Part shown: one piece after another, positions 1-64,000 of the stretch
Position numbering within the stretch: the first letter of the stretch is position 1
Layout of the letters: every line of letters starts with the position of its first letter
From: Octopus sinensis
Taxonomy: Eukaryota
Direction of reading: 5' to 3'
Assembly: GCF_006345805.1 (NCBI RefSeq)
Contig: NC_043006.1
Coordinates: 65,782,001-65,846,000 of the forward strand
DNA: 64,000 bases
Notes under the pieces: generated by a model
Databases searched by the model: none
What the model saw: the letters and a program-made list of their open reading frames with translations, nothing else
What the model was told of the DNA's origin: nothing
Program-made: the position numbers and the translations under genes

Positions 1-3000
1 TACAGTTCTAATGCTGAGTAGGTTTAATTTTTATCAAAACACAAAAGTCAAGAATGGAACTATGTTTAACAAATCAACCGACTTCCAAAATGGTCTGTTA
101 ACTCCATACAGAGTACAGCATATTCCATGTTAATGCACATTAATCCTAGATTTCTGACAGCTGGATAAGAAGTCTGGTTCTGTACTAAAATACATTCTTT
201 TCATATTTATAAACAAACACTAAAAAAGCTGAGTGAGTTGGTATTTTAAAAATGAAGGAAATCTCAAATGCTGGAGAACAGCTGTGAAAACAGAGTATCA
301 GGTAAAATAGAGTCTAGAACAATAACCCCCATGGTCGACAGATGATGATTTAAAACCTGTTAATATATTGGAGAGGGGGTAGTTGTCCTAGGGAGGTAAT
401 TGTCCTAATACTGGTAAAATATACTTATAGATGGAAAAAAAAGGGAGGCAGAGCCAGTAAGAATTATAGTTTAGAGTTAGATTCTCTGTTGCAACTTGCT
501 GGTCACTCTTTTCTATCTATAAGGGGTATTTTACCCATCCCTGTTTTCATAGCTCTTCTTCCTGCATTTGAGATTTCTTTCATTTCTAAAATATTCTTTT
601 TATTGTTGTTATTTAACCCCAGGTTAACCTGATCCAGCAGAATTGTGATCAAAAGTGTTTTATTTATGACCATCCCAACTAATTTTTATTTAGATATATC
701 TAGAAATACATTAAGTGTGTCTTTATTTCCCTTTTTTTTTTTAAGATGGGTGTAATTTGAGGGAAAATGGTTTCTAAATCTTGTATATAATCATCATCAT
801 CGTTTACTGTCCGTGCTGGGAGGGTGGAGAGTTTGACAGGAGCCATTAAGCTAGAGGACTGCACCAAGCTCCAATGTCTCCTTTGGCATGTTACAGTTGT
901 TACAGTTGCATGTCCTCCCTAATGTCAACCACTTCATAGAGTGTACAAGGTGCTTTTTATGTGACTCTAGCACCAGTGAGGCCACCAAGGAACTCGCAAG
1001 ACAAGAACCTCCACTGACCACCCTCCCCCATTGAGTGGGAATGCCAGATAATGAGAGGCTAAAGTATGATAAAGGGACAGAAACAAGTTTTTTTGATATA
1101 GAGGAGATAGATGGCTACTCCAGCTGAAAAGAACAGAAGATGGTCATAAAGAAGTATCAGTGTACCCTCAGGTTACAGAAAGGTGAAGTATAATATGTTG
1201 TTGCTGTTGTTTGTTCCTTCTTGATCCATGCCTGGATCATAAGGGTCAGTTTCCTTGGTGTATAGGTTCCCCACCTGAATGAGACACTGGTCCATCGCAG
1301 GTGAGCAGCTAGGAAAGTTGTGGTGAAAGAGTCAGCAGAAGTTCACCATTACTTTCTTATTTCTTTATTGTTCACAAGGGGACAGACAAAGGGATTAAGT
1401 CGATTACATCGACTGAAGTGTGTCACTGGTACTTAATTTATTGACCCTGAAAGGATGAAAGGCAAAGTCGACCACAGTGGAATTTCAACTCAGAACGTAA
1501 AGGCAGACGAAATACCGCTAAGCATTTTGTCCGGTGTCCTAACAATTCTGCTAGATCGCCGCCTTTACTTTCACCATTACTTTCTGCCAGAGCCATGTGG
1601 AGCTTAGGTGTTTCACTCATAAACACACACATCGCCCGGTCTGAAATTCGAACCCATGTTCCCTCGACCTCGAGTCTGCTACTGTAACCACTAGGCTATG
1701 TGCCTCCACAGAGTATAAGATATAGTGTAATAAATATTAGTTATCATACCTTGATACTGTGTGGACTGAGATTCTCATTGAGAGGCTCCTTGTTATTAAA
1801 TAGAATGTGAACACCAACAGTATACAGATTAGTACCTGCAATCCTCTGTAGCTATTGTAATTGTTGAATATATAAACAAATTGGCTGCTTGTTTCTCAGA
1901 GATCGGTTAGATTGATGTAGACGTCTCTGATGAGAGTCCAATAAGGTTGTCCATAATCCCATTGCACTACCACATCTTGGGCAGGGCAGGGCAGTGTCTT
2001 CTACTATTGCTCCAGACTGACCAAAGCCTTGTGAATGGATTTGGTAGATGTAAACTGAAAGAAGCCTTACGTATATTTATGTGTATGTATGTGTTGTGTC
2101 TGTGTGTCCCCTTGTCTAGATATCACATGATGGTTGTAAATAAGCATCATCATCATCATACAAGCGAGAGTTGTTCATTTCCTGTCTTTCATGGAAAACG
2201 TGTCTTAAAGAAAATATTGCCTTACCTGGAAATGGGAGGGTTGATGACAGGAAGGGCATCCAGCTGTAGAAACTCTGCCATATAAGTCTGACCTCTATCC
2301 TTTGACCTGTCCAGCACAAGAGACCCTATTAGGAGCGCGTGCTTCACTGGGACAGCTTTCAGGATCAGTGAAGCACGTAAGCTAATCTAGTGCTATAAGG
2401 AGTTGCTCTTGTGGTGTTTGAAGAATAAGGAGTAGAGAGGTGTAATGTCTTAGGGAAAAGGGCTGGAACAGAATAGGTTCCTTGTTGTTAAGGGGCTACA
2501 TGGCTATTAACATCATCACCATCATCATTTAACATCCGTGTCCATGCTGGAAGGCTGTACCAGACTTCAGTCTAGTTTGGCATGGTTTTCTACAGCTGGA
2601 TGCCCTTCTTAACGCCAACCACTCTGGGTGCTTTTATGTGCCATTTGCATGACACTGGGGTGCGTATCTGCCACGACTGCGAGGGGGTGGGGTGGGGCGA
2701 GGCGGTGTAGATGGAATTGGATGATAAGATGTCAGAGTGAACTCTCAAGGTTCAAGGTACTTGGCTTCTCAATATTTAATTGCATCTCGTTCTGTTTATC
2801 AGTTCAAATCTCACTGAAGTCTATAAAACAAATACCAGTGATATACTGAGTGTTGATTAAATCTGCTGCATCTCCACAAGAAGCCTGACATGATTGTTCA
2901 ATCTCCTAGAAATATCAGCTAAATTTCCCTCAAATCATATTGTGACTTATAGAAGGAAAGTGCACATAAGTTGAATTAAGTAATCCTTGATACCCTTAGA

Positions 3001-3267
3001 CAGACAGAATAATCAAGTCTGAAACCCCTTTAACCATAAACCTGCATTATCAGTGTTGACCTGGAGCTAAACAGCAACAACAACAACTCTTACTCCCTTA
3101 CTTAAACCCCTCACACCTTGTAGAGAAAGGGTTCTCAACTATTTTTTGCCTGTGGACCCCTTTGATTGCTATTTTATGCTAGTTTTACAGCTACTTTGTT
3201 CAAATTTTCCATTTTTTTTCACATGTTCATTTGTGTAGGTTTGACTGGAAATGTTAAATTATATCGT

Positions 3268-3634
3268 GGCACTCCGTCGGTTACAACGACGAGGGTTCCA
3301 GTTGATCCAATCAATGGAACAGCTTGCTTGTGAAATTGATGTGCAAGTGGCTGAGCACTCCACAGACATGTGTACCATTAACGTAGTTCTCAGAGATTCA
3401 GTGTGACAAGGCTGGCCCCTTTGAAATACAAGTACAACAGAAAGAGGAAGATAGAATGAGAGAAAGTTGTGGTGAAAGAGTACAGCAGTGTTTGCCACCA
3501 CCTCCTGCCAGCGCCACATGGAGGTTTAGGTGTTTTCACTCAATAAACACTCACAACGCCCAGTCATAGAATTGAAACCGCGATCCTACGACAGCGAGTC
3601 CGCTGCTCTAACCACTGGGCCATTGCACCTCCAC
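3268..3634 (-). mobile_element. tRNA-derived SINE, longer family
   Basis: Minus head GTGGAGGTGCAATGGCCCAGTGGTTAGAGCAGCGG...GGTTTCAATTC. Second copy at about 25360-25680, partials at 1590-1710 and 53330-53440. Confidence 0.75.
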
Positions 3635-5291
3635 TTAAATTATATAAACATTAGAGAAAGAAACCAAACTGTTTCCTGCAACACATAAATACATCTAGCA
3701 CAAAATCTTTTCACGGACCCTTAAAATAATATTGTGGATCCTCAGTTTACTATTTTGCTTGCATGGGCCCCATTTGAGAACCACGATTGTAAAGCAAACA
3801 CCATCAGTGACTCTTCTCCCCTGTTTTTGACTAAGGGCTGTCTTTTCTGCTTTTCTTGAATTGGATCCCTACTTTTTCAGCTCTGTCTCAGTATCCTGCC
3901 TTCAGCTATTTTTAGATCATCCTTTGTTCCACCTCTCTTGTGGGTTTCAGGTCAGACCAGGGCCTGACATGTAATGCAAGATGTTGCTTCCCTTGAGGGA
4001 TGACCTATCCATCCCCACTTGTGCTTCAGGACCTGTTCTTCCTTTCATCATCTCATTTCCTCAATTCCCTGAAAGAAGGCCTTTTCTCCCCAGTCTTGTT
4101 GGTTTTGTTTTGTCATTAATGCTTCTGTAACTTTGTGGGTTTTTTCTGCATAGAAGTGTTGGTCCTATGCAAACCTATTTTTACCTCTGGGCAGACGTGG
4201 TCCATATAAGTCTGGCCGAAGTCCTTTGACTTGTCCTGTATGGGAAGCCCTACCAGGAACTTGTGCTCTGCTGGTATACCGCTCAGGATCACTGAACCAC
4301 ACAGGTCCCCACACCATAAAAAGTATTGGACCGTGGGATGGTATACAACAATGACCACCTCTAAAAAAAGTATTTGAAATAGGCAATTTTTTTTTAATTG
4401 CAATTGTTGCTGCTGTCTGAGTAAACAACAAACATCATCATCATCATCCTTGTTTAGCATCAGCTTTCCATGCTAGCATGGGTTGGACGATTTGACTGAG
4501 GACTGGCAAACCAGATGGCTGCACCAGGCTCCAATCTGATCTGGCAGCGTTTCTACAGCTAGATGCCCTTCCTAACACCAACCACTCCGAGAGTGTAGTG
4601 GGTGCTTTTATGTGCCACCGACACGAGGACCAGTCAGGCAGTACTGGCAACGGCCACGCTCAAATGGTGTTTTTTACGTGTCACCTGCACAGGAGCCAGT
4701 CCAGCAGCACTGGTAATGACCTCGCCTGAATGCTTTTTCACATGCCACCGGCACAAGTGTCAGTAAGGTGACACTGGTAACGATCATGCTCAAATGGTGC
4801 TTTTTATGTGCCACTTGGGAAACTCCTATTCACCCCATTCATTAACAACATCCATATGACACTGTAGGAACCTGACAGGATCCAATGGGCTCAAGGACTA
4901 TATTGTGCTCTAGCATCTGCTTTGATATGGCTTCCATGGCTGGATACTCTTTCTAATGCCCAATGCTTTACCACTGTAGTGGGTGGGGTTTTTTGTGTGC
5001 CACCAGAACAAGGGAGGATGCCATGCAGCTTGCAAGACTATGAACCTTAAGTGGAATTGGCCCTACACAAACCAACACCGGTTGTCAAGGGTTGGTGGAG
5101 GAGATATATATACTCAAATACACACATATATACAATTATTTATGACAGGCTTCCTCCTGTCTAAGAAATTCACTCATAATAAATTGATCCAGGGCTATAA
5201 TAGAAGACACTTGCCCAAGGTACCACACGGTGGAACTGAACCTGAAAGCTCATGGTTGCAAAGTAAGCTTCTCAAACACACAACCATGCTT

Positions 5292-5369
<78 letters not shown>

Positions 5370-5878
5370 TTGGAAGAGTTTCTCCTCTTCTCTCACTATT
5401 CTATCCCATTACTCTGTCACTCTCTCTCCCTTGCTCACATGGCTTCCACGTGACCATCAGCCATCTATCTTTTTTCTGTCTCTCCGTTGTAGCTGGAACA
5501 GGGAAGACGTGTTCTTGTTTGTCTCCTGCCCTAGTTTGATTTATGCGTTTGCCACCACAACCTCATTTAGGCTTATAAGCCCTTCCTGTTTGTTTTCACT
5601 GTCTTGTTTGTGTTATTTATTTTGACCCTCTGTGAAATCCCAAATTTCATTTAATTTGCTTTGCGGGAGCAACTGTTTTGTCAAAAGCGTATATTGTTGT
5701 TAAATGCTCAAAATATGAGACTAGAAAAACGGCCAATAACTGACGAAGGGTCGTTCTTTAGGTTGTTTGTTTTGTTTTCCATTTGTGTCTTTCGTTGTTT
5801 GAAAGAATAGTTCATGTTCCATGTACTCGTGCTTCGTATTTTTTGTTGTACACATTTTGTGACGTCCTCTGCCCACAT

Positions 5879-5913
<35 letters not shown>

Positions 5914-7274
5914 CATATAGATATATGTATGTATATATGCATATATTTATATACATATATATATCATTTATATTATATATATGCATATTTATACACATAC
6001 ACATATATGCATACACACACACATGCATATATAGGTGTACAGGATGTCACCAACAGTAAACAACATGAAATACGGAAACAAATGAGTTCAATACACAAAC
6101 AAATGGAAAACAGTTGTCGGCTGTCCATTTACTCCTCATTTCAAGCATTGAACAACAATATGAGTATTTGAAGACAGTTGCTCCCATAAGTACCAAAATA
6201 AAATTTGGGATTTATGGAGTGTCAAAGTTGGGAACAAAAACAGGACAGTGGAGATATACAAAGAAACCAAACAAAAACAAACATGGATACTTACAAGGTG
6301 AGCAGAAGTGTACGTACACCACTCTATATATAAATCCAAAAAATGGAACAAGAACGCAACAGACAACGATAAAACAACCAGACAGATAGACGATACAAGG
6401 ACAGACAGGAAAAAAACAAGGATGGGTCATTCGCAGCCTTCTCTCATCAATCAAGTTTCCAGATCATCCTTATATATATATATAAAGTTAATCATCCTAT
6501 CCTGTCCACCTAGTTATATGCTAACTATACCAGTTTTACTACAATACACATGATTTAACCAGATCTACAAACATTGTGCAGTCGTCGTCATCACCACCAC
6601 CATCATCATCATCATCATCACTACCATCATCATCACCATCATCATCATTAACACAGCAATGAATTATAGGTGATAGGAACAGATCATGCAATTGAATACA
6701 TTACTATTTTTTAGTCCTTCCCACCATCAAGTTATTGGTGTCAACTACTGCTACAGAGTCAATACATACCAGTAAAATGCTAGGATCAATGCCATTTATT
6801 AAATTGAAAATTACTGATTTGGTGCCTGAATTAAAAATAATAAAAATTAATTACTATTCCTGAAAAGGTGGTGAGCTGACAGGACTGACAACACACCAAA
6901 CAAACCGCCTAGTGACATTTTGTTCATTCTTATGTTCCAAGTTCAAATTCCACCGAGGTCAACTTTGTCTTTCATCCTTTCAGGGTTGATTAAATATGTA
7001 TCATTTGAGCACTGGGGTCAATGTAATCAACATGCTTCCACAAAACTTCCAAGATCAAAGATATTATTACTGAAGCACTGAATTCCTAGAACAGAGAATT
7101 TAAAATTACTTAATAGTATTCGGCTGTGTTTGCTTTTTCTCTTTTTTAAAGAAGCATAAAACACAAATGGTACCAGTCATTCACTTGTGGCAAGTCAATG
7201 AACCATGCTTACGGTACACTCTTGTAGAAATATGTCAAGATAATTCTTGTTAGAGAAACACATATGGTAATGTA

Positions 7275-8445
7275 TCAGTAGAATGACAGCAAAATGGCAG
7301 TAGAAAGTGCAGAATGACAACAGAGGATCAGCAGAGACAATGGCAGTAGAGAATCAGTAGAATAACGGCAGCGACTGTATAGGGATAGCAGTATAGGATC
7401 AGTAGAATGGTAGCAGAGACAGTACAGGGAAAGTAGAATAACAGTAGATAATCAGTAGAATGGCAGCAGAGGATTGGTAGAACAACAACAGACTGTACAG
7501 GGACAGTGGAATAACAGTAGAGAATCAGTAGAATAGAAGTAGAGAAGTGCAGAGGGACAGTAGAGACTAATGTGGTAGTAAAATGGCAGAAGAGGATCTG
7601 TAGAATAACAGTAGAACAGCAGTAGAATGACACCGGAGACAGTACAGGGACAGAGCAATAGATCAGCAGAGACTGTACAGGACAGTAGAATAGCAGTAGA
7701 GAATCACTAGGATGACAACAGAGACTGTAGAATGGCAGCAGAGGATCAGTAGAATAACAGCAAAGACTGTAGAGGGACAGTAGAATGACAGCAGAGACTA
7801 CAGAAAGTTGGCGGGATATAGCTGGAAACTAAACAGACTGTAGATTGAAAGCAGGGGCTCCAGTGTGAAAGTGGAATGGCAGCAGAAGGGAGGGTTAAAA
7901 ATGCAGTGTAACAGTAGAATAGGAGCAGCAAAGACTGCAACAGGAGAGCAGAATGGCAGCATGTGCTAAGAAGGCAATAGAATATCAGCAGAGACAAAAG
8001 AGGTGGTGGGCAACAGAGACTGGAAATCCTCCTAAATTGCAGAGAGTCTGCACAGAGATAGAAAACTGTAGGCAAGGACTGCAGGATGAGAGTTGAAAAA
8101 CAGCAGGTACAGTAGAGAGCATCCAGTAAAATGGATGCAGAGAAGTAGAAGGATAGCGGATTAGCAGAAAAAAAAATATATATACAGGGACAGTTGAATG
8201 GTTGCAGAGGGGCAGCAAAATGCTATTTGAGACTGTAGAGGAATAGCAGAATGACAACAGGTGGTGAGTGCCAGTGGAATGGCAACAGAGACCGAATAGT
8301 GACAATAGAATAACAGAAGAGATAGTTAAAATCATAGGAAAACTGTGGCAGACACTGTTGAAGACAATAGTGGAATGGTAAGAGAGAATAGTGAGATAGT
8401 ATAATGGTTGCAGAGTGACGACGGAATGGCTGTGGTCTGATAGAG
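7275..8445 (+). repeat. Degenerate purine-rich minisatellite
   Basis: Recurring CAGTAGAAT(G/A)(A/G)CAG(C/T)AGAG words, strongly A/G-biased on the plus strand. Confidence 0.8.
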
Positions 8446-10059
8446 TAACACTGTCACGGATGTTATATATTACTTTCCCATTAGAAATATTATGAGACAG
8501 GCTTTACCTTTGATGTTATGGAATAAATAAATATATAAACTTGCTTCCCATCCATGTGGTCTTCGGTTCAACACTATAGGCAAATGTCTTCTCCTCTAGC
8601 CCCGGGAGCACCAAAGTCTTGTGAGTGGATCTGGTACACGGAAACTGAAAGAAGTCTATCACGCCCGCGCCTGTGTGCGTTTGTTTGTTTGTTTTCCAAT
8701 ACCGTTTGAAAACCTGCATTGGTTTATTTACATCCTCTCAACTTACTGATCTGGTAAGTGGCCGACGCCACACTTTTTATGTACCACACTTTAAAAAAAA
8801 AGAAGTACTGTGATCGATTCGTTTGACTGAACACTTCAAGGCGGTGCTCCAGCATGGCCACAGTCCTACGACTGAAACAAGTAAAAGATTGAATGATAAA
8901 GAAACTGAAGCCTGTTAGAATTAGTCATCCACGAAGAATGAAGTGTTGCAGTATTGAGTTATCTCCCTTGACACACTGATTTCATATCCTAACTCAGTCA
9001 ACTTTGCCTTACATAAAAGTTTTATGAAACTTCAGGCCATGGGCCAAAATTTGAAACCATTATCGTTGTTGTTGTTGTTGATGATTTATAGGATCATTAG
9101 CACCGTTGACAAAGTGCCTTGTGGAAATTTCTTCTTAAGATCAGCTTTCATTGCTTTAGCTTATTATCTTGCTCTTCCAGTTTCCTTTCATTTGCATCTC
9201 CTAGCATTTCATTACTCATCTATCATCAGCCATATACGTTACACATACGCACCAACACAGTTTTTACTCCCAGTTTTTCTCTCCATTAACGCCATGACGT
9301 TTATCAAACTAGCATTTCACATCTACACAATCGTAGATATATTTTTCTCCAACCTTTGCGCGTCCTCTGCATTCACTGCCTACGTCGATTTGTCTTAACA
9401 ACATCAGTTTGTACACAAGCATTGTACAATCTAACCTTTGCTTGGAAAGAGACTCCCCTTGTTGTCAGCAGAGATAATAGCAACTTGAACTTTATACACC
9501 TCACTTTAACGACTATTCTCTCCGAACATCCTCGTCTAAGAAACAGAAATTAGCAACTGCATCTAAAGAGCCTTTAATCATGTATAGCATGATGTCTAAA
9601 TTATCGAGTTGTGTGTATGTGTGATGCAATAGAAACCTCTGATTGAGCATGTCAATTCAAGTTTCATGTCTTGAAAAGAGATTCTGCAGGTTTATATGTT
9701 TTTAATCGGCATAAAACTCACAAACATAACATCATTTATAGACAAAATGAGAAAAAGCAGAGAAAGAAATAAGGGCAATAACTCTTAGTAGACAAAAATA
9801 AGTTATGCCCCTTAGTCTGCATATTGAGAAGAGCCGCATTACAAAGTTTAAATAATAAAACTTGCATGTGCGCACAAATACATGATTTACCGTATATACA
9901 CGTGTCAAAGTTGAAATTTTTAGACAATTCTTTAAGGTCAAATTTATGGGGTCGACTATTACACGGATACTACTTTTGAGGGGCTGAAATTCAAGCTAGT
10001 ATCCGAAGTACCGTATCAGCAGCGAAACCCAACTGATGACGACAATGATAATGATGATA

Positions 10060-10350
10060 ATGATGATACAATCCATTAAAAGATGAAATTGCATGAAGTG
10101 GGTAATGAAGGAAGTAATTGTCATCTGGGTAGTTGTAGGAACACTGGGATCATTAACAACCAAGTTTGAGAAGTGTGTTGGAGACCTTGGGATAGACATC
10201 AGGTAGTATATGCTCAGAAAACCGCTCTCTTGAGGACAGGAAGAATTTTGAGATTGTTGTTTTTGGATGTCAAGTATCGTGGAAAGAAACTCTGTTTCTG
10301 TTCGCTCTTGAAAAGTTAATTAGTGTAAGTGAAATCGAGATTTCAGAAGT
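10060..10350 (+). mobile_element. R4/Dong-like (RLE-type) LINE C-terminal relic
   Basis: EVIVIWVVVGTLGSLTTKFEKCVGDLGIDIR..AQKTALLRTGRILR resembles the VIPIVVGALG...LQKxALLGTARILR C-terminus. Confidence 0.6.
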
Positions 10351-10667
10351 GAAAAAGAAATATGCTTGCAGCATATCCTGTGCATACATTTTGGTCATTG
10401 TGATGTGGCACCCATCAACGCATGTGCAGTGCTCGCTATTAAATGGTGTTTTATTATAAGCACCGAGCATTCCATTATAAGTACCAAGCATTCTACCCAC
10501 AGAACAGGCTACAGTAAAGTAGCCACAGAGTTTTGTAACAGTGTTATTTCTACGTGCAGAATAATACGGTGCCTGTTGTTCGTGAAATACTAGGGTCGAA
10601 TTTTATACAGAGCCTATGGAAAATTCCCAATTTTTGGGGCAAAACTAGAGGGTATATACAGTATAGG

Positions 10668-10705
<38 letters not shown>

Positions 10706-11083
10706 ATATAGTTGAAATTTACAGTTAAACCAGAGACGAAGACAGGCGTATGAACAACAAACAGGTGTATTAGTTTGACACTTGGGAAAGTGACAAATTT
10801 TTTTACGTTTTGAGCCTACACTCTTCAATAGAAAGGAATATGAGAAAATATACAGAGAGAGAATAAAATACTTGTGGAATTAGCAGTCAAGCATGGCAAA
10901 TGATTGAAGGGCAACCAGATCGTATCATCTCAAGTGTAACTGCCTGAAATGGTCGTGACTTCTGGAATTTGACTGAGGAAAGAAAGCCACAATTGACCTG
11001 ACTTTTTTTGCCTGTCCTTCTAATTGATATTTCTCTTGTCCGCCTTTGTATCATCTGTCCAAATGTTTTAATGTCCTCTATTG

Positions 11084-11116
<33 letters not shown>

Positions 11117-11285
11117 AATAATAGTTATCGCCATACTAATATGGCATTCTTATAAAAATAAGAAAAAAGCTGTCCGCTTATTAGCTCCATGAGGCCATCG
11201 CCTAAGTTAGCTATTTGATACACAAACTGTATCCATATAACCTTCGAACAAGGGAGGTCAGTCGCTCCACACTACTTGACCGGCA

Positions 11286-11327
11286 GCTACAGACGCGTTT
11301 CGGGGTATTGCCCCTTTTCAATGCAGC
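11286..11327 (-). ncRNA. Minimal type-I hammerhead ribozyme (U3-A8 core variant), copy 1
   Basis: Minus: GCTGCA-TTGAAAA-GGGG caata CCCC-GAA-ACGCGT-C-TGTAGC. 6-bp stem I, 4-bp stem II, palindromic stem III, GUC site. Confidence 0.8.
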
Positions 11328-11647
11328 GTAGCCAGCCAGTAGGTGTCGCTTCCGACAATCTCTGTTCGATGGTTTTATTTACCTAGTTTCGGTGGAATAC
11401 ATCCACTTGTTTTCAATAATAGAAATATTAAAATAACTAAGTCTCTCTAAAAGAGAACAGCGGCAGCGTTCCCGGAAAATAATAGTTATCGCCATACTAA
11501 TATGGCATTCTTATAAAAATAAGAAAAAAGCAGTCCGCTTATTAGCTCCATGAGGCCATCGCCTTAAGTTAGCTATTTGATACACAAACTGTATCCATAT
11601 AACCTTCGAACAAGGGAGGTCAGTCGCTCCACACTACTTGACCGGCA

Positions 11648-11689
11648 GCTACAGACGCGTTTCGGGGTATTGCCCCTTTTCAATGCAGC
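11648..11689 (-). ncRNA. Minimal type-I hammerhead ribozyme (U3-A8 core variant), copy 2
   Basis: Motif identical to copy 1, 362 nt away. Confidence 0.8.
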
Positions 11690-12154
11690 GTAGCCAGCCA
11701 GTAGGTGTCGCTTCCGACAATCTCTGTTCGATGGTTTTATTTACCAGTTTCGGTGGAATACATCCACTTGTTTTCAATAATAGAAATATTAAAATAACTA
11801 AGTCTCTCTAAAAGAGAACAGCGGCAGCGTTCCCGGAAAATAATAGTTATCGCCATACTAATATGGCATTCTTATAAAAATAAGAAAAAAGCTGTCCGCT
11901 TATTAGCTCCATGAGGCCATCGCCTTAAGTTAGCTATTTGATACACAAACTGTATCCATATAACCTTCGAAAGTTATATGGATACAGTTTGTGTATCAAA
12001 TAGCTAACTTAAGGCGATGGCCTCATGGAGCTAATAAGCGGACAGCTTTTTTCTTATTTTTATAAGAATGCCATATTAGTATGGCGATAACTATTATTTT
12101 CCGGGAACGCTGCCGCTGTTCTCTTTTAGAGAGACTTAGTTATTTTAATATTTC

Positions 12155-12197
<43 letters not shown>

Positions 12198-12203
12198 ATA
12201 TAT

Positions 12204-13680
12204 CAACAATCAAGGAACGGCCATAATAGGCCATTGACCCACTAGAAATAACAGCCAAAGCTTCAACCGCAAATAACATTAATTCCGTAAACCAGGAGAA
12301 AATTAAAAAACATTTACCCTGTAATTTCTTATACGATGCACCGTTTCATCTACTGTTTAATGGTAAACTAACCTGATTAAATTAAATCAAGCCAATCTTC
12401 CATAGGCCCTTAGAATCATCAGTAAGAAATAGCCAAGTCGGAACAGATATTTTCACGAGGCATTTCCGTCCCTGCCTCGGCAATATCTGACCTAATATTT
12501 TCAAATCATCGCACTCGCGCCAAATTTATCGGCAGCAAATAAATATAAGCCGCCGATTCCATTACGGAATTAACCAGAAAATTCATAATTAATCAATATA
12601 GGGTGGCAAAAAATTTTGTAGAATTTTTTTGCCACCAGCGGCCTAGTGGGAAAAATTAAATAGTCATAGACCATTTTTAAGTTCAACATCAACAATCAAG
12701 GAACGGCCATAATAGGCCATTCACCCACTCGTAATGGAATCGGCAGCTTATATTTATTTGCTGCCGATAAATTTGGCGCGAGTGCGATGATTTGAAAATT
12801 TTAGGTCAGATATTGCCGAGGCAGGGACGGAAATGCCTCGTGAAAATATCTGTTCCGACTTGGCTATTTCTTACTGATGATTCTAAGGGCCTATGGAAGA
12901 TTGGCTTGATTTAATTTAATCAGGTTAGTTTACCATTAAACAGTAGATGAAACGGTGCATCGTATAAGAAATTACAGGGTAAATGTTTTTTAATTTTCTC
13001 CTGGTTTACGGAATTAATGTTATTTGCGGTTGAAGCTTTGGCTGTTATTTCTAGTGGGTCAATGGCCTATTATGGCCGTTCCTTGATTGTTGATGTTGAA
13101 CTTAAAAATGGTCTATGACTATTTAATTTTTCCCACTAGGCCGCTGGTGGCAAAAAAATTCTACAAAATTTTTTGCCACCCTATATTGATTAATTATGAA
13201 TTTTCTGGTTAATTCCGTAATGGAATCGGCGGCTTATATTTATTTGCTGCCGATAAATTTGGCGCGAGTGCGATGATTTGAAAATTTTAGGTCAGATATT
13301 GCCGAGGCAGGGACGGAAAAGCCTCGTGAAAATATCTGTTCCGACTTGGCTATTTCTTACTGATGATTCTAAGGGCCTATGGAAGATTGGCTTGATTTAA
13401 TTTAATCAGGTTAGTTTACCATTAAACAGTAGATGAAACGGTGCATCGTATAAGAAATTACAGGGTAAATGTTTTTTAATTTTCTCCTGGTTTACGGAAT
13501 TAATGTTATTTGCGGTTGAAGCTTTGGCTGTTATTTCTAGTGGGTGAATGGCCTATTATGGCCGTTCCTTGATTGTTGATGTTGAACTTAAAAATGGTCT
13601 ATGACTATTTAATTTTTCCCACTAGGCCGCTGGTGGCAAAAAAATTCTACAAAATTTTTTGCCACCCTATATTGATTGAT
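12204..13680. mobile_element. 486-bp-unit element: forward arm plus about 2 inverted tandem units, terminal hairpin, in (TA)n
   Basis: CAACAATCAAGG recurs at 12204/12690 and CGTAATGGAATCGG at 12730/13216 (period 486). 12204-12566 is the reverse complement of 12730-13092. Hairpin GGTGGCAAAAAA...TTTTTTGCCACC near the end. Confidence 0.8.
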
Positions 13681-13689
13681 TATATATAT

Positions 13690-13731
<42 letters not shown>

Positions 13732-13767
13732 TAGGTATACACGTATATATATATTTATATATATATA

Positions 13768-14187
13768 CCCTCCATCAGACGCCTACCATATTCTGAGCCC
13801 CTTGTTTCCCTGGGTATGGATTCACTGAAGCTCCGGCTTCTGGCGACGGACTTGGTAAACACCCACAAAGTTATCAACCACCTCACCAACAACAACACTG
13901 AACACTTTTTTGATCTCCATGTGTTTAACACACGTGGACATGCCTACAAAGTCAGAAAACAACACAGCTCCCATGACTTTCGGAAACATTTTTTCACGCT
14001 CAGAGTTGCTGAAGCATGGAATAAACTGCCTGCGTCAGTTGTTGACTGCCATGACACTGCATCCTTTAAGGCCCTCATGCATTCCGAAATCCGCCGAAAC
14101 TACACCTGATTATATATACACTTTAGATGAGTTGTAGTGCACCTGAGCACTGTACACAATTATAATTATTATTATTATTATTATTAT

Positions 14188-14195
<8 letters not shown>
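13768..14195 (+). mobile_element. CR1/L2-group LINE 3' end with (TAT)n tail
   Basis: NTRGHAYKVRK...RKHFFTLRVAEAWNKLP is the typical CR1-group ORF2 C-terminus. (TAT)n follows at about 14165-14195. Confidence 0.8.
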
Positions 14196-14236
<41 letters not shown>

Positions 14237-14247
14237 TAGATATACAC

Positions 14248-14286
<39 letters not shown>

Positions 14287-14342
14287 TATATAATATATAT
14301 ATATACATATATATATATACACATACATACATATATATATAT

Positions 14343-14388
<46 letters not shown>

Positions 14389-14522
14389 GTGAAATAGAAA
14401 GATGAATAATCTTGTAGTAGATTAATCAAAAGTTTCGCCATGGGCTCTTAGGAGCACAGTTCGATTTGTTTTTTGCTCTGCCTCTGTTCTGTTTTTGTTT
14501 TTCCAACGGATTTCCTTTTTTC

Positions 14523-14602
14523 TTCCTGAAGAGAAAGACACAATATGGTCCCATTATTCAATCGGATTTTGGTAATTTGTGCCTTTCGAAACACGTGTAG
14601 AA
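14523..14602 (+). ncRNA. Type-I hammerhead ribozyme, canonical core
   Basis: TTC-CTGAAGA-GAAAGACACAA...TTGTGCCTTTC-GAA-ACACGTGT-A-GAA. About 10-bp stem II with one mismatch, palindromic stem III, GUA site, short stem I. Confidence 0.7.
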
Positions 14603-14717
14603 TGAAATAAAACGATTTCTGTTCAATCTGCGTTCAGCTCCATTTCTTCAATTCACCAATAATATATATATATATATATAATATATATATATATATATAC
14701 ATACATAGATATATATT

Positions 14718-14753
<36 letters not shown>

Positions 14754-14822
14754 ACCGCGTGTGTACCGTTGGTGATTTTTTTTTCCTCCGTCTTCCCTTC
14801 TCTGGATCTTTCCTTTTCCTAT

Positions 14823-14857
14823 GTTTCTGACAAAGAGCTCCGCTCGAAATGTAAAAC
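14823..14857 (+). ncRNA. Minimal hammerhead motif, CpG-decayed
   Basis: GTTT-CTGACAA-A-GAGC tcc GCTC-GAAA-TGT-A-AAAC. G8A and ACGT>ATGT are both explicable as CpG decay. Confidence 0.55.
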
Positions 14858-14954
14858 CCTCCTTCTTCCCTTCCTTCCTGAGTGTCCAATAATACTATAT
14901 TTGTTCCACGTCCTCATGTTGTTGTGCTTTCTCTTTGTGTTTTCATGTTTGGAT

Positions 14955-14994
<40 letters not shown>

Positions 14995-16559
14995 GCACAT
15001 GCTGTCAGTAATTACTCAGGGTAGGCAGTTGGTGACATTTATGTAGTAAAACACACAAAAAATAAGTGAAACACGTGACTGAGTTGAAGGCAGATTTACT
15101 TTTGCCTTTGTAACACGTAAAGAAAACATTGTTGTAAGAGTGTACGTAGCACATGTACTATAGCAGTTCTATGCATTACTTATATATTGAGATTGAAAGG
15201 CAGGGACGAATTATGCCTACCTAATCTACAAAAAATATAATATTTTTCATTTTATGCATAGTAATCAGAGTAACCTTCATAATTTTATTGAATTAGGTAC
15301 ATGTTTTGCCATGAAAGGAAAATATTGCTATCAATCTATTTTATTCAAGGTAGGCACTGGCTACCTAGGCAGCATGTCCCTGGTGTGTGTATATATATAT
15401 ACACACACTGTGATGATGACGATGATATATCTATACACATACTGTGCTTGAGGAGACCTATTGAGTCAAGTACATCAACATCAAAAAATCAAATGGAAAT
15501 TGTAGTTGTGATACCTGTGCCGGTGGCATGTAAAATGCACCATCCGAACGTGGCCGCTGCCAGCACTGCCTTGACTGGCTTCCGTGCCAGTGGCACATAA
15601 AAAGCACCAACCGATCGTGGCCATTGCCAGCTTCCCTTGGCACCTGTGCCAGTGGCACGTTAAAAGCACCCACTACACTCATGGAGTGGTTGGCGTTAGG
15701 AAGGGCATCCAGCTGTAGAAACACTGCCAGATCAGACTGGAGCCTGGTGCAGCCTCCTGGCTTCCCAGACCCTGATAGAACCGTCCAACCCATGTTAGCA
15801 TGGAAAACGGACGTTAACCAATTGTGATGATGATGATGATGATGAGATAAGAACTTTGGAACAAATTGGCCAACAGCTGGATTTCAAATTAAGACTGGAA
15901 CAATAGAATGATTGCATTACAGAATTAATTCTTATCCATCCTTGACCTCTGATCAAACACCACCAGGTCATATAGTCATTATAGATGCATTACAGTCATG
16001 TTATTTAGTCCTCTTTAGTTTTGGGCCACAAGCCCTATTAGCTATCCACAGGAGCTATCTTAAAAGTCTACACTGAGTGCAGCTTTTAAGCTAGTATATT
16101 TAAATATACATATTAGAGTTATGACTTTTTGATCTTTTTGGAAGTAAACAATTTCCTGTATCAGAAGTCGATGAACAATTTCAAAAAGTTAAAAAACGTC
16201 ACTCCCAACTGAAGAAATCTAACACCACTTTTGACCCAAATCATGCATAATTTCAGTGGGTGGGGGTGTCATGCCTACTGAAAATTTTACCAAACTTGGT
16301 CTGCTGACTTAATGCCATGCAGAAGCAGTATATCTCAAATTTCAGCTTTCATGTTTGAGTAGTTTAGGAGTTATAGAGTTTTTAATTTGTTACAATTCAG
16401 GCCCTACTTTAGGAAATATCTTCTACCTCTCCTTTTTATTTCTGTGATGCTAAAAATTCTGCCAATATTAATTGTTTTTCAGAATATTAGGCTTATCCAA
16501 CTAGAGTATCTAAAATAATGTCTCATAAGAGAAGTGCCTATGTCACAGAATCTTGTGCA

Positions 16560-17460
16560 ATTTTAAGACTCACATAGAAAAAGAAGACTTGTTCCTCTAG
16601 AAGACATTCTTTGGAAACAACTGCAGGACACCAATGAAACTTCAAATTGTTGGTTGCTACCTGTTTCTTGGAGGTACCATCAAAGGAAAGGAAAGAAACA
16701 ATAAAAGAAATTCCAAAAGAAGTAACTTTTATATGGCAAAAGAAATTAAATTTCCCATATTTATGAATTTAAAATATACAAGCAAAAGTAGAAAAAGTGC
16801 TGAATACCAATGATAAATGTGTAAAACGAGGAAAATATGATTCACTGAAAGGAATTTTTGATATCACAACGGAAAACGGTGAATGGCTGTGCAGTGAGGC
16901 TTGAAGGTTAAATTATCTTCAAATGAAAGCAAGGGACAGGTTGAGTATGGAACTGGAAAAGCAGTCAGTTCCAAAACTAGCCATCCATCCAAAAGAAGAA
17001 AAGTGTCCTTAATGCCAAAGTGTCCTTTAAATTCATCCAAAAGAAGAAAAGTGTCCTTAATGCCAACTTCAACCAGAGCTACTCCAATGTCATCATCAAC
17101 GTCTGAAGCAGAGACTGAAAGTGAATCTGAAAAATCAGATGAAGAATCCACACAAACAAGGAGGAAGTATAGCAAAACTGGAACTGCAACCAAGTTAGTA
17201 ATATCTTCCAAGCTATCAATCTAAAAAGCAGCAACAGTTTGTTGACAGTGATATCAAGATGGAATCAATGCCAAGACTCCTTCCCAAACCAGTATTTATA
17301 GACCAACTATCAAAGCTGTTAAAATAAAAAAAGAAAATGAAGAAAACGCTACATTTAGAAAACTGATCATTGCATTTTGATGGTAAATGTATTGATGACC
17401 AAGAATACCAAGTGCTGGTTTTAAAGAATGAACAGTCAGGTGGTATTGGCAACAGCCACA
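16560..17460 (+). mobile_element. Degenerate DNA-transposon-like coding relic, superfamily unassigned
   Basis: Fragments KVEKVL...GIFDITTENGEWLCSE, an acidic/Ser linker and LIIAFDGKCIDDQEYQVLVLKNE, broken by stops and frameshifts. Confidence 0.45.
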
Positions 17461-17544
17461 ACAATGATTTCATTTGACTCAACAGGTTTTCTCAAGCACA
17501 GCATATTGCCTGACAATTGAAGGATATGTTTAAATAGGCCGGTT

Positions 17545-17900
17545 ATATGACTCTGGCCTGGGCCACACCTATAGTCTCACTTGGCTTGCTGTGTCTTCTC
17601 AAGCACAGCATATCTCCAAAGGTCTTGGTCATTTGTCATTGCCCTTGAGAAGTCCAACATTTGAAAGTCATGCTTCACCATCTCATCCCAGGTGTTTCTG
17701 GGCCTACCCCTTCCACTGGTTTCCTCCACTGTTAAGGTGTTGCACTTCTTCACAGAGCTGTCCTCATCCATACATAACACATGACCATACCAGCACAGTC
17801 ATCTCTCTTGCACACCACATCAGATGCTTCTTATGTCCAACTTTTCCCTCAGGGCACTTACACTCTGTTGTGTATGCACACTGGCATTACACATCCAAAA
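17545..17900 (-). mobile_element. RTE LINE C-terminal fragment
   Basis: EETSGRGRPRNTWDEMVKHDFQML...DQDLWRYAVLEKT. Confidence 0.75.
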
Positions 17901-18383
17901 GGATCATATAGCATTTTTGATGTAAGAGTCTTATTAAATTTGTTAACAACCTTTACATCAAATCAACTGTAACGCGGCCTCACAAATAAATAATAAGCCA
18001 GTATTTGCGATAAGTGTTGAGTACAACCTTGACTGACGGAACTTGAGTTTATTTCTATTAATGAAGAACAAATAAAATATGAATATAGAAATAATCAGTC
18101 ACCAGTTCAAAGGAAAAGAGAAAAGGTTTTATTTGCCACACCCGCTTTTTATAAAACATGTAAAAGGAAGATATTTCTTTACAAATTTTATTTTGCTTGA
18201 ATAAGAATTTGGCTCATAATCCAACAAAATTTTGAATGCAACAAAATATTCTATTCAAATAGTTATTTATACACATATGTAACATGTACATAGACACACA
18301 CACACATATACATACGTACAAATGTACATACATATATTCACGCATACATACATACATACATACATGTGTGTGTGGGTGGGTGG

Positions 18384-18422
<39 letters not shown>

Positions 18423-18885
18423 TATAAATTAGGGTACCTGAGAGATACCACCATGCTGAAATAGCAGTCAAAACCCTGACCCTAAGGCCACATTAAATGT
18501 TCATATAGCACTAGGAGAGTAGACAGGCAAAATAAACTAGCAAAAAAGATTTTTCTGGATAATTCAAGATCCTGGATTTCTGACTTTGCATAAGAGAAGC
18601 TCTGCCTTCTTCAGTTGAATATACCAGATAGCACATAAATACAGATATATATATACAGAACATACATTATACTTACATATATGAATGCTCATACATATAT
18701 ATGCACGTATGTACACGACCAGCTTAAATTTGCCTGCCTGACAGCTCCCCATGTGATATTATCAAAATAAATACCGCAGTGAATACAATGACAAAATATA
18801 TAAATTTATAAATAAGGATAAAATTGATATTTAAGATCGATACTTAAATATCAATATTATTCTTATTTATAAATTTATATATATA

Positions 18886-19810
18886 TTGGGTCATCCCATA
18901 AATAATGTGGGTTTTTCACTTGCATGAACTAAAAGTCAGAGAGGAACTGGATAAACTACCTGCATCAACTTGTTATAATGCAGGTAGTTATTTTACCTTA
19001 TGCTTATTCTTAGTGCAAGTTTTGAAGAGTGCAGTTTGATTTTAACATATATTTTTGTTAAAAGCTATCATGGAAGTGACAAAGGAGAATATTTGTCTTA
19101 TATTGCTTTATGAATTCAATAAAGGCAACAACACAATGGAAAATGCAAGGAAACGTTAATGCAGTATATGGGGCTTGAACAATAAGTGTAAGCCAATGTG
19201 AGCAGTGGTTCCAGAAATTCCAGGCTGGAAAATGAGCCTTGCCCTGGAAGATCTGTAGAGCTCAATGAGGACATTTTGCAAACCCTGGTGGGACAAAATC
19301 CCATCATAACTGTTGAAGAACTAGCAGAGAAGCTTGGATTTAGTCATTCAACCATTCATCGATACCTGCGTGACACTGGAAAAGACAGCAAATTGGGTCA
19401 ATGGGTTCCTTGCAAACCATCTGAGTCTAATCACACATAGAGAGTGAATGTGTGCTTTTCTTTGCTGTCATACCTCACAAATGAAACTTTTTTGGACTGA
19501 ATAGTGACTGGTGATGAGAAATGGGTTCTCTATGAAAATGTCAGGAACCGAAGACAATGGGTAGGGAAAGAAGAAACACCAGCACCCCAAACTAAAGAAG
19601 GTTTTCACCCACATAAGGTGTTGTTATCTGTTTGGTGGGATATGAAAGGTTTAGTCCACTTTGAAGTTTTAAATCCAAACCAAGCAATAAAAAAGGAGAT
19701 CTACTGCAAGCAGCTTGAGCGGCTTAAGTCAGCACTAGAAGAAAAACAACCATCTTTGGTTTCAAGATGAAAGGTGTTCTTCCATCAAGGTGTTCTTGGC
19801 CACATACAGC
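18886..19810 (+). mobile_element. mariner (D,D34D) relic, left TIR + transposase N-terminal two-thirds
   Basis: TA|TTGGGTCATCCCATAAAT TIR. HTH ITVEELAEKLGFSHSTIHR, WVPCK (WVPHEL-like), VTGDEKW, KVLLSVWWD. Premature stops. Confidence 0.88.
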
Positions 19811-19914
19811 GAGAAAGTTGAAAGTTGAAAAGGTGTCAAAAGTTTCTTTTAGATATATGTATTGTGTAATTAAAACAAGTGGAGAATAATCTTATTGTAT
19901 AAATACATTAATAC

Positions 19915-19999
19915 ATACATACCTGTATGCATACATACATACATACATACATACATACATACACACATACATATATGCATACATACATGTATGCATACA

Positions 20000-20031
<32 letters not shown>

Positions 20032-20111
20032 CACAAACATATATGCATGCATACATACATACATACATGTATGCATGCATACATACATACATGCATGCAT
20101 GCATACATACA

Positions 20112-20147
<36 letters not shown>

Positions 20148-20230
20148 TACACATACATACATGCATACATACATACATACATGCATGTATACATTCATAC
20201 ATACATACATACATACATACATACATACAA
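19915..20230 (+). repeat. (CATA)n microsatellite
   Basis: Long imperfect CATA array. Confidence 0.95.
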
Positions 20231-20905
20231 ACAAAAAAAAAACTAACCTGCAGACACACAGACACAGATATCATGAAGTCGAGCACACGCCCTTTCAAGC
20301 TTACTCACAATTAACACAATCGGTGTCTAACTTTTGTTATAAAAAAAACATATTGGTGTTGCACTCAACTCCCTGTGATTACATTTATGATTCTATAAAC
20401 AGCACTACGCCCCAAAATAACAATGTGTGTGTTCAAAGCTTATATACATATGCATACATACATGCATACTTACATACATATATATACATACATGTATACA
20501 CACATATACATACATACATGTATACACAGATATACATACATGTATACAGATATACATACATGGCACGTAAACAGCACCTTTCGAACGTGGCCGATGCCAG
20601 CACCGCCTTGACTGGCTTCTGTGCCCGTGGCATGTTACCTGCTGTGCTTGGGGAGACCTATTGAGTCAAGTACATCAACATCAAAATAAATATCAAATGG
20701 AAATTGTAGTTGTGATACCTGTGCTGGTGGCACGTAAAAAGCACCCACTACACTCACGGAATGGTTGGCATTAGGAAGGGCATCAAGCTGTAGAAACACT
20801 GCCAGATCAGACTGGAGCCTGGCGCAGCCTCCTGGCTTCCCAGACCCTGGTCGAACCATCCAACCCGTGCTAGCATGGAAAACGGACGTTAAACGATGAT
20901 GATGA

Positions 20906-20965
<60 letters not shown>

Positions 20966-21069
20966 CATACATACATATACATACATACATACATACATAT
21001 TATATATATATATAATATATATATATTATATATATATATACATACATACATACATACATATATACATTC

Positions 21070-21154
<85 letters not shown>

Positions 21155-21359
21155 ATATATATATATATATGTATGTATGTATGTATGCATATATTTATAT
21201 GATCAAAATAAGCAACAGGGTATCAAGTAGTGATGCACTACAACTATTTCAAGCAGCTCCGTTTAATTGAACAATGCAATCATTACATCAATTTAAATGC
21301 AGTTCCATCTGTAGTGAGTGCGCGATTTGAATATAGAGGCACCTACCTTCTCTTCTTAG

Positions 21360-21733
21360 TGATGGAGACCCTCCAGTGATGACTAGTCCTTCCTCACAGC
21401 CCCGACCCGAACACTAACGATAGCAGCTGCTAGCCCAAACCCTTAGCGACGTCCTCACATGTCTTGTCACCTGCACGACCCACGTTGGAAAGGGCACAAT
21501 TTCTGCTCCCTGCGCACGCCTGACAGCTGACCCCTTCCACTTGCTCCAGCTTCCGGTCAACGCACCCGGCTGCTGACGTCATCCCACACGCCACCCTGAT
21601 CTTAAAGATCACAATCTCTCCGCTCCATGTTGTAGTCCACCATCCAACCGGGAGAGCGCCTTGCTCGTCGAGATCTTCTCAAGCTGGGCTCCTCGTTCTC
21701 CCCCTCTCCAAAATCATCGTCCGTCTTCAGCTG
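21360..21733 (-). mobile_element. Possible LTR-retrotransposon 3' relic (pol tail, PPT-like, LTR)
   Basis: GC-rich island. Minus RRSRRARRSPGWMVDY, then AGATCAGGGTGGCG and TG...CA (21588-21360). Confidence 0.35.
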
Positions 21734-22035
21734 CACAAATACACACACACACACACACACACTCACATATGCAATTCCAGTGACAGAGTTCTTGTTTCTT
21801 TATTAGAAAACAGTTGCCTCTTGCTAGGAATTTGCTGAAGCAAGTTTTCTACAGCAGGATGCTTTTCCTGTCACCAACCATCACCTGTTTCCAAGCCAGT
21901 TAACATTTCCGCAATGGCCAGACATATTTCTCACTGGACGATTGGGAATAAACAACCTCCCCTGTATGACAATGAGGCTCATTTTCAACCTTCCCATGAT
22001 GCATAAATAAGGATATACATAAAAGCACATACACA

Positions 22036-22932
22036 CAGAATGTTCAGGCTAAATTTTATGATTTTTACATCTCCTTTTTTCAGGAATAGCTCAACGTATT
22101 GGTGAAAAGTGAAAATGGTGTTGGAGAGTAAAAGTTTTGGAGATGTAAGTTGTAGTTGAGAGAAAATTAACTGTCATGGAAGACTAGAAGCCATCTGAAT
22201 ATTGGAAAAGAGTTACCTGTATAATGATGATTCATGCCAGGTGTCAAAATGCCAGCATCATGATTGCTGCTCAGTGTTCTGTGAATACTGTAAAGGCTAT
22301 GATGTGCCACGTATTATGAAAACCAAGTTCCCCCTAAATTGTGATGGTCTTTGGGTGTGTCTCCAATGAATATGATGTTATGCCACTCCACATCTTTAAA
22401 CAGGGCCTTAGGCTCAATTCAGACAGCTACACGAAGCTACTGGGGACTGTGGTCAATCCTTGGCTGGAAAGGGTTACTGCTGGAAGGCCATATGTGTAGC
22501 AGCAGGATTTACCCACCTTGCCATACCTCTGGAAAGAGAAGTGGATGTTAGAAAATTTCTACAACTTTGCTATCCCTAATTTCTGGCCTCCTAATCCCCC
22601 TGATTGTAATCCCATGGATTACTGTGGGTGGGGTGCAGTTGAGAAAGACACCAACCACTCTGGCTGCAACACCAAGGCCGAACCTGTGACCAAGATCAAG
22701 GAGGTGTTTGAAGATCTTCCAAGGGACACATTGAGGAATGCATGTACCAGGTTCTGGAGCTGTTTTGAGGCCAGGGTGGAAGCTGAGGGCAGCTAATTTG
22801 AGTAAACTGTTATCTCCCTGCCATGATCTGGTTGATAAATTTTTGATTTTTGGATATACTTTTATTTTTGGATGGTTTACTGTTTTCCTTTCCTTGAATG
22901 CAAACTGTCAAATTCAGCCCCCGAACACCTTG
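22036..22932 (+). mobile_element. maT/DD37D-like Tc1-mariner relic with both TIRs
   Basis: VMVFGCVS and WPPNPPDCNPMDYCGWGAVEK. Ends CAGAATGTTCAGGCTAAATTT / AAATTCAGCCCCCGAACACCTTG|TA. Confidence 0.75.
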
Positions 22933-24211
22933 TATACATACTGGTTAACACTGTAAAGTGTTTGGCATTAAGAAGAACGTCCAGTTGTAGAAACCCTGCC
23001 AAAGCAGAGACTAGAGCATCATGCAGGCCTTGGGCCCATCAAATCCTGTTAAACTATCCATCCCATGCCAGCATAAAACATGGATGTTAACTAATAATGA
23101 TGATGATGAGGAGGAGGTGGAGGAGGAGGAGGTGGAGAATATAAGGTAAAAGGTAAAGTTAACTTTTTGAGACAAGCTGAATCATAAAGCCAGTTTCCTG
23201 GATCATGGTGTTATATATTTCATACCTGGATGGGATGCTGGTCCATTGTAAGATTACTGATTTTGGCCAGCTCAGTGGACTGGACCAATGTAAAATGAAG
23301 TGTTTTGCTCAAGAACAGAACACATCATCTGGTCGAGGAATTGAAACCACAATCTCATGATCATGAATCCAATACCCTAACCATCAAGCCACACACTTCT
23401 ATGATGATGATATATCCAGGTTCAGTCCCACTCTATGGCACCTTGGGCAAGTGTCTTCTATTATAGCCAAGGCCAGCCAAAGCCTTGTGAATGGATTTGG
23501 TAGACAGAAATTGAAAGAAGCCCATCATATATCATCATCATCATCATCATCATTTAGCGTCCACTTTCCATGCTAGCATGGGTTGGACGGTTCAACTGGG
23601 GTCTGTGAAGCCAGAAGGCTGCATCAGGCTGAGTCTGATCTGGCAGTGTTTCTACGGCTGGATGCCCTTCCTAACGCCAACCACTCCGTGAGTGTAGTGG
23701 GTGCTTTTTACGTGCCACCCACACAGGTGCCAGATGGAGCTGGTAAACGGCCACGGATGGATGGTGCTTTTTACGTGCCACCGGCACGGGGGCCAGGCGA
23801 GGCTGGCAACGGCCACGAACGGATGGTGCTTTTACGTGCCACCGGCACTGCAATTTCCACAGCTGCAATTTCCATTGATGTTGATCGACTTCGATTTTGG
23901 TTCTGCTTTCTGATATCGGATTTGATTTGGTTTGATTTTGATTTTCACTTGCCTCAACGGGTCTTCACAAGTAGAGTTTTGTGTCCCAAGAAGGAAAGGT
24001 ATGTAGGCCACAGGTTATGTTCTCACTAGTCTTGCCGGGTCTTCTCACGCACAGCATACTTCCATAGGTCTCGGTCTCTAGTCATTTCCTTGGTGAGATC
24101 TAAAGTTCGAAGGTCGTGCTTCACCACCTCGTCCCAGGTTTTCCTATATATATATATATATATATATATATCAGCTTTTTTTATTCCTTCTCTGTTTATT
24201 TTCTCATGTTC

Positions 24212-24247
24212 CTTTCTGTTGAAGAGCATAGGCTCGAAATGTAAAAG
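24212..24247 (+). ncRNA. Minimal hammerhead-like motif (CTGTTGA core) in a Penelope-like repeat fragment
   Basis: CTTT-CTGTTGA-A-GAGC atag GCTC-GAAA-TGT-A-AAAG. Confidence 0.5.
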
Positions 24248-25879
24248 ACTTTCTCACCTTCCCAAGCATTAAACTAATACACCTCTTTTGTTGTTTATAC
24301 ACTTGTCTTTGTCTTTTGTTTTTTGTAAATCCCAACTATATGTGTGTGTGTGTATTTGTGTGTCTGTATCTGTCCCCCCACCATCGCTTGGCAACCAATG
24401 TTGGAGTGTTTACATCCCTGTAACTTAGCGGTTCAGCTAAAGAAAATGATAGAATAAGTACTAAGCTTACAAAGAATAAGTCCTGGGGTCCATTTGTTTG
24501 ACTAAAGGTGGTGCTCCTGCATGGCCACAGTGAAATGACTGAAATAAATATAAGAACAAAAGAACAAAAGAATACCTATATCTTCAATCTCGTATTTGTT
24601 TCAGTCATTTGACTGCGGCCATGCTGGAGCATTGCCTTGAAGAATTTTTAGTTGATTGAATTGAGCTTGGTACTTATTTTATCGGTTTCTTTTGTCAAAC
24701 TGCTAAGTTACAAGAATGTAAACTCACCAATACAAGTTATAAAGCAGTGGTGGTGATGGTAGTGGTGGGGACAAAGAACGTTACAACATACACACACGCA
24801 TGCATGCACATATGCATATACATACACACGAAACACATACAAATACACAGACACACAGATACATACAAGCACGCATAAATACATACACAAACACACACAC
24901 ACACACATGTAGATAAGACATACATACGCATACAAACATATATATACACACACTACATCACACACACATATACATGCAGATACAAACATATATACATACA
25001 AAGACACACACACACACAACACACACACACACATAGCAAGCTTCTTTCTGTTTCCCTCTACCAAATTCCTTTACAAGACTTGGTCTGCCTGGAGCTATAT
25101 AGTAGAAAACATTTGCTCAAGGTGCCACACAGTGGGACTGAACCCAGAACCATGTGGTTGGGAAACACACTTCTTACCTCACAGCCGTGCCCTCAATAGG
25201 CTTCTTTCAGTTTTCCTCAACAAAACTCACTCACAAGGCTTTGGTTGGCCAGGGTCTATAATAGAAGATGTTTACATAAGCTGCCTCACAGAGAAATTGA
25301 ACCCAAGACCCCATGGTTCTAACCTACACAGCCAAACCAAGACTGAGAACAGTTGATAAACGGCACTCTGTCGGTTACGATGACGAGGGTCCCACTTGAT
25401 CCGATCAACAGAACAGCCTGCTTGTGAAATTAACGTGCAAGTGGCTGAGTATTCCACAGACATGTATACCCTTAATGTAGTTCTCAGAGAGATTAAGCGT
25501 GACACAGAATGTGACAAGGCTGGCCCTTTGAAATACAGGTACAACAGGAACAGGAAGAAAGAGTGAGAGAAAGTGTTTCTGCTCAATAAACATTCACAAC
25601 GCCTGTATGGGAATCGAAACCGCAAACCTATGACCACAAGTCTGTTGCACTAACCACTAAGCCATTGTGCCTCCACAGCTGATAATACACAACAACCCAA
25701 CATACACATTTTCAGGGTTTATTTTCTTATAAAGCATATTTATATAGAATAGAGATTAATAATGAAGTTCTGACATTTCCTTGTGTTTTTCCTTCATGAA
25801 AATGGGTGGGGAACATCGTTTCTGTCACGATTTACAATGGATCCAGAATGCAATGTTGAGTTGGTTGACAAAAAGTTTG

Positions 25880-26614
25880 TATGTGTATATGATGTATGTG
25901 TGTGCATGTGTGTGCGTGTGTGTGTGTGTGTGTGTATAAGTGTGTGTATATGTGTGTTTGTATGTGTATATGTCTATCTGCATGTGTGTGTGTATGTGTA
26001 TCTGCATGTGTGTGTGTGTGTATCTGCATGTGTGTGTGGTGTGTGTGTATGTGTGTGTCTGTGTGTGTGTATGTGTATATATCTATCTGCATGTGTGTAT
26101 GTGTGTGTGTATCTGCATGTGTGTGTGTATGTGTGTGTGTATGTGTGTGTATGTGTGTGTCTGTGTGTTTGTATGTGTATATGTCTATGTGTGTGTGTGA
26201 ATGTTTGTGTGGTGTGTGTGTGCATGTATGTGTGTGTGTAAGCATGTGTGTTTGTATATGTTTATGTCAGTATCTGCATGTGTGTGTGAGTGTGTATGTG
26301 TGTGCAGTGTGTGTGTTTGAATGTGTATATATATGTCTGTATCTGCATGTGTATGTGTGTGTATGTGTATGTGGTATGTGTATGTGTATTTGCATGTGTA
26401 TATATGTCTGTATCTGCATGTGTGTGTGGTGTATGTGTGTGTTTGTATGTATATATATATATGTCTGTATTTGCATGTGTGTGTGTGTGATATGTGTGTG
26501 TGAGCATGTATGTGTCTGTGAGCATGTGTGTTTGTATGTTTATATGTCTGTATCTGCATGTGTGTGTGCAAATGTGTATGTGTGTGTGGTGTGTATGTGT
26601 ATGTGTATGTGGTA

Positions 26615-26669
<55 letters not shown>

Positions 26670-27350
26670 TTGCATGTGTGTGTGTGTGTGTGTATCTGCA
26701 TGTGTGTGTGTATGGTGTGTGTGTATGTGTGTGTATGTGTGTGTCTGTGTGTTTGTATGTGTATATGTCTATGTGTGTGTGTGAATGTTTGTGTGGTGTG
26801 TGTGTGTGTGTGCATGTATGTGTGTGTGTAAGCATGTGTGTTTGTATATGTTTATGTCAGTATCTGCATGTGTGTGTGAGTGTGTATGTGTGTGCAGTGT
26901 GTGTGTTTGAATGTGTATATATATGTCTGTATCTGCATGTGTATGTGTGTGTATGTGTATGTGGTATGTGTATGTGTATTTGCATGTGTATATATGTCTG
27001 TATCTGCATGTGTGTGTGGTGTATGTGTGTGTTTGTATGTATATATATATATGTCTGTATTTGCATGTGTGTGTGTGTGATATGTGTGTGTGAGCATGTA
27101 TGTGTCTGTGAGCATGTGTGTTTGTATGTTTATATGTCTGTATCTGCATGTGTGTGTGCAAATGTGTATGTGTGTGTGGTGTGTATGTGTATATATGTCT
27201 GTATCTGCACATGTATGTGTGTGTGTATATATGTATGTGGTGCGTGTGTGTGCATTTGTATGTGTATATGTCTGTATCTGCATATGTGTGTATGTGTGCA
27301 TATGTGCATACATATGTGCATGTGCATGCATGTGTGCACATGTGTAAATA
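25880..27350 (+). repeat. Compound (TG)/(TATG) microsatellite with internal 590-bp direct duplication
   Basis: Marker GTAAGCATGTGTGTTTG at about 26238 and 26828. Confidence 0.9.
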
Positions 27351-28480
27351 TATTTGAAACCAAACTCACTGCTGTATTTTCAGGTAAGAATTTCTGAAAA
27401 TGCTCAATAATTTTGTATGGCCATATCAGAATGCTAATTAATATAAACAGCTAAATCAGAATGTAATTAATGTAAACAATAAGACTTAAAAAGAAAACAA
27501 ATAATGAAATATATTTATTAAAAATATGATTTTATTTTATTATACATTTATTTTCACTTATACTTTCTAATTTTAGCCCAAGGTCAGAATTTTGATGGAG
27601 GTGGTGGTGGTGGGGGGACAGTTGATGAAAGGATGAACGGCAAAGTCTACCTTGGCAGCATTTGAACTCAGAATGTAAATAGCCAGAAGAAATGCAGTTG
27701 AGTCTTTTGTTGTGGCACCTGTGCTGGCACTACATGATGGCACCTGTGCTAACACCACATAAAAGGCACCAATATTGGCGTCACGTAAAAGGCACCACAA
27801 AAGAGCACCTGTGTTGGTGCCATGTTAAAGACACCCAGGTACACTGTGTAAGGTGGTTGGTGTTAGGAAGGGCATCCGGCTCTAAAACCCATACCGTAAC
27901 AGATGACTCGACCCTAGTCTAGCTCTCTGGCTTGCCAACTCCCATCTAACCACCCAACACATACCAGCATGGAAAACGGACATTGAATGATGATGACGAC
28001 AACGACGACGACGACGACGATGATGATAATGATGTGTTAATGCTTCTGCCAGCTTCTTGACTCACTGAGACTAATTAAACTGACTTAATTACCATTTATT
28101 TTAATTTATATAAACTTGTGGTTTATATTTCGTTTTATTTTATCTTATAGTTTAAACACACACATACATACACACACACTTTGTTCTTTAATCAGCAGAA
28201 AAGTTGTAATTGTTTGGTAAGTGCCATGCCTGGAACTCTTAAGCAACTCTCATAAATCATCCGTCCCCCACTCCTCAAAAGCAATGAATGCATTTATGTA
28301 TTCAGTTCTGTTTCTCCTGCTTGTTCCACATACATATATGTGTGTGTGTTTGCGTTTATATATATATATATATATACCGGAGTAAACACATAAATGTGAA
28401 ACAAGGTGGAAAAAAGAGTACTCAAATACCAGTGGTAGAGTAATATGCTTTATTTTAAGCAGCAGAAAATTCAACAAAAT

Positions 28481-28518
28481 CTGTTACTCTGAGTTTCTCG
28501 TTGCCGTTCATCAGACAG
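28481..28518 (-). ncRNA. Minimal hammerhead motif, left arm of inverted pair
   Basis: Reverse complement of 28619-28656. Confidence 0.55.
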
Positions 28519-28618
28519 TTTTTATGTGCCAGTTACGTGACACACACACATATATGTTTGTATGTGTGTATATATATATATATATATACAGGAGTGGCTG
28601 TGTGGTAAGTAGCAAAAA

Positions 28619-28656
28619 CTGTCTGATGAACGGCAACGAGAAACTCAGAGTAACAG
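28619..28656 (+). ncRNA. Minimal hammerhead motif, right arm of inverted pair
   Basis: CTGT-CTGATGA-A CG gcaa CG A-GAA-ACTCAGAGT-A-ACAG. 4-bp stem I, weak stem II with GNRA loop. Confidence 0.55.
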
Positions 28657-29090
28657 ATTTTGTTGAATTTTCTGCTGCTTAAAATAAAGTATATATATAT
28701 ATATATATATATAACTTTTACTCTTTTACTCGTTTCAGTCATTTGACTGTGGGCATGCAAATCAACTCCAGGACTTATTCTTTGTAAGCCTAGTACTTAT
28801 TCTATTGGTTTCTTTTGTCGAACCACTAAGTTATGGGGACGTAAACACACCAGCATCGGTTGTCAAGTGATGTTTGGGGGACAAACACAGACACACAAAC
28901 ACACACACATATATATACATATACATATATACAACAGGCTTCTTTCAGTTTCTGTTCACCGAATCCACTCACAAGGCCTTGGTCGGCCCAAGGCTATAAT
29001 AGAAGACACTTGCCCAAGGTGCCATACAGTGTGGCTGAACCTGGAACCATGTGGTTGGTAAGCAAGCTACTTACCACACAGCCACTCCTG

Positions 29091-29122
<32 letters not shown>

Positions 29123-29765
29123 TACAAACATATATGTGTGTGTGTGTGTGTCACGTAACTGGCACATAAAAAGCACCTTTCAAATGTAGGGCGATATACT
29201 GTGCTGAGAAGATCTGTCAAGCCAGGAAAATCATAGTCGTGGCCAAAGCCAGTGCTGTCTGACTGGCACCTGTGCTGGACGTCATGGAGGCAGTGACAAG
29301 TGACCAAGACCTTTGGTGATATGCTGTGCTTGTGTAGACTTGTCAAGCCAAGTGAGACCGTAGTCTTGGCTGATGCCGGTGTCAGGTCAATGGCACCCAT
29401 GCTGGTGACAAATAAAATCATCTACTTCACTCTTGAAGTGGTTGGCGTTAGGAAGGGCATCCTGCTGTAGAAGCCTTGCCAAATCAGATTGGAACCTGAT
29501 GCAGCTCCTCAAATAACTAGTTTTCAGTCAAACCGTCCAACTCATGCCAGCATGGAAAATGGACATTAATCGATGATGATGATATATATATATAATTTTA
29601 AGATCAACTTTTCTATGCTTGCATAGGTTGGACAAAATATATGTAAATGTGTGTGTGTATGTGTGTGTGTATTAAAAATACACACAGATGATGAATTTTA
29701 TACATTTATTGAAGGCTATCAAATCTTTATACACATACACATACACCTGTATATGTATATATATG

Positions 29766-29799
<34 letters not shown>

Positions 29800-31547
29800 T
29801 GTATGTATGTATGTATACAAGGCCTCATGACTCTTTCATAGAGAGAGATGTGAGGTCGAAGTACAAAGTGAATATATAAGACAGAATAAGATAGAGGAGC
29901 AGAAAAGGTGGTCAGGGAGGTGAGTGCGTGGGTGCGAGAATAGTGTGACAGAGATTAGAGATGGGGATTGAGTTCAGTGGAGGAGAAGTGAAGGAAGAAA
30001 ATAGGGTCCGGCAGAAGACTGATGGAGGAATGAGCATTACAAGATGAGTCGTAGGGGAAGGCTTGACAGGAACTCCCTTTTGCTCAAATGGACAAGTTTT
30101 CTTAAGTACAGCATATTACCATTCATCTTGATAACAAATACACACTCACACACAGCACAATACTTATTTATATACAGCTACTACTGTCACCATCAAACTG
30201 TGCCAAGTAGCCCATCCCGAGACTGAATCCATACAAGATTCCTTGGATCTCATCATACACAGCAACTGATAAACCTATCAAATTGTGTTAATCAGCATAT
30301 CACAGCAACGTTCCTCTTGTCAATGTTCTCGTTTGTTTCAATAGATTGTAGCAACTAGAGAATGTTGCTGTGTAGAAACAACTTTTGAACAGCTATTTTG
30401 CAAGATGTTGCTGATTCCTCTCTTTGGTACACATACAAGTGTTTCCTATCATCATCGTCATCATCATCGTCATCATCATCATCGTTTAACGTCTGTTTTC
30501 CATGCTGGCATGGATTGGACGATTCAACTAGGGTCTGAAAAGCCAGGAGGCTGCACCAGGCTCCAATCTGATCTGGCAATGCTTCTACTGCTGGATGCCC
30601 TTCCTAACACCAACCACTCTAAGAGTGTAGTGAGTGCTTTTTACGTGCCACTGGCACAGAGGCCAGTGGAGGCTGGCATCGACCACGGTTAGATGGTGCT
30701 TTTTACGTGCCACCGGACAGGAGCCAGTCAAAATGGTGCTGGCATTGACCACATTCGATGGTGCTTTTTACATGCCACTGGCACAGAAATCAGTCGGGGT
30801 AAGGGGATTGGCATCAGCCATGCTTGGATGGTGCTTTTTATGTACCGCTGGCATAGGGACCTCAACTACAAATTCCATTTGATTGTAATTTGATTTCATT
30901 TCGATGTTGATGTATTTGACTCAATAGGTTTTCTCATGCACGGCATGTCACCCTACAACCCAAGGGTACTTTCCTAGTATTTATAAAAGTAAAAATAATA
31001 TGGAAAATTGCTTTATCCATTTGTGTTACATCACTAAACTTAGTGGTTAGATAAGCAATGTATTTGGAGATAGTTAATGGGTTGGATGTAATACTGATGA
31101 GGGACCAACAGCTCTTGAAATATGTATATACACCTATATTCTATTGCATTATTTACATAGATGTATTCATATACAAAATATAACTTTCAGAGCTGGCTCT
31201 AAACTCTCTAGGAAGTCTGTAGCGATATGCTTAACAAATAAAAGTAAAGTATATTATGTTTTACTGATGCATTGTCAGGGCAGAGCAGCTGGAAAATGCA
31301 TCTGCGCATGTATCACATGCAAAAGGTTTTTTGAAATAGTGTATTGGCAGCAAAATGTCTCTTCACAGTTCAAACATTTGCAAAATATTTATCTGCACAT
31401 TCTGCTATCAAGGGTATGTGCCACTTATCTATATTATCAAATGCTTCCTTGCAATATTGGCACCACTTATGAATCAGCTTTTTCAGGTGAGCAATGACAT
31501 GTTCCTGCAACTTGGAAGTGTAATCAAAGGCTTTATATATATATTGC

Positions 31548-31710
31548 AGGAGTGGCCGTGTGGTAAGTAGCTTGCTTACCAACCACATGGTTCAAGGCTC
31601 AGTCCCACTGCGTGGCACCTTGAGCAAGTGTCTTCTACTATAGCCTCGGGCTGACCAAAGCCTTGTGAATGGATTTGGTAGACTGAAACTGAAAGAAGCC
31701 TGTTGTATAT
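31548..31710 (+). mobile_element. tRNA-derived SINE (representative of a family with about 10 copies here)
   Basis: A box TGGCCGTGTGG and B-box-like GGCTCAGTCCC. Body GGCACCTTGAGCAAGTGTCTTCTACTATAGCC...GAAACTGAAAGAAGCC. Also at about 5140, 8530, 23410, 25040, 28935, 60430 and 62130. Confidence 0.75.
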
Positions 31711-32088
31711 ATGTAGGTGTATATATGTAGGTGTATATATGCGTGTGTGTGTGTTTGTGTGTCTGTGTTTTCCCCCCAACATTGCTTGACAACCGGTTCG
31801 GCAAAAGAGACCGATAGAATAAATTCTAGGGTTACAAAGAATAAGTCCTGGGGTTGATTTGTTCAACTAAAGGTGGTGCTCCAGCATGGCCACAGTCAAA
31901 TAACTGAAACAAGTAAAAGAGTATATGTATGTATGTATGCATGCATGTATATCTGTCTGTATGTACGTTTATATATATATATATAATATACATATATATA
32001 TATATATATGTATGTATGCATGTATATATATATATATATATTATATATATGTATATATGCATATATATATATATATGTGTGTGTATGC

Positions 32089-32126
<38 letters not shown>

Positions 32127-32149
32127 GTATATACATATATATGTATATA

Positions 32150-32180
<31 letters not shown>

Positions 32181-32181
32181 C

Positions 32182-32213
<32 letters not shown>

Positions 32214-32305
32214 TATATATTAAATGGCGGTGCCCCAGCATGGCCACAGCTCATAAGCTGAAACTAGAATCAATCAATCAATCAATCATATATATATATA
32301 TATAT

Positions 32306-32881
32306 AACAATAATATTAAGGAATGGCCTTAATAGGCCATTCAACTCACTAAAACGAGCAGCTAAACTCAAACCGCTAAATAGTAGTAATTCAGAAATCA
32401 AAGGAAAATTAAAAACATTTACCCTAATCATCTTTGGACTATGCATAGCTTCGACGTACTTTTTGGTAAACCAGCCTATATAAACCAGTATATATTCCCA
32501 AGGCATCGATGCTGTTGCCTCGTGGAATATTTATTCCTCCTGGCTTCTTTGCCGATGAGATGGGCCAGTGGTAAATTGACTTGATTAAATTAAATTAATT
32601 TAATTTAATTAGGCTGGTTTACCAAAATGTACGTCGAAGCTATGCATAGTCCAAAGATGATTAGGGTAAATGTTTTTAATTTTCCTTTGATTTCTGAATT
32701 ACTACTATTTAGCGGTTTGAGTTTAGCTGCTCGTTTTAGTGAGTTGAATGGCCTATTAAGGCCATTCCTTAATATTATTGTTGAATGTACATTCTATAGT
32801 CTGTTGACTATTTTTTCTTTCTCACTAGACCTCTGGTGGCGAAAAAATTTCTATTGAATATTTTGCTACCCTTATATTGAT
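32306..32881. mobile_element. Diverged relative of the 486-bp element with 173-bp inverted arms
   Basis: Arms at 32306-32478 and 32610-32782. Shared blocks ATAGGCCATT, ATTAAAAACATTTACCCT, AGGCA-N10-TGCCTCGTG, and terminal GGTGGCGAAAAA...TTTTGCTACCCTTATATTGAT-(TA)n. Confidence 0.75.
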
Positions 32882-32888
32882 ATATATA

Positions 32889-32969
<81 letters not shown>

Positions 32970-33153
32970 GTACATATATATATATATCATCATCATCATC
33001 GTTTAGCATCCGCGTTCCATGCTAGCATGGGTTAGACAGTTCGACTGGGGTCTGGGAAGCCATAGAGGCTGCATCAGGTTCCAGTCTAGTTTGGCAGTGT
33101 TTCTACAGCTGGATGCCCTTCCTAACGCCAACCACTCCGTGAGTGTAGTATAT

Positions 33154-33201
<48 letters not shown>

Positions 33202-33877
33202 ATATATATATATATATATTATATATATGTATGTATGTATGTATATGTATGTATGTATATATATATATATGTATATATATGTATATATATATATATCATC
33301 ATCATCGTTTAGCGTCTGCTTTCCATGCTAGCATGGGTTAGACGGTTCGACTGGGGTCTGGGAAGCCAGAAGGCTGCACCAGGCCCAGTCTGATCTGGCA
33401 ATGTTTCTACAGCTGGATGCCCTTCCTAACGCCAACCACTCCGTGAGTGTAGTGGGTGTATGTATCATCATCATCATCATCGTTTAACATCCGCTTTCCA
33501 TGCTGGTATGGGTTGGATGGTTTGACTGAGGACTGGCGAGCCAGATGGCTGCACCAGGCTCCAATCTAATCTGGCAGAGTTTCTACAGCTGGATGCCCTT
33601 CCTAATGCCAACCACACTGAGAGTGTAGTGGGTGCTTTTATGTGTCACTGGCACGAGGGCCAGTCAAGCAGTACTGGCAATGGACATGCTCAAATGGTGT
33701 TTTTTATGTGCCACCTGCACAGGAGCCAGTCCAGTGGCACTGGCAACGACCTCGAAGATAACAAATTTCCAGTAATTTAATTTTTAGTAATTAAAAGAAA
33801 TCAGAAGCACTGTTCTAAGCAAAAAAGTACAAAGCACATCTGAGAAGCAATTATATTGCATAGTATATGTCTATATA

Positions 33878-33908
<31 letters not shown>

Positions 33909-33909
33909 A

Positions 33910-34490
33910 TCAGGTCATCCCATAAATTCTATCCAAATTTTGAATGAAGAAAACAAATGATCAAATGTTATATTTAATTGAAATTTAATCATCAATGTAC
34001 TTTCCCTAGTTATCTATGACTTCCTTCCATGTATTTACAAGCTTTTTAATCCCATCAATGTATAACTCTTTTGGTTTCAAAGCAAAGAACTCTGAAATGC
34101 CAGTTTCAACCTCCTCCTGCCTTGCGAAAGTTATGTCCCCCAAATGATTCTGTAAACTACGAAACAAATGGTAGTTTGAAGGAGTTAAGGTCGGGAGAAT
34201 AAAGTGGATGAGAGATTTTTTTCCCAACCAAGCTCTTCAATCTTCTGTGATGTGATCTTTTTAGTGTGGGGTCACACATTTTCCTGATGAAACATCACTC
34301 CTTTTTGATTCACTAAAGCGGGTCTTCTTTTCTTCAAAGCTTGGTTCAAATGCTCTAATTGCTGACAGTAGACTTGAGTATTGATTGTTGCATTAGGTGG
34401 TAACAATTCAAAGTGAATTACTCCTTTGCAATCCCACCAGATAGAGAGAAGAACCTTTTCCCCATGAAGTTCCCTTCTTTGGTTTGTTTG
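33910..34490 (-). mobile_element. mariner relic, 3' part + right TIR
   Basis: [39 protein letters not shown] (YSPDLAPSDYHLF-like). TIR TCAGGTCATCCCATAAAT after TA at 33908-33909. Confidence 0.85.
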
Positions 34491-34679
34491 TTCCCAAACA
34501 ACACTTATTTTAGTGCTGTTGAAATCGCCAGATCGAATGGTACCGCCTAGGTGTCGAAACCATAATGATATCTGAGGAGCAACTAATGATGGAGGTATGT
34601 TGGATTGTTGGTATGGGTGTGGAATAGAATCATAACATATCCTTTTGATACATATATATGTGTGTGTGTGTGTGTGTAT

Positions 34680-34767
<88 letters not shown>

Positions 34768-35504
34768 GTATATATGTGTGTGTGTGTATGTATATCTATG
34801 GGTATATATGCATATATATGTGTGTATATATATGTATCATCATCATCATTTAATGTCCGCTTTCCATGCTAGCATGGGTTGGATTATATATATATGTATA
34901 TATGTGTGTGTGTGTGTATATATATATATACATACAAGGTATAAATAATGGCCATTACATTTTTTTTCATATTGTAGTAAATTTGGCTTACAGATGTTTC
35001 TGGTAGTCATTGTAGGTTCATTATTGACAAGCACTCTTCCTTCAGTGTTGTTTGTTATAATCAGAAATGACTCTAATGAAAGCAGCATTAATGTTTTTAG
35101 GTTGTTCAACTTTTTTCAATTGATCAAGGGGCCATTTGAATAAACCTATCAATAACAAACCTATGATGACTACTGGAAACAGTTGTAAGTCATGTTTACT
35201 GCAATAAAGAAAAATATGTAATGACCGTTATTTATACCTTTGTCTTGTATATCGCTCTGACTTAAAACCAGTCTAACTGGAACACAATCATGGATTCACA
35301 ATACAGAATGGTGATAAACTATGACCTCAGACCCTACCACAAGAACACACGGAGTTCTTTCATAATCTAAACATTATTGTTAGCATGGTGTACCAACAGA
35401 AAGCTTATAAAGTATTTTGCCCAGATTGATAATCTCTCACTAATAACTCTGTTATGTGTGTGTGTGTGTGTGTATGTACATGCACACACATATGTACATC
35501 TATC

Positions 35505-35537
<33 letters not shown>

Positions 35538-36299
35538 CCTATCTATCTATCTGTATATATATATATATATATTTGATGTATTGTGAACATTTATAAAACA
35601 CAGCCCTGTATCATCTCAACAAACCATTAAAGATGGAGAAGAAAAGATGTTAAAAGTTTGATAACATTTTAATGGATTAAAAGGCTATCAAACTTTTATC
35701 ATCTCTTCTCCATCTTAAATTGTTTTGTTGAATTTATATAGGACTGTGTTCTATAAATGCTCATAATACACCTTATACTTGTATAATTTTCATATTTTTA
35801 ATAAAATGCTTACAATAATAAGCTACAAATTTAATATAAAGAATCTTTATTAGAAATCTAACTTTGGACCCCACAAAATAAAAATATTCTAATTGAACTC
35901 AACCTTTCTCGTATATATATATAAAAGGAGAAAATGGATATGATAACAATGGGAAACTCATGGTTTATGCTGGCATGTCTTTAATTAAATATAGGTAACA
36001 AAGAAGTAAGAAGCAGAGATGAGGATGGCATTTATGATCATTTCGATTTACTGGAGTAAGTAAATCTCTTCAGAATGCGAATATAGATAGATGCATCGGT
36101 TTAGGATGCGAAAATGATTGATACATATGTGATGGTAATATAAACAAATTGGTAATTCTTACATTGAAATTTTGTTCTTGCACTGGTAAATTTGCTGGGT
36201 GGAGGTTTGCTTGTAGTAGATTGGTTAGTTTTGTTGGGTAATTAGGGCAGGGTGAGTATTATTTATCCAGGCAATAACAGATGAATTGAAGACAGGCTG

Positions 36300-37491
36300 C
36301 CCTTGGGAGCTTCTCTATGCCATGACCTTGTTCTTATAGCTGAATCACTACCAGAACAAGAGAAGAAGTTTCAGGTATAGAAGCAAGGTCTAGAACCAAA
36401 GGACCTTAGATTTAACCTAGCAAAAACCAAACTCTTAGTAAGTAGGAAGGCAGACAAATCACAAGTCTTTTCAGGTAGATGGTTCTGCTCGATCTGTAGA
36501 AATGGTGTAGGTAAAAACTCCATAAGATGTATTCATTGTAAGCTATGGGCACAACAAAATCAGAGGAAGGTTATCAGGGAAAATAGCTTTTGTTTGTGGA
36601 AGATGCACAGGTACAATAAACATTTAAAATGTACACAAAATAGACTCCATCAACTGTCAGTAAGGCTGGGCCAAGTTCAGAGAGCTCCTACCTCTACTGG
36701 CAACAAAGGGCCTCTCCCTCAGAATGATAGGAGTACAGTGTAGGTTGGAAAGAATGTTTGACAGAGTGTAAGCATCTTGAGAGGAAAGTAAGGCATATGA
36801 TGTGGTGTGTAAGAGAGACAACTATGCTGGTATGGTCATGTGATGTGTATAGACGAGGACAGCTGAGTAAAGAAGTGCCGATCTCGAACTGGGGTGGGAA
36901 CCTGTGGTAGAGGTAGACCAAGGAAGACATGAGAGGAAGCGGTGAAGCATGATCTTCGAACTTTGGACCTCACAGATTAGTGAGCCTCAATGATTAATGG
37001 CCAAGACCTTTGGCAATAAGCTGTGCTTGAGAAGACCTGACAAGCCAAGTGAAATTGTAGTTGTGGCTGATGCTGGTGCCATGTAACTGGCACCCATGCT
37101 GGGGGCATGTAAAAAGTACCCTTCGAGTATTGGGCCTCAAGGAGGCAAAGTGCCCAAAGTCGGTGACACGTGGAAAGCTCGAGTGTTGGGTCTCACAGAG
37201 GCAATGACGAATGACCAAGACATTTGGCATTATGTCATGCTTGAGAAAACCCATCAAGCTAAGTAGAATCACAGTCATGGCAGATACTACCGTCATGCAA
37301 ATGGCACCCATGCAAGTGGCACATAAAGGCACCTATTACATTTTCAGAGTGGTTGATGTTGGGAATGTCCTCCAGCCATAGAAACCATACCAAATCAGGC
37401 TAGAGTCTGGTGCATCCTTCCAGCTTACCAGCCCTGGTCAAACTGTCCAACCCATGCCAGCATAGACAATGGAACTTAAATGATGATGATG

Positions 37492-37495
<4 letters not shown>
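36300..37495 (+). mobile_element. RTE LINE 3' part running into the 3' UTR and (GAT)n tail
   Basis: Same Cys cluster and RGRPRKT C-terminus as the 39.3-kb copy, continuing into the GGCAC...AAAAAGCACC repeat segment and ...CAACCCATGCCAGCAT...TTAAATGATGATGAT. Confidence 0.75.
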
Positions 37496-37524
<29 letters not shown>

Positions 37525-37533
37525 ATATGTATA

Positions 37534-38150
37534 CAGGGTGCGGTGAATAAACTGTCGTCTAAATTACGCAAAAATTAAAACAACACTGACATTTCATTTT
37601 GACAGATATATTTACCAAAATTATATAAAAATATCTTGAAATACTAAAGAGTAAATTTTTTTCAATAAAATCGGCATTGGCTTCAACTATGGCTTTCGGA
37701 TGACTTCAGAATCTCCTGCAACTCTTCTGGACAGTCTCCTTGTTTAAGTTGGTGAATGCTGCCATAATCCTTGCTTTCAGTTCATCTTTGATGTTTCAAG
37801 GAGTTTTGTTGGTCTCTCGCTCAACTGTGCCCCACACATAATAATCAAAGGGGTTGCAGTCTGTGGAGTTAGATGGCCAGATGTTAGGGTCGGTGAGGTC
37901 ACAGAAATTGTCTGACAGCCATGACTGGGTTCTCCTGAATGTGTGGCATGGTGCAGAGTCCTGTTGCCAGACATAATGTCTTCCAGCAGTCACCCTCATG
38001 ACCCAGGATAGTACTACCTCCTCCAGGCACTTGATGTAGGCTTCTTTGTTGAGATGAGGCTGTGCGGGAAGATGAATAGAGGCATAACGTTGCCATCACT
38101 AGTAATCACTCCAAACACCATGATGTTGACTGGATGCTTGATTTTCATCA
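37534..38150 (-). mobile_element. maT/DD37D-like relic, 3' part + TIR
   Basis: IMVFGVITSDG, YVWQQDSAPCH, WPSNSTDCNPFDYYVWG. TA|CAGGGTGCGGTGAATAAAC terminus. Confidence 0.8.
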
Positions 38151-38176
38151 CTTGCAGTATATTTCCTCATATTGAC

Positions 38177-38225
<49 letters not shown>

Positions 38226-38577
38226 TATATACATACATACATACATACACATATATTATCATCATCATCATCGTCGTTCAACATCCGCTTTCCAGGCTGG
38301 CATGGGTTGAATGGTTTGACTGAGGACTGGTGAGCCAGAAGGCTACACCAGGCTCAATCTGATCTGGCAAAGTTTCTACAGCTTGATGCCCTTCCTAATG
38401 CCAACCACTCCGAGAGTGTAGTGAGTGCTTTTTATGTTCCACAGTCAGGTGGTTCTGGCAACAACCATGTTTGAATATATTTATATATCTATATATTTCA
38501 TTAATTTGCCTGTACAGCCTGTGTTCACAGCCACCAGCAATGGTATCTTTAAAAATACTATCACTCTCATATCTACG

Positions 38578-39075
38578 TGCTGGTGACACATAAAAAGCAC
38601 CATCTGATTGTAGTTGATGCAAGGTCCGCCTAACTGGCTCCCATGCTGGTGGCACATAAAATGCCCCATCCGAACGTGGCTGATGCCAGTAACCCCTGAC
38701 TGGCTCTCATGCTGGTGCCTCATAAAATCACTATTCGGACATGACTGATGTCAGTAGCCCCTGACTGGTTCCCATGCCGGTGGCAGATAAAAATCACTAT
38801 CTGAATGTGGCTTATGCCAGTACCTCCTGACTAGATCCCATACAAGTGTAACATAAAAAGCAGCATCCGAACGTAGCAGATGCCAGTAAACCCTGACTGG
38901 CCTCATGCTGGCGGCACATAAAAAGCACCGTCCAAACGTGGCCGATGCCAGTACCCTGACAGGCCCCCATGCTGGTGGCATGTAAAAAGCACTATCTGAA
39001 CATGATTGATGTCAGGCCCACCTGACTGACTTCTGTGTTGGTGGCACGTAAAAAGCACCCACTACACTCTCGGAG
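38578..39075 (+). repeat. About 65-bp tandem array inside the RTE 3' UTR (7 full units)
   Basis: Repeated CATGCTGGTGGCACATAAAAAGCACC...GATGCCAGTA...CCTGACTGG, followed by the RTE 3' end and (GAT)n. Confidence 0.8.
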
Positions 39076-39249
39076 TGGTTGGTGTTTGGAAAGGCATCCA
39101 GCTCTAGAAACATTGCCAGATCAGATTGGAGCCTGCTGCAGTCACTGGCTCTCCAGACCTCAGTCAAACCGTCCAACCCATGCCAGCATGGAAAAACGGA
39201 CGTTAAACGATGATGATGATGAATTTCATTTGTTGAAATGGTGTTTGAC

Positions 39250-40330
39250 TACTTTCATTCTGAGTGAGAGCCCCTTAGTTGCCAGCAGAGGTAGGAGCTC
39301 CCTGAACTTTGCCTAGACTAGTCTTATTCTAGCCACTACACTCTCAGAGAAACCACCCCCACTACAGACTTGGTTGCCTAGGTAGCAGAAGCTATCAACT
39401 ACTTCTAGTTTCTCCCCTTAGCGTGTGATGGAATCTGTTTTCTGGACATCTTCAGTGTTTATTGCCCCTGTGCATCTGCCACACACAAAAACTGTCTTCA
39501 TGGTTAACCATCCTTTGATATTGCTGCACCTTTTATGTGTCCATAGCTTACACTGGATACATTGTAAGGAGTTTCTACCCACACCTTTTCTCCAGATCGA
39601 GCATGGCCATTTACCTAAAGGGATTTGTGATTTGTCAGCCTTCCTACTTACTAAGACTTTGGTTGTTGTTAGGTTAACCCTAAGGCCCTTCGATTCTTGA
39701 CCTTGCTTCCACACCCTAAACTTCGTCAGGGCAGTCTGTCTTGAATTCCCCTGTTATTGCCTGGAGGGTTATGATGAATAAGAGGGGGCTGAGGACTGAT
39801 CCTTGGTGAACCCCTACTTCTATCTGGAATTCTTCACTATACTTGTTGCGGACCCTCACCTTACTGACAGCATCCCTGTACAGTGACTGCACTGTTCTTA
39901 CCAACCACTCGTCTATCCCCAGTTTCTGCATTGACCACCGGATAAGGGATGAGGGGACCCTGTCAAAAGCTTTCTCCAAGTCAACAAAAGCCAAGTACAG
40001 AGGTTTATCTTTGGCTAGAAATTACTCCAGAAATATAGCATCAGTGGCAGAAAACCAAACTGCATCTCATCTAGGCTAACTCTCTCCCTAACTGGTTTGG
40101 CTATGACCCTCTCTGTAACTTTCATCACCCGATCCAATAATTTGATATCCCTATAGTTATTTCTATCTAAAGTATCACATTTACCCTTGTAGCTGTTGAC
40201 TATGGTGCTACTACACCAGTAATTGGGTATGACTCCTTCATGGATAACCTGATTTACTATGCGGGTAACAAAACCATAACTCACACCGCCCGATATTTTA
40301 AGCATTCAGAGGTGATTCCTGATGGGCCAG
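39250..40330 (-). mobile_element. RTE-clade LINE fragment (RT + PHD-like Cys cluster), degenerate
   Basis: NYRDIKLL, AFVDLEKAFDRVP and GVHQGSVLSPLLF, then KWPCSIWRKGVGRNSLQCIQCKLWTHKRCS...VCGRC. Stops and frameshifts present. Confidence 0.88.
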
Positions 40331-40433
40331 GTGCTTTCCCTGTCTTCATATATATATTTATATATGTGTACATATACATATGCAGATACACATGTATAAT
40401 ATATATATATGTTTATATATGTATATATATAAA

Positions 40434-40666
40434 GGCAGAGAGCTGGCAGAATCATTAGCACGCTGGGCAAAATGCTTAGTGGTATTTCGTCTGCTGTTAC
40501 GTTCTGAGTTCAAATTTTGCCCTGGTCGACTTTGCCTTTCATCCTTTCGGGGTCGATAAATTAAGTACCAGTTACACACTGGTGTTGATGTAATCGACAT
40601 AATCCCTTTGTCTGTCCTTGTTTGTCCCCTCTATGTTTAGCCCCTTGTGGGCAATAAAGAAATAAG
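40434..40666 (+). mobile_element. tRNA-derived SINE, full length, with Tx1-like 3' tail
   Basis: A-box-like TGGCAGAATC and B-box-like GAGTTCAAATT. Ends TTTGTCCCCTCTATGTTTAGCCCCTTGTGGGCAATAAAGAAATAAG. Relatives near 1380-1570, 6860-7050 and 63680-63870. Confidence 0.7.
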
Positions 40667-41932
40667 AATCGTTAGCATGCCAGGCCAAATGCTTTGTGAC
40701 ATTTCACCATCTTAATGTTCTTTGTTCAAATTTGCCTTTCATCCTTTCAGGGTCATTAAATTAAGTACCAGTTGAACACTGGGGGTCAATGTAACCGACT
40801 AGCTTATCTCCACCAAAACTGCTGGCCTTGTATGAAAATTTGAAGCCAATATTTTATAGTGAATTTTTGAAGGAATTGGTGTTGAATAAATTGGGCCAAA
40901 GAACATAAAATGTGATAGCAAAATCACTCAACTAGTAGACTAAATAAATAAAGTGTTACTAAGTAAATTAAGAGGGTTAATGCTGTGTTTGTTTGTGTTC
41001 AGCTTTTGAGAAAGCCAGAAGGTTCTACACACACACTCACACACAAACGTCACCTGTTGATTTCAATAACAAAGTCAAGTCATTTGGTTCTAAAAATAGA
41101 ATTTTGCATATTTGAACTGTCTACCTGGAGCACACCTGTACCTATTTGTTAAAGTAGCAGATTGAGTCATAGTAGGCAGGAAATAACATTTCTTCAAGTT
41201 TCTTGTTAGGTATGATGTGAAGGCTATCACGACTGGACTGACTGTACTATTAGCCAATGTAGTTGTTGTTATCGTTGCTGTTTAACCCCATGGTGACCCT
41301 GGTCCACCAGATTTATGATCAAAAGCTTGTCAGCCAAGACCATCTTGTCTTTTCATATACAATGTATCTAGGACTACATTATCTAGTATGTCCTATTTTT
41401 AAAACAGTATGATGTGAATTATAAGACATTTGGCTGTTATTTCTAGAAGTTTGAGTGACCAAGTAAAGGCTGCCTTACTGGCTCAGAGTTTTCTTTAGGG
41501 TGTGATGTCAGGGCTATCATGGTAGTACTACAAGGAAAGGAAGTTGCTGAAGTTATTACTTAGTCCTCCTGCTCCCACCCCAGTTACTTTTGATTGAGTA
41601 ATGTTTATTGTTTTTGTTTAGCCACAGGTCCTTCTTGCTGCTATTTCTAGCAGGCCAAGCAACCACATAGAGGCCTTCTCACTGACTCATGTCAGAACTG
41701 GTAGAGCACCAGAAAAAACACCTTGGTGGCATTAATTTCTGTATTCTACATTCTGAAGACAAATCTTATTGAAGATCAAATTACACAATGACTTATTCAT
41801 GTGAATTACATTTCACCGGTAAGTACAGGTGTGGCTTGTTTCACAATTACGTGTCTTCTAATATAACCTTGGGCTGACCAAAGCATTGTGAGTGGATTTG
41901 GTAGACAGAAACTGAAAGAAGCCTGTTGCATA

Positions 41933-42548
41933 TCTATCTATCTATCTTTTTATCGAACTATCTATCTAGCTAAGTGTCTATCTGTCTGTCTGTCTATCTA
42001 TCTATCTGTTTATCTATCTATTTGTTTGTCTATCTATCTATCTATCTAGCTAGCTATGTGTCTGTCTATCTACCTATCTATCTACTTACCTACCTGTCTA
42101 TCTACCTATCTATCTACCAACCTACCTACCTATCTGTCTATCAATCTTTTTATTGAACTATCTATGTGTCTATCTATCTATCTGTTTGTCTATCTATCTA
42201 TCTATCTATCTATCTATGTGTCTGTCTATCTACCTACCTATCTACTTACCTACCTGTCTATCTACCAACCTACCTACCTATCTATCTATCTATCTTTTTG
42301 TCTATCAATCTATCTATCTTTTTATTGAACTATCTATCTATGTGTCTATCTGTCTATCTATCTATCTGTTTATCTATCTATTTGTTTGTCTATCTATCTA
42401 TCTAGCTATGTGTCTGTCTATCTACCTATCTATCTACTTACCTACCTGTCTATCTACCTATCTATCTACCAACCTACCTACCTATCTATCTATCTGTCTA
42501 TCAATCTTTTTATTGAACTATCTATGTGTCTATCTGTCTATCTGTTTG

Positions 42549-42617
<69 letters not shown>

Positions 42618-42750
42618 GTGTCTGTCTATCTACCTATCTATCTACCTGTCTATCTACCTATCTATCTACCAACCTACCTACCTATCTATCTATCTTTTTG
42701 TCTATCAATCTATCTATCTTTTTATTGAACTATCTATCTATGTGTCTATC
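41933..42750 (+). repeat. (TCTA)n-derived higher-order repeat
   Basis: TTTTTAT(C/T)GAACTATCTAT and CTACCAACCTACC blocks recur about 5 times within TCTA. Confidence 0.9.
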
Positions 42751-44459
42751 ACGAGAGCTGGGATGCGGGAGGAGCGTGTCTGCATACGCGGATGACGTCA
42801 CCGTCATAGTGTCGAGCTACGAGCACATCGAGCTGGTCGGCGAGACACTGAAAGAATACGAAGCGGTAACGGGAGCAAAAATTAACCGGGAAAAGTCAGT
42901 GGGCTTGCGGCTCGGCACCTGGAGAAGCAAGCCCATGCCGTCCAACAGCGTCTCCATCGTGGGACGCTGGACGACGGACCGGTTAAATTGCTCGGGGTCT
43001 GGTTCGGTCCGGACCTCCAAATGGAGAAGAACTGGGGCGAGATAACGACTAGGGTGGCTACTCTCACCCAGAAATGGACTGAGAGAAAGCTATCCCTAAA
43101 AGGTCGGGCGGAGGTGGCAAACGCGTACATCGCATCCGTCATCGAGTATCGTCTGACCGTCGTGCCTTGTCCCGACCCTACCATCACCAAACTGGAACGC
43201 ATACTCTTCCGCTTCTTGTGGAAGGGAAACGTTCCGATGGTTAGGCGATCCATTTGCTGCCAACACCCGCTAAATGGAGGGCTGGGCATGCCGTGGTTGA
43301 TGATGCGCAGACATGCGCTGAGACTGCGACATCTCCGGCGCTTCATAGACAACGGTGAACAGGGGTGGTCGCCTTTTGTGCGGCGCGCTTTCCCGCAGCT
43401 CGTCTCCTTGGACGAACTACAGTCATGGATCAAGCAGAGACCGAGGCTAGGCGAATGGCACCGCGAGTGTCGCGTTGCTCTCAAGCAACTCTGCCGTCCG
43501 GGATCGAACTTGTGCGACTCCATCACAACAAAGGCATTCTATAGAGGATTAGTGGAGGGGAGGTGCGACGACGAACTCGGGCAGAGTCTGGGCGTCGACG
43601 AGGAACACCTGACCCGCCTGTTCAGGACAACTTTCGGGCCGGGACCTATGAACAATCACCAAAGATCCCTGGCCTGGCAGTGCTATCGAGAAGCATTACC
43701 TGTTCGGGATAAGCTCTACAGACACGGTTCCAGACACACTGGACCGACTTGCCCGAGATGCGGTCAGAGCGACGAAACCGTTCTGCACGCACTCGTGCAA
43801 TGTCCAACCATTTCCGACCTGTGGGCTTATGCCGAACGGCTGCTGTCACGTGTGGGACGAATCCGCCTATCGGCCGAGTCTATCGTGAGAATTGCTCTGC
43901 CCCCTTCCCTCAACCGGGAAGGCAAGGCAGTTTTCATCGTACTGGTGGCCATGGTGAAAGAATGTGTGTGGTGGACTCGAGCGAAAGGATTAGAGACAAA
44001 CACTTACCTCTCTGGCCAATCGCTCATCAACTTTTTCAAGTACCACTTGAAAAGGAAGGTGAGAATGGAGAGGGAAGTTTTGTCTCGCGAAAGATTAAAA
44101 AAAAGATGGGTGAATGTTGCAAAGATGGTGCGTGCTAGTAACGAAACCATTTTGAGCATGATCCTGTAGATCGTAAAAAAGAAAGAAAGAGAGCATTTTT
44201 GACCTCATGTGTCTATTTCCTCCCTGACTGGGGTTCCCGTGGTCTTTTCTGTAGGCTTTTCTTCCCACGGATGAACCCAATCTTGTTATATCAATGTTTA
44301 CACCATTATTTCTGTGATACACGATTTTCTTTTTTTCCTCCTCTCGATCCCTTTTGATCGCAATCTTACATTTTTTTTTTTTTTCCACCCTCGAAAAGAA
44401 AAGCTCTGCATTTGTATTTGTCCCCTCTGTATTCAGCCCTGTGTGGCTAATAAAAGAAA
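42751..44459 (+). mobile_element. 5'-truncated L1/Tx1-clade non-LTR retrotransposon (RT C-terminus + zf-RVT), one frameshift
   Basis: YADD at 42785-42796, then [20 protein letters not shown] and the CCHC finger CPRCGQSDETVLHALVQCP. 1-nt frameshift near 42970. Stop at 44169, AATAAA at 44449-44454. GC-rich, flanked by (TCTA)n. Confidence 0.9.
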
Positions 44460-44489
44460 GTTATCTACCTACCTATCTACATTACCTGC

Positions 44490-44527
<38 letters not shown>

Positions 44528-46249
44528 CTATCTATCTATCAATCTATCTATCTTCTATCGATCTATCTATCTATATATCTGCCTGCCTGCATGCCTATCT
44601 GTCTGTCATAGATAGATAGAAATGTGAGGGAAGAAAACAAAGGAAAACCTGAAGGGAGGCAAAAAACATGTCTGGATTAATGATCTCATGTGCTGAAATG
44701 CGACAGATAGATTAATATACAACAAACTTCTTTCAGTTTCTGTCTACCAAGTCCACTCACAACGCTTTGGTCAGCCCAAGGTAAAAGACATGTAATTGTG
44801 AAGCATGTTTCTTATCACACAGCCTATCAGTAAAAAGTAATTCCATTGAATAAGACATTGTGTAATTCTGGGTCATTGAGGGAGTTTCTGTGTCAGTTGT
44901 GGGCGAAGTGCGACTCACAGGACTTTGTGAATGGCACACCTAATGAAAAATTAACTTGATTTTTTTTTAGCAGAGCAGCCCCCACCTGGTGACAAGCCAT
45001 GTCTCATGTGATCCCTTTCTCAAAAAGAATTGCCCATACCTACTCTACATAGTCAACTTACAAGAAAAGTCTGTTCAGTTAGGGCTCACCTGGGGTTAAA
45101 CAGTAATGCCAACTATGAGCAAGTTCACTGACATCATCACCACCACCACCACCATCATCATCACCATCTCCTTCATTGCCATTGCCTTCACCACCACCAC
45201 CACCACCACCACCACCACCATCACTACTATACTACTACCATCACTACTACCACCGCCACCACCACCACCACAGAATAAAAGAAAAATATCTTCAGTTGAA
45301 TTATTTTATGAACTTTGAACAGAATTTACAAAATAAAGTGATTTAGAGGGATGTAGTAGGTGTTTAAAAATGTACAGTGGTGGTGGTCATAGTGGTAGTG
45401 GGGATATAGGGTGGGTGTGGGGATGAGGGAAATACTGTGATCAACAGGTGCTTGTAGTAGATCTTGCAATTTCCAGTGACATAGTTCTGTTCACAATTGG
45501 GGTCAACATGGGCAAAATATTTCACTAACTGGCCTACATTAACATGTAAACCACACACACACACACATTCATACATGTAAACACACCTGTACACATAGCT
45601 ACATGATTATGTCACAGTTATTCCTTAAAATTTATAGACAGTCTTTTACACAGGGCTAAACTAGATTAGAAAAAAAACACACTTCACACAGCAAAATAAT
45701 GAAAAATAATACATTCATGCATATATCATCATCATCATCATAGGTTTGACTGAAGTCTGGAGAGCCAGAAGGCTGCCCCAGGCTCCAGTCTGATCTGGCA
45801 CATAAAAAGCACTATCCAAACATGATCGATGTCACGCCCACCTGACTGTCTCCCATGCTGGATACCCTTCCTAAAGCCAACCACTCCGAGAGTATAGTGG
45901 GTGCTTTTTACGTGCCACCAGCTTGGGAGACAGTCAGGTGGGCGTGACATCGATCATGTTTGGATAGTGCTTTTTATGTGCCACCAGCATGGAAGCCAGT
46001 CAGGGGGAACTGGCATTGACCATATTCAGATGATGCATTTTACATGCCACTGAACCAGGAGCCAGTCAGGAGTACTGGCCACAGCAACATTTTGGTTTTA
46101 CTCGACTCAACAGGTTTTCTCAAGCATATCATATCATATCACCCAACACATCAAGGGTACTCTTAAATGGGCTGGACATACAACATTGGCATCAGCCATA
46201 GCTGCAATCTCACTTTAGTTGTCGAGTTTTCTCAATCATAACTTATCTC

Positions 46250-46825
46250 CAAAGGTCTAGGTCTCCTGTCATTGCCACTGTGAGGCCCAACATTCAAAGG
46301 TCATGCTTCACCACCTCATCCCAAGTCTTCCTGGGTCTACCTCTACCACAGGTTCCTTCCACAGTTAGGGTGTCCTTATCCATACATAACACATGACCAT
46401 ACCAGCACAGTCGCCTCTCTTGCACACTACATTTGATACCTCTTATGCCCAACTTTTCTTTCAGGGCACTTACACTCTGTTATGTATGCACACTGACATT
46501 ACACATGCAGTGGATCATACTAGCATCATTTCTTTCAAGCCTACACATGTCCTCAGCATTCATGGCCCATGATTCACTGCCGTGTAGCATGGCAGTTTAC
46601 ACACATGCATCATACTCTCTACCTTTCATCCTGAGTGAGAGCCCCTTAGATTGCCAGCAGAGGTAGGAGTTCCCTGAACTTTGCCTAGACTATTCTTATT
46701 CTAACCACTACACTCTCAGAGAAACCACTCCACTACAGACTTAGTTGCCTAGGTAGCAGAAGCTATCAACTACTTCTAGTTTCTCCCCTTGGTGTGTGAT
46801 GGAATCTGTTTTCTGTACATCTTCA
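46250..46825 (-). mobile_element. RTE LINE fragment
   Basis: 46630-46810 matches 39250-39450. C-terminal GRGRPRKTWDEVVKHD-like segment. Confidence 0.75.
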
Positions 46826-46829
46826 GTGT

Positions 46830-47489
46830 TTATACTCGGCCAGTGGTTGGAAATGAGGTAAAGGATGACTCGTCTGAGAAAATAACATTCTTCCACTGCT
46901 CTAGGGACCAATTCTGTAGGTTTTTACTCCACTCTAAATACTTTGCAATGTTTGTTTTTGAAAGTAGTGGTTTTTTGATTGCAGCCCTCCCATGATATCC
47001 AGCTTTGTGTAGCACCCGGTGAACAGTTTTTGTAGAAATTTGGTTCTCTAGGTGGTCATTAAGCTCTGCAGTAATTTTGGGAGCTGTACCTGTGTGATCC
47101 TTTCTAACAATTTGCATAAGAGTCTGATGGTCCCTATCTGAAAGCTTTGGTTTTCTTCCAGGGTTTTGTTTTGACAAAGAGGTATTTCCCTCTTTCTCAA
47201 AGGCTGTCGCTACTTTCAAGGCAGTGCATCTTGATACACCAAACATTTTATCTGTTTTGGTTACGCTAGACCCTGCCATATGAGCACCAACAATTTAACC
47301 TCTCTGAAAGTCTGATAGATCTGTCATTTTAATGAATTTTAATTACTTTTTTCTGATGATATCTGAAAAGAAACAACAATTTTAGCAAAACATTAAAAAC
47401 ATAAAAATAAACAAGCTTTTGGTGATTTTATGATTTTATAGATATTTCAAAATTATGATGCCAGGTGTTCCCATTATTTTGTCCAACCC

Positions 47490-47492
<3 letters not shown>
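46830..47492 (-). mobile_element. Tc1 transposon 5' part (TIR + transposase N-terminus)
   Basis: Minus TA|CAGGGGTTGGACAAAATAATGGGAACACC. ORF with PGRKPKLS, KTVHRVLH, WKNVIFSDES. Confidence 0.88.
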
Positions 47493-47526
<34 letters not shown>

Positions 47527-47830
47527 TGTATTTTTCCCTTGTTAACAATTAACACGGAAAAAAATAGATAAATAATTACCAGGGTAGCAAAAAATCACAT
47601 AAGTAAAGAGGTTGTAACTCCTTGTTTTTAAAGGTAGAAACTTCAGGTTTACGTGGAATTTTTTGTGTCGGAAGTAAAAATATTTGAATTATACCTGCGT
47701 TAAACTCCATTTATTTATATATATATATATATATAGGGAAGGTTTATGAAAATAAACTAAAGACGAAGGCAGGTGGAGTACAAACAAACAAATGTATTAG
47801 TATAGCGCTCAGGAATAGAAATAGAAAAAG

Positions 47831-47868
47831 TCTTTTACGTTTCGAGCCTACACTCTTCAACAGAAAGA
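47831..47868 (-). ncRNA. Minimal hammerhead-like motif (CTGTTGA core), best-preserved copy
   Basis: Minus: TCTTT-CTGTTGA-A-GAGT gtag GCTC-GAA-ACGT-A-AAAGA. 5-bp stem I, intact ACGT palindrome. Confidence 0.55.
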
Positions 47869-48579
47869 TACACAGAAGAAAACAAGGAGAGAAACATATA
47901 TATGAGGATGCCTGGCCTGGTAGTTAGGGTGTTGCACTCACAGTCATGAGATTGTGGTTTCAGTTCCTAGACTAGGTGATGCTGTGTGTTCTTGCACAAA
48001 ACTCTTCTTCCCACATTGCTCTGCAATCACTTCAACACTTGACACATGGTACACCATGCATCCATTCAGGCAACATCAATATGATGTGGGGATTGAGTTA
48101 ATGAACAGCACATACTTTTAAATCACTATAGACAAATCATTTATGCAGGTTGTTTGGCTAAATCTGAACACTCGTATGTTGTCTTCGACAGGAGAGTCTG
48201 TGTTTGAGGAGACCTATTGAGCCAAGTACATCAAAATCAACATCAAAATAAAAATCAAATGGAAATTGTAGTTGGATACACGTTCCAGTGGCAGGTAAAA
48301 AGCACCATCCAAACGTGGCCAATGCCAGTGCCGCCTTGACTGGCTTCCGTGCCGGTGGAACGTAAAAGGCACCAAATAATCGTGGCTATTGCCAGCCCCC
48401 TCTGGCCCCTGTGCTGGTGGCACATAAAAAGCATCCACTACACTCACAGAGTGGTTGGAATTAGAAACACTGCCAGATCAGACTGGAGCCTGGTGCAGCC
48501 TCCTGGCTTCCTAGACCCCGGTTGAACCGTCCAACCTATGCTAGTATGGAAAATGGATGTTAAACGATGAAATTTCAGG

Positions 48580-49370
48580 TGTGGAAGTAAGGTCAGAAAT
48601 CAAAGACCAATGTCCTAGCAAGTAGGAAAGTAGACAAATCACAAATTCCTTCAGGAGGTGGCCTTGCTCAATATGTAGGAAAGATGTTGATAGAAACTCC
48701 ATATGGTGTACCTGGTGCAAGCTATGCACAGATAAGGGGTGCAGAAGTATCAGAGGAAGTAGTGGCAGATGTGCGGATACAATAAACACTAAGAATGTAC
48801 AGAGAATAGACTTCCTCAAATGTCTGGTGGGGTGGAGATCCTTAGAAGTAGATAGAAGTATCAAGTCCACCAAGTTAGCAGCGGAGGAGGAAGTTCTGAA
48901 AGTGTAGTAGCTAGAATGATATTCTGGGTAAAGGTCAGAGAGCTACTACTTTTACTGGTAACAAAAGGCACCTCCTTTAGAGTGAATGGCAGATTGAATG
49001 ATGTGTGTGTGCTTACAGCTATGCTACATGGCAGAGAAACATGGTTGTGGCTACAGAGGACATGTGAAGGCTTGAAAAAAATTAAGCCAGCATGATCTGC
49101 TGGGTAGGTGATGTTGGTGTGAAAAATTGGGTTGAAGAGGCATTGATTGTAGCATGCAAGAGAAAAAGGCTGTAGTGGTATGGTCATGTGAATGCACATG
49201 GATGAGGCCAGCTGCATGAAGAAAATGTGGAGGGAACATGAGGGTAGATCCAGGAAGACATGGGATGAAGTGATGAAAAAGGATCTGCAGATATTGGATT
49301 CACTGAGGAGAAAACAAAGGACTGAAACCTTAAGTGGTTTGTGCTGTGCTTGAGAAGACACGTTAACCTA
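48580..49370 (+). mobile_element. RTE LINE fragment, degenerate
   Basis: Homologous to the 36.4-kb and 39.4-kb fragments (AGTAGGAAAGTAGACAAATCACAA...; GGTAGATCCAGGAAGACATGGGATGAAGTG). Confidence 0.7.
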
Positions 49371-50345
49371 CATAAAATCATGGCCATCCATACATAAGGG
49401 CAGGTCCTTTACAGCCAAGCCCTCAACTCCCTCTCTCAGCCAAGGCCTTCGCCTTGCATGGCTGATGGTGCCGCATCAAAACTTGTGCCAATTCTGGATA
49501 AAAAGTACCCATGCTGGAACAATTTAAAGCTTTAGAAAATCCATGCTAATGCTTGAATGTTAAAAAAAAAAAAAAAGGGGGTTTTCTTTTCTCCCCATAT
49601 TTTAAACTTTAATGCATATCATATTTAACACTTTAGCATTCTGATTACTCTGTCAAATATAATGCTTATTCATTGTTTGAAATTAATTATGCATTATCTC
49701 GTCGCTCAGAGAGTTCAATGGAATTGTTTATTTTTAGAATGACATTGTAGAGTAGGTGTGAGAAGTCTGATTTGGCAGGTTTAAACAGAGAACAGGAAGA
49801 ATATTCTGGGCTGGTTTAAATGCTAAAAGGTCGATTGGCTTCAAAGACAAAATCTCCAACAATGTCCATTGTCTACATCAGCGGTCGCCAACCGTTTTTG
49901 CACCTCGGACCAATATCATGTAAAACAATATTTCCAAGGACAGAGGGGATCAAAAGCATAACAAAACGAAGTGCATAGTACAGAATCTAATTAATACATA
50001 TATAACACCCTGCAGATTGTGATAGTTGATCTAATAAAAATAAATTTTTAAATTCTTTTCTTGTTTTTGGTGTGGCCCGATGGTTGGGGGAACCCCTCAT
50101 CTACATTATTTACAATTGACGGATATTTGTCCTCATTTTGTTTGTTGTTAACAACGTTTCGGCTGATATACCCTGGGTTCTCATTTCTAAGGTATTTTTC
50201 GATGTTATTATTATTATTATTATTATTCAGGTTAAGAGCGCAGGCTACTAACCGAGATTCTGAGTTCGATTCCAGGCAGTGACCTGAATAATAACAACAT
50301 GGAAAAATACATTAGGAATGAGAACCCAGGTTCGAAATTTCTCCA

Positions 50346-50393
50346 AGACACCTGATGAAAGCTGGAGGGATTATCAGCCGAAATGTTGTGTTT
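50346..50393 (+). ncRNA. Minimal hammerhead motif in a Penelope-like inverted repeat
   Basis: AGACAC-CTGATGA-AAGCTG gagggattat CAGCC-GAAA-TGT-T-GTGTTT. The partial inverted copy near 50155-50175 retains GAAACGTT. Confidence 0.55.
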
Positions 50394-53300
50394 ACAACAA
50401 ACAAGATGAGGACAAATATCCGTCAATTGTAAATAATATACATAATTCCTCATCTCTTAAGTCTAGAACTGTGGAACCCTGATCTACATTGCCAGAAAAC
50501 TTTGACCAAATGCTCTGCTAATAGGAGTTATCTCCCTTACCTGTTTCGGTTTTAAAAAGACGAATATTGAGCTGTTTTATGTCAAACTTTTTCAACTCTC
50601 AACATACGAGAAACAATTGCATTTACATTATTTGTAGAACAATCCGTTGAAACATTTCCGCCAACTTCGTATTTATAGGCGTTGCATCTCGGGGAAATGT
50701 CTTCTACTCTAGCCCCAGGCCGACCCTTGCGAGTTGATTTGGTAGATAGAAACTGAAAGAAGCCCGTCCTCCTTCTCTGCATATATACACACATACACAG
50801 AGGCATGGAGAGAGAGAGACACACACATATATATTACAAAAAAATAAGTCCTGGGATCGATTTGTTCGACTGAAAGCAGCGCTCCAGCCTGGCCGCAGTC
50901 AAATGAAATTTATACATAGATCTTTATATATATTTGCACAAATTTCCTCCGTTTTCTTCCTCGCTCTTAATCCTTTGTCGAAGAGTGTTGGTTCAAAATG
51001 TAAAAGACTTTTCTACTTTTTCCAAACATTAAATTAATACACCTGCTTGTTGTTCCTACACCTCCCCTCGTCTTCTGTAAATTTGAACTACATACATAAT
51101 ATAATATATATACACGTATGCATGTGAGCGTGTCTTTCTATATCTTGGCATCGCGTGATAGTTGTTAAAATGATTGGCATAAAAGCAATGCTATTTCCAA
51201 AATTCTGCAAAAAAGAAACATATCTGACTATGGGAAAATATTACCTTGCTTGGAAACGAGTAAAGGCTGGCGACAGGAAAGGCATCTGGTATAAAAAAAA
51301 TCTGCCCCAGATTCCCATGCATGAAAAATGGGACGTTAAAATGGTGATGACAATTATCTTCTCTGCCCTTCCGACTTATCAGTAGTATTCTCGGCTCTTG
51401 AAAGCTGGCTGTCAATTTTCATCCCCCCCCCACACAACACTAATCAATATCCATTTTTGGCTAGCAAATTTTGAAGAAAGTTTACTAATTTGAGGAGGTA
51501 GATATAGTTGTTATTTCTATCAGGATAAGTAAGCAGTTGTGTTGGTAATAAATCTTTAGACGAGATAGCATAAGAGAAAAGTGACGTTAAAGATTTGAAC
51601 TCCCACCCACAAGGTATCCAGCTACTATTGGTTGTTATTAAACTAGCAATTCCTTCCTGTTGCTAATTTCTTTTCACTAGCGAAAGACAACTTCAGATCA
51701 TGCTAGCAGCAGAAGAACAGCAAACGACTTCATCTCACACCAATATGAATGCCGGTAGCTAAAAACAAACCAAATGAAGGAATCTTCCCTACGTAGTCGT
51801 TTGACTTGCAAGACAGAGCAGCTCAATCTTCCTCAAATCACATCCTATCAAGATGGTCATGGCTTTCATAATCAGTCAGTTCTATGTTGACTTGGTAACT
51901 GAACAAATGAAACGATATTTCCATTAATCTTACACACAGAAAAAAAAAAAAAAAGCTTTCAAGCTGGAGAATAAAGTGAGGGCTGGATTTGACTGACAAC
52001 AGTAAGAGAAATAAAAACGACCTCCCTGACACCATAGGAATCAAAACAACGTTGCTCATCTGTCCGATTCAATCACTGAGTACTTCTTGCTGATTGCAGT
52101 GTTCCTAACAGGAACCCTGTGATTGCAAAGGAGGATGGCGACAAATAGATTTTTTTATACTAAACTGTCCAATACCATGAAGTAAAGAATTTTGCGCCGG
52201 TAAAGTGTCTAGTCCATTCATTAAGTGGAGTAACGTAGGGGAAAAAATTGGCGACGATAGGGACTTCTTAGTGTATGCTTAGAGAAACAACACTGCAAAA
52301 ACTAAGTTAATAGCGAGCCCCTACTGAAGCTTAGGAAATATTTTTCAACGATATACGGTGTATATCATTTTAAAGACAATTGCGTTTTTTTTTCGTTACT
52401 ATACAATCAGAAGCATTGAAAAAAAAAGCAAAACAACCTTAAGGACAGTCAAACATTTTTTTTTCAAAGAAGACCACTACAGGCGACAATTCACTTGTGT
52501 TTACTTTGAATAGCTACGGCAAACTGCAGCATGAAAATTCAAAAAAAAGTTTTTAAAAAATTGGCTTAACCCCTCCCCAACAAGGTAATTTTACAGTAGG
52601 TTTCAACAGGAAAATCGGTTACTGGTGACAAACCAACAACGTGGGGTCAGAATTTAGTTGCCAGGCAGATAGAGGAAGGGTAGTACAGTGACAGATCACA
52701 GACGAAGATAACACTAATTGCCTCGTATGAAATGGTTCACTGCGTTAACCTATGAGGCCCCTGTCAACGACCAAGTCTCTTCAATGTAAACTTATAGTAA
52801 CCAAATTTCCCCCACGTAGAAATAAAATATTTCTATGAAGTAAAGGGTTACTTTACGTCTGGTTTAAAATAAACTCCTTTGATCAGGTCTGCACGACCAG
52901 GGCAGTGTTGGGACTGGGAACTGTTGAAGTTGAAGACGAGAGTTCAGTTGGGTCTATGGAGAAACTGAAAACAAGGAGCAAACACAGACCTTGTACAACT
53001 TCGGTCAAGAGATATCTTCCACCGAGCTGTTAGAAATAGCAGCCGAATTTTTTTTAAAGTCAAACTGAACAATGCAGTATTGGATCTACAATAAAACGAG
53101 ATGGCCACGACCAAAATGTCTAATAATTTAGGGTTGGTCAGGGGTTAAATTCCAGTTGAAAGAGAACGAGCATAGCTGAATGGTTAACGAAGTTCGCTTC
53201 GCAATCACGAGACCCGGAGTTCAACCCTTCAGCATAACTCGCTAATTTTATATATTTTTTAACCCTAAACCACAAATTTGTGGCGAAATTGGGTAGACAG

Positions 53301-53606
53301 AAACTGTTGGATAGACTGTACAGGCAGTTCAACCAGGTCACATATGTCGGGCAGATTAGACCTGAGAATTACGATAAGGGTACACGTGTCTGAAATAGTC
53401 ATCCACTTGCACGTTAATTTAATAGTGAATTCAATTGATAGGACCAGTTGAGAAAATATTTCGTGAAGTGGACAAAATTATTTTACTGTGTAAAATAACG
53501 TTTCACCGAAAAGAAATTAAATTTAGCTTAAGAAATATCAAAAACAGAAAAAAGGATGGAAATTGCAGTTTAAATAGAATGTAAACAAGACATTTCTTTT
53601 TTACCT

Positions 53607-53628
53607 TTTATTACCATTTTTTTTTATT
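53607..53628 (-). terminator. Candidate boule poly(A) signals (two AATAAA)
   Basis: Plus-strand TTTATT at 53607-53612 and 53623-53628, about 1 kb past the stop. The context is AT-rich, so support is weak. Confidence 0.3.
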
Positions 53629-54659
53629 CACTTTCTTCAGAAGATACATTCATTATATGAGAGGCTGACTGTGCCAGCTGTAATGGAACTGTGTCCGAGT
53701 GCTATATAGATGTGTGTGTATGTGTTGTTTGTAATATATATGCTAGGAGCACACAAAATCTCTGCTTATATATTTCCAGCAGTTCATTTGGCAGATGTAT
53801 GTACGTGTGTGTGTGTGTGTGTGTGTTTGTGTGTACAAGATAAATACTGCACTTGGAATGCATGCATGTGTGCATATTGTAGGTACATGTTAAACTGGAC
53901 AAGTACTAACAACAATCGAGTCTACCTTTGTGTGTGTGTTATATAATTGTGTGTAGAAAGACTCCAACTGATCTTTCCTTCATAGTGCCAATGGGGGTGG
54001 AAATCTGATGTTGGGGAGGGGCACATTAAAAAAAAAAAAAATGGTGGTATAGGTGGGTGGCAGAAAGCTAAGTCCACTCCCGCCCTCCTAAAGCATGTGT
54101 GTGCATGTCGAGATTTTAATTTTCAGACAGGCTCGTTAAGTAATAATGGTGATGGTGGAGCGTTTCTTATCATCCTGTCGTTAATATATAGCAAGCAAAA
54201 GAAAATTATATATTTCTCGAAGGGGGAGGGGGTGAGAGAGAAAGATAGAAGGGGTCAAAGTGACAAGAGTTGAAGATTAGGATGTGGGTGGCCTGGAAGG
54301 TAACATTAAGCAACTTCTTTTTTTTCACCCCTCCCAGTGCGAGGGGAATTATCGATAACAGAATAGAGGAGGAGAGTGTGAGAGAAGGTGCATTCTAGTT
54401 ATCGCCTTAATCCTTTTGTAGGAAAAAAAAAAAGACAAGGATTAGGAGTTTAATAAATTAGTTTTTTTTTTGTTTTTTTTTTTACATTTTGTCATATTAA
54501 TGAAAAAGTAAACTAGATAAGAGTGGCTTATTTCTGAGGGGTATTAAATATTTTTTTTTATAGGTTGTTAATTGCTGTTTGCAAGTTACCAAACTTCTGG
54601 TACCAACACAGAGAGTGAGAGGAAAGGAAATATATCAGTCCACAATCGCCGAAAAGTTT

Positions 54660-55730
54660 TTATTTGGTACTCGGCGTTGCAGGGGGTGTCAGTAATAAAT
54701 TGCCAACTCCGTCGACAGGTTCCGTAGTGAAAGACTTCTGCAAAATACTTTGTGGGGTAGACGGTATGACCGTGGGGCCTTTCTTTGGGTGTTTCAGTAG
54801 GACAGCATTCGAATAGGGTTGATGTAGGTGGGCGCTCATTGCAACGTTCGGTCGACGCGGGTAGGCGATAAGGGTAGGTTTTGTCGGCAGTGGCGCCGTT
54901 TGCGTTTGTAAATATTCTGAGGCCATTTCTGACGATCCATTCCCGTTGTCTGTAGCTTCGTTGCCCTGAGTTTCCAGTTGATAGTTTTCAATGTACTGAC
55001 TTGGGTCTACAGGACTGGCAGCATGAGAGTATGGGTAGCCAGTTGCAGCTCCAGTAGCAGCTTGAGCCTGGTACATAAACTCGGGTGCGTACTGGACGCT
55101 AGGTAAGTTAGCAGCATAGTAGTAAGCCGGGTTGGCGTTCAGGTACGGACTTGTGGCAGACGGTTGGGCAATAGTCCAGTGAGCGGCAGGTGGCAGCCAC
55201 TGAGTAGAACCGAGATGGTAGGAATAATTGGTAGCCGGCGTAATATAGCTATTCTGAGGTTGTGAAAGTAAGACAGTACTGGTTGGATAGGCGGAAGTTG
55301 GTGCCACTGTATAGTTGTCGTCGGCTTGCAACAAGGTCATGGCATTTTGATAGGCATAGCCGAGCCCGTTGTAATAAACTGCATTTGGGGTTACTTCTCT
55401 GGCGTCAACCGTGGGAGATGGACTCTGGTGTGGTATGTGACGCTTGACAGCGGGACCGATATTAAGCCTTCGGCCACGAAAGAAAATTGGTTCCCCATCT
55501 TTGGACGCGAGACGTTCGGCGTCCTCTTGTTTTTCAAAAGTAATAAAAGCGTAGCCACGAGAGGCGCCTCCTTTGTCGATGATGATTTTCGAGTCTTTGA
55601 CCGATCCGTGCGAGGTGAAGAAAGATTTTAGGTCATTTTCAGTCGTATCTCTTGGAATTCCACCAACAAAAATCCTTTGAGGTATATAGGTACCGAACTG
55701 AGCACCGGTGGTTACCGTACCGCTGGTCAT
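54660..55730 (-). CDS. boule: Boule/DAZ-family RNA-binding protein, single uninterrupted 356-aa ORF
   Basis: N-terminal GTYIPQRIFVGGI (RNP2), RGYAFITF (RNP1) and RRLNIGPAVKR closely parallel BOLL GTVIPNRIFVGGI...KGYGFVTF...KKLNIGPAIRK. The post-RRM GLGYAYQNAMTLL resembles the boule GYPYTYHNGVAYF motif, and the C-terminus is Y/P/Q/A/S/T-rich. Stop TAA at 54662-54660. Confidence 0.93.
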   Translation of the reverse strand: MTSGTVTTGAQFGTYIPQRIFVGGIPRDTTENDLKSFFTSHGSVKDSKIIIDKGGASRGYAFITFEKQEDAERLASKDGEPIFFRGRRLNIGPAVKRHIPHQSPSPTVDAREVTPNAVYYNGLGYAYQNAMTLLQADDNYTVAPTSAYPTSTVLLSQPQNSYITPATNYSYHLGSTQWLPPAAHWTIAQPSATSPYLNANPAYYYAANLPSVQYAPEFMYQAQAATGAATGYPYSHAASPVDPSQYIENYQLETQGNEATDNGNGSSEMASEYLQTQTAPLPTKPTLIAYPRRPNVAMSAHLHQPYSNAVLLKHPKKGPTVIPSTPQSILQKSFTTEPVDGVGNLLLTPPATPSTK

Positions 55731-56704
55731 AGCGGAAGCCGAAGAAACTGTGTTGTGTAAGGCTGGCTGGGTCTGGTGTGTGACACTGGTAGCAGCAACA
55801 GATAGTGATATAGAGAAAGAAAGAAAAATAAAGAAATTTAGTATACAGACAAAGCTTATTCGTTTAATAGACTAGGTGTTTTTAATTTTTTTTTTTTTAA
55901 GAATTAAATTAAAACAATTACCTATACACATACAAAAAAAACAGCCTATAGAAAGAGCCCCACACCTCTGTTTGTGAATGAAGTCTGAATTTTATAGCAT
56001 TTGCTATCTAGGTGGAATTTCCTTTCTTTCTTTTTTTTTTAAACCGATAGTTAGGGCTAACACCCCTTTTAGAATAAATGTGTGTGATGGAGAGAGAATC
56101 TAAATTTGGACTCGGCTGCAGCCAGCTTTTCAATAAATAAATTTGAATAGAAACAAAAAAAAGTTATTGTTACCGAAAGTAGGGAAATATATACATATTT
56201 TTTAATAATGATAGCACAAAATAATGCAGAGGGTAAAGTTCATTAAAAAAAAAAAAACCAAGCAACTTTTAACTTGGTAACAGCTAAACGAGAGATTTAG
56301 TGAGTACAAATGGTAAAAGATTAGTTGGAAGAATGAACTTTCGACAGAAATATAATGGTTCGAAAGAAAATATATATTTGTAATTATCTATTAATAATGC
56401 TTTACTTTTTAGTTCTTCATTCTGAACACTGAATTCGTTTTTTTTTTTTTTTAATACATCTTCACTCAACAACCTGTAATACAAAATGTGGGTATGTATA
56501 TTTAATTATATGTATGTGTATATACTATATATATATATATATATATACATGTTTATACACATATTTACTGTGATTGAAAGGTAAACATTAATATATAAAG
56601 TTAAATTAAATACCTTTAGAATTGAATCGCAATTAAGGGTAACTTGAGCACGACACGCAAGCAATCAGGTACATACATAACGGATGTATGGAGCGACTAC
56701 TCAC

Positions 56705-56768
56705 CCTCAGCTTGGTTTCTAATCACAAGTGGGAAAGCAAAGTCCATGTTTGTTATTCGTGTCCACAT
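56705..56768 (-). other. Putative upstream (5') exon of boule, ending in a consensus donor
   Basis: Minus strand GAGG|GTGAGT with GT at 56704-56703. A matching acceptor (long pyrimidine tract then TACCAG|, AG at 55787-55786) lies 55 nt upstream of the boule ATG. The 5' boundary is unknown. Confidence 0.4.
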
Positions 56769-57469
56769 GGTGCTCTGTAACCACGTTTTACGTGATGAGC
56801 TGCATTCTTAGTTTTTCAACTTCTTATCCTTTCCCGATTCATTAAATATAAATCACAATTTCCTTGGAAAATTAAAAAAATTACTTCTTAAATATTTCAT
56901 AAAGTTAATGCTTTTCTGGATGATAAAATTATTATAATGTTAAAAATTACTTGATCGGTTCCCCACCTCTTGAAAAATTAAGGTATAGTGCATCAAAACT
57001 TAACGCCTACAGAAGCAAATTATGGAATGACATAACATACATCTTGTAATTACCTTTTTCTTTTAAGTTATACAGTATTACTATCCAGATTCATTTCAGA
57101 GGATAAATGCTATGCTTAAAATTCTTTATTAAATTTTCGCATAAATTGTTAAGAATGATAGAAATGTAATTTCTTCATTTGCTTCACGGCATACAAATTA
57201 TTACCGTTTTAATCTTCCATATTTTAACAATGCTGTACTTCATTTGTTCCCCTTCCTTTTCTGCATGCAAATATCTAAATTATTATTTGGTAGAAATTTA
57301 TTTTATTTTTCTTAAATGCTTATAGATGTTGGAAACAATTTCGAAAATTTTTGCTATTGTAATACTTGTGAAATTTTTTGAGTATGCAATAAACTTTTGA
57401 ATTTTATATGTTTTTTTTTATTCACTGCCTGAAACCGTCTTCACTAAGGTGAAAATGAAGCTGTATCAA

Positions 57470-57479
57470 AATATGGCGG
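57470..57479 (+). promoter_or_regulatory. YY1-like motif overlapping the LSM12 start codon
   Basis: AATATGGCGG fits AAnATGGCG, which is typical just downstream of housekeeping-gene TSSs. Confidence 0.45.
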
Positions 57480-57590
57480 ACAGTGAATGTTTCATTGTTG
57501 GAAGCCGGATTTCTTGCACCACCGTTTATAATGAGAAACTGGAAGGAGAGGTCGCTGCTTTCGACATAGGTACCAAATTGCTAATAATTA
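57473..57590 (+). CDS. LSM12: LSM12 homolog, first coding exon (39 codons + 1 nt; downstream exons not found in window)
   Basis: MADSECFIVGSRISCTTVYNEKLEGEVAAFDIGTKLLII aligns with the LSM12 N-terminus [34 protein letters not shown]. Similarity stops exactly at A|GTATCCTTTT. Confidence 0.88.
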
Positions 57591-57599
57591 GTATCCTTT
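57591..57599 (+). other. U12-type (minor spliceosome) 5' splice site
   Basis: GTATCCTTT immediately after the LSM12 exon matches the U12 donor consensus RTATCCTTT. Phase-1 intron. Confidence 0.85.
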
Positions 57600-58543
57600 T
57601 TACCTTCGCTTATACCTCTTGTATGTTTGTATATTTTGTTCTTTGCAGTAAATATCTTTGTAGAGAGAGGACCGTGTGCGTGAGAGAGAGAGCGAGAGAG
57701 AAAAGAGAGACAGACACGGACAGAGTTTCTGCCGGCAACAACACTTAATGTTGTAATTATACTTGTAGATTTTTATTGTTATTTAACCTCAGGTCAGCTG
57801 TGACCATCTTGTGTATTTTATTCAGGTATGGTTGTATCTAGCACAACATGTACTCGGATACTTAAAAATGGTAGGATGTGAATTTAGGGATATTAGCCTG
57901 CTATTTCTACCACGTTAAGTCTTAATTCTTGTTTTGCATTTGGTCAGCTTTGATTGTGTAGACAGACCTTATCAAAGACATTATGATTACGATCACCCTG
58001 TGTTTTATTAATAGCGTATCTAGGACTACACCATTATCTCGTGTCTATCCTTTCTTAAAATGGTTGAGTATAATATATGAGGAACATTTGACTGCTATAT
58101 CTAATTTAGCAGGTTGGGATGTAATTCTTTAGTCCCAGGTCAGCCCCTTTCGGGTGTACCTACTATCAAAGACTTTCCATCAATGAACATCTTGTCTTCT
58201 TATTCACATATATACCAAAATTCTTAGGTCAATTTATATTCCTATAACGCATCCGACATGTGAGTGGAATTCGAAGATCGATGACTACATTGTACAGTGT
58301 GTCCTTTCGTTTCTAAGACAAACCGAGGGAGATTTGGCTGCTATTTTTACCGGGTCGATCAAGATTTAACTGCTTGTTTCTGATGACCACTATACACATA
58401 ATTTCTTGTACTAGTATTATTACTACTGCTACTACTACACAAACACTGAACACCTTCCTACCCAGTCTTCATTTCTTCATCCTTGCCTCATCAGAAATTG
58501 TAATTGTTGCTACTCCCCAAACTCTTAAGCTTATCAAAATACG

Positions 58544-58589
<46 letters not shown>

Positions 58590-61392
58590 ATATTGTGTAT
58601 ATGTGTGTTTATAGAACGAAATAAGGACAACGCGAAACTCGGAGTAGCAACAGTATGACTATATGATTACGCATTCCACAGATGAAAATTAAAACCTCTG
58701 TCATCTTTCCTGCATGACAACAGTATATACGTTCCCTAAATCACACCCTTACAGTCTTTGTAACATTTAATACATTTAAAATAGATTATTGGTGAAAAAA
58801 TAAAGATTTAAAAAAATGGTTAGATGGGTACGACTGGAATAAATGTACACCAAAGTTGGACCTATATTATTTTTAATCAGTCATATATATATATATATTC
58901 TTTTTATAATAGTGTTTTATAACATTCTTTTTTGTTTATGAGATGTATATTTTGGTTACTTGACCCCACCTTAGCTCTGAGCTGATCAGCGATCAAAGGC
59001 CTTCCAGCAGTGACCATCCCATTGTTTTCTTTAGTTGAAACTGTGTATCTAGGGCTGCTTTATATAACGTGCTCTTTTAATGACTGTAGGCTTTGGTTGG
59101 AATAAGGTTGGGCTTATTCTAACGGGTTTGGCTTCCTTTACTTAGGTCGGAGTGTATTTCTTTGGCTTTTTTTTGTGTGTGTATATATATTTATATTTCC
59201 ATCCGTTTAAATGTAGTTCGAAATTGTTTTTTTCTTTTAGTTTTATTTAAGGCTTTCTCATAAAATTACAATCTGAAAGGAGCATCGTTAGTTAACGAAA
59301 ATTATTGCCGTTTTCAAATCTCGCTAGAATCGATTTGGCATTTTCTTCTCTTCAAGGGACTACTACAGTTAATAAAAAGCATGAATCGGGAATAAAATCA
59401 ATTACGAACCCTGGCAAAAGATTGGGACATGACATATTCTCTAAATATTTACTGGTTCTGCTTTGGAAGGATATAGAATGTCTTAAGTCACAGGTCTGCC
59501 CTGGTTAAGCAAACCTACAGGTAAAGGCGTTCCAACAGTGACTATCCCATTTATTGGTATACTGGGGACTATATTAAGCAATGTGTTTTAAAAAAATTGT
59601 AAGATGTAATTTGAGACTTTGACTGCTGTTTCTACCAAGTCTAGCGACCATATAGATATTCCCTCATTGATTTGAAAAGTAGCTAACCTCGGAACTTTGT
59701 GTGTGGAGGTGGAGGGTTGCATTTATTCCAATGCTGGTCTACATTTTTGTTTGGACCATCTCACTATCTTCTTGGCATTCCTTTGAACTAGTTATGATTG
59801 ATAACAGAATATCATTTAATTATGACAATCCCTCACCTCCTGGGGACTTTCAAAGGTCTGTTTATCGTGATGGTAGTTTCATACTCTTGGTCCCTACATG
59901 TTTAGCTCCAAAAACGTGAATTGATTTCGTTGCTATTTCTAGCACGTAGAACAACCTGGCAGAGGATTTTGTGTAGGTTCAGTTTCTGGTTGAAAACCTA
60001 CCAGTATTACATTTCCTTCAGCATATATTTTTAAAAAAGCATGAATATTACGTAATTATGTCTCTTTTACTGCATGCTGTTTTAAAGAAAATATCAAGGG
60101 ATTATTTAGTGACAGTGGGAGTCGCATAGTATAACATCTAATATAAGTATAGGTAAGTAAAATTGTCTTCTAGACATACAGGCTTGTCCTTTCAGGTGCT
60201 GATGCCATGTAAAAAGCACCTGTGTTGGTGCTGTGTAAGCACACCTGTGCTGGTGGCATGTAAAAGGCACTTGGCAAGGTGGTTGGCATCAGGAAGGGCA
60301 TCCAGCTATAGAAACCATGTCACTACAGACAATTGGAGTTTGGCCAGCTCCATGTCAAACCATACAACCTATACCAGCATGGAAAGTATGTTAAACAATC
60401 ATGGTGAATGACTCTGGTTACAAAGCTTGGTTCCTAACCATTTGGGTTAGGGTTCAGTCCCACTGTGCAGCACTTTGGGCAAGTATCTTCTATAGTCCTG
60501 AGCCAATCAAAGCCTTGTGAGTGGATTTGATAGATTGAAGCTGAAAAGATACCTGTGCTGGTATGATGCCAGGTAAAAAGCCCCCAATATACTTTGTAAG
60601 GTGGTTGGTGTTAAGAAGGGCACCCAGCTGTAGAAACTAAGACAAAACAGACTATGGAACCTGGTGTGGCCCCTGGCCTTTACCAGTTCCAGTCAAGCTG
60701 TTCAACCTGTGCAAGCATGGAAAACAGACATTAAGTGATGGTGTGTGCTTGTGTGTACCCTTGTCTTGGCATCATGATTGTAAAAGCACATCTCCATCAT
60801 TACAAGCAGCATAGTTTGTTTCCAGTTTTCCCTGAAAAACATGTCTGACCACAGGGGAAATATTACTGTGCTTCAAAACAAGCGAGGGTTAGTGACTGAA
60901 AGAGCATTTGGCTGTAGAAAATCTGCCTCAACAAATTTCAGCAGTTATTAATTAGTCAAACACTTTGAGTGAGTTGTTAGACAAACTGCATTGTGGTATG
61001 TAATTATGGTCTTTTGCGCTCTGAGTTCATATTCTATTATGGCTAACTTTACCTGTTAACTTTCTGGGCTAACTTTGCCTGTTATCTTACCCAGCCCTCA
61101 AATGTTGTGGCTTTGTCTCTATATTTAGAATCCCTTAAAAAAAAATGCATTGTGTATCCCCATCTTTTAATGTCTGCTTTTCCATGCTTGTATGGGTTGG
61201 ACAAAATTTGTTGTGGATTTTTTTTTTTATGGCTGGATGCCTTTCCTGTCATCAACTCTCACCTGTTTCCAAGTAAGATTTTCTCTCCCTTATTCCTGAA
61301 TATACTTTCACAGAAGATTGGAGAAAATGCTGTTTTGCCTGATGATGTCACTCATTTATGACAATCACATGATGTCAAGGCAAATAGAGAGT

Positions 61393-61431
<39 letters not shown>

Positions 61432-61602
61432 TCATCTGTATATAGGATGGTCTTCTTTCAATTTCTTTCTGCTAGTTTGGTTGTCCATTGGTTAAAGTTG
61501 AACACACTCGACCAAAGTGTCATACAGCAGGACTGAACCCAAAACCATGTGGTTGGGAAGCAAACTTCTTACTACACAACCATTCCTGTGCATGTGTGTG
61601 TG

Positions 61603-61639
<37 letters not shown>

Positions 61640-62288
61640 CGATCCCAGGACATATTCTAATATGTCTAATACTTATTCTATCGGTCTCTTTTGCCGAACT
61701 GCTAAGTTATGGGGACATAAACACACCAACATCAGTTCTCCAGCAACGGAGGCAGGACAAACACACACACAAACATATATATTATACTAGGGGTGTAGTA
61801 GAAGACACTTGCTCAAGGTGCCACACTGTGGGGCTGAACCTGGAACCATGTTGTAGGGAAACAAACTTTTTACCACACAGTCACGCCTGTGCTTAAAGCT
61901 CCTTACCACACACCCACACCTATATATACTCTTTTACTTGTTTCAGTCATTTGACTGTGGCCATGCTGGAGCACCGCCTTTAGTCCAGCAAATCGACCCC
62001 GGGACTTATCCTTTGTAAGCCCAGTACTTATTCTATCGCTCTTTTGCCGAACTGCTAAACACACCAGCATCGGTTGTCAAGCACAGACACACAAACACAC
62101 ACACACACATACATATATACACATATATGACAGGCTTCTTTCAGTTTCCGTCTACCAAATCCACTCACAAGGCATTGGTCGGCCCGGGGTTATAGCAGAA
62201 GACACTTGCCCAAGATGCCACGCAGTGGGACTGAACCTGGAACCATGTGGTTGGTTAGCAAGCTACTTACCACGCAACCACTCCTGCG

Positions 62289-62323
<35 letters not shown>

Positions 62324-64000
62324 TACTGTTTTGTTATGGGTAGGATCAACAAAAAAAGTAGTCTGTCTAGTGAGAGAGAAATGCCATATAGTATAGATAG
62401 TATTTAAATAAGAGCTGCTAATAATTTCATGCTATGGAAACACAATAATCCAGGAGACTTGGATAACATGCCTTGTGTCTCCAAGCAATATTTCAAGCTT
62501 GGTGCACATGTGGATATGCATTTCCATAGTGTTAAACTATTATCATCATCGTTCAGCGTTGGCTTTCCATGCTGGCATGGTTTGACTGAGGCCAGGTTAG
62601 TCAGAAGGCTGCAACAGGCTCCAATCCAATCTGGCAGTGTTTCTACAGCTGAATGCCCTTCCTAATGCCAACCACTCTGAGAGTGTAGTGGATGCTTTTT
62701 ACATGCCACTGGCATGGGAGCCTGTCAGGTAGCACTGGCAATGACCATGCTCAAATGGTACTTTTTACATGCCACCAGCACTGACATCGACCATGCTTAT
62801 ATGGTACATTTTACGTGCCACTGGCATCAACCATGCTTGAATGGTGCATTTTATGTACCAATCAGGTGGTACTGTCATCGGCCATGATGACGACTTGCCT
62901 CAACAGGTCTTTGCATGCTCACTTTATTGCCCAATGATTGAAGAGTACTCTTAAATGGGCTGGTTATGCTGCACTGACATAGGCCACAGTTATGGTCTCA
63001 CTTGGCTTGCCGGGTCTTCTCAAGCACAGCATATCTCCAAAGGTCTTGGTCATTTGTCATTGCCTTGGTGCGGCCCAACGTTCAAAGGTCGTGCTTATTG
63101 TGTATACTAAGTGGTACATCTTGTGATGTATTTGCTGTTTTGTCACCAATATTTTTGTAATGGTTTGGAAAATGGTGTCCTTTCCCTCTGTCTACTTACA
63201 TACCCTCTGCCACAACAGCTGAACTATCTACTTTGTTACTCTTTTCACTTACATCCATTGTTCCTCTTTTTGTACTTACCCTCACCTATCCCCTTGCTTA
63301 AAATCATCCTTCTCTCTATCTCTCCCTGCTGCTTCTTCCTCTTGTGGCAGTGGGCTTTTTTCTTTATTATTGCAAGTTGCAGGGCAACATTGATAGTGCT
63401 GGCACTATAAAAATAACTCTCAGTACACACTGTAAAGTGGTTGGTATTAAGAAGGGTATAAACCAGTCATAGAAACCAAATCTGTGACTTGGTAGCACAA
63501 CACAATCCTCTGACTTGTCAGATACTGATGATGTATCCAACCAATGCCAGCGTGGAAATTGGATGTGAGATATCATATTTTTGTGTCACATGTCACGAAT
63601 CTCTCTTGTGCATCCATGTGTTTTGAACAAAGGGAAATGTGATGTTTAGTAAGTTTAGTGGGTTCAAATTTTGGCACAAGGTCAGCAATTTGCGGGAGGG
63701 AGTAAGTTGGTTATATTCAACTCCAGTGTGTAACTGGTACTTATTTTATCGACTCCGAAAGGATGAAAGACAAAGTTGACCTTAGCGGAATTTGAACTCG
63801 GAATGTAAAGACAGACGAAATGCTGCTAAGCATTTGGCCCAACATGATAACGATTCTGCCAACTTGCCCCACCCTCAGCGCACAATATTGAGAACTTCAG
63901 TGGATTTCATCACAGATTTCAAACCTTGTCACATGCTAGAGTTACTATGTACGAGTTTACGTATCCTGCTCTGTGATATTTGCTTTGTCATCATCATCAT

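What the first reader, a model, noticed from the sequence alone, without database searches (positions are those of the whole stretch)
54660..55730. Intronless boule: probable functional retrogene of a germline regulator
Boule genes in bilaterians are typically multi-exon, with introns in the RRM. Here the whole RRM and tail are in one 1071-bp exon with no stops, in a genome of long, repeat-filled introns. RNP1 is slightly altered (RGYAFITF versus KGYGFVTF). This suggests a retroposed boule that either replaced or supplements the ancestral gene, an independent DAZ-family expansion analogous to DAZL/DAZ in vertebrates. No target-site duplication could be identified.
Basis: partly seen in the sequence, partly recalled or inferred. 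Interest (0 to 1): 0.75.

Follow-up and report, generated by a model that had tools for sequence, protein, structure and literature searches.

The report
Ancient retrocopied boule paralogue of coleoid cephalopods
This octopus reading frame is a working second copy of the germ-cell RNA-binding gene boule; it was most likely made from a spliced mRNA before octopuses and squids diverged, and it sits beside the original multi-exon gene's absence, i.e. at a new site, while that original gene is still kept elsewhere in the genome.

Summary
Window 54660-55730 (minus strand) is an uninterrupted 356-codon ORF. It encodes a Boule/DAZ-type protein with RNP1 RGYAFITF. The window comes from Octopus sinensis.

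1. The gene is not intronless. Only the CDS is. Cuttlefish and squid mRNAs show a spliced non-coding 5' exon, and the acceptor and exon-1 block are conserved in Octopus.
2. The gene is not octopus-specific. Argonauta, Sepia pharaonis and two other decapods carry the same single-exon CDS at the same position, head-to-head with LSM12. It therefore predates the octopod-decapod split.
3. It supplements the ancestral gene rather than replacing it. A canonical multi-exon boule persists in O. sinensis. It spans 122 kb and lies beside a dynein heavy-chain gene, as in scallop and snail. The same canonical gene exists in other coleoids.

The copy lacks all eight or more parental introns within its CDS, including the three RRM introns conserved from cnidarians to humans. 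It is under purifying selection (dN/dS 0.07-0.19) and evolves about four times faster than the parent.

Function as a germline translational regulator is inferred, not shown. It is a new member of a known kind and of moderate interest.

The parts
54660..55730 (-). Complete CDS of the boule paralogue ('boule-B'): 356 codons plus stop, in a single coding exon
   Evidence: ORF listing. It is identical to the annotated O. sinensis protein P0001. It is 88% identical to Argonauta 'protein boule-like'. dN/dS is 0.07-0.11 against Argonauta.
55437..55694 (-). RRM domain (aa 13-98). RNP2 RIFVGGI is at 55656-55676 and RNP1 RGYAFITF is at 55536-55559
   Evidence: Pfam RRM_1 E=5.5e-17. DAZL RRM match in PDB by sequence. 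AF2 pLDDT is 80-96, and the five best fold hits are DAZL RRM. RNP1 variant census.
55329..55370 (-). Degenerate DAZ motif NGLGYAYQNAMTLL (aa 121-134)
   Evidence: It aligns with NGVPYTYQNGMAIF of canonical mollusc boule. Y125, Y127, Q128 and N129 are conserved columns.
54672..54692 (-). C-terminal LTPPATP motif (aa 347-353). This is an ancestral boule C-end kept in this copy but lost from canonical cephalopod boule
   Evidence: The motif is present in all boule-B proteins and in oyster, scallop, chiton, nemertean, Owenia and Ciona boule. It is absent from all 24 cephalopod canonical isoforms.
55731..55785 (-). 5'UTR portion of the coding exon (55 nt). Exon 2 is predicted to start at 55785
   Evidence: The acceptor CTGTTGCTGCT(A/T)C(C/T)AG|TG is conserved in all four coleoid genomes. 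It is the acceptor actually used in Sepia pharaonis mRNA and in a second decapod mRNA. In Octopus it is inferred by homology only.
55786..56613 (-). Predicted 5'UTR intron (about 830 nt), with a polypyrimidine tract and AG at 55786-55830
   Evidence: Homology to the Sepia intron (donor AAAAAAT|GTACGT, acceptor TTCTAG|TGCGTC, about 760 nt) defined by RNA contigs against the genome. The Octopus donor CTAAAG|GTATTT is conserved in Argonauta. There is no Octopus RNA evidence.
56614..56790 (-). Predicted non-coding exon 1 (5' limit unknown). It contains a block conserved across coleoids, including the invariant 16-mer AACATGGACTTTGCTT at 56735-56750
   Evidence: The block is conserved in Octopus, Argonauta, Sepia and a second decapod genome, and is present inside two decapod mRNAs.
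54449..54454 (-). Candidate poly(A) signal ATTAAA, 206 nt after the stop codon
   Evidence: The motif AATTTATTAAAC is conserved between Octopus and Argonauta. Sepia and decapod-2 mRNAs end in poly(A) about 400 nt after their stop. The true Octopus 3' end is not determined.
57473..57590 (+). Exon 1 of the neighbouring gene LSM12, transcribed divergently. Its ATG is about 680 bp from boule-B exon 1. It is the presumed partner of a shared bidirectional promoter region
   Evidence: Pfam LSM12_LSM E=1e-15. LSM12 is the head-to-head upstream neighbour in Octopus, Argonauta and Sepia. Its exon 1 is also conserved in the ENA decapod contig.

Best explanation
The ORF is the single coding exon of 'boule-B', a second boule gene shared by coleoid cephalopods.

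Origin (inferred). It most likely arose when an mRNA of the canonical multi-exon boule ('boule-A') was reverse-transcribed and inserted at a new site next to LSM12. This happened in the cephalopod lineage before octopods and decapods split.

Expression. Splicing is shown in decapods and inferred in Octopus. Promoter sharing is inferred. The copy is expressed from a non-coding exon about 0.85 kb upstream. That exon lies within about 700 bp of the divergently transcribed LSM12 start, so the two genes probably share a bidirectional promoter region. The exon is spliced to an acceptor 55 nt before the ATG.

Protein (shown). It keeps a DAZL-like RRM, a degenerate DAZ motif and a disordered Y/P/Q-rich tail. 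It has been held under purifying selection while evolving about four times faster than boule-A.

Mechanism (inferred from the DAZ family). It binds U/G-rich sites in 3'UTRs of germ-cell mRNAs through the RRM. It modulates their translation through partners recruited by the DAZ motif and tail, such as PABP. Its role is probably partitioned with boule-A.
For: Identity and integrity:
- ORF, RRM and DAZL-like fold.
- Full-length collinearity with mollusc boule through the DAZ motif and C-terminus.

Parent still present:
- O. sinensis XP_036370351-54, plus O. bimaculoides, O. vulgaris, Argonauta and S. pharaonis canonical boule.
- The O. sinensis gene spans 122.6 kb on another scaffold, next to a dynein heavy-chain gene. 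Pecten and Batillaria boule also sit next to a dynein heavy-chain gene.
- Argonauta boule-A spans 55.6 kb with 10 or more coding exons. Its RRM introns are at the same codons as in Pecten.
- These RRM introns are conserved from sea anemone to human (PMC2904765).

The copy lacks them all:
- Parental intron sites map to boule-B aa 28/29, 59/60, 78/79, about 99, about 113-117, 144, 188 and 242, all inside one exon.

Age and synteny:
- The single-exon CDS sits head-to-head with LSM12 in Octopus, Argonauta and Sepia pharaonis. The ENA decapod contig is collinear.
- A and B lie on different sequences in four species.

Expression:
- Sepia and decapod-2 RNA contigs are spliced at a GT-AG 5'UTR intron and end in poly(A).

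Selection:
- dN/dS is 0.07-0.11 (Octopus vs Argonauta) and 0.15-0.19 (Sepia vs ENA decapod). It is low in both the RRM and the tail.
- Octopod-decapod identity is 64% for B and 91% for A.

Cephalopod-lineage origin:
- The C-terminal (T/S)ILQKS motif is shared only by cephalopod A and B.
- The whole B family collapses to one 50% representative, with no more distant B-like cluster.

Precedent and family mechanism:
- The amphioxus SYCP1 retrogene has de novo 5'UTR exons and a co-opted bidirectional promoter (PMC5803294).
- DAZL binds 3'UTRs and recruits PABP (PMC4966976).
Against: - No poly(A) relic or target-site duplication survives. The only flanking direct repeat is Octopus-specific and marginal against shuffles.
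- The gene is not fully processed-looking. Its 5'UTR intron ends within a few nucleotides of where ancestral intron 1 sits: right after the ancestral ATG, with 73 nt (Sepia B) against 75 nt (Pecten) to the conserved FGT/YGT codons. A simple 'processed copy plus newly recruited exon' model does not predict this.
- The NJ tree places boule-B on a long, unresolved branch (24% bootstrap). It is not demonstrably sister to cephalopod boule-A. A shared-derived-state count is weak, at 3 of 35.
- No Octopus transcript of this gene was found among assembled RNA contigs. Octopus expression, its exon 1 and its donor are therefore inferred by homology.
- Orthology of the dynein neighbour across species was not verified. 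Its orientation relative to boule differs between Octopus and Pecten/Batillaria.
- Germline expression and RNA targets were not testable here.
Confidence: 0.78

Rival explanations
1. Semi-processed retrocopy. The template was an incompletely spliced boule pre-mRNA that still carried intron 1. On this reading, today's 5'UTR intron and non-coding exon 1 descend from the parental exon 1 and intron 1. The ancestral ATG at the end of exon 1 later decayed, and a downstream ATG took over.
For: - In Pecten, intron 1 is phase 0, immediately after the ATG (CAAAATG|GTATGT). The same boundary (M|SSS(A)DVSP) holds in cephalopod boule-A.
- In Sepia boule-B the acceptor lies 73 nt upstream of the FGT codons, against 75 nt in Pecten. 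The now-untranslated stretch still reads ...ITPGP..., against VSPCP in boule-A.
- Decapod boule-B exon 1 ends in ...TTTAAAAA(G/T)|GT, which resembles ...AAAATG|GT.
- The new start codon lies 11-19 codons downstream of the boundary.
Against: - Exon-1 similarity between Sepia boule-A and boule-B mRNAs is no better than shuffled sequence (score 18 against a shuffle mean of 18).
- The distance match is loose in other species: 91 nt in Octopus, and longer in decapod-2.
- The N-terminal region is low-complexity S/T/P-rich, so the alignment there is soft.
- This model does not by itself explain the position next to the LSM12 start.
Confidence: 0.25
2. DNA-level duplication, or translocation of a duplicate, of the whole boule gene. 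All introns downstream of intron 1 were then lost, for example by recombination of the duplicate with a 5'-incomplete cDNA.
For: - It explains retention of an intron at the ancestral intron-1 position together with loss of every downstream intron. This 3'-biased pattern is what cDNA-mediated intron loss predicts.
- Both paralogues are retained in all coleoids sampled.
Against: - It needs two rare events (an inter-chromosomal DNA duplication and a complete cDNA conversion) where retroposition needs one.
- No parental neighbours were carried to the new site. tblastn of six-frame ORFs from the Pecten and Batillaria flanks against the window found no dynein, and nothing else beyond one low-complexity hit at E about 9e-4.
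- No intermediate with some introns was seen in any coleoid.
Confidence: 0.12
3. A recent, Octopus-lineage retrocopy that replaced the ancestral boule, or alternatively a non-functional processed pseudogene with a fortuitously open frame.
For: The frame is a single exon without introns in a repeat-rich region. No Octopus transcript contig was recovered.
Against: - Orthologues with the same structure and synteny occur in Argonauta and in decapods.
- The parental gene is still present in O. sinensis.
- dN/dS is 0.07-0.19 with dS 0.56-0.83.
- Orthologues are spliced and polyadenylated mRNAs in more than 20 RNA-seq assemblies.
Confidence: 0.02

Closest known systems
Canonical Boule (BOLL / boule), including cephalopod boule-A (e.g. 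O. sinensis XP_036370351-54)
   Same: - A single N-terminal RRM with a DAZL-like fold.
- RNP2 (P)xRIFVGGI.
- A DAZ motif, a Y/P/Q-rich tail, and the C-terminal LVKH... and LTPPxTP motifs.
- Full-length collinearity.
   Different: - It has no introns in the CDS, against 10 or more coding exons.
- RNP1 is (A/G)SRGYAFITF instead of VSKGYGF(V/I)TF.
- It is about 38% identical to boule-A of the same lineage.
- It evolves about four times faster.
- It lies in a different chromosomal neighbourhood: LSM12 rather than a dynein heavy chain.
Vertebrate DAZL and primate DAZ (lineage-specific boule-derived paralogues)
   Same: It is an independent, lineage-restricted duplicate of boule that is kept alongside boule. 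The RRM fold is closest to mouse DAZL structures.
   Different: From my own knowledge, DAZL and DAZ arose by DNA-level duplication or transposition and keep the multi-exon structure. Here the CDS is intron-free, and the copy most likely arose through RNA. It is not orthologous to DAZL: it groups within lophotrochozoan boule.
Amphioxus SYCP1 retrogene (PMC5803294)
   Same: Both are meiosis or germline genes whose retrocopy has a single coding exon. Both acquired spliced non-coding 5' exon(s). Both sit head-to-head with a neighbour whose promoter region is probably used bidirectionally.
   Different: In amphioxus the parent gene was lost (retrogene replacement). Here the parent is retained. The amphioxus 5'UTR has four exons. 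Here one upstream exon is documented.
Rodent preproinsulin I (Ins1), the textbook semi-processed retrogene (own knowledge, not checked here)
   Same: The copy lacks the downstream parental intron(s) but retains an intron in the 5'UTR at the parental position. This would apply if the positional match of the boule-B acceptor to ancestral intron 1 reflects descent.
   Different: For Ins1, homology of the retained intron and upstream flank is demonstrable. Here exon-1 and intron sequence homology to the parent is not detectable.
Lineage-specific boule paralogues in other invertebrates (flatworm macbol1-3, annelid Boule2, two loci in the snail Bradybaena)
   Same: These are extra boule copies with possible sex-specific sub-functions (PMC13072017; names).
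   Different: None of these is reported, in the papers I searched, as an intron-free retrocopy. Their gene structures were not examined here.

Membership tests
Boule / DAZ family | Single RRM near the N-terminus with a DAZ-family fold | tested here: met
   RRM_1 at aa 20-83, E=5.5e-17. DAZL RRM is matched over aa 13-98. The AF2 RRM has pLDDT 80-96, and the five best PDB fold hits are mouse DAZL.
Boule / DAZ family | Boule signature RNP2 PNRIFVGG and RNP1 GVSKGYGFVT (Shah et al. 2010, PMC2904765) | tested here: inconclusive
   RNP2 reads PQRIFVGG (7 of 8). RNP1 reads GASRGYAFIT (6 of 10), with the aromatic Y and F positions kept. The G-to-A change also occurs in starfish boule. The gene is recognisably derived but does not match the consensus.
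Boule / DAZ family | DAZ motif downstream of the RRM | tested here: met
   NGLGYAYQNAMTLL aligns with NGVPYTYQNGMAIF, and Y125, Y127, Q128 and N129 are conserved columns. The motif is degenerate.
Boule / DAZ family | Closest relatives by sequence are boule proteins, over the full length | tested here: met
   All hits outside its own clade are mollusc and other boule or boule-like proteins. In the tree it falls inside lophotrochozoan boule.
Boule / DAZ family | Conserved exon-intron junctions inside the RRM (exons 2-5; PMC2904765) | tested here: not met
   The CDS is uninterrupted. Pecten, Batillaria and Argonauta boule-A have the three RRM introns. This is the expected signature of an RNA-mediated copy. 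It is not evidence against descent from boule.
Boule / DAZ family | Germline-restricted or germline-biased expression and a role in gametogenesis | not testable with these tools
   RNA contigs show transcription in decapods. The tissue of origin could not be determined.
Processed retrogene | Lacks the introns of a multi-exon parental gene that exists elsewhere in the genome | tested here: met
   The parent is present in the same assembly on another scaffold and spans 122.6 kb. Eight or more parental intron sites fall inside the single coding exon.
Processed retrogene | Located at a new genomic site without the parental neighbours | tested here: met
   B is beside LSM12 in three species. A is beside a dynein heavy chain, as in scallop and snail. 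No dynein or other shared flank gene is found in the window.
Processed retrogene | Poly(A) tract at the 3' end and flanking target-site duplication | tested here: inconclusive
   A-rich tracts follow the stop codon, but they lie inside the present 3'UTR. A 51-nt flanking direct repeat exists only in Octopus and is marginal against shuffles. These marks are not expected to survive an event this old.
Processed retrogene | No introns at all at birth; any intron is secondarily acquired | tested here: inconclusive
   A 5'UTR intron exists. Its acceptor is close to the ancestral intron-1 site. It may therefore be inherited (semi-processed) or newly recruited.
Retrogene using a neighbour's bidirectional promoter | First exon close to, and divergent from, the first exon of a neighbouring gene, with promoter activity in both directions | tested here: inconclusive
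   The geometry is met. The exon-1 block at 56614-56790 (minus) lies about 680 bp from the LSM12 ATG at 57473 (plus), and this arrangement is conserved in coleoids. There is no CpG island. Promoter activity was not testable.

The most novel reading that the evidence does not exclude
Boule-B is a roughly 300-million-year-old semi-processed retrogene. It was copied from a partly spliced boule pre-mRNA, so that ancestral intron 1 survives as its 5'UTR intron. The two coleoid paralogues have since divided the ancestral boule functions. B alone keeps the ancient C-terminal LTPPxTP motif, and A alone keeps the consensus RNP1. One possibility is a division between male and female germlines or between meiotic stages. 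That would be a protostome parallel to the vertebrate BOULE/DAZL split, reached by a different duplication route.
Probability: 0.2. Interest if true: 0.6.

Novelty: new member of a known kind. Interest (0 to 1): 0.45.

Why it matters
Boule is the ancestral animal gametogenesis regulator. Its gene structure is among the most conserved known, with RRM introns shared from cnidarians to humans. Extra family members such as DAZL and DAZ are central to vertebrate fertility.

This locus shows that coleoid cephalopods made their own second family member. They most likely did so by retroposition, and they have kept it under selection since before octopuses and squids diverged. It is also a clean example of how a retrocopy becomes expressed: through a spliced non-coding exon beside a neighbour's promoter.

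The locus offers a paired system, a slow canonical A and a fast B with complementary motif loss. This can be used to study sub-functionalisation of germline RNA-binding proteins in animals where CRISPR is now feasible.

For annotation there are two practical points. Database names for the two genes are inconsistent ('boule-like', 'DAZ protein 3', 'RNA binding protein fox-1 homolog 1'). The upstream exon of this gene is also missing from the CDS-only models.

Tried and rejected
1. The first protein search with the window protein alone found no second cephalopod boule. A short N-terminal profile listed only proteins under about 290 aa and also missed it. Only the full-length profile found boule-A. 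The earlier working idea that the copy had replaced the parent was dropped.

2. In-situ intron loss at the ancestral locus was considered because the acceptor matches ancestral intron 1. It was rejected as the main model once boule-A was found at the dynein-adjacent locus.

3. Target-site duplication or poly(A) relic. A 51-nt direct repeat flanks the exon (54433-54483 and 55847-55897). It scored above shuffles in one test. In gene orientation with local-block shuffles it was marginal, with one shuffle exceeding it, and it is absent from Argonauta, Sepia and the ENA decapod. It occurs only twice in the window. It was rejected as a TSD.

4. Homology of exon 1 between boule-A and boule-B mRNAs of Sepia was no better than shuffled sequence.

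5. Phylogenetic placement of B as sister to cephalopod A. The NJ tree with 200 bootstraps is unresolved, probably because of long-branch effects. A shared-derived-residue count was not discriminating: 3 of 35, against 2 of 11 for nemerteans. Only the ILQKS motif supports a cephalopod-lineage origin.

6. A tblastn search for parental-flank genes (dynein and others) in the 64-kb window gave only one low-complexity hit at E about 9e-4, and no gene match.

7. A conserved uORF was considered to explain the invariant ATG-containing 16-mer in exon 1. The reading-frame length is not conserved: 5 codons in the ENA decapod, 16 in Octopus and 33 in Sepia. The question was left open.

8. Literature searches found no paper on cephalopod boule paralogues or on a boule retrogene. 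SRA run numbers could be tied to a tissue only for two Sepia esculenta larval runs that carry boule-A.

9. The CpG-island check of the LSM12/boule-B intergenic region found none. The region is 21-41% GC.
Full report
**1. Source and observation**

The window is from Octopus sinensis, assembly GCA_006345805.1, chromosome CM016868.1, about 65.83 Mb. On the minus strand, 54660-55730 is an ATG-to-stop ORF of 356 codons. It is the longest ORF in the window that is not microsatellite or transposon sequence.

- Pfam finds one RRM at aa 20-83, E=5.5e-17.
- Among solved structures, the mouse DAZL RRM is matched end to end over aa 13-98.
- An AlphaFold model built on a 21-sequence alignment has a confident RRM at aa 11-100 (pLDDT 80-96) and a disordered tail.
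- The five best PDB fold matches are all mouse DAZL RRM crystal structures (TM 0.83-0.87, rmsd 1.7-2.0 A, 38-39% identity).
Among about 245 boule-family proteins retrieved, (A/G)SRGYAFITF occurs only in the 13 orthologues of this gene.

**2. The CDS is intron-free, but the gene is not**

Three RNA-derived Logan contigs of Sepia pharaonis (L005-L007) encode the orthologue. They align to the S. pharaonis genome in two blocks. The junction is a canonical intron of about 760 nt. The donor is AAAAAAT|GTACGT. The acceptor is TTCTAG|TGCGTC, 31 nt upstream of the ATG.

A second decapod's mRNA (L017) uses the same donor. L007 and L018 end in poly(A) about 400 nt after the stop, just past AATAAA.

The acceptor context CTGTTGCTGCT(A/T)C(C/T)AG|TG is conserved in all four coleoid genomes examined. 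In Octopus it places the start of the coding exon at window 55785, 55 nt before the ATG.

The upstream exon contains a block conserved in Octopus, Argonauta, Sepia and the ENA decapod contig. It includes an invariant 16-mer at window 56735-56750. A donor, CTAAAG|GTATTT, is shared by Octopus and Argonauta and falls after window 56614.

The Octopus exon 1, donor and TSS are inferences. No Octopus transcript contig was recovered.

**3. It is not Octopus-specific**

- Argonauta hians has an 88% identical, 355-aa protein encoded by one uninterrupted ORF.
- Sepia pharaonis has a 347-aa orthologue, 64% identical, also one ORF.
- An ENA decapod contig has a collinear ORF.
- In Octopus, Argonauta and Sepia, the gene called immediately upstream, on the opposite strand, is LSM12.
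- LSM12 exon 1 is at window 57473 onward on the plus strand (LSM12_LSM, E=1e-15). It is also conserved in the ENA contig.

The structure and position therefore predate the split of Octopodiformes and Decapodiformes. From my own knowledge, that split is usually dated to roughly 250-300 Myr ago.

**4. Other molluscs have the usual multi-exon boule**

- Pecten maximus boule spans 30 kb. Batillaria attramentaria boule spans 27 kb.
- tblastn maps 10 or more coding exons in each. The introns correspond to octopus residues 28/29, 59/60 (splitting RNP1 as SKG|YGF), 78/79 and about 100.
- Shah et al. 2010 report that these RRM junctions are conserved from sea anemone to human (PMC2904765).

**5. The parent is still there**

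A full-length profile search found a second, canonical boule in cephalopods. Cluster look-ups identify the following:

| Species | Accessions |
|---|---|
| O. sinensis | XP_036370351-54 |
| O. bimaculoides | XP_014784796 and others |
| O. vulgaris | CAI9742249-53 |
| Argonauta hians | GAB1608973 |
| S. pharaonis | CAE1318732-3 |

- In Argonauta the gene spans 55.6 kb with 10 or more coding exons. Its introns are at the same RRM codons as in Pecten.
- In O. sinensis it spans 122.6 kb on a 20.3-Mb scaffold. The window gene is on the 105.9-Mb chromosome.
- The O. sinensis canonical gene lies 4.5 kb from the 3' end of a dynein heavy-chain gene. A dynein heavy-chain gene is also the neighbour of boule in Pecten and Batillaria.
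- The orientation differs between species, and orthology of the dynein genes was not checked.
- The window contains no dynein exon and no other parental-flank gene.

Aligning Argonauta boule-A to the window protein shows full-length collinearity. It places eight or more parental intron sites inside the single coding exon.

I call the canonical gene boule-A and the window gene boule-B.

**6. Function and selection**

| Comparison | dN | dS | dN/dS |
|---|---|---|---|
| Octopus vs Argonauta | 0.06 | 0.56-0.83 | 0.07-0.11 |
| Sepia vs ENA decapod | 0.11-0.12 | 0.61-0.73 | 0.15-0.19 |

The ratio is low in both the RRM and the tail.

- Octopod-decapod protein identity is 64% for B and 91% for A. 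B therefore evolves about four times faster while remaining constrained.
- B keeps the ancestral C-terminal LTPPxTP motif found in oyster, scallop, chiton, nemertean, Owenia and Ciona boule. All 24 cephalopod boule-A isoforms lack it.
- A keeps the consensus RNP1 that B has altered.
- This complementary loss suggests division of labour. No expression or functional data were available to test it.

By family analogy (DAZL binds 3'UTRs and recruits PABP; PMC4966976), B most likely acts as a germ-cell mRNA-binding translational regulator. This is inference.

**7. Origin**

Four features fit an RNA-mediated copy: loss of all CDS introns at once, a retained parent at the ancestral neighbourhood, a new chromosomal site, and a fast-evolving but constrained sequence.

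The position beside LSM12, with a spliced non-coding exon about 680 bp from the LSM12 ATG, fits the known route by which retrocopies gain expression. The amphioxus SYCP1 retrogene is a close precedent (PMC5803294).

A cephalopod-lineage origin is supported by two results:
- The C-terminal (T/S)ILQKS motif is shared only by cephalopod A and B.
- An exhaustive HMMER search represents the whole B family by a single 50% representative, with no more distant B-like cluster.

The NJ tree itself is uninformative on this point. B is monophyletic (100% bootstrap) but sits on a long branch with unresolved placement. A shared-derived-state count is weak.

**8. An unexplained detail**

Pecten intron 1 is phase 0, immediately after the ATG. 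Cephalopod boule-A has the same M|SSS(A)DVSP boundary.

The boule-B acceptor lies almost exactly there. It is 73 nt upstream of the FGT codons in Sepia B, against 75 nt in Pecten. The untranslated stretch after the acceptor still reads ...ITPGP..., against VSPCP in A.

This would be expected if B inherited intron 1. Two routes could give that outcome: a semi-processed retrocopy, or a DNA duplicate whose downstream introns were erased by a cDNA.

Against this reading:
- Exon-1 sequence similarity to A is at shuffle level.
- The spacing is looser in Octopus, at 91 nt.
- The region is low-complexity.

I keep both as rivals.

**9. Hallmarks not found**

There is no credible TSD or poly(A) relic, as expected at this age.

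**10. Novelty**

The protein is already in databases as 'boule-like'. I found no paper describing two boule genes in cephalopods or a retrocopied boule.

Lineage-specific boule paralogues and functional germline retrogenes are both known kinds of thing. This is therefore a new member of a known kind and of moderate interest.

Noticed in passing
window 57473-57590 (+); also 56486-56584 (+): LSM12 exon 1 (MADSECFIVGS..., LSM12_LSM E=1e-15) starts at 57473. The deposited CDS model for this LSM12 gene instead begins at 56486, in a low-complexity ORF (MWVCIFNYMYV...) that overlaps the boule-B upstream region. This looks like a spurious first exon. The Sepia model starts at the conserved exon.
   Followed up: partly
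window 56735-56750 (-), within 56614-56790: The invariant 16-mer AACATGGACTTTGCTT lies inside the non-coding exon 1 of boule-B. It is identical in Octopus, Argonauta, Sepia and a second decapod genome, and is present in two decapod mRNAs. It contains an ATG in good context, but the downstream reading frame is 5, 16 or 33 codons depending on the species. A nucleotide-level regulatory element seems more likely than a conserved uORF peptide.
   Followed up: partly
window 54433-54483 and 55847-55897 (+): A 51-nt direct repeat (76% identical, half of it a T-run) flanks the coding exon. One copy is in the 5'UTR intron and one is in the 3' flank over the ATTAAA signal. It is present only in Octopus and is marginal against local-composition shuffles. 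It is not a credible target-site duplication.
   Followed up: yes
window 42386-44169 (+): Remnant of a non-LTR retrotransposon ORF2 (RVT_1 E=2.6e-5, zf-RVT E=3.7e-8), preceded by a (YLS)n-like simple-repeat ORF.
   Followed up: partly
window 46830-47279 (-): Tc1/mariner-type transposase N-terminal fragment (HTH_Tnp_Tc3_2, E=2e-17).
   Followed up: partly
window ~19870-21075 and ~25780-27400: Long TG/CA- and TA-rich microsatellite blocks. They generate the longest spurious ORFs in the window (C/V/Y- and H/T-rich 'proteins').
   Followed up: no
L010 28525-28614 (Argonauta boule-A); proteins P0182, P0184, P0185: Cephalopod canonical boule carries an extra segment, HMTTQLLADLYAQGAAEQV, right after the RRM and encoded by its own exon. 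It is absent from scallop boule and from boule-B. Either the retrocopy came from an isoform lacking it, or the exon was gained in boule-A after the duplication.
   Followed up: no
proteins P0182 and P0270 (Argonauta hians): Argonauta has two near-identical canonical boule entries on different contigs (2.77 Mb and 5.38 Mb). This could be haplotigs or a recent duplicate.
   Followed up: no
database names, proteins P0243-P0247: The canonical octopus boule is variously named 'deleted in azoospermia protein 3', 'RNA binding protein fox-1 homolog 1' and 'boule-like' in RefSeq. The O. vulgaris copy of the window gene is called 'protein boule-like isoform X5' although it is a separate locus. These names could mislead gene-family counts.
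   Followed up: no
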